Shown: positions 1-64,000 of the stretch, piece by piece
Layout: each line of letters begins with the position of its first letter
Position numbering within the stretch: position 1 is the stretch's first letter
Assembly: GCF_006345805.1 (NCBI RefSeq)
Contig: NC_043002.1
Location: 92,752,001 to 92,816,000, forward strand
From: Octopus sinensis
Taxonomy: Eukaryota
DNA length: 64,000 bases
Direction of reading: 5' to 3'
Notes under the pieces: model-generated
Databases searched by the model: none
Told to the model about the DNA's origin: nothing
The model's input: the letters and a program-made list of their open reading frames with translations, nothing else
Translations under genes and position numbers: made by a program

Positions 1-19
1 CAGCTAATCGCACTTTCAA

Positions 20-2620
20 GTTTCCATAAAATGTCATGTTATAATCATTATATTAATTAATATAATCATTATATTAATTAATCCCCACTTAAACGTGGAT
101 GTTCTGTTAGAACAAGCTATACTGCGAAAGATAGATATTACTATTGTCTTTGTCACTAATTAACAGTGTCTTTGTCACCAGTAAGTATTTATTACTATAG
201 CAAGTTGCATTCTCAAGTTGTATCCCCTTTTATTCAGTACAGTGTCATAGACTGAGACTTGCCAGTTGTGCCCTATTCAAGTACTATAACGATATATGTC
301 TAACAACTGTACCCAGCTGTGTGTCCTGTTAATTCTTTGTTGTATCGTATGTTACAGCTGCTATAAGATGTCTTTGTTTACAATACCATATGTGAAGTCT
401 GCTAAAGGATACCGTGTCCTATAAATTCTGTACAACACTATGTTAAGGATAACAGCTTGTACTATCTCAGTTCACTATAATATATTTGAAGACTGTTACA
501 TGTTTTGTGTTCCTATATACAATGTTAAGAATTCTACAGCAAGTTGTCTTACTAATTTTATACAATTCCATGCCATAAATTTACCAGAACTAGGTTGTGT
601 CTCACTAATTCTCTACAATGTTCTATGCAAAAATTATTGCGGCAAATTTTGTCCTTTGTTATAGACAGAATGTCATTATATTAAGACTATAACGACAGGT
701 CTGTCATCTTAACTGTAAACCATATACTATTTTCATGATTATTACAATAAGTTGTGTTCTAATTCTATAAGCTAATTCATGATAAGATTACTACCGGATG
801 TTGTGTTCACTTAATTCTGTTCCATGTCACACGTTATATCACATGTCATCAATTCGCGTTCTAATTCTGTTAAGAACTTACTTGATGACTGATAACTTAA
901 GTACGAAAGCAAGTTGTGTCCTGTGTCCGCTTAATGCCAAACAGTATCTTCTTAATATTTCTGCACGCCGTCAAAGGTCAGGACTGCTTGTGAAACGTGA
1001 ATTGTCTTAATTTTTTTGTAGAGAAAGTTTTGTCCTCATTCTCTGCAGCTGCGGCCGACAACGTTTTTTACACCACAGACTGATTTCGTACAAGACATGA
1101 TCCGTGGATCACGCGCATAACAAAACAATAAAATGCATGATATATAATTTGATTATTACATATATATGTAATACTTGTATATTTATTTTTTTATTGCTCG
1201 CAGGGAGGTTAATAATATTTGTACATTGCATATATGATATAATATATAATGCAAAAACACCCTGCAGACCGCGATAGTCAATAAAATAGAAATAAAATGA
1301 AAAACTTACTTTCTGCGCAGTCCGGTACGAAATAATCCACAGCTCGGTATTGGACTGCGGCCCAGTAGTGGATGGGGACTCCTCTTTCATGGTGCCACGT
1401 GTCTTAATTCTACTACAGTATAAGGTGACCTACCCATTCTGCACAATGTCGTAGCTTATGAATACACCAACAAATTCGTTACATAATTCTGGACAATATT
1501 ATATGTTAGGAATTCTAATCGCAGGTTTATACCCTGCTAGTTCTGTGAAGTATTATAATTCTTCTGCATTAATTTGTGTTCTCTGTATTCCAGACGGTGT
1601 CATTTAAGATTATTAATATAGAAACACGCATTTTCTTTCTATTCAAAGTAATATTTTAAAACTACTAGGGTATATTGTGAATTCTTAACTTTGTGCAATG
1701 ATTCTGTTAAAATCCCTACGTCCATTGCAGTCAGTTTTGCCTCTTATATACAATATCATATACCTTATGACCTTCAATTATGTACAGTATTATACATACA
1801 TTTGTGATCTTTTATGTACAATGTTGCGATGTCATACACTTGTGACATCTTGATAATGTACAAAGTCATATACTTGTGACATCTTGATAATCTAGTCATA
1901 TACTTGTGACATTTAATTATGCACTATGTCATACATATACTTGTGATCGTTTTAATTATGTACAATCTCATATACTTTGATCTTTTTAATTATATACATT
2001 CTCGTGTACTTGTGATAGTTTCATTATGTACAAAGTAATATGTCAAGACTTTAGCAGTATATCGCATCTTAATTATATTTAATGCCATATATCAAAACTA
2101 CTACAGTAAATTATGTCCTGTTAATCCGTTACCATGTCATAAGTTAAAACTAGTTCAGCACGTTGTTTACTCTTACTTAATTCTGTACAATCTTATGTGT
2201 CAAAGCAACTCCAGCAAGTTATCTCTTATCAATATTATACAATGTCATAGGTTAAAACTTCTACAGTAAATTGTTTCCTATTAATTTTGTACAGTGTCAC
2301 GTCTTATGACCTTTCCGACAGGCTGTACACGCTTGATGATATACAATACCATTTGTCAAATCTACCTACTTCCATCAAGTAGTCTCCTCGTAAATGTTCT
2401 ATTTAAATAACTACTAGAATAAGTTATCTCCCTTTCTGTATAATGACGTATGTCTTGAGTAATATGACAATTTGTGTTCTCCTACTTCCGTAGAATGTCA
2501 TGTAATGGCTACTAAAGCTAGTGTTGTTCTCTCAATACTGTAAAACACCATGTCGTGAGTGTTGACATCTATTTGAGTCGTCCTAATTATATATAAAGCC
2601 TCATATGTGCATTCTCTAGT
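20..2620. repeat. Ancient degenerate tandem repeat (~50-55 bp unit), with a ~35 bp sub-array at ~1770-2040
   Basis: Recurrent blocks resembling AATTCTGTACAATGTCATATGTTAAGACTACTACAGCAAGTTGTGTCCT throughout. Interrupted by the MITE at ~1046-1383. Sub-array unit ~TTAATTATGTACAATGTCATATACTTGTGATC. Confidence 0.6.
1046..1383. mobile_element. Degenerate hAT/Charlie (MER1-like) non-autonomous DNA element
   Basis: Left end CAGCTGCGGCCGACAACGTTTTTTACACCACAGACTGATTTCG. Right end (minus strand) GGAGTCCCCATCCACTACTGGGCCGCAGTCCAATACCG. Both resemble the two termini of MER1/Charlie-type elements (recalled consensus). Confidence 0.5.
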
Positions 2621-2649
2621 TATGTGACATCATTATTATTATTATCATT

Positions 2650-2948
2650 AAGGCGGCGAGCTGGCAGAAACGTTAGCACACCGGGCGAATGCTTAGCGGT
2701 ATTTCATCTGCCGTTACGTTCTGTGTTCAAATTCCGCCGAGGTCGCCTTTGCCTTTCATCCTTTCGGGGTGGTCGATTAAATAAGTACCAGTTATGCACT
2801 GGGGTTAATTTAATCGACTTAATTTGTTTGTCTGTCCTTGTTTGTCCTCTCTGTGTTTAGCCCCTTGTGGGTAGTAAAGAAATAGGTATTTCATCCGCCG
2901 TTACATTCTGAGTTCAAATTCCGCCGAAATCGACTTTGCTTTTCATCC
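2650..2948 (+). mobile_element. tRNA-derived SINE family A with Tx1-like tail, followed by a second SINE body starting at GGTATTTC (2885)
   Basis: A-box TGGCAGAAACGTTAG, B-box GTTCAAATTCC, core GCCTTTCATCCTTTCGGGG..GATTAAATAAGTACCAG, tail ..GCCCCTTGTGGGTAGTAAAGAAATA. Many copies in the window. Confidence 0.85.
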
Positions 2949-3010
2949 ACAAAAATAAATAATGCCTAGAGTAGTTCTGACTACAATTATTATTATTATT
3001 TATTATTATT

Positions 3011-3226
3011 AAGGCGACGTGCTGGCAGATTCGTTAGCGCGCTGGACGAATGCTTAGCAGTATTTCGCTCGTCGCTGTTCTGAGTTCAAATTCCGTTGAG
3101 GTCGATTTTGCCTTTCATCCTTTCAGGGGGCGATAAAATAAGTACCAGTTGAACACAGGGGTGGATGTAATCGACTCATCCCACCTCCCCCTCCCCCAAG
3201 CTGCCCTTGTGACAAAAAATTGAAAT
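3011..3226 (+). mobile_element. SINE family A, alternative tail, between (ATT)n/(AAT)n runs
   Basis: Same head and core as 2650; tail CCCCTCCCCCAAGCTGCCCTTGTGACAAAAAATTGAAA. Confidence 0.8.
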
Positions 3227-3298
3227 AATAATAATAATTATTATTTATAGTAATTTAATTTTGTCTTATTTTTATATTTTTCAGAAAATGACAGTGCG

Positions 3299-4576
3299 AT
3301 GAAAAACGACACGGAAGTGGCACTTCGCCTGCCGCATCCAGCTCTCTGTCAGCTTGACTACCATTATTGCAAGGCCAGTGATCTGCTCGCTGACACTACC
3401 AACACGAGCAACACCAGTGGTGGGTCTAACCACCGAGTTATGAAGAGGAAGCTTCGTGACTTCGTAGACAGCTACAGAGAAGAAGAATTTTACCTTGAAC
3501 GTCCAGCACCGAAACGTGTCTCACCGTTTCTAAACACGCCCAAACAACGCAAGGACGAACGCAAGCGAATTGTTCGTTTGTCCGTACATAAACTGCGGGC
3601 AATGGAAGACCCGGAGAACTTTCTACGGAAGTCCGTCCTAATCAACAACGTGCTCCGTCGACTTCACCAGGAAATCCGTGAAGAGAAACGAGGCAATACA
3701 CGTTTTAGTGGAAGTCTCGGCTTGGCTTCTGCCGGTTATCCGTACTACAGACCTCGAAGAATCGATTACGATATGCTTGGTAACAGTTACTTGCCAACAC
3801 CAGCTGCTTTTCTCTTTGATGAGCCGTGTTTCCCGACTGAAACCGAAAAAATTACCGACGACATGACCGACTCACTGGTACGAAGTCTTGAGGCCAGTAC
3901 GCCTCCACCTTCGCCACCATCGTCTCCAGCTGCAGTTAACCATTTAACGACGACGACGACGGCGGCGGTGACGGGGGTGAATATCACTACCACCAGTCTT
4001 GTCACTCCTATTACCGCCACTACTACTAGTACTACCACCACAACTGGTAGCAGCAGTAGTACTACTACGACTAACAACACTTCTATTATTTCTACTACTA
4101 CTACTACTACTACTGTTACTACTTCTACCGCCACCCCAACTAACAATACCGCGACTACGACGACGACGACGACGACGGGTGCAACTAATACAACGTCGTC
4201 GAATTCGCTGCCCGGTAACGTTAGTAGTAATAATCATATATGTAGTAGTAGTAGTGGTAGTAACGGCAGTAGCAACTTGTGTGTGAATAACACTAATACT
4301 AACAATGACAATAATAATAATTACAACATTATCAATTTTAACACCTACAATAACAACAACAACAACAGCATACACCACAACAACTTTAGTACTTCAAATT
4401 TTCTAACCAGTAGCCATGTTGGTTTTACATCATTTGCAACGACTCCACCTACCGGTTTACCGGATTATCGGAATACCGGAATAACTAGTGCCGGAATTAC
4501 GGTACAAGAGAAGCAATTATCAGTTGATATGGACGTGGTATTTAATAATTTAATCAGAGCTTTAGGCGAAACTTAG
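3299..4576 (+). CDS. SERTA domain-containing protein (SERTAD4-like); probably the terminal coding exon, with splice acceptor at 3284
   Basis: 425-aa ORF with SERTA motif ERKRIVRLSVHKLRAMEDPENFLRKSVLINNVLRRLHQEI, basic MKRKL motif, Thr/Ser/Asn low-complexity tract and amphipathic C-terminus VFNNLIRALGET. Polypyrimidine tract plus TTTCAG ends at 3284 and the frame is open from there. AATAAA at ~4588 and 4922. Confidence 0.9.
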   Translation: MKNDTEVALRLPHPALCQLDYHYCKASDLLADTTNTSNTSGGSNHRVMKRKLRDFVDSYREEEFYLERPAPKRVSPFLNTPKQRKDERKRIVRLSVHKLRAMEDPENFLRKSVLINNVLRRLHQEIREEKRGNTRFSGSLGLASAGYPYYRPRRIDYDMLGNSYLPTPAAFLFDEPCFPTETEKITDDMTDSLVRSLEASTPPPSPPSSPAAVNHLTTTTTAAVTGVNITTTSLVTPITATTTSTTTTTGSSSSTTTTNNTSIISTTTTTTTVTTSTATPTNNTATTTTTTTTGATNTTSSNSLPGNVSSNNHICSSSSGSNGSSNLCVNNTNTNNDNNNNYNIINFNTYNNNNNNSIHHNNFSTSNFLTSSHVGFTSFATTPPTGLPDYRNTGITSAGITVQEKQLSVDMDVVFNNLIRALGET

Positions 4577-4733
4577 CGAAATTGATAAATAAATACATTT
4601 ATATATATATATATATATGTATGTATGTGTGTATTATATAATATATATATATATATATATAAAATTTTAAAAGGTAATAAGATAAAAATATATATATATA
4701 ATGCATAGAGACTATATTTAAAGTAATGAATGA

Positions 4734-4772
<39 letters not shown>

Positions 4773-5106
4773 AAAAAGGTTAAGAGAAATTGTATGTCAA
4801 GTGTACAAAGAGCAACAAAAAAAAAATTGGATGAGCGAACGTGAAAAAGGAAAGGGAATGGTTTGAATGAATAGTGTCAAAATTCAAAGTAAAATTTAAA
4901 ATATATATATATATATATATCAATAAAAACTTATATTTCAATTATATATTAAAAAATATGAGAATTGTCTTGTTTATTTTGCTTTTGTTGCTGTTTTTTT
5001 TTTTTTTTTTTTTTCTTTTTCTTTTGGTCTATTTTTGGTAAAAGAGGAGTAAAAAGCTTATCAACAAAGGAATAGATTTGAATATATCAATTGCAAACAG
5101 GTCGCT

Positions 5107-6230
5107 GATAAGAGGTTTCGAAAAAGGTATACGTTCACAGCAGCGTACTTGTTTCAAAGATAGGTCTGCACACTGTGTTTGTTTGTGTACACGAATATGC
5201 ATACGCATTTTCATCGAATTTTGGAGTACGTGATAAGAGGTTTCGAAAAAGGTATACGTTCACAGCAGCGTACTTGTTTCAAAGATAGGTCTGCACACTG
5301 TGTTTGTTTGTGTACACGAATATGCATACGCATTTTCATCGAATTTTGGAGTACGTGATAAGAGGTTTCGAAAAAGGTATACGTTCACAGCAGCGTACTT
5401 GTTTCAAAGATAGGTCTGCACACTGTGTTTGTTGTGTACACGAATATGCATACGCATTTTCATCGAATTTTGGAGTACGTGATAAGAGGTTCGAAAAAGG
5501 TATACGTTCACAGCAGCGTACTTGTTTCAAAGATAGGTCTGCACACTGTGTTTGTTTGTGTACGCGAATATGCATACGCATTTTCATCGAATTTTGGAGT
5601 ACGTGATAAGAGGTTTCGAAAAAGGTATACGTTCACACAGCAGCGTACTTGTTCAAAGATAGGTCTGCACACTGTTTGTTTGTGTACACGAATATGCATA
5701 CGCATTTTTATCGAATTTTGGAGTACGTGATAAGAGGTTTCGAAAAAGGTATACGTTCACACAGCAGCGTACTTGTTTCAAAGATAGGTCTGCACACTGT
5801 GTTTGTTTGTGTACACGAATATGCATACGCATTTTCATCGAATTTTGGAGTACGTGATAAGAGGTTTCGAAAAAGGTATACGTTCACAGCAGCGTACTTG
5901 TTTCAAAGATAGGTCTGCACACTGTGTTTGTTTGTGTACACGAATATGCATACGCATTTTCATCGAATTTTGGAGTACGTGATAAGAGGTTTCGAAAAAG
6001 GTATACGTTCACAGCAGCGTACTTGTTTCAAAGATAGGTCTGCACACTGTGTTTGTTTGTGTACACGAATATGCATACGCATTTTCATCGAATTTTGGAG
6101 TACGTGATAAGAGGTTTCGAAAAAGGTATACGTTCACAGCAGCGTACTTGTTTCAAAGATAGGTCTGCACACTGTGTTTGTTTGTGTACACGAATATGCA
6201 TACGCATTTTCATCGAATTTTGGAGTACGT
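5107..6230. repeat. Tandem repeat, 125-bp unit x9
   Basis: Units start at 5107, 5232, 5357, 5481, 5605, 5729, 5856, 5981 and 6106. Near-identical, differing mainly by 1-2 nt indels. Confidence 0.97.
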
Positions 6231-6464
6231 GCTTCAGTAATAAGCAAATATGTTCGACAAAGGTATGTGTGCGTTTGTATGTAGCGTGTACAGAATTGAA
6301 GCTGGAAATGCACTTGAGTTTTCAATGAGGTTTATTTACATAAAAAAACAACCGGTTTCACAATTTTAAGATTATCGAAAATAGTATAAATGGATGGACG
6401 TGGGAGCTATACCACTTATTCGCGCCTCTGTTGACTAAGATATAAAAAATGCATGTATACACTA

Positions 6465-6866
6465 CTAGCAGTATCGCCCGGCGTTGCTCGGGTTTGTAAG
6501 GGAAATAACTATATTAGCATTTTCAGAGAGTTATAGCCAAAAAATAGCAAAAAAAGCATTAAAAATGGAAAAAAAAAATTATTGTAAATTTTTTTTAAAT
6601 CGTTGACTCATCGTAGACATTTTTAGAGAGTTACTTCCCTTAAATAATAGCGAAAAAAATGCATTAAAATGGGAAAAAATGATGGTAATTTCTTTTTTTA
6701 ATCGTAGACTCATCGTAGACGCGCGCTAATACCCAGAAGGGCTCGATGTGAATCACGACTATAAGATACCCGGTTTTGGTTAAACTGCACTGCAAAATGT
6801 GGGAGTAGTTAGGAATCTAAATCGTAGGAGACAGACAGCACACAACTTGACTTTTATATATAAAGA
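6465..6866 (-). mobile_element. Non-autonomous Helitron
   Basis: Minus strand: A|TCTTTATATATAAAAG...CCCGAGCAACGCCGGG hairpin..CTAG|T. Has 5' TC, 3' CTAG, AT target and no TSD. Confidence 0.85.
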
Positions 6867-7127
6867 TATACTCACACATATATACTTGTATGAGTTTAGA
6901 ATATTCATCGGTGACATTGGGTCGAAAGCATATTTTGCAGGAAGCCAAGTTGGTCAAGGCAACATTAGACGAAGGAAAAATTTTATATTTTTCAAAGAAA
7001 TAGATAATAAATTATATAAAAGCCAGTTTTTTTTTTCATTCAGTTACTATAATGTGCGGAAGTCTAAGACTTCAGAATAAACCAGTGACCTGGCAGAATC
7101 GTTATAGCACGTCGGGCAAAATGCTTC

Positions 7128-7467
7128 TGCGGCCATGCTGGAGCACTGCCTTTAGTCGAACAGGTCGACCCCAGGACTTATTCTTTGTAAGCCTAGTACT
7201 TATTCTATCGATATATTTTGCCGAACCGCTAAGTTACGGGGATGTAAACACACCAACATCGGTTGTCAAACGATGGTTGGGGAACAACAAAGACGGGCTT
7301 CTTTATACCAAATCCATTTTATACGACGGGCTTCTTTATACCAAATCCACTCACAAGGCTTTCGTCGACCCGAGGCAATTGTAGAAGACACTTGCCCAAG
7401 GTGCCACACAGTGGGACTGAACATGGTTAGGAAGCAAGCTTCTTGCCACACAGCCACGCCTGCGCCT
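7128..7467 (-). mobile_element. SINE family C (internally rearranged copy)
   Basis: Reverse complement of most of the element at 7957-8340. Confidence 0.8.
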
Positions 7468-7956
7468 AATCAGTATTATGGATATACTTTACAAGATTAG
7501 CGTCGGGTTTAGCAAGGCATTTGTGAAATCAATGCAAACCTTCGCATCAATATGTTTCCCACAGAAAGAAGAGTTGAAAACAGTAATGAACTGAGATTTA
7601 ATGCTGAAGCACTCAATGCCTCGTCCTTCGCGACACGCACGGGACACAGGCATTTTAGTCATAGCCAGTACGATCCCACTGTCCCATAAAATATTAATAT
7701 GATAATTTTAAAAAGATAAAAAATACCTAAAAACGTCCTATTGAATGGGTCTCAAATTGTCAGTCTGGTGTTCTTTTTAATTTTTCTTTTCTTATTTAGG
7801 TCCCGTCCCCACCGAAACAAGGCCTTAAAGCCTTGCTACCCCTCGCAGAAAATTTATAAAATAAAATAAAAAAATAAAAAAATACTGCAGGGTCTCCAAC
7901 AAACCAACATCTCGGTCTACAAGAAAAAAAACAGAATATATATATATATATATATA

Positions 7957-8340
7957 ATGGCTGTGTGGTAAGTAGCTTGCTAACCAACCACATGGTTCCG
8001 GGTTCAGTCCCACTGCGTGGCACCTTGGGCAAGTGTCTTCTGCTATAGCCCCGGGCCGACCAATGCCTTGTGAGTGGATTTGATAGACGGAAGCTGAAAG
8101 AAGCCTGTCGTATATATGTATATAATATATGTGTGTGTTTGTGCGTCTGTGTTTGTCCCCCTAGCATTGCTTGACAACCGATGCTGGTGTGTTTACGTCC
8201 CCGTCACTTAGCGGTTCGGCAAAAAAGAGATCGATAGAATAAGTACTGGGCTTACAAAGAATAAGTCCCGGGGTCGATTTGCTCGACTAAAGGCGGTGCT
8301 CCAGCATGGCCGCAGTCAAATGACTGAAACAAGTAAAAGT
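7957..8340 (+). mobile_element. tRNA-derived SINE family C
   Basis: A-box TGGCTGTGTGGTAAG, B-box GGTTCAGTCCC, CACCTTGGGCAAGTG core, internal TA/TG repeat. Other copies at 7128, 36512, 41871 and 54172. Confidence 0.85.
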
Positions 8341-8370
8341 ATAGTGTGTATGCGCATGTATGTGTAGACA

Positions 8371-8565
8371 TAGGAGAAATTACGATAAACACAAGTTTAT
8401 AATATAAGCTCCAACATATATCCCACCATTGTAGTTATTAGAACTCTGCATTATTTAAGTAGCCAATTTCACTTTAGAACATCCGATGTAGGGTTCCAAA
8501 TAAACTCAATGGTGAAACGTACGTAAGGACAAATGATAAACTTGTACTTATCGTAATTTCTCCTA
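8371..8565. mobile_element. MITE with ~30-bp terminal inverted repeats
   Basis: TAGGAGAAATTACGATAAACACAAGTTTAT ... ATAAACTTGTACTTATCGTAATTTCTCCTA (28/30 match). The outer TA may be the TSD. Confidence 0.75.
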
Positions 8566-8781
8566 TATTTAGTTATGATGTAACCAGGAATACTACTACT
8601 CTTAAATACAGTGGTTGTTTAACCCCTATATTGGAAGCAGACCAATGATATTCTATATGGAGCTTGAAACTTAACAGTAGGAATCATACATCTATTTGTA
8701 CAAACATGGTACATTATGCATATATATATATTTATGTATATGCATAAATGTATATGTGTATGCACACACACACAGATATAT

Positions 8782-9003
8782 ATACGAGAAGGTAGTAAAA
8801 TGTTTCTGGCTTTAAGGATATCGTGGAAGGCCTGGTTGGAGGCCCAAACTTCCGAGTTCTTTTGCAAGGCTTAGAAAAACTGAAGGACCACTGCAATAAG
8901 TGTGTGAATCTGAGAGCAGAATATGTTTAATAAAATTATGATTAACTGATCCTCTTGTATTTTCTTTTACCCAAAGCCAGAAACTTTTCAGCACTCCATC
9001 GTG
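8782..9003. mobile_element. Mariner-type MITE (degenerate TIRs)
   Basis: TACGAGAAGGTAGTAAAATGTTTCTGGCTTT versus reverse complement of the right end, CACGATGGAGTGCTGAAAAGTTTCTGGCTTT. Confidence 0.55.
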
Positions 9004-9134
9004 TGTGTGTGTGTGTGTGTGTGTTTGTGTGCCTCATCTTTCTTCACGTCTTTTTGGGAGACTCGTGTAGGGTGTCTACTTCCAAAATGCAGTTGCCGAA
9101 GCTGATAGATACTGTTTAATATTTCTGGTTTCAT

Positions 9135-9338
9135 CAGAAACGTTTGCAGGCCGGGCGAAACGCTTAGAGGTATTTCGTCTGCCGCTACGTTCTGAGTTCA
9201 AGTTCCGCAGAGGTTGACTTTGCCTTTCATACTTTCGGGGTCGATAAATTAAGGACCAGTTCCGCACTGGGGTCGATATAATCGACTTAATCCGTTTGTC
9301 CTCTCTGTGTTTAGCCCCTTGTAGGTAGTAAAGAAATA
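9135..9338 (+). mobile_element. SINE family A with Tx1-like tail, directly 5' of the LINE
   Basis: Head, core and tail ending AGTAAAGAAATA at 9338. Confidence 0.85.
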
Positions 9339-9351
9339 GGTATTTCGTTTG

Positions 9352-12211
9352 TGTGAGTTTGGATTTATTGGTATTTATTATTGGTGTGCGTCTGTATAGT
9401 AAGTGCAAGTTTCTATTGACTGTTTTTGTGTTATTTCCTGTTATAATTATTGTTCCTGTAATAATTATTTGTGTGATAGTCTTCGTTCGAAAGCTATCGT
9501 GTGTTTTCCCCTGTGGGGGAAACATTAATTGCTGGCAAGATGCCAAAAAGTGTAACTTCGTCTGGCGAAGAGTCGTCAACCAACACGGAGGCAAAAAAGA
9601 TTGATAGTTTAATATTTGGTGATATTTCGGATTCTTCTGAAAGTGAATTTCCCCAACCATCAATGGGTACTGTTGCAAAGAGGAATATTGACGTGAAAAG
9701 TATTGAAACAGAAGAAAATAAACAAAAAAAGTTTTGCGTCGGCGGCTGAAGGTGGAACCCGCCAGCTGTTGACAAACAAAAATGACCTGATAAAGTACAA
9801 AGATATGATAATTGAAGACGGTGTTGTAAAAGTTCAACCTCCGGAAGAACTATTAATGTTACAAAAAAGAAAAACAATTATTTTAAAATCTTACTGTCTA
9901 AAAAGAAAACAATTAATCGAGTGAGCGAAGAGAAAATTGAGAAGTGCTTGAAACCCTTCTGGGAGGATATCACATACCTAGCCAGAGGGAAGAAGTTTAG
10001 TACTATCGAAGTACGACTAAAAGATATAGAAACTGCACAAATGCGCTGTTAAATCTTTAGAAACGGGGGACGTTGTTTAATTCAATATATATGGGAATGA
10101 GGACGTCAAAGATACATATACCAAGGGTCCCACCTCAAAGTCGACCCTATATGGTTGATGACGGCAGCCCTGGCAAAAAGGAAGATAATATAACACTCCT
10201 TCAGGCTACCGTCACAGGAAAGGTTTATTGGACCGGTCAAACGGTTCACCTAATGCAAGCAGAACAGTCAAGTTTAGAACAGTTACCGGAGAAAATAGAA
10301 ATTGGGGAGGATCTTCTTAACGTATACGTCGAAGGGCGTAAGCCCCGATGTTTTCAGTGTGACCAGCTGGGCCATATAAAAAAACACTGTAGAACCGGCG
10401 AAGAAGAATCCGATGGTGAGGAAGAGAGAGAAACAAGAAAAGAAAGCAACTAACAACGAGAAAAATAGAAAGCTCAAATCAACAAAAGCAGGTCGAACTA
10501 AGATTTTAAAAAACTGCGAAAAGAGACAAGCCAAAAATAGTAAGGAAGGGAGCAGAAGACAGAGATAGTCGCGTTATACAGCAAAAATGAAGATTTAATG
10601 AGAGAAATAAAGGCGAAAAAAATCAGCCACTAGGATTGCAGAACTTTCTGATAAATATAAGAACTACAAGTTCTACGAAATGGATAAAAAGACTTATAAT
10701 GTATTAGTTAACACGTATTTAAGTAATGTCTATTTACATTGGTTGTGTAAATGTTCGTGGCCTGATGTCTAGCTGGAAGCAAGGGCGCTTCCTAAATGAC
10801 ATCAGGTCAAGAAAATTAGATGTGATTGTTGCAACGCAAACCCGGGTGAAGGGGCCAAGAGATCTGCTCCCCCTCCTGAACGGCTATGAGAAATACGTTT
10901 CTCTGAGTCGGGTGGGAGGTGGGGTGGGGTGTTGGTCCTACTAAAAAGAAACCGGGTAGCCGAGAAAAAGTTGTTTTTTTTCTGATCCAGAAGGCAGGTT
11001 TGGTTGCCCTCGACCTGACATTCAGTTGCGGCACGATAACCAGGCTGCTTGCAATTTATGCACCCAACGTTATGGGTTCTAATTAGAAAAACAGAAGTCC
11101 AAAGCTAAGTGACCACAAGATGGTTACCAGTAAGCTGACAGTAGATAAGTTGCATAGAAAGGGATCTGGCTACTGGAAACTCAATAGTTCCTTTTGGCGA
11201 TTGAGGAGTACAGAAAGCTGATCGAGATGTTAATACAGAGGGCATTGACAGGTACCATCATTAATAACAAATGGTGGCACGCCCTAAAAGGAGCCATAAA
11301 ATATGAGTCTATTAGATTTAGCATAAGTTTAGCTAAGAAGGGACGTAGAATAAGAGATGATCTAGTTAAGGAACTAGAAGAAGCCTGGAGGACTGATAAT
11401 GCAGACCAAGCGAGGGTGAAAAGACTGGAGTTAAACCAGCATCTTGAAGCCCAACACATGGGGAGTATTGCCAGAGCTAAGTTACGTGCGATGGGAAGTG
11501 AAGGAATCAAGGCTGCTGGACGGACCCGAGTGGTGGAAGCTCGACAAGAAAATAGTTCCACTATTCGGTCTTTGACGAATCAAAATGATGTCTTGGTAAA
11601 CGAATCCGAGGAAATGTGTGAGGCCTTTCGGGAGTACTTCGCCCAGCTGTTCGGCGGTGATGGCGGTCCTGATGGTGGGGGAATCCTCGAGGACTTTCTT
11701 GCCGGGCTGCTGTGCCTCTCGGGGTCGGATGCGGAGTCTTGCGAAGGGCTAATCACGCCTATGAGGTGATGGAGGATATGGCCGACTGCAAAGCGGGTAA
11801 GTCGCCGGGACTTGATGTTCTTCCGTACAAGCTGTATAAATGTATGCCAGTCTTGTTCAAGCACCTACTGGCTGACGTGTACACACGAACTGGCCACAGA
11901 ATGGGTTGGTGATAAATCTAGCGAAGGTGGAGCATTGGTACATTTTGATCAGTGTAAAGCTTTTGATGGAAGCATGTTGCACGAGTGTTTGCGTGCAAGG
12001 AACCGTGTGAATAGGCTATAAAGGAACAAAAATTAAAAAAAAAGGTAGCAGCGATAGATCGGGGCTTGTGGGGTCGGAGCGTGTTATATATCTATTGTTA
12101 ATTTCATTCGATAAATAATTTTTATATTCATAATTTTATGTAAACTCATAACGATCCCAATCAATTGGTTTGTCCATTTGTGTTTCGCCCCCTGTGGGCA
12201 ATACAGAAATT
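9352..12211 (+). mobile_element. Decayed, internally deleted Tx1/L1-like non-LTR retrotransposon (ORF1 zinc knuckle; ORF2 APE endonuclease and RT remnants)
   Basis: ORF1 CFQCDQLGHIKKHC (in 10073-10453). ORF2 start MSIYIGCVNVRGL (10726), SDHKMV and GSGYWKLNSS (~11108-11190), GKSPGLD (~11795), DQCKAFD (~11947). Multiple stops and frameshifts. 13-bp TSD GGTATTTCGTTTG/GGTATTTCGTGTG at 9339-9351 and 12212-12224. Confidence 0.85.
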
Positions 12212-12426
12212 GGTATTTCGTGTGTATTTACGTTCTGAGTTCAAATTCCGCCGCATACACTCACACGCACACATAATATACATATACATATATATATATA
12301 TATATATATGCTGTGCCTTTACTGTGATCTCCCTTTTAGTAGAAGAAATAGCTATAATCTCTTTGACTGCTATTTCTAAATTCGGTGTGTGGTAAGGCAA
12401 TTCGTTGCTAAACCCTTAATTGCTTA

Positions 12427-12486
<60 letters not shown>

Positions 12487-12621
12487 TACACATATATATA
12501 TAGAAATTATATATATAATATAATATATATATATATATATATACATTACACATACATATATAGAAATATATATATATAATATATCTATATATATATATAT
12601 ACATTACACATACATATATAG

Positions 12622-12665
<44 letters not shown>

Positions 12666-12682
12666 TACACATACATATATAG

Positions 12683-12727
<45 letters not shown>

Positions 12728-13014
12728 TACACATACTATATAGAAATTATATATATATAATATATATATATATACATTACACATACATATATAGAAATAT
12801 ATATATATATATATATATACATTACACATACATATATAGAAATATATATAATATTATATATATATAATATATATATATATACATATGTGTATATTATATA
12901 TATATGTATGTATATACAGACATACATGTATACACATATAGAATATAATTATATATATATATGTATGTAATATATATATATGTATGTATAATTATATATA
13001 TAAATATGTATGTA

Positions 13015-13059
<45 letters not shown>

Positions 13060-13078
13060 ATATATATGTATGTATGTG

Positions 13079-13113
<35 letters not shown>

Positions 13114-13129
13114 GTATATATATATATAC

Positions 13130-13176
<47 letters not shown>

Positions 13177-13340
13177 ATTATATATATATGTATGTATAAT
13201 TATATATATAAATATGTATGTATATATGTTATATATATATATATTATATATATATATATATACTGTATATATATGTATGTATATCTATATGTATGTGCAT
13301 ATCCATGTATGTCTATATGTATGTATATATATATAATATA

Positions 13341-13373
<33 letters not shown>

Positions 13374-13616
13374 ACACATGTCTATATGTATGTGTATATA
13401 TATGTATGTGTATATGTGTGTATATATTTGCGTATGTATGTGTGTGTATGTATATATATATATACACACACACACACACATACATACGCGTATGTATATA
13501 TATGTATGTATGTGTATATGTGTGTATATATTTGCGTAGGTATGTGTGTGTATGTATATATATATATGTATATATATACACACACACACACACATACATA
13601 CGCGTATGTATATATA

Positions 13617-13663
<47 letters not shown>

Positions 13664-13710
13664 TATACTGTGTGTGTTTATACACACATACATACGCGTA
13701 TGTATATATA

Positions 13711-13752
<42 letters not shown>

Positions 13753-13770
13753 CTGTGTGTGTTTATACAT
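12427..13770. repeat. Compound (TA)n/(TATG)n microsatellite with higher-order ~60-bp duplications
   Basis: Repeated TACATTACACATACATATATAGAAAT blocks separated by (TA)n. Confidence 0.9.
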
Positions 13771-14410
13771 AGTCTGATCAACAAGTTCCAGTCTGTTGCC
13801 AGAGTAACGAAGCACAAGCACGCAGAGTAAAGCCGCTTGACACAGATTGACCTTAAAGTTTGCTGTGCATGCGCACAAAGTTTTAACGTTCTGCCTCACT
13901 TCCACTGTTTACAGCAGTGCTTGGGAGGAAGGTGGGTAGCGTTTGATGAAGGTGGGTAGCATTTGATCGCTACTTTGACCACTACAGAAAGTTGAGCAGA
14001 GAATCTGCATCAAATTTTGCCAAAATCTTGGCAATACCTACTCAGGCCTACGCAATACCTACTCAGTAGGCAATACCTAGTCAAGCCTACACGAAGTTTT
14101 CAGAAAGTTTTCATCGTTCGACACAAGATCTTGTGCAACTGAAACCCCAGTGTCTTTTTGGTCAGCTGAAAGCAGTTTTGGCACAAACATGGCAGACATG
14201 CGTCTCATACCCAAATCTTCAGTGATAATGGACTGAACTGTACCGTAACTAATCTGCACATCCTCTGATACACAGATGGTGATAAGATCAGGCGCTACAC
14301 ATGTTCCTTCCAAGCACTGCTGTAAACAGCTGAAGTGAGCTAGAACGCTAAAATTTAGTGCGCATGCACTGCAGACATGGTCAGTGTCAGGCGGCTTTAC
14401 TCTGCGTGTT
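13770..14410. mobile_element. Mariner-derived rearranged element with inverted left-end arms
   Basis: + strand EQRICIKFCQNLG (~13995). - strand QISYGTVQSIITEDLGMRRMSAMFVPKLLS (within 14077-14280). 14295-14410 is approximately the reverse complement of ~13820-13940. Confidence 0.75.
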
Positions 14411-15199
14411 CATCTTCAGAAACAATTTGTCCATAAAAGATGAACATATGAGTGGGGACGAGCATGGACACCACAACAATGTTTGTTACAATGAAATCAC
14501 AATGAAATCGTAATTTTAAAAAATTTGAAAAATCGGGATGGATATAGAAAAATGACAAATTCGAATGTAAAGATAGATGTGGGGTTCTAATCAACCCGCC
14601 TGTTTTCTCTCTTTTCTTCGACACCTTCCGCTCGCATACTACAGGCATCCATCTTTTTCGAAGCACCGCTCGCATCATTCTTAACTACAGGCATCCATCT
14701 TTTTCGAAGCACCGCAGGTGATTAACTTACCTGTCTCAAGCAGAAGAAACTTACCAGTGCATACCTGTCTCAATTCCCTCTTCCACGCGTCGTCCATACT
14801 GTGTCTTACAGTATGGCGTCTGGAAGGAATGTGTGTAGCGTCTGATCGTTACATTGAACATGACAAGTTTAGCAAAGAGAATCTGCACCAAAAGTTGCCA
14901 AAAGCTGGCGATATCGCCAACAAGATGTCGTGGAGCTCAAAACCCGAATATCTTTTTGGTCAGTTATACTTGATTTTAATACTGCTGCCGATGCTTTTCA
15001 GCGTTCCAAGTTGATAAACTTTTTCAATTTGTTGGGCGCCTTAAAAAGAAAAATTTTGGGGATTTTATACTTGCTGAAATAGAAATCTAGATTTCTTTTA
15101 TCGAGGAAACTCGTCCTTCTAGGGTCGTAAAAACTCACCGATCTAAATCAATTGAAACTAAAAAAAATTAAGATAAAGACCAAATTCAGATGTAGATAA

Positions 15200-15205
15200 T
15201 TTATT
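15200..15205 (-). terminator. Polyadenylation signal AATAAA of the protamine gene
   Basis: TTTATT on + at 15200-15205, about 65 nt downstream of the stop codon. Confidence 0.6.
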
Positions 15206-15270
15206 TCTACTGATTATTAACAGTCAAGAAAGGTGTGAAGACGCTGTTGCCACTAAAATTGTTAGGCTGA

Positions 15271-15615
15271 TTAGGCTGATGAACCATATGGGTCCGAAGA
15301 CCTCCTCCGTCCCCTTGAACGCCTTCTCCTTCCACGCCTTCTCCTATGCCTCCTCCTCCTCCTCCTCCTTCTCCCTCCATGCGCTCTACGTCTCCCTCTC
15401 GAACGACGACGACGACCTCTTCGCCTGCGACCCCTGCGACCCCTTCTTCTTCTTCTGCGGTAACCTCCATCCAACAAACTCTGCTGGCTGTTAGCATTAC
15501 GAGGAGCTGTGATTCTCCGACGCCTATAACCGGCAGCGACTGAAGGCGTCCGGCAACCATTGATGGAGCCGAGAAATTTACGGCCCAGAGTCTGAACCTT
15601 ATCTTTCAGAATCAT
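15271..15615 (-). CDS. Sperm protamine precursor (114 aa; pro-region plus two Arg-rich protamine units)
   Basis: MILKDKVQTL...SLLDGG|YRRRRRRGRRGRRRRGRRRRSRGRRRAHGG|RRRRRRRRHRRRRGRRRRSRGRRR-SSDPYGSSA. Arg codons are mixed (CGN, AGA, AGG), so it is not a simple microsatellite. The ATG at 15615 is the first ATG after a TATA/Inr promoter, and AATAAA lies downstream. LLxGG before the Arg run resembles cuttlefish/squid protamine precursors (recalled). Confidence 0.85.
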   Translation of the reverse strand: MILKDKVQTLGRKFLGSINGCRTPSVAAGYRRRRITAPRNANSQQSLLDGGYRRRRRRGRRGRRRRGRRRRSRGRRRAHGGRRRRRRRRHRRRRGRRRRSRGRRRSSDPYGSSA

Positions 15616-15678
15616 CGCCGATGAAGGAAAGACAACTAAAGAATATTTTTTGTCTTCTATCGAAACCAAGGCGATCGG

Positions 15679-15756
15679 AACTGATACAGACAGGTCGAGA
15701 CCTTCCCTTATATAACATTTGATGGCTAAGCACGTGATCATATTTCTATGACGTGT
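15679..15756 (-). promoter_or_regulatory. Pol II core promoter of the protamine gene (TATA + Inr, E-box, CRE half-site)
   Basis: Minus strand TATATAAG at 15714-15707. Inr TCAGTT with A at 15682, 30-32 nt from TATA. CACGTG at 15731-15736. TGACGT at 15749-15754 (+). Confidence 0.7.
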
Positions 15757-16073
15757 TACCAGTCTGACGGGCCTATTGTTTTCAATTCTTCTCTATTTTC
15801 GACCTAAAAAATCTATTACGTATCAACAAATATATGTGGCTAAAATCAATTCGTCCTGTGAATTGGTTTCCTCATTTGAAATGTTCTATGACATCATAAT
15901 AAACGAAACAAACTTCGAAAAATTATTCAAAATTATTCAAAAATAAATGAATAAATGATTTTTTTTAAATGAAGTTATATTTTCTTTTTTAAAAGAAATA
16001 TTATCTTCTAAATTTCTGGATTTTTAGAAATATATATCTAACAAATATGCTTCAATTTTTTTTTTAATGCTTG

Positions 16074-16473
16074 GGATCTTTTCGGTTTGACCGGCAGTTT
16101 TTTAAAATAATTTCCACGTAACTAAAAAATTTTAAACTTCGTATACTGGTAGAATGTGTTTATAAAACATCTTTTTCTCTTGGCTTTATTGAGAAAATTC
16201 TATAGTTTGTAAGATATTTGTTGTTGTTTTGTGAAAACATTCTGTGCCGTATAAAATGCCCCTCGTTTAAGAAACAGATTGGGTTTATTTACATTTCTGA
16301 AGAAAAAAAGATACCCTTCCTCCCACCCCTAACCCTAACCCTAACTAACCCTAAATCTAACCCTAACCCTAAAATAGATTGAAATGCAATACATCGATAC
16401 TAGGGTCATAATTATGGGTGACAATTTCATATGACACCTCTAGAAAAAACTGTCTGTCAAACCGAAAAGATGC
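16074..16473 (-). mobile_element. MITE (GG-terminal ~28-bp TIR) containing CCCTAA repeats, copy 1
   Basis: Starts GGATCTTTTCGGTTTGACCGGCAGTTTT. Reverse complement of the 16662-17079 copy. Confidence 0.85.
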
Positions 16474-16661
16474 TTGCTCATCCCGTAAAAATATATTATT
16501 CGCAATATGTATTTTACTAGATGGTAGTGAGTTGATGTAACCCTCGGTGTAACCCACGACTTACTTTTACTTACATCTTTCTCTAACCTCTGAGTTCAAA
16601 TTCTGCGGAATCGAGTATAAATCGAGTTGTTTACTCATTTCTCCAGAAAAGATAAAATAAC

Positions 16662-17079
16662 GGATCTTTTCGGTTTGAACGGTAGTTTTTTCTAGCGGTG
16701 TCATATGAAATTGTCATCCATAATTATGACCCTAGAATCGATCTATTGCATTTCAATCTGTTTTAGGGTTAGGATTAGTTAGGATTAGGGTTAGGGGTGG
16801 GGGAAGGGTATCTTTTTTTCTTCACAAATCTGTTTCTTAAACGAGGGACATATTAATACGGCACAGAATGTTTTCACCTCAATAGACGGTCATTGATTGG
16901 TTGAAATTGCAGAAATTGAAGAAAAAAAAACAACAAATATCTTACAAACTATAGGATTTTCTCAATAAAGCCAAGAGAAAAAGATGTTTTATAAACACAT
17001 TCTACCAGTATACGAAGTTTAAAATCTTTTAGTTACCTAGAAATTATGTTAAAAATTGCCGTTCAAACCGAAAAGATCC
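16662..17079 (+). mobile_element. MITE (possibly Merlin-type), copy 2
   Basis: TIR GGATCTTTTCGGTTTGAACGG / CCGTTCAAACCGAAAAGATCC; 8-bp TSD AAAATAAC; internal TTAGGG-like repeats. Confidence 0.88.
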
Positions 17080-17351
17080 AAAATAACAACTAATTTAGGA
17101 TCAATCGAAACGACTAAACTGTGTAACACGATTTTTGTCCTTGGGTAGCAACTGTTACTTCCTGTTTGCTTACCCATAGGGAGGGTGGAAAATGGCTAAT
17201 ATTTCCTTCAAACTTTTGTTACATTTATTCAAACCATCCAAAATCCTTCTCAGTACATGGCTATCACACTCGCCACCACCACCACCTCTACTCCTACTCA
17301 TCATCAGAGATGCAGATATTGTCTGCCACAAAGGGACATGGTTAAGTGGTT

Positions 17352-17577
17352 CAGCTGGCAGAAACGTTAGCACGCCGGGCGAAATTCGTAGCCGTATTTC
17401 GTCTGCCGTTACGTTCTGGGTTCAAATTCCGCCGAGGTCGACTTTGCCTTTCATCCTTTCGGGGTCGATAAATTAAGTACCAGTTACGCACTGGGGTCTA
17501 TGTAATCGACTTAACACCTATGTCTGTCCTTGTTTGTCCCCTCTGTGTTTAGCCCCTTGTGGGTAGTAAAGAAATAG
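17352..17577 (+). mobile_element. 5'-truncated SINE family A inserted in an older repeat (17215-17630, related to 60541-61080)
   Basis: TSD GGTTCAG. The flanks join to match ~60825-60970. Confidence 0.8.
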
Positions 17578-18199
17578 GTTCAGATCAAGCAACTGACAAG
17601 CAACTCTGTGGTACTGAGCAGAATATTTCTTCTAATGATGTTTCTGCTTCAGCAACCCAGCGCTGTAGCTGACTGATATCTAACGGAAAATAGGTCAGTT
17701 TCAAAACATTGAGGTTCTGGTCACAAAAGCAGAGTCTGAAATGAATAGTAGTAATTTCCTTTGATTTCAAGATAGAAACAAATAGGAAATAACACTGACC
17801 AAAGACAATACATAAATAAATAAAATCTTGTTACACAGTGTTAACAGTTCCCAAAGACTTCGTGTCACCTGTAACAATATGTAGAAGTTCTTATTTTACA
17901 CAGGCAGATATATCTACTGGATTTTTTAAATAAATGTACGAAGAGAGGGTTGATTCAAAGGGCAAACCTCTTCTTGTCGCCCGGCCTACAGAAACAGCAA
18001 CCAAATTATCCTCCCAATATTCATTACCTTCTTCAGTAATGAAGGACAACGAACCCCTGGTAATTATTGCTTCGACACTTATGATTATAGATGGCGCTGA
18101 GTCATAAGTGAACTGGCATAAAACGACAACGAGGAATAGGATTTAGTCGATCAAGTAAGTACCTAAAAATAGCCATATTTTAAAATAGCTTGCTAATAT

Positions 18200-18405
18200 T
18201 GGTTTCAAATTTTGGCACAAGGCCAGCAACTTCAGGGGAGGGGTAAATCGATTACATTGATCCCAGTGCTCAACTGATATTTATTTTATCGATCCCGAAA
18301 GGGGAAGTCAACCTCGGCAGAATTTGAACTCAGAACGTAAAGACGGACGAAATACTGCTGAGCATATTGCCTGGCGTGCTAACGATTCTGCCAGCTCGCG
18401 GCCTT
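18200..18405 (-). mobile_element. SINE family A (alternative tail)
   Basis: Reverse complement of the family A head and core. Confidence 0.75.
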
Positions 18406-18571
18406 ATATCTTGTTAATATTAACAAGGCCGTTTGTAAAAATTAATTTTCATAAGATGGTGGGAAGTGAGAGTTGTTTTGAGAGTCAAAAGATCATTTTC
18501 TGAAGCGAACGGTAGACAGTAAGGAAGTTTTATTAAGCAGAGTGCAAGGAAACTAATGGAGGACTGGGTGT

Positions 18572-18956
18572 TAAGAGTACTCCGTCGGTTACGACGATGA
18601 GGGTCCCAGCTGATACGATCAACGGAACAGCTTGCTCGTGGAATTAACGTGCAAGTGGCTGAGCACTCCACAGACACGTGTACCCTTAACGTAGTTCTCG
18701 AGGAGATTCAGCGTGACACAGAGTGTAACAAGGCTGGCCCTTTGAAATACAGGTACAACAGAAACAGGAAGTAAGAGTGAGAGAAAGTTGTGGTGAAAGA
18801 GTACAGCAGGGTTTCACCACCACCCCCTGCAGGAGCCTCGTGAAGCTTTAGGTGTTTTCGCTCAATAAACTCTCACAATGCCCGGTCTGGGAATCGAAAC
18901 CGCGATCCTACGACCGCGAGTCCGCTGCCCTAACCACTGGGCCATTGCGCCTCCAC
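18572..18956 (-). mobile_element. tRNA-Arg-derived SINE family B (octopus OR-like)
   Basis: Head GGAGGCGCAATGGCCCAGTGGTTAGGGCAGCGGACTCGCGGTC (TCG at the anticodon position), B-box GTTTCGATTCC. 11-bp TSD GGACTGGGTGT. Confidence 0.9.
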
Positions 18957-19460
18957 GGACTGGGTGTACAAAAATAAGTGAGCAAGTTTGGGTATGGGTA
19001 TGTTTGTAAGCCGTGATGGGGCGAGAATCTCCGTGTCTTGGCCAAGCCCTTCAATGAAGATACTTTGATTCCGAGTGAGTTTGAATTCATAACATAAATA
19101 GTATTTCATCCAGCTTTCTGGGATTTAATCATACCAATAATTAAATATAATATGCATGTAATATGCATGTAATTTAGACAGGAGAAGAGAAATCCTGGAA
19201 AAGAAAACAAGATGAAATCGACCCCGATACCCGACTCATAATCATTTTGCTGCCCCTGTTGGATGAAGTTGTCCATAAACAAGATTATATAGTTAAAGAC
19301 AGGGTAGGGTGGAGAAGGAGAGAGAGAGGGAATGAGAAAGAGAGAGAGAGAGAAAGAGAAAGAGAGAGGCAGACAGACAGACGGACTGACAGACAGAAAC
19401 ACTCACGTATGGATGTCAATTTGGCCTATATGGTTTGATAGCTAACTAGCTAGCTAGATA

Positions 19461-20160
19461 AGTTTCTTTATTGGCCACACAGGGCTGCACACAGATGGGA
19501 CAAGTTACAAGGTAGAGCTTTTCTTTTGGAGGAGCAAAAAAAAGATGGCGTAGGTTTTCGATCAAAAGGGATCATAAAAGGGAAAAAAGAACAAAAAAAG
19601 AAAAAAAGAAAAAAAACGGAAAAAAGGGAAAAGGACCAAAAGAAAAGAAAAATGAAAAAAGAAGAGAAAATAGGGAAAAAGGGGAAGAGGAAAAAAACGA
19701 TCAATAGGGATCGTGTATCACAGTGTCATGATGTATGGTGTAAAAGGGAAAGCAAGTAAGGTTTATCCGTGGGAAGAACAGCCTACGAAAAAGACCACGG
19801 TAACCTTGGTCAATATTGTTATATGTTACCACATTTGTTTGCAAGTGGGTAACCCTCTGTTTTCAATTTCTGGGTTCATAGGATTATGCTCAAGGTGGCT
19901 TCGTCATTCATACGTGCCATCCTTGCTACATTCACCCATCTTTTTTTAAAACGTTCGCTAGACAAAACTTGCCTCTCTACTCTCACTTTCCTTTTCAAGT
20001 GGTACTTGAAGAAGTCGATGAGAGGTTGACCAGAGAGGAAAGTGTTTGTCTCCAATCGTTTCAGACGCGTCCACCAGATACGTTCTTTCGCCATAGCCAC
20101 AAGGATGATGAAAATAGCTCTTCCTTCCCGTTTGAAGGGAGCAGGCGTGACGATATTAAC
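19461..20160 (-). mobile_element. 3' end of Tx1/L1-like LINE (family 2) with GATA-type repeats at both ends
   Basis: Minus ORF end FIILVAMAKERIWWTR...FKKRWVNVARM; 3' end CCAATAAAGAAACT. Near-identical to 23661-24431. Confidence 0.8.
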
Positions 20161-20393
20161 GATAGATAGATGGATGGATGGATGGATGGATGGATGGACA
20201 GAGAGAGAGAGAGTGAGAAAAAGAGAGAGAGAGAAAGAGAGAGCGAACCAGCCTGACTGACTGTCAGACGGACAGACGGACCGACGGACCGACAGACAAG
20301 CAGACTGACAGACAGACAGACGTGCAGGCAAGTAGGCAGACAGACAGACAGGTAGGCAGACAGACAGACAGGCAGACAGACAGACAGACAGAC

Positions 20394-20457
<64 letters not shown>

Positions 20458-20694
20458 TTGGAAGAAGGGCAAGTTTACAAAATCCATATGAATCGATAGT
20501 TGAGTTTTATTGATTGTAAAGATGCTTTGGCAATATTAAGAAGGAAATGTCTTTGATAATGTGGAAGAATTCTTGTGGGAAAAAGCAATCAATATAGGAT
20601 CCAATACTGACAAGTACGAAACTTTCGGAACTTGTAATTCTGAAAACCATTTACTCAATTCAGGAACGTTCCAGAAAACATATTACGGTGAAAG

Positions 20695-20731
<37 letters not shown>

Positions 20732-20952
20732 TATATATATATACAAGGAGAGAGAGAGAGTGAGTGAGAGAGATAGGTAGGTAGGTTGGTAGGTAGGTAG
20801 GTAGGTAGGTAGGTAGGTAGGTAGGTAGGTGAGTAGGTCGGTAGGTATGTATGTAGGTAGGTAGGTAGGTAAGAAGGTAGCAATAGAGGTAGATCGATAG
20901 AAAACACATACATACATACATACATACATACATACATGTACGTATGTATGTA

Positions 20953-21600
20953 TCATATTATAATGGGCGTTATGTCCATCTGTCTGTCTGTGCCCTCTTC
21001 GCGGTCAAACGGCTGGACCAATGGTCACGATGTTTTTCGGAATTACGAAGGAGGTAATCAGGAAGGTTTTTAGCGAAAAAAAAATGTGAAAAAGTATAAT
21101 TATTTAGTGGATATTGAGTTTTGTATTAATAAACCACCCTTGATATTTTTTTTTCTCTTGTTAAAATTCCAGCGACGAGAATTAACTCTGGATTCTCCCA
21201 CCCAGTTTGTGAATTTGGAGGGTTCAGGTTTGTGGTACTATCCCTTTATTTTTCCATCGTAGATGGGAAAATTCCTAAAGATTTCGCTCGCGCATTCACT
21301 GCAAACAAGGCACAAGGCCAGACTTTAGATCGTGTAGGTGAATTTTTACCCACCCCGATATTCACACACGGATAAGTTATACGTCGCTATGAGTAGAGCA
21401 ACCGAGCTCCAGTAATTTGAAAATTAGAGTCGACCCAACAGAAAATATCGTCTACAAAGAAGTTTTGTAATCATATTGATATTATCGAAAGGAATATGAT
21501 TCATAATTTAAATAAAGAAATTTGTGAACTTTGAATGTATACGAGTATAAACAAGCATAAAATAGCGTAAACAACTAAAATAAAAGTATATCTAAAAACA
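20953..21600 (+). mobile_element. Helitron remnant carrying the PIF1-type helicase C-terminus (pseudogene)
   Basis: 21292-21470 reads AFTANKAQGQTLDRVGEFLPTPIFTHG*/LYVAMSRAT...ENIVYKEVL*, the typical RepHel helicase end. Possible A|TC 5' end at 20953 followed by a (TCTG) repeat. Confidence 0.8.
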
Positions 21601-21618
21601 TTTTTTAAAGTACTTTTT

Positions 21619-22016
21619 GGATGGAATGGATGGAAGCACTCCGTCGGTTACGACGACGAAGGTTCCGGTTGATCCGAATCAACGGAACAGCCTGCTCGTG
21701 AAATTAACGTGTAAGTGGCTGAGCACTCCACAGACACGTGCACCCTTAACGTAGTTCTCGGAGATATTCAGCGTGACACAGAGAGTGACAAGGCCGGCCC
21801 TTTGAAATACAGGTACAACAGAAACAGGAAGTAAGAGTGAGAGAAAGTTGTGGTGAAAGAGTACAGCAGGGATCACCACCATCCCCTGCCGGAGCCTCGT
21901 GGAACTTTTAGGTGTTTTCGCTCAATAAACACTCACAACGCCCGGTCTGGGAATCGAAACCGCGATCCTACGACCGCGAGTCCGCTGCCTTAACCACTGG
22001 GCCATTGCGCCTCCAC
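21619..22016 (-). mobile_element. SINE family B
   Basis: Full-length reverse copy; TSD ACTTTTT. Confidence 0.9.
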
Positions 22017-22203
22017 ACTTTTTATGTAGTGGTCGAAGGAAGCTCTAACTTTCGTTAGGAGTGGTCCACATAACCATTCATGATACAGAGACTGAGAGTC
22101 TGATTCAGTTCGAGAGTGAATCGTCATGGCATGTCACTCAGTCGCAAACACATGTCATACAACTGCAATAGAATGCTGTATCACCAACAATAATGTGATT
22201 TCT

Positions 22204-22589
22204 TTGTGGAGGCCCAATGGCCCAGTGGTTAGGGCAGCGGACTCGCGGTCGTAGGATCGCGGTTTCGATTCCCAGACCGGGCGTTATGAGTGTTTATTGA
22301 GCGAAAACACCTAAAGCTCCACGAGGCTCCGGCAGGGGATGGTGGTGATCCCTGCTGTACTCTTTCACCACAACTTTCTCTCACTCTTACTTCCTGTTTC
22401 TGTTGTACCTGTATTTCAAAGGGCCGGCCTTGTCACTCTCTGTGTCACGCTGAATATCCCCGAGAACTATGTTAAGGGTACTCGTGTCTGTGGAGTGCTC
22501 AGCCACTTACACGTTAATTTCACGAACAGGCTGTTCCGTTGATTCGGATCAACCGGAACCCTCGTCGTCGTAACCGACGGAGTGCTTCT
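22204..22589 (+). mobile_element. SINE family B flanked by ~130-bp direct repeats
   Basis: Full-length copy; 22068-22203 is repeated at 22590-22719. Confidence 0.9.
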
Positions 22590-22997
22590 ACATAACCATT
22601 CATGATACAGAGAGTCTGATTCAGTTCGAGAGTGAATCGTCATCGCATGTCACTTAGTCGCAAACACATGTCATACAACTCCAATAGAATGCTGTACCAC
22701 CAACAATAATGTGATTTCTCTAAGACATCATCTAGTAATCTATCCAGTCCATTTACACGTTTCTCAATACATACTGCTCATTTTATGCCTCCATCGTAGA
22801 CGGGTAGGTAGATTTGCTAGTGTATGTAATGTATGGATGTATGGATGTATGTGTGTGTATAATATGTATGTGTGTATGTATATTAAATAGGCAGGAAAAC
22901 AGAGAGGTATAAAGATAAACAAAACACATTGAACAAGATGACATAACTTACGGACACAGAAAAACACATAGACACGAAGCATTGACACACACACACA

Positions 22998-23009
22998 CAT
23001 AGATAGATT

Positions 23010-23061
<52 letters not shown>

Positions 23062-23062
23062 G

Positions 23063-23121
<59 letters not shown>

Positions 23122-23159
23122 CCTGACTGACTGACAAACATACAGACATACAGACAAAT

Positions 23160-23207
<48 letters not shown>

Positions 23208-23247
23208 TGATAGATAGACAGACATACATACAGACAGACAGACAGAC

Positions 23248-23310
<63 letters not shown>

Positions 23311-23338
23311 CAGACATACGACAGACAGACAGACAGAC

Positions 23339-23372
<34 letters not shown>

Positions 23373-23430
23373 AGATAGATATAGATAGATTGATAGATAG
23401 ACAGACATACAGACAGACAGACAGACAGAT

Positions 23431-23477
<47 letters not shown>

Positions 23478-23516
23478 TGATAGATAGACATACATACAGA
23501 CAGACAGACGACAGAC

Positions 23517-23560
<44 letters not shown>

Positions 23561-23627
23561 TGATAGATAGACAGACATACAGACAACAGACAGACAGATA
23601 TATAGATAGATATAGATAGATAGATAG

Positions 23628-23660
<33 letters not shown>
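22998..23660. repeat. (GATA)n/(GACA)n compound microsatellite
   Basis: Direct observation. Confidence 0.95.
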
Positions 23661-23662
<2 letters not shown>

Positions 23663-24431
23663 TTTCTTTATTAGCCACACAGGGCTGCACACAGATGGGA
23701 CAAATAACAAGGTAGAGCTTTTCTTTTGGGGGATGAAAGAAAAAAAAAGTGGCGTAGGTTTTCGATCAAAAGAGATCGTAAAAGGGAAAAAAGAAAAAAA
23801 AAGAAAAAAGGAAAAGAAACAAAAGAACAGAAAAAGAAAAAGACAGAACAGGAAAAAAGGGGAAGAGGAAAAAAACGATCAATAGGGATCGTGTATCACA
23901 GTGTCATGATGTACGGTGTAAAGGGGGAAGCAGATAAGGATTATCCGTGGGAAGAAAAGCCTACGAAAAAGACCACGGTAACCTTGGTCAATATTGTTAT
24001 ATGTTACCACATTTGTTTGCAAGTGGGTAACCCTCTGTTTTCAATTTCTGGGTTCATAGGATTATGCTCAAGGTGGCTTCGTCATTCATACGTGCCATCC
24101 TTGTACATTCACCCATCTTTTTTTAAAACATTCGCTAGACAAAACTTGCCTCTCTACTCTCACTTTCCTTTTCAAGTGATACTTGAAGAAGTTGATGAGA
24201 AATTGACCAGAGAGGAAAGTGTTTGTCTCCAATCGTTTCAGACGCATCCACCAGATACATTCTTTCGCCATAGCCACAAGGATGATGAAAATAGCTCTTC
24301 CTTCCCGTTTGACTCAGCTGATAAACCGACTCGTCCCACACGTGACAGCCGTTGTTCGACATAAGCCCACAGGTCGGAAATTGTTGGACACTGCACGAGT
24401 GCGTGCAGAACGGTTTCGTCGCTCTGACCGC
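23661..24431 (-). mobile_element. 3' end of Tx1/L1-like LINE (family 2) with zinc-finger remnant, embedded in (GATA)n
   Basis: Minus strand CGQSDETVLHALVQCPTISDLWAYV, then the same C-terminus and 3' UTR as 19461-20160. (GATA)n abuts both ends. Confidence 0.85.
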
Positions 24432-24516
<85 letters not shown>

Positions 24517-24545
24517 AAGACAGACAGACAGTGAGAGAGATAGAG

Positions 24546-24578
<33 letters not shown>

Positions 24579-25213
24579 TGAGATTGCCAGTGTGACTGGC
24601 ACATTATTAATATATCAATAGATGCTTCACCGATGAAAAGCAGCTATTGGTCGCAATTAGGTCTCTTTGACCGGATACCAGCAGAAGGGTGAAAACCAAA
24701 TGGAGTAGATAGATCAAATGTTACCACCAGTTGACATTGAAATCATTGGAAGTTGGTGATGTTAAACAAGACCGGGAGAGTACTGATACTCTTCCTAATT
24801 TTAGCAGAAGGATAGCAATATTTGAGGTGGGAGAAGGCGATTACATAGACCTCGGGGATTATGAGGTACTTATTTTATCGATTACGAAAGGATGAACAGT
24901 AAAGTCGACTTCGCTAGCATTTGAACTCAGAACGTAAAGAGTCGGAAGAAAAGCTGCTAAGCATTTAATCCAGCGCAGTAACGATTCTGCCTGTTGATCA
25001 GAAAAACAATCGAAGGATTTTTCTGCCTGCCATATTCAGAAAGCTGCTTTATTTTATCAAATTTGCCATAGAGGCAGTACAAAGATGGGAAGCTTTGCGG
25101 GCTGGACAAGACATTGATGAGGCGAATGATAATAATACAGGATGATAAGGATGGGAGAAGACAGAAAGCGCCTGCCGACCCTCTGCTTCTCTATAACATT
25201 GTTCTTTAACAAA

Positions 25214-25214
<1 letters not shown>

Positions 25215-25246
<32 letters not shown>

Positions 25247-27650
25247 CACACATATACACATACACCACATACATACACACTCACAAACAAGTGCACATAT
25301 GCTCATACACACACTTACATACACACACATACCTTCACACACATTCATACAGACAAGGTCAAACAAGCACACATACACACACATACGCATACATACAATA
25401 ATACACACACAAACAAGCATACATACACACACACATACACACATACATACATACATACCTACACATACCTATACACAAGCACACATATACACACACATAC
25501 ACACACAAACAAGCTCATTCAAGTATATAAGACGCTAAATAATGTGGCGAGCTGGCAGAATCGTTAGCACGCCGGGCGAAATGCTTATCGGTATTTCGTC
25601 TGCCGCTACGTTCTGAGTTCAAATTCCGCCGAGGTCGACTTTGCCTTTCATCCTTTCGAGGTCGATTAAATAAGTACCAGTTACGTACTGGGGTCGATAT
25701 AATCGACTTAATCTTTTGTCTGTCATTGTTTGTCCTCTCTGTGTTTAGCCCCTTGTGGGCAGTAAAGAAAGAGATATATAAGACGCTAAATTTTTGGGGT
25801 TTTTTTTCAAATGAATAACCATGCATGTCTGTCTAAGTGTGTGAATGTATATATGTATGTTTATATGTAATTGCGGTATTTTGTGCATGTATGTGTGTGT
25901 GTGTGTGTGTGTGTGTCTTTTATATATTTTTTCTTAGTTTCTTTATTATTATTTTTTTTATATTTTACATCCTTCGTCTCGAATCTGACATTTCTGACAA
26001 TTAATTACTGTAATAAATCATTATATAGTCGCGCACGCGCACTCCCCCTCTTTCTCTATCTCAATCTTTCTCTGTCTCCCCCCACTCCTTCTTTCTTTCT
26101 CTCTTTCTCTCTCCCTTCACCCACTCCTCTTTCTCTCTTTTTCTCATACTCAAACGCTCACAATTTCTCTTCATGCATACATACATACACATACACACAC
26201 GCGCATACATACACTCACACACACATACACACACATGCACTCACACACACACACGCGCACACATACACTCACACACACACATGCACACACATACACTCAC
26301 ACACACACATACACACATACACACGCGCACACATACACTCACACACACATACATACACACGCATACACTCACACCACACACACACACACACATGCACACA
26401 TATACACATACACCACATACATACACACTCACAAACAAGTGCACATATGCTCATACACACACTTACATACACACACATACCTTCACACACATTCATACAG
26501 ACAAGGTCAAACAAGCACACATACACACACATACGCATACATACAATAATACACACACAAACAGCATACATACACACACACATACACACATACATACATA
26601 CCTACACATACCTATACACAAGCACACATATACACACACATACACACACAAACAAGCTCATTCAAGTATATAAGACGCTAAATAATGTGGCGAGCTGGCA
26701 GAATCGTTAGCACGCCGGGCGAAATGCTTATCGGTATTTCGTCTGCCGCTACGTTCTGAGTTCAAATTCCGCCGAGGTCGACTTTGCCTTCATCCTTTCG
26801 AGGTCGATTAAATAAGTACCAGTTACGTACTGGGGTCGATATAATCGACTTAATCTTTTGTCTGTCATTGTTTGTCCTCTCTGTGTTTAGCCCCTTGTGG
26901 GCAGTAAAGAAAGAGATATATAAGACGCTAAATTTTTGGGGTTTTTTTTCAAATGAATAACCATGCATGTCTGTCTAAGTGTGTGAATGTATATATGTAT
27001 GTTTATATGTAATTGCGGTATTTTGTGCATGTATGTGTGTGTGTGTGTGTGTGTCTTTTATATATTTTTTCTTAGTTTCTTTATTATTATTTTTTTTTAT
27101 ATTTTACATCCTTCGTCTCGAATCTGACATTTCTGACAATTAATTACTGTAATAAATCATTATATGTCGCGCACGCGCACTCCCCCTCTTCTCTATCTCA
27201 ATCTTTCTCTGTCTCCCCCCACTCCTTCTTTCTTTCTCTCTTTCTCTCTCCCTTCACCCACTCCTCTTTCTCTCTTTTTCTCATACTCAAACGCTCACAA
27301 TTTCTCTTCATGCATACATACATACACATACACACACGCGCATACATACACTCACACACCATACACACACATGCACTCACACACACACATACACACGCGC
27401 ACACATACACTCACACACACACATGCACACACATACACTCACACACACACATACACACATACACACGCGCACACATACACTCACACACACATACATACAC
27501 ACGCATACACTCACACACACACACACACATACACACACGCGCACACATACACTCACACACACATACACACGCATACACTCACACACACACATACACATAC
27601 ATACACACACGCACGCACATGCACTCACACACACACATACACACACACAC
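25215..27650. repeat. ~1.14-kb tandem duplication, each unit containing a SINE A copy and CA-rich repeats
   Basis: SINE heads at 25546 and 26689 (offset 1143), both with TSD TATATAAGACGCTAAAT. Unique flanks are near-identical. Confidence 0.9.
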
Positions 27651-28062
27651 AACTAAATATGGAACGAAATCAAGTCTGAACGAAGTCTTGTTGACAAACT
27701 AGATTTAGGACGCCGTAAAATACGTATAAGGACATGTTTTTCACTCTCTTCTCCGCGTCTATCTCCTTCCCGCTCTCCTTCCTCTCTTTCTCTCTCTCTT
27801 TCTCTCCTATTGTAATAATAAGCAATAAGTATGAGGATATATCTTACATTGACGCAAGGTCACACATCTGTAGGTCAAAGGTCAGAGTCGACCGCATCAA
27901 CGCCAGTACAGGCCGACAATTTACATTTCGTTTACAAATGAAGAAAATCAGTCGATGCCATTTTGGACACTAACTCGTAGTCTTTACAAGGTATGTCCAG
28001 AAATTAAGGGCAGGTGAATACAGCTAAATATATCGACAATCCTCCTACACTTCTTCTTCTTC

Positions 28063-28122
<60 letters not shown>

Positions 28123-28305
28123 GTTGGACTTTTGCTTTATATTTGTACAAGTTGGCTCCAAGTCTCACCCGGAGACCTCAAGAGACAACAGGTTGGAAGT
28201 TCACGTTGTTGTTATGCCTAGTGTGCCATATATTTGGTTGTTTTTTGTGTTGTACTGGTGGATGTCTAAAAAAAATGTTTGTTTTAAACCTTGAGATTAC
28301 ATAGA

Positions 28306-28359
<54 letters not shown>

Positions 28360-28360
28360 C

Positions 28361-28862
28361 ATTACCTCCGCCTTAGCGAAGGCGGAGGTATTGTTTTCAA
28401 TTGTGCTTGTTTGTCCGTGGACAAATATCTCAAGAACCGCTTGACAATTGCATTTCTAGCTCTGCCTTGAAGGAAGCTTTACTTCTTGGATTCAAGTTTT
28501 TGTGCGCAACGATGTTGTTAAACCTCCATTAACAGCACCGTATGCAGGCCCTTTCCGTTTTCCTTCACGCACGGATATACTTTTCCCTATAGACCTTAAT
28601 GGTTGTAAAGACACTATATCGGTGGATAGACTAAAACGGCCTTCATAAAGAAAACAGTCCCTGTTCCCACTGCAGACGACACACACACAGCATTACAAAC
28701 ACGGCCCGCACACCCACCTTCACATTCCATGACTGTCATTGGGATCGATCAGTTGAGTTTATTTCAGATATTCTCATTTAAAAAAAATCATCTCCGGCTA
28801 ATCGTTAAGAGGACGTTGGTGTTGCCTTGGCGGAGGTTTGCGCTCTCTGAGTGCTCTTGCTT
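28361..28862 (+). mobile_element. Helentron-associated non-autonomous element (HINE/DINE-1-like) containing a Ty3/Gypsy integrase fragment
   Basis: 5' ATTACCTCCGCCTTAGCGAAGGCGGAGGTA, 3' subTIR CCTTGGCGGAGG plus hairpin GCGCTC-TCT-GAGTGC. Internal 28493-28645 reads QVFVRNDVVKPPLTAPYAGPFR..DTISVDRLKRP (GPY/F module). Confidence 0.7.
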
Positions 28863-29437
28863 AACGAGCTGGAAGAATCGTTAGCACACGCCCTGAATCC
28901 AAATTCCGCCGAGGTCGACTTTGCCATTCATTCTTTTCCGGTCAGTAATCGACAATCCGGCTCTCCTCAAATTTTAGGCTATGTGCCAATAGCCTCTAAC
29001 ACAACTACAACTCATACTATTACTATCACTTCATTACCAGCTCAACTGTCAATCTACTACCGCTCTCATCGTTTCTATGCCTACTATTACTCTCACGCCA
29101 GCAAGAGGAGTAGAAGAAGTATCATTGAATAGTGAGAGAGGGGTTCAAAGCGTGACACACGGACACACTGAAATTCGTTTTGGCATTTATTATTACAGAT
29201 GATAGGATGGAAAAACAAAGCCGACCTCAGCAGGATTTGGGCTCAGAACATGGTGACGTAAATACAAACCGCTACGTAATGTTCAGCCACGCTAACGATT
29301 CTAGTATCCCACGACACTTATAGCGTCTGGACCGATGCATTGTTTAAAATGGAGAATACTTTGAAGGCGATGGCAGTGTAAACATGTAAAAGTGAATAAA
29401 ATAATATTGCAAAATTCTGGTTTCTTTTGGGTACTCC

Positions 29438-29501
<64 letters not shown>

Positions 29502-29535
29502 CATACATACATACATACATACATACATACATACA

Positions 29536-29574
<39 letters not shown>

Positions 29575-29583
<9 letters not shown>

Positions 29584-29928
29584 CAAAATGTCTGTGTGTG
29601 TTTCCTTTATACAAACCCACAATTTTTCAGTTAGAGAGCTCGCACTTTCTATGGTCATTCAAAACCGTCCAAGGGTGGTCGTGCATATCTTTACATTTTC
29701 GCAATTACCCCGCATAGCCATTAAAAAATCAATACAGGTGATTTTTTTGTGAATTTTCTATCCAAAACCCAATCAAAATGCCCGAAACTTGATACGCCAA
29801 TTGAATGCCAGCTAGCTGTATGTGATTGCTTGGGGATTTGGACAGTACTCGCGTGTATGTGCGCACGCACGCAGCTGTATATGCATGCACTAGCACTATG
29901 ACCCGGCGTTGCCGGGTCATAGTGCTAG
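29575..29928 (+). mobile_element. Non-autonomous Helitron with a perfect palindromic 3' end
   Basis: 5' end in (TA)n followed by TGTCTGTGTG. 3' end ACTAGCACTATGACCCGGC-GTT-GCCGGGTCATAGTGCTAG|T. Confidence 0.7.
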
Positions 29929-29952
29929 TATATATATATATATATATATATA

Positions 29953-31187
29953 TTAGGTTGTTACACATGAAATGTATTTGAAAGGTGACAATAAAATGTT
30001 TCAGAAGCAATAGAGAACTGATTTATTTAATTTAATCAAAGTATGATCCATGTTCATTTATGACGTTTACCCAACGTTTCGCTAAGTCATATATTCTATC
30101 TTTAAAAAATTTTCCATCTTTTGTTGTGACAAACTGTTCGAATGCTTCAATTACCTCCTCTCTATTTAAAAATGTTTTGTTGCATAAAAAAAGCTCAAAA
30201 TGCTTAAATAAGTGATAATCAGTTGGAGAGATATCAGGGGAATAGGGAGGATGTTGCAAAAGCTCATAATTCAGGCTTTGCAGCATTTGGACCATAGCTC
30301 GAGGAGTGTGAGGACGTGCATTGTCGTAGAAGCAAAATTGGGCCATCCCTATTCACTAGTTTGGGTTGCTACTTTTCGAATTCTCGTGCATACAATCAAT
30401 ATTCCTGGCAATACGAAGCTGCTGTTACTGTTTTCCCTTGTTGCGAAAATGAATAATGAATAATTCCCTTCGCAAACCACCATACAGAGACCATTGACCT
30501 TTTAGGGTGCAATGGTGGTTTGGGGCAGTGTTTAGGTGGCTCTCCTGCATCTAACCACTGCCCTGTTCTCCTGTTGTTGTCAAAAAGCATCCATTTCTCA
30601 TCACGTTCAATGCAAAAGTGGTTCTTTTTCCAATCGAGAAAGCAATAAGGAGCATATTTCGAGGAACCTGCTTTTATTTTTCTCGTTCAATTGATGTGGA
30701 TCAAACTTATCCATTTTCTTGACTTTTTCAATTTTTTTTTCAGGTATCAAGAATCAGTTATGCAAGATGTTTGGAGTTCTGATGAAAGTTTTCAGACCGT
30801 TGTTCTCAGAGTCTGTTCAACCAAAGCTTTTACTCCATCAATCCGAATAACTGATCGCCACCCTCCAATAGTTCATTTACAGGGCTATCATCGACTGAAC
30901 GAAATCTTTGGAACAATCTCTGAAAAGTTCTGATGTCAACAAAACCATTACCGAAAACCCGTTTCATGTTCCATACAGGTTCTGCAGCAGAGTGACCCAG
31001 TTTGTACTCATATAAGAAAACTACTCGACATTGTTTGGTTATCATTTTCATAAGGTCTGTGGGTACGAATTTTGTATACCAATATTGTCTGGAAAGAAAA
31101 AAAATCAAGATTAGACGCAAGAGTATACATAATTGAGCTTTTAAATGACATAACTAATTAAAAATGAGACATTTCATGTGTGAAAAG

Positions 31188-31191
<4 letters not shown>
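29953..31191 (-). mobile_element. Near full-length mariner transposon, transposase pseudogene
   Basis: TIRs TTAGGTTGTTACACATGAAATGT / ACATTTCATGTGTGAAAAGCCAA within TA. Motifs FLYEYKLGHSAAE, DEKWMLFDN, DNARPH, HPPYSPDISPTDYHLF. Frameshifted. Confidence 0.92.
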
Positions 31192-31234
<43 letters not shown>

Positions 31235-31431
31235 TGGCGAAAAAATTTCTCTTGAATTTTTTGGTACCCTGATATTGATATATATATATACACACACACA
31301 CACACATATATATAATGTATGTATGTATGTATGTATGTATGTATGTATGTATGTATGTATGTATGTATGTATGTATCGAGTCAATCTATTGTATTACTCT
31401 GGAGTTCGTATACATGTCCAAAGGAATGTCA

Positions 31432-31940
31432 AGTAAGTTATAAGCCATACTTTGCGTGATGATTCTGTGAACACACAAACTCGAGAGTAACAAGGGACTG
31501 CCTGGACTGAAATAAAAATATTATTAATCTCTACAATGGTATCGAGTACTCTTTCTTCCAACTGTCAGTCTAAACGGCGTGGGGCCCTAGGATATGTAAC
31601 ACACTACCCAAATACCAACCTTGAGAAATTAGACTTCTCAAAACCAGAAAGGAGGAAGCTAATTCGAAGACTACAGATCCAGTCCATCACTGGAACTGTA
31701 AAAATCTGTAAAACTTTCCAGAAGTTTATCATTTAAATATATATGAGTATGTCTAGATATGCAACTATATGCATGAGAATGCATACATAAAACATACAAA
31801 TCTGCACATACATTCATTCATACATACAAACAAAAATACCCTATTGTTGATGTTGAAATTCCATTTAAGGAGCCTTGGATCTAGGCTAGAAACCGGTTCT
31901 TTCTCTGTTGGCAAGAAATCTTGAAATAAACTGAATAAGG
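31432..31940 (+). mobile_element. 3' end of RLE-type (R4/Dong-like) non-LTR retrotransposon with (CATA)n tail
   Basis: GALGYVTHYPNTNLEKLDF...LQIQSITGTVKICKTFQKFII*. Related copies at 33470-33690 (-) and 63722-64000 (+). Confidence 0.65.
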
Positions 31941-32456
31941 ACATACATACATACATACATACATACATACATACATACATACATACATACATACATACAT
32001 ACATACATACATGCGTATGTATATACACATGCCATAATAGTACGCTACCTATTGTTTGAAGTAAATTGATACATAGTGTATATTTTTTTTAATAAACAAG
32101 CAATGTTAACTTCACTAAGAAAAGTATACAGTAATTACCCAACTGGAGTTATTCTTTCCTTGAACAGAAAAAAAACAAAGGATCAACCTAGCTGGTTACT
32201 AGTCTTCTAACATCTTCATTGGAGAAAGAATATTTTTCTGTCCACAGAAATATTAGTTATTTGTACATATTCACAGCGTTTACAAATATAGGCAGCTAAA
32301 CCGGTTTGTCTAATTTTCATAACGGTAGATGCACTCACAATGTGAATTCATTTAGTAATTTGTACTGCATACGACATCTTTTTGATAATTTACATGTAAA
32401 GAACCTTTGATTCAGCTTCATGGCAAAATCTATACAAGTGGTTATATAAAGATACA

Positions 32457-32815
32457 ATTTCTCTATTTCCCACTAGGGGCTAAGCATAGAATTGGACAAA
32501 ACAACTGATGGGATCGGTGAAACGGTATGAGTTTACATATAATATAGTTCTAAAATTTAATACAATATATAAAAATCGAATGAAACAGATAATACAAAAG
32601 ACAATACAAAATGAAGCGATGATCAGGTCACGCTCTGACCCCACAAGGCCCGATCTACCGCTGGTACCTTTTTATATTTTCTTTTTGACCAGTCTATTCA
32701 CACGGTTCCTTGCACGCCCAACACTCGTGCAACATGCTACCATCTCTTTTGGAACGTACACTCCGACAGACACTTCTTCTCCAGCCACAGCTTCCTTTTT
32801 AAAAGCGGAGAGGTA
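32457..32815 (-). mobile_element. 3' end of Tx1/L1-like LINE, same family as 9352-12211
   Basis: Minus strand AGCATGTTGCACGAGTGTTGGGCGTGCAAGGAACCGTGTGAATAG matches 11971-12015. Tail TTGTCCAATTCTATGCTTAGCCCCTAGTGGGAAATAGAGAAATT. Confidence 0.75.
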
Positions 32816-33267
32816 AAAGCGGTGGTGGTGGTGGTCTGACATTTTGTTTGTTTTACACTACGAGGAAAAAATTGTATGTTTATTAAAAATTGTATATCTT
32901 ACATTTCAAATTGAGGTGTGTAAATATGTGCATGTAATGCTATCGTCGCAGATATGGCACCTCCAAATTATAGGCTAATTATTAAAATAATTCACTAATG
33001 GCAGAATGCCGTTAAATCTTCTGGCATGTAACCAAATGTTAACCAGTATTTCCTATTATCCTCCATCTGCTTCTTATCATACTCCCGTACATTCATTATC
33101 CTTTTATTTTACTTTATTTTATTATATTATTATTTCAGTGACTATAATACTGTTTCTAGCAATCGTCATCTGCTACTCTTTCAATGTTGAATATTTCTGC
33201 CGCCTATTTTCAGCGCAATGTAATTTGATAACAGCTTATTCTATATTATCGGCATTATTTTATCTTA

Positions 33268-33457
33268 AAGGCGGCGAGCTGGCAGAATCGTTAGCACGCC
33301 GGGCGAAATGCTTAGCGGTATTTCGTCTGCCGTTACGTTCTGAGTTCAAATTCCGCCGAGGTCGACTTTGCCTTTCATCCTTTCAGGGTCGATTAAATAA
33401 GTACCAGTTACGCACTGGGATCGATATAATCGACTTAATCCGTTTGTCTGTCATTGT
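33268..33457 (+). mobile_element. SINE family A (3'-truncated)
   Basis: Consensus-like head and core. Confidence 0.85.
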
Positions 33458-33469
33458 TCAAACCGGTCG

Positions 33470-33690
33470 CTAAAAAAAGCGAGCCTAATTTCTTAAGGTT
33501 GGTATTTGGGTAGTGTGTTACATATCCCAGGGCCCAACGCCGTTTAGACTGACAGTTGGAAGAAAGAGTACTCGATACCACTGTAGAGATTAATAATATT
33601 TTTATTTCCGTCCTGGCAGTCCCTTGTTACTTTGGAGTTTGTGTGTTCACAGAATCATCACGCAAAGTATGGCTTATAATTTACCTGACA
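33470..33690 (-). mobile_element. R4/Dong-like LINE fragment
   Basis: Reverse complement of ~31432-31650. Confidence 0.7.
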
Positions 33691-33864
33691 TTTAAGAGAG
33701 TTCCCGGTTTTTGGAAATATGCGGTTGAGATGGTGTGTAGGTTGAACTGTGGATGCATACACCCATGTGCGTGCATCTGAGCACATAAGAAACTCAGCTG
33801 AAGAATTTTGAGAATGTCTTAAAAATCTTCACTGTGTCACTAATAGATTGTATGTATCTACATC

Positions 33865-33895
<31 letters not shown>

Positions 33896-34511
33896 TGTAT
33901 GTATGTATGTATGTATGTATGTTTGTATGTATGTAAAGGGCGGAGGAACTCTTGAGAGTCAACAGCCCTCCAATAAATGTCTTAGGGCTGTATCATGCGC
34001 GGGGACATAGAAATAATCGGACTGAATACCCGATCGCGCGGTTAAACCATTGGGAGTGAAGGACTCCTAGCCTGTGTTAGGGCATCCTTCTAGGAGAAGG
34101 TAACTCAGGTAACTGGGATAACTCCGACATAAAATCTGCGGCTCAGTGGTTACCGATGATGTTCACTTGTTCTTCTTTTCGGATTATGGCTGATATTGCT
34201 TAGTGAGTGGGATTGACTCAGTGCACAGCCTTTCCTCACTTAAAAAAAAATCTTCTTGCACAGGCATTGCACGATATCAACATTGATTAAGCTTCGTACA
34301 ATGGCCATACTCGATAACGAGGGGGCAGCCACCATGTATGTATGTATGTATGTATGTATGTATGTATGTATGTATGTATGTATGTATGTATGTATTATGT
34401 ATGTATTATGTATGTATGTATGGATAATATTTTCTCTCACCTGTAAAAATGTATATCCTACCAGGCTTATATATATATATATATATCGTTTAGGAACATA
34501 TATATATATTT

Positions 34512-34820
34512 ATGATGGCCGTCCACTCGTGACCGAGGAAGACCATTATTGACCTTCAGGAACATTGTGCGCTCTGTAGCTCCGTTGGTGACTAATGAGC
34601 CCTGCTCTTGACAAACATAAACGACTGCAAACATTGGAAACCAAGCGTTCTCCATTCACTACACCAGCAATGCGCGTTCGAGCAGCACGCTTAAGTTCTT
34701 CGTGCAGAACACGTGCTCTCTCAAAAGTGTCGACCCCCCTCTTTAACCTGCTTCCGCCATCTGTGGCGATGACAGGCATTGCTTTCCCAGTCAGTCTTCT
34801 GCATATCACATGCCTTTAAT
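34512..34820 (-). mobile_element. 3' end of RTE-clade LINE
   Basis: Minus ORF end KRGVDTFERAR...VCSRLCLSRAGLISHQRS (C2H2-like finger), then short tail CCTCGGTCACGAGTGGACGGCCATC. Confidence 0.7.
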
Positions 34821-34978
34821 GAGGACTTGACACAGAACTCTATCATTTAAGCTTAATCACCCCCAGTGGCTAGCCACATTCAGATGGCTAGTACACCTTA
34901 CGTTGTCGAGCGGTTACTGTTTATATCTCGTTCAGAGATTTATTATTGCTTTCAGACAGTTTTTCTAAATCAGTGACA

Positions 34979-35362
34979 GTGGTTGCTGTGAAAAACGTTA
35001 AATATTATTTGCAAGGGGTCTCCTTCATCGAAAACCGGTGCTTACCATGCGTTGACGAGAGGCAATTACCTTGAAACTATAGTCCGTATGTAGTACTCGG
35101 GTCTTCGAGGGTGGATGACCTCCCTTTGCAAGTAACACAAGGACACTGAGATAGTGTCTAAAGTCCTTCTGTGGTTGCTGTGAAAAACGTTAAATATTAT
35201 TTGCAAGGGGTCTCCTTCATCGAAAACCGGTGCTTACCATGCGTTGACGAGAGGCAATTACCTTGAAACTATAGTCCGTATGTAGTACTCGGGTCTTCGA
35301 GGGGGGATGACCTCCCTTTGCAAGTAACACAAGGACACTGAGATAGTGTCTAAAGTCCTTCT
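34979..35362. repeat. 192-bp tandem duplication
   Basis: 34979-35170 is repeated at 35171-35362 almost identically. A ~45-bp direct repeat also occurs at 34861 and ~35412. Confidence 0.9.
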
Positions 35363-36398
35363 GGTGACGTTGATCGCCTGGGGCTAAAAGCATCAGTAAC
35401 ACTCCCCCCCCCCCCAAGTGGCTAGCCACATTCAGATGGCTGATACCCCTTACGTTAAAATATAGTTTGTTTTTAAAAAATAAACAAGTTTCTACTTAAA
35501 TCCAATTTTTTGCCTTACTTATATTTTTATTCATGATATTTTGCCTCACAACTTTTTTGATAAAAACTTTTGGTGCACGGGACCAAAACTATGAAACTTT
35601 TTATGCTTCCTTCAATCATTGAAGCTAAGGTAAATATATCTTACTATTAAAATAAATAAGTTATTTTTGCTTGATGGCGTTACTTACTCTTCTATGACGT
35701 TGCTACAAATTTTGATGTAAACTTTTTTCTACTGGACCAAATCTCAATTTTCTATGCCAAAATGTACCAAGGGACCAACCCTCGCCCAAAATGTTAATAA
35801 TTTTCAATTTGGTTAAGAACTGAATTAACGACAACCTCTGAAAGATGCTGCGTGTGAATAAATTGCGGCCTTCAGAATATTGTTCAACTACAACCTGCAC
35901 AGTTTATGTCTTGGATGGCAACTAATATTATTATTTACTAGTAATATATCTATACATTTATAAATTATTTAGTTAGTTCGTTTGGGAATGTGCCTTGGGA
36001 CTTCGCACGAACAAGCAAGCATGGTGAGGTGAATATCTTTAAATTTTGTTTCTTTCGCAGTCGACTTAAGTGAGGAAGGATAAGTGCCCCTTGGCACAAA
36101 TCCTGAAATTGGTACTAAGTTATCTGGCATTCCTTTTGCGGACTTCATAGAGGTATGAGTTATAATTTTTATTTACCGCCTGCTTTTCACCATTCTTCTT
36201 TTAAATAAGTGAGCTCTGTGGCTTCGGAATTCATGACTCTTATTTCGAGCGAAACTGGTACTTCCCAGTACCATAATTATACACACACACACACACACAT
36301 GTTCCTACATTTGCCTGCACAGTTCATGCTTTGGATGGCCACTTATGTCATTATTTACTAATAATATCTTTCCCACTCACTCACTCACTAACTCTCTT

Positions 36399-36479
<81 letters not shown>

Positions 36480-36511
36480 ATTATATTATATATATATATA
36501 ATATATATATT

Positions 36512-36927
36512 CTTTATTCTTTAATTCTTTTACTCGTTGCAGTAATTTGACTGCGGCCATGCTGGATTACCGCCTCAAAGGGTTTTCTTAGTCGAACAAA
36601 TCGACCCCCAGACTTATTATTTGTAAACCTAGTACTTATTCTATTCGTTCTCTTTTGCCTAACCGCTAGGTTACAGGGACGTAAACATACCAGCATCGGT
36701 TGTCAAGCGATGGTAGGGGGACAAACACAGATACAACGACACATAAATATATACATATATATATATATACGACGGGCTTCTTTCAGTTTCCGTCTACCAA
36801 ATCCACTAACAAGGCTTTGGCTGCCCCGAGGCTATAGTAGAATATACCTGCCAAAGGTGTTACGCAGTGGGATTGAATCCAGACCAATGTGGTTGGAAAG
36901 CAAGATTCTTACAACACAACCACGCCT
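36512..36927 (-). mobile_element. SINE family C
   Basis: Reverse complement of 7957-8340. Confidence 0.8.
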
Positions 36928-36941
36928 AAGTCTGGCGGGAT

Positions 36942-36983
<42 letters not shown>

Positions 36984-36991
36984 TACATATA

Positions 36992-37083
<92 letters not shown>

Positions 37084-37495
37084 ATATATTATATATATAT
37101 TCACACCTCTACCTCGTCTACATTATTGACAGCATAAAGTGAAGGACTGCGAAACTAATTTAATTAGCATCTCAAGATATGCGATATTCACTCCAGACAC
37201 GGTTATCGCACATATTAAAGAAATATGTACGACAACGAAATATTATTAAACTATAATTATTGTTGTGTTGTGGGTTTAGTGTTTTTTGATATCATAGCAC
37301 GTTATCACATCCAAGAAACATATATTAAATTATCAAAAATAATCGATGGTATTGTTTCTATATAAACATCTCACATTTGATATATCGTACATGTCGACAT
37401 ATTTGTCAGCGGTGTCTTTGTGTAAAATAAAGAAATCGGTGTGGGGGAGGGTGCAATGGCGTGTATAATTGATTGCATCGATCTCCTCAGTATAC

Positions 37496-37496
<1 letters not shown>

Positions 37497-37536
<40 letters not shown>

Positions 37537-37593
37537 ACAGCAGTGGTAGCAGAACTACTATCAGTACAAGCAGCATCAACAACAGCAGCAGCG

Positions 37594-37649
<56 letters not shown>

Positions 37650-37653
37650 GGTG

Positions 37654-37710
<57 letters not shown>

Positions 37711-37767
37711 ACAGCAGTAGTAGCAGAACTACTATCAGTACAAGCAGCATCAATAACAGCAGCAGCG

Positions 37768-37829
<62 letters not shown>

Positions 37830-37840
37830 GGTGGTGGTGG
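37497..37840. repeat. (GTA)n/(GTG)n trinucleotide array with an internal duplicated ~60-bp spacer
   Basis: ACAGCAGT(G/A)GTAGCAGAACTACTATCAGTACAAGCAGCATCAA occurs twice. Confidence 0.9.
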
Positions 37841-38563
37841 GTTTTATAGAGAGCCGGTGCAAGAGACATGTAGGCAGGAAAGATGATTGCGCAAGATTTG
37901 TATGTCGTTTTTTTATCATTTTTTTTGTTGTTGTCGCTTTATTTTCATGGGTTAATCAGATGAAGGGCAGCTGCACGCATCCACCCCTATGTAATTGGTG
38001 TGATGGAGTTATACTCAAAGTTGTTCGTGGTGGTGGTGGTGGTGGATGCTGACCTGCATGATGCGTGCAACAGAGTAATCACAAGAAATTTCTGATCAAA
38101 TTTTTATGATCGGTCAACGAATACATTTTCCGTCGTTATGAGGAACATAACGAGGACGCAAAAGGTTGCCTTCAAGTACACCCGTTAATTACCAGGAACA
38201 TTTCTGGTAGATCTCCATTGATTGCTACAATTTGACTTGAACTTTTCAGTATATGAGAAATTCAAATGGCATAAATACATACATACATACATACATACAT
38301 ACATACATACATACATACATACATACATACATACATACGTAGACACACACGCACAAATAAATATATATATATATATATATTTATATATTTACATGTATGT
38401 ACGCAAATGTGTATGCATGTATGTATGTATGTATGTATGTATGTATGTATGTATGTATGTATGTATGTATGTATGTATGTATGTGTGTGTATGTGTGCGT
38501 GTGTGTTCAGGTACACATTTTCTATATCCTTAGTGTGTTAGTACTTGTAGAATCTTTCATCAA

Positions 38564-38597
<34 letters not shown>

Positions 38598-39621
38598 TAG
38601 TTTTAGAGACAGAAACACCCTCAACTCAATCAACATTGAAAGGTATTATGCCCGCCCGAACCATAATCTATCAAATATGATACTTACTATATCTGTTCAG
38701 AATCCCATACTTTCCATTTTAAAGACAACACGTGTTTCATGACAGTATGTCGGCATTGTTGAGATATAAGGTCTCTAGTTTCAATACTCAATTAGATCGA
38801 CGTACTCCCAATCTTCAGGTCTGGATTCTACACATTATTTACTCTATCTATATCCTATATAACTCTATGATAATTGAAATTATTTAACAACAAATCGTTA
38901 ACATATTTTTATTTTTATTCATTGATTTGTAAAGTAAAATTATGTTAACGACTTGTAGTCAAATAATTTCAAATGACTGAAACCAGTAAAAGAATATATA
39001 TATATATTATATATATATATGATACATAGTCCTCTGATAGATTCGATTGGTAGCGCATCGTGTAGATTTCTTTTCAGTAATAGTCATGGTTCCGGCTCTC
39101 TACTCTAAGAGTTCATCTCGCGCACAGGATAATTTTGCCTTTGCTTGCATTCCTTGCTCCATAAATAAACTATCAGTTCTGTATAGAGATTCGATCCTTC
39201 CTTTTACTCATACTATTCATTTCTCTTTCTGAAAGAAATGGACTTTGGTCAGACCTGGAGAGAGATGGACTCCGACACGTCAAGAAACTGCACATGACAT
39301 GACTTATGTGATGACGACAACTCTATGATTCCAAAAAAAAAAAAAAATCATGGCATCAAATAATGTAGTCATATATATTCCTGAATTCCCATGTTTTTTC
39401 ATGTTTAATCCAAAAGGGAGACGAACAATTGTAAAGGAACTTTCCTTTCTTGACATGAAACTAATGGTAGCCTTAATACATAAATAAACAATCTTTATCC
39501 ACCAATGTGATGTTGAGCTCTCATTCTCATTCTTCGACATTTACGCGCGCGTGCGTGTCTGTGTGTCTGTGTCTGTATGTGCGTGTCTGCGCGTGCATGT
39601 GTGTGTATGTGAGGGCGTACG

Positions 39622-39850
39622 TGGGGGCACGCGACTTGGTGGTTAAGATGTTGGACTCATGATCGTAAGATAGTGGTTTCGATTCCTAGACCAGGCGACG
39701 TGTTGTGCTGTCAAGCAAAACACTTCGTTTTATGTTGCTCCAGTCTACTCAGCTGGCAAAAATGAGTAATCCTGGGGCGGACTGGTCCAAGTGGAGAATA
39801 TCTACGCCACAGAAACCGAGAAACCGGCCCTATGAGTCTATATGACAGGA
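39622..39850 (+). mobile_element. Diverged tRNA-derived SINE
   Basis: Head GACTTGGTGGTTAAG..GGTTTCGATTCC; core CCAGTCTACTCAGCTGGCAAAAATGAGTA. Confidence 0.6.
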
Positions 39851-40127
39851 GAATTATATATATTTTCTTTTTTGGAACAGTGTCTCGAGGCACATAAAGC
39901 TATAAATAATAGCGTTTATATTGCTTTGGTCTCATGGCAGAATACCTGTCATGTTTACAGGGAGTGTGGGTTCGAGTTCTAGGAGTAGACTCCGACTTTT
40001 TCTAGCCGAGAGTTTTTAACCCAATATTTATACGCTGATATTTCTAGCTTTAGGCGCTTCGAGATCCACAATTCCCAAAACAGAATTACTACATGTTCTC
40101 TCGAACTTCATAGTTCTTATGACGTCA

Positions 40128-40172
<45 letters not shown>

Positions 40173-40357
40173 TGTGTGTATGTGTGTGTGTATTTGTGTG
40201 TGCGTGTGTGTATATGAGTGTGTACGCGTGTACATGTGTACATACATATAGATGTTCAGTATCGGTTTATCTAAGCGCACACGAGCACCACATACACACA
40301 TACTCATACACACACACATTTATATATATGTACATATATATATATATATATATATAT

Positions 40358-40402
<45 letters not shown>

Positions 40403-40636
40403 ATATACATGCATACATACATATATACGTGCATATATACATACATATTACTTTTATGTATGTGTACCTTTACATACATATATACACATACTTATACACA
40501 CACACACGCATATATATATATGTACATATATATATATACATACACATGCATACATACATACATACATGTATATATACATACATATTACTTTTATGTATGT
40601 ATGTGTACCTTTACATATTTAAGACATCCATATACA

Positions 40637-40677
<41 letters not shown>

Positions 40678-40756
40678 CACATATATATATGTATATATAA
40701 TATATATATATATAATATATATATATGTATATATATATAGACACACACACACACTC

Positions 40757-40787
<31 letters not shown>

Positions 40788-41209
40788 ATATATATATACA
40801 CACACATACACAGACATGCATATTCACAAATACGATCACACCATACACACACACGCACGCACGCACAGTGCATGAATAATCGGTCCATAATAAATATTCC
40901 TTAGATTAATGAACTAAGCTATAAAGTTGATCTGTCTACCTTGTTCCTGTGGTGAAAAATGTCACATGAAACGATGAATGATGATTCTGAAAGTAAAGTT
41001 GTAAGCATATCAAAATCTTACTCTTTTACTCTCTCTCCTTTTGCTCTTCAGTCTTACGTGTATTTATATTTATTTCCATCCTGTTGCTATTCTTACCCGG
41101 TTTTATTGTAAAAAGAAGTTCGAATCACAAATCTTTCAGATAATGGTTTCCATTTTTGATACAGGGTAAGCTATTTCAGGGAAGTCTCGGCTTGCATCAA
41201 GACTATAAA

Positions 41210-41605
41210 TACTGGCACACAACCAGCAATTTGGAGTTAAGGAGTAAGTCGAATACATCGACCCAGTAATCAACTGGTACTTATTTTATCGATTCCAAAA
41301 GGTTGAGAGGCAAAGTCAACCTCGGCGGAAAGACTGGTAAAATAGTTATTTCTTTACTACCCACAAGGGGCCACAGAGGGGACAAGCAAGGACAGACAAA
41401 CGGATTAAGTCGATTATATCGACCCCAGTGCGTAACTGGTACTTATTTAATCGACCCCGAAAGGATGAAAGTCAAAGTCGACCTCGGTGGAATTTAAACT
41501 CAGAGCGTAACAGCAGACGAAATACTGTTACGCTCGCCGCCTTCTGGTGAAATATTGTTAAGCTTTCTGTCCGATGTGCTATTGATTCTGCCGGCTCCCT
41601 GCCTT
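41210..41605 (-). mobile_element. Nested SINE A: younger copy (41347-41543) inserted into the head of an older copy
   Basis: 13-bp TSD CTGGTAAAATAGT (41334-41346) / CTGGTGAAATATT (41544-41556). Older head at 41557-41605 and older core at 41210-41333. Confidence 0.8.
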
Positions 41606-41870
41606 ACTAAGACCTATAAATATTGGTTTAAAATTTGGACACAAGGCTTGTAAGTCCGGGGTTTGGGGGGAGGGAATTGATTGCATCGACCCCAGTGATC
41701 AACTGGTACTAATTTTATCGATCCCAAAAGGATGAAAGGCCCAGTTGACCACGGCAGAATTTGAACTCAGAACTCAAAGGCGGACGAAATGCTGCTTAAC
41801 CTCTTGCCTGGCGTGCAAGCCTTTCAGATAATATCATGTATTATTGATCCAATCCACTGATTATATGTAT

Positions 41871-42200
41871 AGGCGTGGCTGTGTGGTAAGAAGCTTGCTT
41901 CCCAACCGGATGGTTCCGGGTTCAGTCTCATTGCGTGGCACTTTGGCCTCAGGCTGATCAAAGCCTTGGGAAATGAAAGAATCCCGTCGTGCATATGAGT
42001 GCGCGAACGCGTGTGTCTTTCTGTCTTTGTATCAGTGTTTGTCCCTCACCGCTGCTTGACAACCGGTGTTGGTGTGTTTACGTAATTTAGCGGCTTGGCA
42101 AAAAAAAATATCGATAGTATATCATGCATGAAAAATATAAGTACTGCGGTCGATTGATTCCACTTAAAATTCTTCAAGGCGGTGCCCCAGCATGGCCTTT
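41871..42200 (+). mobile_element. SINE family C (diverged)
   Basis: GGCGTGGCTGTGTGGTAAG head and GGTGCCCCAGCATGGCC end. Confidence 0.75.
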
Positions 42201-42534
42201 GTATAAGGACTGAGATCAGAATTGGGTAACTGCCCAATGTGCTCATGCCTCAAGACGGAACTATGTGGAAGGTGTTATTGATGTGCTTGTTAATGTATAT
42301 CAAAAGAACGTTGGGGTGAGAAAATATTCTTTCAGCAAAGTGGGATGGTTTTAACTTGTATTCGAAAATGAAGGAAAACTACTTGAAATCTGTAACGAGA
42401 AGATATGTCAAAGAGCGTGGTAAAAAAAAAACAACAAAAAAAACACAGTAATAGTAAATGCCCAGAACATGGTAAGAAGTATATTATTTACATTATTTAC
42501 ATTTGACGGATATTTGTCCTCATCTTGCTTGTTG

Positions 42535-42577
42535 TTAACACAACGTTTCGGCTGATATAACCTCCAGCCTTCATCAG
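42535..42577 (-). ncRNA. Minimal hammerhead ribozyme remnant in an inverted Penelope pLTR
   Basis: CTGATGA-A-GGCTG[GAGGTTATAT]CAGCC-GAAAC-GTT. The 5' strand of stem I is lost at the junction with the RT. Confidence 0.7.
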
Positions 42578-43800
42578 CTTCCATCATAATACTTCCAGCA
42601 GACAAGGGAAATGCTACGGTGGTGATGAACAAGTCTGACTACACTGAAAAATTGGCAAGTCCTATAAGTGATGGTAGCTGCATCAATGAAAAGAAAGACC
42701 TAACTCTGAAAACAGAGAGGGAGTTGCCACAGATCTTGATCAAAAACAAGGATCACTTTACACCAATGAAGTACAAACAACTGACTCAACACTACAGTAA
42801 ACTACCACACTTGTACGATCTCCCTAAGATTCACAAGGATAGTATTCCATTATGACCTATAGTGAGTTGTAAACGTTCAGCATGTTATCCACTGAGCCGC
42901 TTTCTTGTGGATATAATCAGTCCATTAGCAGGAAAGTCAACATCATGCGTGAAGAATTCCACCCACTTTGCAGAATTGATCAAGGATACTCCCATTGAAT
43001 CCAACCAGATGGTGAGTCAGTATGGACACTGATATATATCGACAAGAAGAGGGTTTATCTATGGGTTCGCCATTTTCACCGATAATAGCCAATATATACG
43101 TGGAATACTTTGAGAATTTGGCTTTAGGATCAACACCACTAAAACCAACCCGATAGCTGCAATATGTTAATGACACCTTTATACTCTGGCCTCACCAGGA
43201 AGATGTCCAAGTGCTGTTAGACCATGTGAACTCAATAAAGCCATCCATACAGTTCACAATGGAAAAGGAAAAAGACAATCATTCCTGGAAGTATTAATAA
43301 AACGCACCAAGTATGGTTTCAGGACATCCGTATACCGCAAGCCGACCTTCACTGGACGATACCTCAACTTCAATTCCCACCATCCACACAGTGTAAAGAG
43401 AGGGATTGCTCAGTGCCTAAAACATCGAGCAAAGAATATAAGTAGTGATCGTGATACACACCACGAAGAAATGATCAAGCACAATAACAATCTATTAAGC
43501 AACAACTACCCCCAAAACATACTATCCACTCCAATTATGAAGAAAAGAGAAGATAAAATCAATAAACTGTCCACAGTCTGTCTACCCTATGTGAAAGGCC
43601 TCTCCAAAAAGATACAAAAGACATGCAACACCACTGGAAAATACGAAAACTAAAAGAAGCAGCACATATGCTAGGACACAACAACCTCCTAAGCAGACCG
43701 AGTGCAGATATGAGTTGCATATGGGAGCCGGTATTAAGGGAGGATAGGAAAATATTAGATTTATAAGCCCTAAAATTCACTCCATAATTGCCCACGGGCA
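42578..43800 (+). mobile_element. Penelope-like element (Penelope/Poseidon type), RT pseudogene
   Basis: ILPADKGNATVVMNKSDY, LYDLPKIHK, YRQEEGLSMGSPFSPIIANIYVEYFE, YVNDTF, VYRKPTFTGRYLNFNSHHP, CLPYVKGLS. Stops and deletions. Confidence 0.88.
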
Positions 43801-43989
43801 TTTGGCGTAGTTGTTAAGAGCGCGGGCTAGTAACCCCAAAATTGCAGAAATTTTGAGACATTTTTAAGAAAGACATTATTGTAATTTTAGTATACCATTT
43901 AATATCATTTAATAAGCTGACCTGCCAACTTTCGTTTTTCCTTATTGATGGAGACAGCCTTAACAACACTTTGAACACACCCTGCTAAA

Positions 43990-44655
43990 CATTGTTTGTC
44001 ACGGTTGATTAGCTTCCAGAATGCAGTCGGGACGTGAAAAAATTTGGAAACTCACCATGCAATAAAATTTTGTGTTAAAATGGGCAAAAATGCTACAGAA
44101 ACGTATGAAAAATTCCAGCCTTCTTATGGATTAACTTGTATGAGCTGAGCATTTGCTTTTCGCTGGTACAAGAGGCCCAGTCAAAATAAGTCCACCAGGA
44201 AGCTCATGATGATTTCATTTTTCGACAAGAGCATCGCTTATATCCACTGGACTCCCTCTGGCCAGACCATGAACGAAGAGTAGTTTGAGGAGGTTTTGAG
44301 GGCTTTTAGGAAGAGATTTCGTCGCAAAGGCCCAGAGAACTTCCACTCAGGTTGATGGCACCTGCATCAGAACAATGCACCTCCATAATTCCATCCTGGT
44401 ATCATCCACTTGACAGAGATGGCCGTTAAAACTGTCCATCACTCTCCCAACAATCCAGGCCTTGCTCCCATAGACTTCTTGTTGTTCCCTAGGCTTGGGG
44501 AGAAGAAGAAGAAGAAGAAGGAGGACTACCAAGGGGCCTTCACTAAGTGGTTGGGGCGCTACAACAAGTGCATTGAAGTTAGAGGGTCCTACTTTGAAGG
44601 AGATTAGGGTCTTGTACTTCTTTGAAATTAATAAATGTCTCTCCTGAAAAATCTG
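43990..44655 (+). mobile_element. Deleted mariner transposase remnant
   Basis: IKFCVKMGKNATETYE, WHLHQNNAP, HSPNNPGLAPIDF, KCIEVRGSYFEGD*. Confidence 0.8.
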
Positions 44656-44699
44656 TCCATCAATCCAATCATTTAGTCAACCAGTTAGTTAGCCAACCA

Positions 44700-44950
44700 G
44701 TCAAAGTGAAGGTGCCCAGCACCCTTCACGTAGCTTCCTTCATCTTCTCCTCTAGCCTGGAGAACAACTAATAGTCTCTGGGAGCAAAGTCTGGACTGTA
44801 GGGATGTTGATACATAGTTTTGATGCTCATCTCTGTGAAGTAGATGGTAACCAGGGTAAAATTGTGGATGAGTGCATTGTCCTGGTGCAGGTGCCACCGA
44901 TCTGAGTGAAAAAGCTCTGGCGCTTTAACGACAGAAAATTTTCTCCGAGG
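44700..44950 (-). mobile_element. Mariner transposase fragment, inverted relative to 43990-44655
   Basis: WHLHQDNA, HPYSPDFAPRDY. Confidence 0.75.
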
Positions 44951-46051
44951 TAAAACAGTGAACGCTTTCTTACGGGTTCGAATATGCTCCAATCATATTT
45001 GAACTGGAAAAAACTTTGTATTTAACACATCACTGCTTAGCCCTGTCACTCAGTAATTTGTTGGTGGTGAGCTGTCGATTAACATTACCAGTCATTGTAT
45101 GATGATGGGAATATCATAAGAGAGACAATCTCCCGCATCAGCTTGCAGTGCACTCTGCCTGGTTTCTTTGGCTGAAGAGGAGATAACCACTCTATGCTTG
45201 CATCTCACAGTCTGGATAGATAGATAGATGGTGCTGCGAGCTAATTTTGGTGTGTTTACACCATTTGTCTACAGAGAGGAAGTTTCACCATGACAAAACA
45301 CAGTGAATGGCTTTCTTACGGGTTCGAACATGCCCCAAGCATAGTTGAACTGGAAATAACCTTGTATTTATTCGTATAATCTTACATGCATGCGCGCGCG
45401 TGTGTGTTCGTGTGTGTGAATATACGGGAAAGAACGTAAGGCTGGCTTGCTGGCTGGCTGACTGGCTGGTTGGCTGGTTGGCTGGTTGGCTGGTTGGCTG
45501 GCTGGTTGGCTGGTTGGCTGGTTGGCAGGCTGGCTGGCTGACTGGCTGGTTGGCTGGCTAACTGACTGGCTGGCTTACTGAATAAATGGATGGATATACG
45601 GATTTATAGAAGGAAGAATAAATGCACAGATTGTAAATACAAGTATATTTGCATCTTCTGAAGATTCCAACTATAATTTGTTTAATCAAAATTATTTCAG
45701 AAGAGCAATAAATAAATAAATAATACTGAAAACCCACACATTCTTTTCTTTCAACCCAAAGTAATCCTTTTTATGTTTTGGGCTTTTTTTTTTTTTTTTA
45801 CATAAAATACCACAAGAATTCATCTAGTCTAAGTTATATTTTGATAAATTAAATCGCCCACGCCCTCCCTTCTTTCAACAATTTCTTCAACAATCTCGCC
45901 ATTTCATCAAGATAAGATAATATGTTCGTTCATTCCCCAGAAACTTCGATAGAAAAAAGAACGGATTTTAATCTTTGCAACTGTTTATAAGAAAACATAT
46001 TATGTATAGTGTGCACATGCAGCTGCTTCCGTTGCTTCTGTTGTTGGTGTT

Positions 46052-46082
<31 letters not shown>

Positions 46083-46088
46083 TTGTTG

Positions 46089-46119
<31 letters not shown>

Positions 46120-46162
46120 GATGATGATGATGACGACGACGATGATGACGATGATGATGACA

Positions 46163-47105
46163 ACCCTATTAGGCATGTTAATGATTAGATGACGAATATT
46201 CTCTTGAGGAATTTCTGGCCAAGTTTCATGCAGTGATTTCAAAAAGATGTTGCTTTGAAGATACGTTCTTGTTCTTTTTAGGAAGTGTCCTGTCAATTAT
46301 GCCTCAAAAGTGATCAATAGGGTTCATATCTGGTGACTGACTTGGCCATAGAAGCTTGTTAATGCCATTCTCAACCAAAAAAAAACTTGGGTCATTTTAG
46401 CCGTGTGACGAGGAGCCACATCTTCCATAAATAAAGAGTCTTCATTAATTATTCCACCACTGGAGAAGATTAGGAGTCTTTTCTGCAATATGGACATATA
46501 CTTATCTGAGCTTAAATTTTCCCTCACATTCTACCAGTTCTGATTGACCTTTGCTCTAAATTGCTCCCCAGACCATCACAGAATAGCTGCCATGTTTCAT
46601 TGTTGACAGCAATCTTTTCACGTCAAATTCAGTCTCCAGAACCACACTCAACCACTAGACACATTGGTGAATATGAGTATCCCAAAATGCTAGTGGCCTC
46701 TCCACCATCTCACCGGCCCAATCTTTTCTCCGTTTGATATTGGCTGGTCAAAGAAATGGTTTCCTTCCTACTGCTCTACCATAGTAACCGAGTTTGAAGA
46801 GATACCTGGCAGCTGTTCTGGTACTGTCATCAACGTGTTCTGCTACGTCAGAGGCCTTGCAACAAAGATTATACTCCATACTTCTCTTAACAAAGAGAAA
46901 AGCCTTGTCAGAGAGCTCTTGTCAACCAGAGCGAGGTGATGTGGACTCTTTCCTCTCTCTGGTGGATTGCACAATCACTCTATTAACTGTAGAAAGCGAG
47001 ATCCCAAGATTTTCTGCGATTTTCCCATATGCCCACCTTCAGATGGACTCGTAATATGACCTCTTTGAAAATCAGAGAGTTCCAAGGCTTCTTTCATACA
47101 TGGCA
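46163..47105 (-). pseudogene. Tc1-like DD34E transposase pseudogene
   Basis: MKKALELSDFQRG, MKHGSYSVMVWGA, FMEDVAPRHTAK, WPSQSPDMNPIDH, LIINMPNRV. Frameshifts. Confidence 0.85.
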
Positions 47106-47397
47106 TGGTTAAACAGTCATATACAGAACCTCAAACATAAAAATGTCAATTAATAAAAAATATACACCCTTAACAAGTTAGAATAAGCATAACACGATGT
47201 TTTATGTGGTGTCTATTTACTTCTGTTGTGTGTGTGTGTGTGTATGTGTGTGTGTTTGTGTGTGTGCGTGAAAGACAGACAGAGAGAGTGTGTGTGTCTG
47301 TGAGTGTAGTTGAAAGTTATAGAAAAACAAAAGACAAAGACAGGTGTATAAACAACAAGCATGAGTATTAGTTTGATGCTCAGGAAAGTGAGGAAGT

Positions 47398-47433
47398 CTT
47401 TTACGTTTCGAGCCTACGCTCTTCAACAGAAAG
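47398..47433 (-). ncRNA. Minimal type I hammerhead ribozyme (variant core CUGUUGA)
   Basis: CTTT-CTGTTGA-A-GAGC[GTAG]GCTC-GAAAC-GTA-AAAG. Confidence 0.65.
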
Positions 47434-47548
47434 GAATAAGAGAAAATAAACAGAGAGACAATAAAAACACTTGTGGATTTAGCGGCGAATATATAAATAT
47501 ATACTACTGTGGATTTAACGATATATATATATCTCCATCCATCCATCC

Positions 47549-47620
<72 letters not shown>

Positions 47621-48899
47621 TAGTCCGAGACTATCACTTCATCCATTTTCAACAGTATACATACATTAGTATATTTGCTTCATTCTCCGTGTGTGTTTAC
47701 ATATAGTGAGAGATGCGTGACTTCGGAGAGTTTAACGCTTCTTTCTAGCAAAAAGTTGCATATTGTACCCTGACTTTTAACATATAAATTTGCATACATA
47801 TATATATATATATATATATACTGTGTGTGTGTACATGCAGACACACATACATTATACATGTACACACGCACATATATAAGTGCATCTGCATATTCATGTG
47901 TATATGTGTATGTGTATACACGCACATACACATACATGCATACATACATACATGCATGCATGCATACATACATACATACATACATACATACATACATACA
48001 TACATACATACATACTCGCATATACATATGTACTTATATGTCATCTTATCTTCTTCGTTGTATTGAGCCATATACACATGTATTATTTGCAGTTAACTAC
48101 TGTTATTTCTGCCGCTAAAACACCCACTCGCACTCTAACAAATGCTAACCGACGCCATTTTGTTTACGACACTTTCTTCCGAACGTATTGCCATAGAAAT
48201 ATTATCAGGTAAAAATCCTCAATGAAAATCACGAAGATTACATTTTTTTAAGGCTTCTGAGAACAGTGATTCATATTTTTTTTTTATTTGGAATATTTTT
48301 TCTATTCATCTTCTGGTTTTGGAAAGACAACTGAAGTATTTTGTCTCTCCCTGGACTGAATCTGGGAAGATGTGCTGTTACCTTACATATGAGAACATTG
48401 AAACAATCACACATATACCTACATAGATTACATTCACTCATATATACTTGCTTAAGGTTGTGTTGAAGCATTCTTGTAGATACTCACACACACACACATA
48501 TATAATATAATATAATATATTATATATACATATATATATTGTATAATATAAATAAATATATATATATATATACACACACACACAAGCATATATGGGTACA
48601 GGAGGTCGTCAACAGTAAACAACACGAAATACGAAAACAAATGAGTTAAACACGCAAATAACAAGAGAAAAAAATGGAAAACAGGACAACTAATACAAAG
48701 AATACAAAGAATGACTCTTCATCAGTTGTCGGCTGCCTATCTACTTATCATTTCGAGCAATCAACAACAATATGAGTCTTCGACGACAGTTGCTCCCATA
48801 TAATACCAAAATAAAATTTTGAAATTATGGAGAGTCAAAGTTGGGAGGAAAGCCAGGATAGTGGAGACACAAACACACACACACACACACACCACACAC

Positions 48900-48947
<48 letters not shown>

Positions 48948-49180
48948 ATATATATATATATATACACGCATACACACCAAACCATATAAGAATTTAGGAG
49001 CTTCAAAAGCGGGAAATAATTCTTCTTTTTGGTACTATTGATCTCGAAGCAGATGAAGTTATAAATAAAAATGTATAAATATGGATTAAAACCCTTGGAA
49101 ATTATATTTTTGTGTTGAAGTATTCTTGGAGCTACTCATATTCAGACACATGCACACATTTATATAAATAAGTACATATA

Positions 49181-49266
<86 letters not shown>

Positions 49267-49558
49267 GAGGGCATTATTACACATAAATGCCTCACACTAA
49301 GAGGGACATAAGTCATTACTACCAAATTTCACTAATCGTACCTAATGCAGTTTTTCAAAGCAAGACATTTAAAAATGAAAGATGCCTTATTAAGAAGTAT
49401 CCTTAATTGTTAAATTTATATATATGTACATATCGGCGCAGCGCGTGGATGCATAGCACCTTGACCACTATAGCTTCGAGCCCACCAAAGCTTGTGTATA
49501 GATTTGTTTCGCAGGAACTAAAAGGAGCTCGTCGCATAATATATATATATATAGTGTG

Positions 49559-49675
<117 letters not shown>

Positions 49676-49860
49676 GTGTATATATACATGTATATACACG
49701 CACGCGCTTCTGTGTGTGTGTGTGTGGTGGGGGGGGGGCAAAGACTATCTATAAATAGCATGGGCCCTCAGAAACTCTAGGTTAGTTCCTGGCATGCTGG
49801 AAGACCACTGGGAGTGAGGCACCTCAACTTTTGCTAAATCATGTCTCTAGGAGAAGGTAA

Positions 49861-50836
49861 CCTATATATATAAAACTGAGAATGTGTGTCTGTCTTTCTG
49901 TCTGTCTGTGTGAATCCCTAAAATTTGAGAACTACACAACCAATTTCATTCAAATTTTACACATACCTTACTTAGGGTCCATGTAGTTTCATGGGCAAAA
50001 AAAGTTCAACTTCTTGCCTAGAGCGAGCCCATAGCAATATCATATCTTCTCCACTATTTCAGTATTACGTGTTAAAAGTGAAACAAAAACATTTCTCTAT
50101 TTTATGCCAGATACTTTCACTTTAACAATAAAAATTGATGATAATAATAACAATTGAATTATATGTAGTAAGTAATAAGTAAAATCAAACTAAAGTATAA
50201 TATAATCGTAACATAACAAAAGTAAAAATAGCAATTGGTATAAAATTGCATCAATGACTTGAACTTGAATAAGTGGTTTCACATGAATGGGAATAAATTA
50301 AAAATGAAATTAGCGTGCAGAAATGAAATAGTCCAGATAGATAATAAAAAAATTAAATTAAAGAAAAGACTATTATCTATAAAGTAGTCTTGGTGCAACT
50401 ATGAAAGATATTTAACCAGAGGCAGTAAATTCGCCACAATAGAAGCAAGGTTCGAGTCAACGGAGCGTGCAAGGGAGTACTCGACTCGAACTTGCAGAGT
50501 GGAAATATTTTATTTTTACCTTTATATCTGGGATGTAGGACGTGCCGGATAAAAATTTAAAATGTCCCACCGCCCCAGAAGTTGAGGTAGGCCAAACTTC
50601 TATACAAGAGGGAGGACAAGATACAATTGATCGAAATTGCAAGAGACGGGCTTACAATTCCAGTCTGTTATATATTTTTGAGTGTTGTTATCACTAGCGA
50701 TATCAAGATATAACTTGTATTTTGTATTTTTTATGTGAGAAGTATATATAAGATGTACATGTAAATGTACACATATATATACACATATATGCATGCACTA
50801 GCACTATGACCCGGCAACGACGGGTCATAATGCTAG
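49861..50836 (+). mobile_element. Non-autonomous Helitron
   Basis: 5' CTATATATATAAAACTGAG plus (TGTC) repeat. 3' ACTAGCACTATGACCCGGCAACGACGGGTCATAATGCTAG|T. Confidence 0.8.
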
Positions 50837-50849
50837 TCATATATAAATA

Positions 50850-51123
50850 TCTCTCTATATATAAAACTGAGAATGTGTGTGTGTCTGTCTGTGTGTCTGT
50901 CTGTCTGTGCGTCTGTCTGTGTGTTTCCCTAAAACTTGAGAACTACACAACCAATTTCATTCAAATTTTACACATGCCTTACTTAGGGTTCATGTAGTTT
51001 CATGGGAAAAAAATGTTCAACTTCTTGCCTAGAGCGAGCCCATAGCAATATCATATCTTCTCCACTATTTCAGTATTACGTGTTAAAAGTGAAACAAAAA
51101 CATTTCTCTATTTTATGCCAGAT
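50850..51123 (+). mobile_element. Second, 3'-truncated copy of the same Helitron, head-to-tail
   Basis: A|TCTCTCTATATATAAAACTGAG...; matches ~49862-50112. Confidence 0.8.
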
Positions 51124-51898
51124 AAAAGTAATCCCATGTACATAAGGAGTAAGTATAGCTGAAGAGTAAACTCTAGTCTCATGTAGCTAAGGAGTTAAAA
51201 AAAAAACATATCCACAAAGCTCAGGACTAATAATTCGTTTCTTGTATGTAGCTAAGGAGTAAAAAGAAGTCCCATGTGGTTAAGTAGCATAAAAAATAGT
51301 CTCAATATGGCCTGAGAACAAAAATAGTCTCATGTAGCTAAGGAGTAAAATGAAATACACTCAGCTAAAGAACAAAACGAGTAACATGGAATTATTAGGC
51401 ATGGTACTGAATAAGAAGAATCTGAGTATTATGACAATATGAAATGAGAAAACGAAGAACAGAAGTGCTAATGAAAGAAAAGAATTTGATCTCGTTCCTT
51501 GTCTGAATAACCAATAGTAAAATACTAATATTTCCAGGAATCATTCTTTAAATGAGTGATGACCAAATTGGCTTCCTAGAAATAATGGATTTCTTCGAAG
51601 AAAAACAAACGGATAATATAAAACGTTAACGCTTGAATAACAATCTCTGAACCAAACGAAAAAAAAATTGTATTCGAAGGTAAAATTATATTTAAACATA
51701 CGCACACATAAATACGCACATACATGTACAAGTACATTGAAAACGTACACTTACGCATGCATAAGAGTACATTTGAATACACACACGTATAAAAGTATGG
51801 AACGCACGAATATAATCACTCCCATACACACATGCACAATTACATCAGAAATATATCCTAGGCAGTGTCGGCTTCGACTAAGACAACATATATGTGCG

Positions 51899-51971
<73 letters not shown>

Positions 51972-52031
51972 CCGCGTGTGTACGATTTTTTTTCCTCCGT
52001 CTTCCCTTCTCTGGATCTTTCCTTTTCCTAT

Positions 52032-52066
52032 GTTTCTGACGAAGAGCTCCGCTCGAAACGTAAAAC
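52032..52066 (+). ncRNA. Minimal type I hammerhead ribozyme (Penelope-type)
   Basis: GTTT-CTGACGA-A-GAGC[TCC]GCTC-GAAAC-GTA-AAAC. All core residues present; predicted cleavage after 52062. Confidence 0.8.
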
Positions 52067-52329
52067 CCTCCTTCTTCCCTTCCTTCCTGAGTGTCCAATA
52101 ATACTATATTTGTTCCACGTCCTCGCGTTGTTGTGTTTTCTCTTTGTGTTTTCCTGTTTGGATTAATATATATATATATATAGCAATAATAATTCTCTAA
52201 ACGAGATATAGACAGTAACTGCTCCATATATATATATATTATATATATATATATATAATATATATATAATAGGTATGTATGTATATGTACCTTCAAAACG
52301 TGGAGTAGATGAAACAGAGGCGGCTGAAG

Positions 52330-52950
52330 AAGGTAGAAAGATAGAGAGGGACAGGTGAAGAGAGAGATGGACAGGTAGAAAGATAGAGAGGGACAGGATA
52401 GAAAGAGAGAGATGGACAGGTAGGAAAGAGAGAGAGGGACAGTAGAAAGAGAGAGAGGGATAGGTAGAAAGAGAGAGATGGACAGGTAGAAAGATAGAGA
52501 GGGACAGATAGAAAGAGAGAGATGAACAGGTAGAAAGAGAGAGATGGACAGGTAGAAAGATAGAGAGGGACAGGTAGAAAGAGAGAGAGGGACAGGTAGA
52601 AAGAGAGAGAGGGACAGGTAGAAAGATAGAGAGGGACAGGTAGAAAGATAGAGAGGGATAGGTAGAAAGAGAGAGATGGACAGGTAGAAAGAAAGGGATG
52701 GACAAGTAGAAAGAGAGAGAGGGACAGGTCGAAAGAGAGAGAGGGACAGATAGAAAGAGAGAGATGGACTGGTTGAGAGATAGAGGGACAGGTAGAAAGA
52801 GAGAGAGGGACAGCTAGAAAGATAGAGGGGGACAGGTAGAAAGATAGAGATGGACAGGTAGAAAGATAGAGAAGGACAGGTAGAAAGATAGAGATGGACA
52901 GGTAGAAAGATAGAGAAGGACAGGTGGAAAGAGAGAGGTGGACAGGTAGA
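52330..52950. repeat. 22-bp purine-rich minisatellite
   Basis: Unit ~GACAGGTAGAAAGA(T/G)AGAGA(G/T)G, more than 25 copies. Confidence 0.92.
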
Positions 52951-54171
52951 TGAGGTGTGCATACATAAGCATCTGTATTCATATAAGCACAATAATACTA
53001 GCTACTTCTCTCCTGTTACCATCCGTATATAATCATACGTAGACGTATACATATATGCTTACGCATACACAGAAAGTTGCACGCTACAGATATACACATT
53101 CATATACGTCATACATACAAACACATTTACGTCACACGCATACGTATAAACATATGCACTTCATAGGTTTATAAACCACCATCATCACACACACACATAC
53201 ACACACACACAAAAAAAACACATGCATACGTATACACACACATGCACATCACAAACACACCTGCGTATACACAGACATACCCGCACATTCACATATACAC
53301 GTGCTACACATACATACGCAAGGACAACTACGTAGTCATTCATGTCACAAACACGACTGCATAACCACACAGACGCTTCCATGCACACACACACATTCAC
53401 AAACACACACACACATACGCACACGCACTCCACGCATACACACATCATTACACTCACACGCTGCGCACACCTTCACACACACACACGTAGTCACAGGTAT
53501 GCACTCTACACACATGCATCACAACACGCACACACTGTATACAAAAACATACGCACACATCATACACAAAAACATACACAAACGCATGCACACATACACA
53601 CACACACCACACAATAAAGACGTGATGTGTGTGACAGGTAAGTGATGAGATTTTACGAAGTCCTGAAATATTAGAAAACACTGTTTGAATATCAGAATTT
53701 CCATCATCGCCAAATAAGGATTTCTAAATCAACAAATTTACATAAAATATGAAGGAAAAAATACAAAGAAAACAAAGTAAATGAAAGAAAGACGAGGTAA
53801 AACCATTGAACAAAACAAATTTCCGCCATGTTTTTAACGACACTATTACAGTTACGTAATAACATGATGGCGCCGTTTTTTTACTTCTTCATTTGGCTAT
53901 TTCTGTTTTTATTTCTATGTTTTATAGAATTCTCTCTCGTTTATTGATTTCTGTGATGAGCACAAGGACTCGATTTTTGTTTTCAAGGGTGGGAAGGTAA
54001 AGTCGTTTGATTATATTGCCTAACACCCATTCCCAGCTTTTGATTGGCATATTATTTAATGGAACCCAGAAGGGTGTAAAATGGAGTTGATCTCGGCAGG
54101 ATTTTAATTCAGAGCATAAAGGAACCCTAAAGAACCGTAACTAAATAGTGCAAGGCATTTTGTATGACGTT

Positions 54172-54583
54172 CTTACTCTCTTACTCTCTTACTTGTTTCA
54201 GTCATTTGACTGTGGCCATGCTGGAGCACCGCCTTTAGTCGAGCAAATCGACCCCAGGACTTACTCTTTGTAAGCCTAGTACTTATTTTATCGGTGTCTT
54301 TTGCCCAACCGCTAGGTTACGGAGACATAAGCACACCAGTATCGGTTCTCAAGCGATGTTGGGGGAACAAACACAGACACACAAACGTATACACACACGT
54401 ACATATAAACATATATACATATATACGACGGCTTCTTTCAGTTTCCGTCTACCAAATCGACTCACAAGGCTTTGGTCGGCTCGAGGCTATAGTTGAAGGC
54501 ACTCGCCCAAGGTGCCACGCATTGGGATTGAACCCGGAACCATGTGGTTGGTAAGCAAGCTACTTACCACACAGCCACTCCTT
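54172..54583 (-). mobile_element. SINE family C
   Basis: Full-length reverse copy. Confidence 0.85.
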
Positions 54584-55292
54584 GCGAATGTAATCACAAA
54601 AGCATTGTCTATGTTATTGGCCATCTCGACTGCAATACTTTATCGGTATCTATTTTATCGACCCCAATACATATTTTTATGTTGGAGGAGCAGCGGCAAG
54701 AAAATAGGAAGAAATCACAGACAAGCGACCAGCCCCGAATACTGGCAACAGCTATCAGGTGATGGGGTTAAACCGGGCGTGGAATTAAATCTACCACCCG
54801 ATGTTATGTAAAACTCTTTTTTTCCTTTCTGCCGCTATTAGTAGCCGCGATGTCTAGCTTCATTATAAGGTAAAAATCTCAGCAGTTAATTGAATTTAAT
54901 AAGGAACAACGTAGAAGAGCCAGTTTTTTAACTCACAAGCTCTCAGATTCACTTCAAATTTAAATCTATTTCATGAGGTGTCAAAATTTCAAATGAATTT
55001 AACAGCTTCGTGTGTTACTAAATGGCTCTTCGGCGAGGTAGTTGCTTCATTTTCTAGACACGTTTTCAGATTAAGTCACTTTCTGAACTCCACAATTTAA
55101 CAAGTTGACGTGAAATAAATATCGTCTACTTTATTTTATCGACAAGGCAAATTCGTTCTTGCCGGCATGGAAATATGAAATGAACGGGGAAAAGGCATCT
55201 CCGTGAAATTTTAAAGGTAAAGGGAGACAAATGCTATAAGCTATTTTGTCCTGTGCCCTACTGTTTCTGCTAATATAACGCCATAACATGAA

Positions 55293-55379
<87 letters not shown>

Positions 55380-55384
55380 GCAAC

Positions 55385-55890
55385 AATCCTTTGTACTAAA
55401 GACACAAGGCCTGAAATTTGGGGAGAGGTGACTAGTCGATCACATCGATCCCAGTGGTTCACTGGTACTTAGTTTATCGATCCCGAAAGAATGAAAGGCA
55501 AAGTCGACATCGGCGGAATTTGAACTCAGAATGTAGAGACGAGCGAAATACCGCTAAGCATTTCGTCCAGCGTACTAACAATTCTACCAGCTCGCCGCCT
55601 TCCAAATAATAATAGCAAAAAATTTGGGCACAAGGCTTGCAATTTTTTAAGGGAGAGTGGAAATCCGATTATATCAACCCCAATACTTGAATGGTACGGC
55701 AATTCTGGGAGAGAGGATAAATAGATTACATCGACCTCAGTACTCAACTGGTACTTATTTGATCGACACGAAAAGATGAAAGACGAAGTCGACCTCGGCG
55801 GAATTTGAACTTGAAAGTAATTTGAATTTGAAAGTGAAGACAGACAAAATACCCCCGCCATGCTAATGATTCTACCAATCTTCCGTCTTA
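55385..55890 (-). mobile_element. Two adjacent SINE A copies (alternative tail) between (TAA)n runs
   Basis: Reverse heads end at ~55601 and ~55890; flanked by long (TAA)n. Confidence 0.75.
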
Positions 55891-55902
55891 ATAATAATAA
55901 TA

Positions 55903-55947
<45 letters not shown>

Positions 55948-56651
55948 TTCATTTATTGGCCACCAGAGCCGAGAAATAGGGGACAATACAGTTTGCCAAT
56001 GTGGTTGGTAGTAGGTCAACCCTTAGATTCTATAGTGGTGGGCAAGAACAAGAACGCTCTCGGTGACACCAGTTGTCGACGAAGGACTACGGACTAACAA
56101 GAAATCTATCGACTACTTCTAGAAATCACTGTCTGGTATAGCTGCCGGAGCAAAATTGCCAGTTTGGAATAAAATTCAATATACACGCATATGCGCTATT
56201 TGCTCGGTGCGTACGAGATGCGCAGTAAATGATGAAACCGTCATCTGAACAATCTCTCTGTGTTCTGAATTGCGAATTATGCCAAACACGTGTATATCAG
56301 AACTGGCTATCAACCGAGCCAACTGTAAAGATCGACCACGCAGCTTTCCTTTTGATGAGAAGAGTAGCTATTTGTCCACAATCTGATTGGAGCTTTGACG
56401 AAACAAGTTTTATGATGGGCATATTTGAAAAGAATTGTGAATAGACACTTTGCTTTTCTGCTTTTCGGTCAAGTCCTCAGAATCGTCTTCAGGTTTCATT
56501 TGGAGAGGAAGCTAATAGTAGTTTGGATGGCGCTGCGTTCTAGAGAATTTATTGAAACGTCCATAAAAGTAGTGACTATCTTACAAGTGAAATGGATTTA
56601 CTCTAAAAATCCGCCTATGGGAAGAGAGCACAACTAGCTAGGTGAGGCTGA

Positions 56652-57091
56652 GGATCTTTTCGGTTTGAACGGCAGTTTTTTCTAGTGGTGTCATAGGAAA
56701 TTATCACCCATAATTATGACCCTTGTATCGATCTATTGCATTTCAATGTTTTAGGGTTAGGGTTAGTTAGGGTTAGGGTTAGGGTTAGGGGTGGGGAGAA
56801 GGGTATCTTTTTTTCTTCACAAATGTAAATAAACCCAATCTGTTTCTTAAACGAGGGGCATATTCATACGGCACAGAATGGTTTTTTTACCTCAATAGAC
56901 GGTCATTGATTGGTTGAAATTGCAGAAATGGAAGAACAAAAACAACAAATATCTTACAAACTATAGAATTTTCTCAATAAAGCCAAGAGAAAAAGATGTT
57001 TTATAAACACATTCTACCAGTATACGAAGTTTAAAATTTTTTAGTTATCTAGAAATTATGTTAAAAACTGCCGTTCAAACCGAAAAGATCC
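56652..57091 (+). mobile_element. MITE with TTAGGG repeats, copy 3
   Basis: TIR GGATCTTTTCGGTTTGAACGGCAGTTTT / AAAACTGCCGTTCAAACCGAAAAGATCC; imperfect 8-bp TSD GAGGCTGA/GAGGTTGC. Confidence 0.9.
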
Positions 57092-57290
57092 GAGGTTGCT
57101 TCCTTTTGATAGTCAGGGTAATCCTGGGATCTTTAAAGTTCATTGATTAACAGCTAGATATCTATCTTCGTACTCGAAACTCATTTCAGTCTCATTTGTA
57201 TAATACTGTTTTCATGACTGTTCTTTATGTATTTTGTTTTAATTATCGATTCTCTGTAACCCTCGATACATACAGTTTTTATAATCTCTC

Positions 57291-57677
57291 TTGTGGAGGC
57301 GCAATGGCCCAGTGGTTAGGGCAGTGGACTCGCGGTCATAGGATCGCGGTTTCGATTCCCAGACCGGGCGTTGTAAGTGTTTATTGAGCGAAAACACCTA
57401 AAAGCTCCACGAGGCTCCGGCAGGGGATGGTGGCGATCCCTGCTGTACTCTTTCACCACAACTTTCTCTCATTCTTACTTCCTGTTTCTGTTGTACCTGT
57501 ATTTCAAAGGGCCGGCCTTGTCACTCTCTGTGTCACGCTGAATATCCCCGAGAACTACGTTAAGGGTACACGTGTCTGTGGAGTGCTCAGCCACTTACAC
57601 GCTAACTTCACGAGCAGGCTGTTCCGTTGATTCGGATCAACCGGAACTTTCGTCGTCGTAACCGACGGAGTGCTTCC
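57291..57677 (+). mobile_element. SINE family B
   Basis: Full length; 10-bp TSD ATAATCTCTC. Confidence 0.92.
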
Positions 57678-57800
57678 ATAATCTCTCCATGCGATCTCCA
57701 TCCTTCGGTTTCTCTTGTGGCAAATAAAGAAATCATCATCAACATCACCATCGCCACCAGTATCATATTCGCTGTCGTCGTCGACGTTATTAGTATTGTG

Positions 57801-58130
57801 AAGGCGGCGAGCTGGCAGGAACGTTAGCCCGCCGGGCGAAATGCTTTGCAGTATTTTGTCTGCCGTTACATTCTGAGGTTGACTTTGCCTTTCATCCTTT
57901 CGGGGTCGATAAATTAAGTACCAGTTACGCACTGGGGTCGATCTAATCGACTTAATTCCTTCGTCTGTCCTTGTTTGTCCTCTCTGTGTTTAGCCCCTTG
58001 TGGGTAGTAAAGAAATAGGTATTTCGTCTGCCGTTACGTTCTGAGTTCAAATTCCGCCGAGGTCGACTTTGCCTTTCATCCTTCCGGGGTCGATAAAATA
58101 AGTACCAGTTGCGATAAATTAAGTACCAGT
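57801..58130 (+). mobile_element. SINE family A with a second body starting at GGTATTTCGTCTG (58018)
   Basis: Head-core-tail, then AAAGAAATA|GGTATTTCGTCTGCCGTTACG. Confidence 0.88.
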
Positions 58131-59680
58131 TGTGGTGCTTTTCTTCACTACTGAAGTGATGGTGGGTGATCTTCCCCTCTGTGACCTGGTGGGGCAAAAT
58201 CTACTGAGGAAATTATTTAGATGATCATGATCTCAGTAGATTCTGCCCCACCAGGTCACAGAGGGGAATACCACCCACCATCACTTCAGCAGTGAAAAAA
58301 AGCACTACAGAGCGATGGAGTGGCTGGACTGCACCCACCCGAAATCCTGAGAACAACAATCAGATGGAAGAAATGATTGCACATGCAGTAGGGGCCAGTG
58401 TAAAAACGACATTGAAGAACCACATAGTAAAGTTTAACAAAAAAACTATACATGCAGGTTGAAGGTGCAGCTATCGGTGTCGGTGTAGCTAGAGATGTGG
58501 CCGGCCTCTTCATGACCTGGTGGGACAGAAAACAAATGTTAGCAGAACAGTCCACAACTCTTCTACTCTACAGTAGATATGTAGATGACATTAATATCAT
58601 AGTTAGGACCAACTCTAGTGACGGTAGTGAAGAAACTGAGAAGGACGTAATGGAGAGCATCCAGCAAATAGCTAACTCCATCCACCAAAGTATCAAGGTA
58701 ACTATAGATTACCTCACTAAGCACCCCAACAATAGACTACTTGTACTTTATACTGAACTTTGGTTAGAGACTGTGAACAATAGAGTGCTGCTCCTCCAAT
58801 CCTATTACATGAAACCCCGAACTTCAAAATATGTTGTTCACAAGAACTCAGCTTTATCACACAACATGAAAATTAACATACTGATAGCAGACTTACTTAG
58901 AATAATGAACAATATTGCCCCCGCTATGCGAACCCTATGAAACGAAAAAATATATACAGAACTTCATGCATCGCATGCAGTTCTCTGGATATGATCAGAA
59001 AGATAGGGTTTGAGTATACAGGTCGGCTAGAAAGAAATTAGACAACATTATATGTAATGATACCAGTGGTACCTGCCCTAAATATAGAAACAAAGAATGG
59101 AATAGGATACAAAGAGCTTGTGATAAAGCAAACGGGGCGAACACGTGGTATAAAACCGACAAATATCAAGCAGTGATGTTTGTAGAGGCCACAGCCCATG
59201 GAGAACCAGCCCGTAGATTTAGAAAAGCTCTGAAGGAGACCAAACTCAACATTAAGATTGTTGAAAAGCTAGGGAACTCATTCAGATCACAACTATGTAG
59301 GACGTACCCCTTTGAGAATACCATATGATAACTGCATGGTATGTAGGATTAGCCCTGGCATGAACTGTAGAACTCAAAATGTAGTTTACAGCATAAGATG
59401 CATAGAAGTTGCTTGTAAAGACATGAACATGACATACAAAGGGGAGACATCTAGGAATATTGCAGAACGAGTAAATGAACATCTGAGACGATATGACGAC
59501 AAAAAACAGTCCTCCATACTCTACCAACAGGCCAAAGACCACCACGGAGGCAACTTGGGTCAACTTGACATCCGCATCTTATCCAAGCACCCAAAAGACC
59601 CAACACTCAGGTAAATACGGGAATACGTCCTTATAAATGAAACCTCCCAATACTAAATAGAAAATATACATAGTAGATAT
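58131..59680 (+). mobile_element. Penelope-like element (probably Naiad clade): RT + GIY-YIG pseudogene with 5' fold-back
   Basis: LYMQVEGAAIG, YSRYVDDINI, MQFSGY, CPKYRNKEW, VMFVEAT, CMVC..NCRTQNVVYSIRC..YKGETSRNIAERVNEH. Frameshifts near 58920 and 59325. Confidence 0.82.
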
Positions 59681-60148
59681 CATACCTCCATAACCACAGT
59701 TTACACAGGTAGAGTAGAATAGTTAATGAGCAGTTATGTAGATAGATGTATGTATGTATGTGTGTGGGGGTATATATGAGTGTATGTATATGCATATGAG
59801 CATATGGATATAAAAAGAAGCAGACCAACATACAGACGGATAGGTTCATAGTTTATATGAACAGACAAGCACACATACGTAAATTGAGACTGAAACACAT
59901 GACCATATATACACACGCACACTTTACTCCACACAAGGAAACATATGGAGACACGTGTCCACACGTAAGGAAATGCACATCCATGCATACAAACATGGCA
60001 CATAGTTTCAAAACACACACGCACTCAGGCATGCACACACAAGGAGACAGAGGTACATACATATACAAACACACGCACACACACACACATACATAAAAAA
60101 TACACAAGCACATGAATATGCAGAATACACGCATACAGATGCACACAC

Positions 60149-60179
<31 letters not shown>

Positions 60180-60540
60180 TACATACATACATACATACAT
60201 ACATACATACATACATACATACATACATGCATGCATACATACATAGGCACACACACACACACTGCCCCACACGCATGCGCACAAACAAACAAAAAGGAAC
60301 GCAGTGTAAATAACGGACAGTCAAGACTATTGAAAAGTTTGCAAGACGCGACGAAAATTTTTGGAAAATAAAAATAAGGAATAAGTGGAAATTTTACCGG
60401 TGAGTGTGTTAAATTATGAGGCACAAAACGAAAATGACTCTCCCCAGACACAAGAGAATATGCTTTAACACACGAACTCACATAAACAAACTTGCAAAAC
60501 AAATCCCTAAACGAAGTATTATTATTATTATTATTATTAT

Positions 60541-61080
60541 TGAGTGAGAGAGCAGTTCATGCTATCAAAGTGACACTGGGGTAAAATATACGAAGCCCAA
60601 TATACCCATCATGACTACCCGTCTGATAAGGGTACACCAGGCACATACATCACAACCATATGTGCGCGACATGGTGATCTCATATCAAGATAAGCAGCAC
60701 ATGACCTTGCAGGTGGGGCCCAGTTAGAATTTTCTTCAGGTTGAGTAGCCCATTCCGCCCAAAAGGTCTCTGAATAAGGGTTGTTTAAGGATGTTGAAAG
60801 AACCACACATGTTTCCAGAGGTGAATTATTCAAACCCCAAAGAGGCTATGATGCTCCCCCACTACTTCTGCTCGTGATCAGAGATGCACATATCGTCAGC
60901 CACTAAGGGACATGCTCAACTGGTTAAGGTCAAGCAACTGATAAGCAAATCTGTGGTATTGAGCAGAATATTTGCTGTAGCCCATCTTTTATACCAAGAC
61001 AAAACAATGTACATGATAACACTTCCAATCAGTTAAGATCAGAAGCCATGAGAGCCACTGCCTGGTACTGCATCAGGGCA
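60541..61080 (-). mobile_element. Interspersed retroposon-like repeat flanked by (ATT)n
   Basis: Shares ~150 bp with 17225-17630; (ATT)n at both ends. Class and strand uncertain. Confidence 0.55.
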
Positions 61081-61119
61081 TTATTATTATTATTATTATT
61101 ATTATTATGTTCATCATCA

Positions 61120-61165
<46 letters not shown>

Positions 61166-61463
61166 GTTTTGAGTTCAAATACCGCCGAGGTCAACTTTGC
61201 TTTCATTCTCTCGAGGCCAATAAATTAAGTTCCATTTGCGTACTGGATCGATCTAATCGACTGGCCCCCTTCTCCCCAAATTTCAAGCCTTGTGCCTATA
61301 GTAGAATGGATTACTATTATTATTACTTTATTACGACGGCGAGTTGGCGGAGCCGCTAGCACGCCAGAGAAAGAGCAGCGTTTCGTCCATCTTCACGTTC
61401 TGAGTTCGAATTCCGCCGAGGTTGATTTTGCCTTTCATTCATTCAAGCTCTATTAAAATAAGT

Positions 61464-61850
61464 GTGGAGGCGCAATGGCCCAGTGGTTAGGGCAGCGGAC
61501 TCGCGGTCGTAGGATCGCGGTTTCGATTCCCAGACCGGGCGTTGTAAGTATTTATTGAGCGAAAACACCTAAAGCTCCACGAGGCTCCGGCAGGGATGGT
61601 GGTGATCCCTGCTGTACTCTTTCACCACAACTTTCTCTCACTCTTTCTTCCTGTTTCTCTTGTACATGTATTTCAAAGGGCCGGCCTTGTCACTCTCTGT
61701 GTCACGCTGAATATCCCCGAGAACTGCGTTAAGGGTACACGTGTCTGTGGAGTGCTCAGCCACCTACACGTTAATTTCACGAGCAGGCTGTTCCGTTGAT
61801 CGGATCAACCGGAACCCTCGTCGTCGTAACCGACGGAGTGCTTCCACTCC
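61464..61850 (+). mobile_element. SINE family B nested in the core of a SINE A copy
   Basis: 12-bp TSD ATTAAAATAAGT. SINE A head at ~61335-61460, remainder at 61851-61930. Confidence 0.9.
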
Positions 61851-62595
61851 ATTAAAATAAGTACTAGTCAAGTACTGGGGGTCGATGTAATCGACTAACC
61901 TTCTCCCACAAAATTTTAGGCCTTGCGCATATAATACAAAAGAGCCATCACCATCATCATCATCATCGTCATCATCGTCATCATCATGACCATTATCATG
62001 ATTATTTTGACCATTGAGAGTCTCTCTGCAGAATTTCACAGTTAGATGCAACATCTAACTGTGAAATAGTTATTGCTGTGGTAATATCAAGAAACGCAGA
62101 TACCAACGTATCGTCATCATCATCATCATCATCATCATTATCCTTATTATCATCATTAATATGTCGTGTAACATACAGTTTATCTTTTGTTACAATCCTT
62201 ATGGCATGTTAGCATTGTGTCCGTTATTCCAATTGAAATATCTACAGAATCTTCTGTAAAGACATTGACAGCCTAGTCATTATATATATATATATCTATT
62301 ATATATATAAATTCGTACATACATACATATGTATATAGATATATTATATATATATATATATTATATATATATAAAATTCGTACATACATACATACATGTA
62401 TATATATATAGATATATATATTATATATATTATATATATATATATATTATAAATTCGTTACATACATACATACAGTATATATATATATATAATATATATT
62501 AAATTCGTACATACATACATACATACATACATACATACATACATACATACATACATACATACATACATGCATGTATATATATATATATATATATC

Positions 62596-62658
<63 letters not shown>

Positions 62659-63158
62659 TATACATATAAATATAAATATACATATACATATACATATACA
62701 TATATATGTATGTATGTGGTATGTATGGGAAAATTTGCACAAAAAATATCGAAATATCGTTAATATTGTTCTTTCAAATCATTTCTAAACCCTTGGACAA
62801 TTGTATGCCAATTCTTTCATATTATCTGTGACGTGTAAGGGAACAAATTCTTCGAAGATCTTTTGAATTATTCCATACTCGGCGGAACTATTAGGTAAAC
62901 AGAAAGTAGACATCTTCCATTATTTGGTTTGTTTTTGCTGTCATTGGTCACCTCTACCAACTTAATGATGGTCACGAGGATGGTACTGCTGATGCTGATG
63001 ATGATGATGATGATGATGATGAAGTGGAGGCAGAGGAACTTGAGGAAAAGGAGCGGGAGGAGGAGCAAGACGAGGACTATGATGATGACAATGACGACAA
63101 TAATGGCGACGCCCATGATGAAGAATGAGTATGACGACGACAACGATGATGATAATGA

Positions 63159-63190
<32 letters not shown>

Positions 63191-63344
63191 CGATATTGGC
63201 TTCAGGTTACCTCACGAGTAAAATGCAATAAATTTTGTTCGAAGGTTGCAAATAAACATGCTGCATATTGTGTGTTTGAGTTTACATACGCATATATGAA
63301 AACATACACACGTACATACATGCACCCCTCACCTTCATCATCAT

Positions 63345-63398
<54 letters not shown>

Positions 63399-63399
63399 T

Positions 63400-63431
<32 letters not shown>

Positions 63432-63495
63432 CTTCATCATCATCATCATCTTCATCATCATCATTATTATCACCACCACCATCATCATCACCACC

Positions 63496-63529
<34 letters not shown>

Positions 63530-63721
63530 TCATCACTATAATTGACTAATAATAACAAAGAAGAACCAAATAATAAAAGAAGTCTACTTTATGTTTATTT
63601 AATAGTTCTTCTGTGTATGGAATAATTCAAAACTTCTTCGAAGAATTTGCTCTTTTACATATCTCAAATACATACATACATACATACATACATACATACA
63701 TACATACATACATACTTCTAT

Positions 63722-64000
63722 GCATACTGCCTAAATACCAATCTTGAGAAATTAGGCTTCTCAAAACCAGGACGGAGAAAGCTGATTCAAAGACTACAAA
63801 TCCAAGCCATCACTGGAACTGTTAAAATCTGTAAAACTTCCCAGAAGTTTATCATTCAAGTATATATGCGCATGAGTAGACATGTAATTACATGCATGAG
63901 AATACATACGTAAAACAAAACCTACAAATCTGCATACATACATACATACATCATACATACATACATACATACATACAAAAGTACCCTGTTGATGTTGGAA
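63722..64000 (+). mobile_element. R4/Dong-like LINE 3' fragment following (CATA)n
   Basis: NTNLEKLGFSKPGRRKLIQRLQIQAITGTVKICKT matches 31610-31735. Confidence 0.7.

Follow-up and report, generated by a model that had tools for sequence, protein, structure and literature searches.

Layout of the predicted precursor gene

Within the window, the 64,000-nucleotide stretch of Octopus sinensis DNA, a compact gene on the minus strand encodes a short, arginine-rich protein that is predicted to be a protamine precursor (Table 1). The layout proposed by a sequence-only reading of the same DNA, in which a 51-residue pro-region ending in LLDGG is followed by units of 30 and 24 residues and a 9-residue tail, was recovered at every coordinate, and the AAG-YRRRR stretch that it placed in the pro-region was located at residues 27–34. 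The protein contains two Gly-Gly pairs in total, each immediately ahead of one unit, while the Ala-Gly that closes pro-segment 1 is possibly a relaxed or vestigial cut site. The tail is not preceded by Gly-Gly, so that its removal would require another cut; with the tail included, the predicted mass of unit 2 is 4331.9 Da. Nine nucleotides at the stop codon occur a second time in the 3′ UTR (positions 15262–15270), and one public sequencing run, X13, lacks 9 nt at that point.

Table 1 Features of the predicted protamine precursor gene, in window positions and ordered from promoter to poly(A) signal
Feature	Position	Strand	Remarks
CRE-like half site ACGTCA	15749..15754	minus	139 nt upstream of ATG; motif match only
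E-box-containing 11-mer GATCACGTGCT	15729..15739	minus	Shared with the C2 gene, where it also precedes the TATA box; motif match
TATA box TATATAA	15708..15714	minus	30 nt ahead of the initiator-like element
Initiator-like TCAGTT, predicted transcription start	15679..15684	minus	69 nt to ATG, no other ATG between
Single-exon ORF, predicted protamine precursor	15271..15615	minus	114 aa plus stop; net charge +47
Pro-segment 1 (aa 1–29)	15529..15615	minus	Ends in Ala-Gly, then a short Tyr-Arg4 run
Pro-segment 2 (aa 30–51)	15463..15528	minus	Ends in QSLLDGG
Gly-Gly site 1 (predicted)	15468-15463	minus	Last residues of pro-segment 2
Predicted protamine unit 1	15373..15462	minus	30 aa, 20 Arg, 3942.5 Da, ends in AHGG; putatively released
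Gly-Gly site 2 (predicted)	15378-15373	minus	Last residues of unit 1
Predicted protamine unit 2	15301..15372	minus	24 aa, 20 Arg, 3480.0 Da; putatively released
C-terminal tail	15274..15300	minus	9 aa, non-basic; no Gly-Gly ahead
Poly(A) signal AATAAA	15200..15205	minus	~65 nt past the stop

Arginine accounts for 14% of the pro-region, 67% of unit 1 and 83% of unit 2, and lysine is absent from both units. The common motif noted earlier in the two units comprises 15 residues that are identical in each, a match reached in 30 of 20,000 shuffles. Only one of the 15 codons agrees between the two copies (23 of 45 bases), indicating that the protein sequence, and not the DNA, has been kept. The internal duplication that had been suggested for the units is plausible from this shared motif, but with the codons saturated convergence would give the same picture. 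AGG makes up 14 of the 20 arginine codons of unit 2. Across the whole ORF the arginine-codon entropy is 2.07 bits, compared with at most 1.49 for the other 11 frames rich in Arg or Lys within 399,700 bases of flanking DNA, and with arginine codons mixed to this degree an origin by microsatellite read-through was ruled out. No Pfam family was matched by the ORF or by either unit, and no hydrophobic signal peptide can be seen in the protein.

Several other features lie in the window. A 425-aa ORF (3299–4576, plus strand) with a SERTA domain and a long low-complexity stretch of Thr, Asn and Ser is annotated in public collections; its 90% cluster contains proteins bearing the name Octopus vulgaris and, unlike the protamine ORF, is present in the protein collection. 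A tandem array with a unit of ~124 nt (5029–6328) yields repeated short ORFs. Judged by eye, the broken frames at 9540–12021 and 58452–59614 (both plus strand) look like remnants of non-LTR retrotransposons (endonuclease/RT-like, GIY-YIG-like), and fragments at 30032–31051 (minus strand) resemble mariner/Tc1 transposase. A short interspersed repeat is present four times in near-identical form (21679–21882, 22339–22542, 57427–57630 and 61596–61799, plus strand), each time with the same 67-aa frame.

Predicted transcript boundaries and public sequencing runs

The promoter elements, the ORF and the poly(A) signal have the order and spacing that are right for a gene. A transcription start near 15682 had been anticipated, which agrees with the initiator-like site at 15684 and with a contig of run X18 that ends at 15682. 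An in-frame ATG at 15741, giving a 156-aa form, was rejected as the start because it is upstream of the TATA box.

Part of the stretch is contained in 20 of the 24 public runs listed, none of which is recorded as RNA; the other four showed next to none of its words, from which nothing follows. Eight runs from 8 studies and with 8 organism codes were assembled at the locus (seven guessed to be RNA and one of unknown kind), and every one of them gave a single contig inside 15191–15682. The X18 contig (15201–15682) is one piece with no joint and no difference from the window, the X1 contig (15253–15651) is also one piece with no joint, and each of the two bridges both Gly-Gly sites. The 3′ contig ends fall near the poly(A) signal, at 15201 in X18 and at 15191 in X13. 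This contig extent, which matches the predicted start and the poly(A) signal, hints weakly at an unspliced transcript in runs that are not recorded as RNA, and carries no information on testis. Read depth and the lack of cover outside that interval were given no weight. One silent change was found in run X8 and one Asn-to-Asp change in run X12. A testis transcriptome has been published for O. maya, according to PMC6341066.

Run X13 contains a diverged relative (90–95% alike) that keeps the reading frame. Among the six coding changes listed, out of 11 differing letters in the aligned pieces, five are silent; these include all four listed in the pro-region, which lie in pro-segment 1 and where the expected silent share ranges from 26% (any change) to 36% (transitions). 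The sixth listed change turns Tyr52 into Phe. In unit 1 the gaps add up to 15 nt, and the stretch left unaligned is 9 nt shorter; both keep the frame. None of the six listed changes (of the 11 differing letters) falls in the codons of Gly-Gly site 1, and Gly-Gly site 2 lies within the unaligned part of X13, being otherwise covered by near-identical runs alone.

A second gene of similar design

A second similar gene, unannotated and encoding 104 aa, was found on the minus strand of contig C2 of genome G000 (G000:C2:194693443-194693757; L113:1404-1718). The codon search of G000 that led to it used a nine-residue Arg/Ser/Gly motif which is common to both units and free of Gly-Gly, and returned 7 matches compared with 12 in the control: two in the window gene, one in the C2 gene, three in simple repeats and one in an unrelated frame. 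The C2 protein begins with MIVKE and the window protein with MILKD. Its segments end in LLVGG(G), FNGG and SIGG and are followed by a 44-aa unit in which 35 Arg are joined by 8 Gly and 1 Ser and by no other residue; RRGG occurs near the unit's end. In the C2 promoter, the same 11-mer (GATCACGTGCT) occurs 21 nt ahead of TATATAA (25 nt in the window gene); AATAAA is located 161 nt past the stop, and no CRE-like half site was found in the 260 nt upstream of the gene. BLASTP gave no alignment between the C2 and window pro-regions, and the homology of the two genes, which we consider likely, therefore rests on short motifs. Unfiltered local alignment pairs QSLLDGG of the window protein with QSLLVGG of C2, and 344 of 20,000 shuffles were as good.

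DNA and protein searches indicate that the window gene is single copy in G000, eight other DNA matches being simple-repeat arginine frames. A GG-(Y/F)-Arg6 pattern gave 60 matches in G000 compared with 89 in its control, and among the 30 examined the window gene alone is protamine-like. The Protamine_P1 family (PF00260), searched in G000 with no positive control, gave no match, and the surroundings of the window (400 kb) and of the C2 gene (200 kb) yielded no further protamine gene. Of two patterns designed from the two genes themselves, the shared promoter motif has 18 unrelated matches out of 20 and QSLLxGG two out of four; L134–L139, on small contigs of G000, are copies of an RT-like repeat that match the promoter motif by accident. 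A three-element promoter pattern was dropped, its frequency being no higher than that of its control.

When the predicted products and precursors were looked up by exact sequence in a collection that includes UniRef, none was found (10 of 10 and 7 of 7 negative), and neither start form of the window ORF nor the exact sequence of the C2 gene is present in the protein collection. No homologues were found for the whole window protein at E ≤ 0.01, for residues 1–56 at E ≤ 1, among proteins of 30–61 aa at E ≤ 10 (a search that lists nothing under 30 aa) or among 1.84 billion representatives at E ≤ 0.001. The ESM Atlas returned only two bacterial clusters, under 0.8, which were rejected as compositional.

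Gly-Gly pairs as candidate junctions

The sequence-only reading had treated Gly-Gly as a recurring junction, and the C2 gene adds three further instances. At all five junctions of the two genes, two non-basic residues precede the Gly-Gly and an Arg is no more than two residues away; the segments ahead of the junctions measure 12–51 aa. With arginines fixed, a count of five was reached in 3 of 10,000 shuffles of both proteins, and the C2 junctions alone in 6 of 1,000, on a statistic chosen after seeing the sequences. For the window ORF alone, two GG pairs before long arginine runs arise in 2.3% of whole-protein shuffles, and in 27% when the Gly-rich region only is shuffled, which makes the double Gly-Gly weak evidence.

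The P4 residues at the five junctions are Leu, Ala, Leu, Phe and Ser, and the P1′ residue is Tyr after site 1 and Gly after the first C2 site. The sole other GG in the two genes lies inside the C2 unit and has Arg at P3 and P4, suggesting a rule by which units are spared. Because the arginine-rich C2 unit carries this internal RRGG, Gly-Gly by itself is probably not the signal.

Comparison with known precursors

Mature protamine chains range from ~3 to 10 kDa according to PMC11607694, and the predicted units, given the proposed cuts, fall inside this range at 3.9 and 3.5–4.3 kDa, as does the uncut tandem of 8.3 kDa. As average masses before phosphorylation, 8256.4 Da is predicted for the uncut tandem with its tail and 13811.7 Da for the whole precursor, and the C2 gene is predicted to give 6028.0 and 7429.6 Da. 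Both units also show the very high and clustered arginine content of protamines (67% and 83%). In Octopus vulgaris, sperm proteins Po1–Po5 were reportedly sequenced as separate proteins by Gimenez-Bonafe et al. in 2004 (Mol Reprod Dev), with sizes said to be ~24, 30, 44 and 56 aa; the 44-mer is said to consist of Arg, Ser and Gly only and the 56-mer to be its N-terminal extension. These sizes equal those of the fragments of 24, 30, 44 and 56 aa predicted from the window and C2 genes, the 24-residue form needing trimming; the fragments may be the same proteins, and exact look-ups of them were negative. We know of no shared precursor for two small O. vulgaris protamines, and in the literature searched, which did not cover older cephalopod papers in subscription journals, no report was found that described protamine genes of octopus, a precursor with tandem units or processing at Gly-Gly.

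Protamine precursors commonly lose an N-terminal part, squid included, and the squid and cuttlefish precursors (Loligo opalescens; Sepia T1/T2 to Sp1/Sp2) likewise carry an arginine-rich protamine behind a cleaved pro-region, as described in PMC12216123. Each yields one mature unit of ~58 aa (PMC3073880). The window gene differs from them in its two short tandem units with a tail and its several stacked pro-segments. In squid and cuttlefish the protamine pro-peptide ends in Gly-Gly. The H1-derived protamine-like precursors of Mytilus, tunicates and the liverwort Marchantia are cut into one or several peptides, and the Marchantia precursor resembles the window gene in giving several basic products from one chain (PMC13148410; PMC13251019). 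Unlike the window ORF, with its 51-aa pro-region and no Pfam family, the H1-derived precursors carry a winged-helix H1 domain, and a common Gly-Gly motif at the junctions sets the window gene apart from them.

Polyubiquitin and SUMO precursors are likewise cut after a C-terminal Gly-Gly, but they have a ubiquitin-like fold, which their proteases normally recognise. The ubiquitin/SUMO-like processing logic that had been proposed for the window gene therefore stands for the di-glycine only; no Pfam family and hence no ubiquitin-like domain precedes either site, so that it is not a case of SUMO or ubiquitin maturation in the strict sense. As an analogy, the maturation of adenovirus core proteins is closer, pVII and pre-mu being basic, DNA-condensing precursors that are matured after Gly-Gly or Ala-Gly, as proposed for the window gene; from pre-mu, a basic middle piece of 19 aa is released (PMC7998265). 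The proteases of adenovirus and ASFV cut after Gly-Gly and I7L of vaccinia after Ala-Gly, and all three are related to SUMO proteases and act on linear sites in core proteins (PMC1198262). The adenain consensus is given as (M/I/L)XGG-X, with P4 relaxed in places, in PMC4246237. It occurs at two of the five octopus junctions, LDGG at site 1 and LVGG at the first C2 site, while the other three break the P4 rule; adenain substrates are viral, and no sequence homology to them was shown.

Candidate proteases

To our knowledge, the proteases that cut protamine precursors are largely unidentified, and the literature searched contained no report linking protamines to SENPs or di-glycine. Our tentative suggestion, one we would hold with less than even confidence, is a Gly-Gly-reading cysteine protease of the SENP/Ulp1–adenain kind, the alternatives being a deubiquitinase or some unrelated protein. 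The adenain family (PF00770) gave no match in G000, in a search run with no positive control. The SENP-type search of G000, which favours intron-free genes, identified a SENP1/2-like frame of 868 codons on contig C5 (L164:745-3351, plus strand; G000:C5 ~127.9957–127.9983 Mb) with the whole catalytic domain in one exon. It matches human SENP1 with an E-value of 4e-62, and the catalytic His, Asp and Cys motifs are aligned. Its flanks are long and unrelated, its three start forms are absent from the protein collection, and it is possibly a retrocopy. The shared promoter motif was not found within 1.5 kb of the frame; from its sequence the C5 gene is a candidate protease, and nothing ties it to the protamines. 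Two partial Peptidase_C48 matches with internal stops (L165, G000:C1794; L166, G000:C8695) probably represent either fragments or single exons of SENP genes that contain introns.

Alternative readings of the locus

The anatomy of the window gene, the reading frame kept in X13 and the existence of the C2 gene all support the earlier proposal of a protamine-type precursor gene, and we are confident that it is real, conserved and unannotated and very likely encodes such a precursor. A non-coding or microsatellite-derived frame, or an arginine-rich protein with a different function, whether somatic nuclear or antimicrobial, appears very improbable. The tissue of the runs is not on record, no Pfam protamine family is matched and AGG dominates the arginine codons of unit 2, all of which would suit such a reading, but the changes in X13 are silent-biased with indels in frame, the arginine codons are mixed, no hydrophobic signal peptide is visible and the C2 gene has the same design. 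Moreover, units of 3.5–3.9 kDa with 67–83% Arg and Gly/Ser spacers fit the definition of a protamine as given in PMC11607694 and PMC13251019. Since the C2 gene is punctuated in the same way, both genes likely make sperm DNA-packing proteins that would be freed at Gly-Gly pairs.

For the window precursor, our main reading is that two protamines are released by cuts after Gly-Gly, to which we assign a probability of roughly 65% on the evidence of the sequences. It is distinctly less probable, and in our judgement quite unlikely, that the pro-region alone is removed to leave one protamine of 54–63 residues with AHGG as an internal spacer. Such a chain would be of a size like that of the squid protamine Sp2 (58 aa; PMC3073880), AHGG breaks the adenain P4 rule, the C2 unit retains an internal GG and the local shuffle null stands at 27%. 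Site 2, however, has non-basic residues at P3 and P4 like the four pro-region junctions and unlike the internal RRGG, and the two halves of the chain have the 15-residue motif in common although their codons are saturated, which is what separate units would show. Separate octopus protamines of 24 and 30 residues have also reportedly been sequenced. A somewhat better, though still unlikely, alternative accepts the release of two products but has the protease read the start of the arginine run or an exposed flexible linker, with Gly-Gly giving access only. Every one of the five junctions is at most two residues from an Arg, P4 varies among them, there is no ubiquitin-like fold to serve as an exosite for a SENP or deubiquitinase, and the tail could not be removed at a Gly-Gly. 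Yet the residue after site 1 is Tyr and that after the first C2 site is Gly, neither of them Arg, an arginine-directed enzyme would shred units that are rich in single Arg-Gly-Arg spacers, and it is Gly-Gly that recurs five times, not merely any small residues.

Proposed processing and its meaning

Under release at Gly-Gly, the gene would be transcribed in spermatids from the TATA/E-box promoter common to the window and C2 genes, and the uncut precursor would bind DNA with its charge diluted by the pro-region. Stepwise cuts after x-x-Gly-Gly, with both x non-basic, would then strip the pro-segments, and a cut at site 2 would split units 1 and 2 in a 1:1 ratio and tighten the chromatin. The predicted products are a 30-residue protamine and a 24-to-33-residue protamine from the window gene, and a 56-aa intermediate followed by a 44-aa product from the C2 gene, while Arg-Arg-Gly-Gly within a unit is predicted to escape cutting. 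Removal of the tail to give the 24-aa form of unit 2 would call on a second activity that does not act at a Gly-Gly. A more far-reaching proposal, and a doubtful one, is that the octopod protamine set derives from two modular polyproteins, punctuated by non-basic-x-Gly-Gly sites and matured in order by an enzyme of the SUMO-protease type that was repurposed for linear basic substrates on DNA; the intron-free SENP1/2-like gene on C5 would be a candidate for it.

Precursor cleavage and multiple products are already known elsewhere, and the octopus form would be a variant of these. In many animals the cutting of protamine precursors is thought to drive steps of chromatin condensation (PMC13251019). 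From the five like-built junctions follow a site rule and exact masses for the fragments, which open the way to a search for the protease by means of inhibitors, activity probes and mutated sites. Should the SUMO-protease reading prove true, the maturation of adenovirus core proteins would have its counterpart in a cell, and a protease that processes protamines would be known by a site code that can be read. If the reported peptides match, four octopus sperm proteins would be traced to just two loci, and two of these proteins would be held at a 1:1 ratio by being made as one chain.
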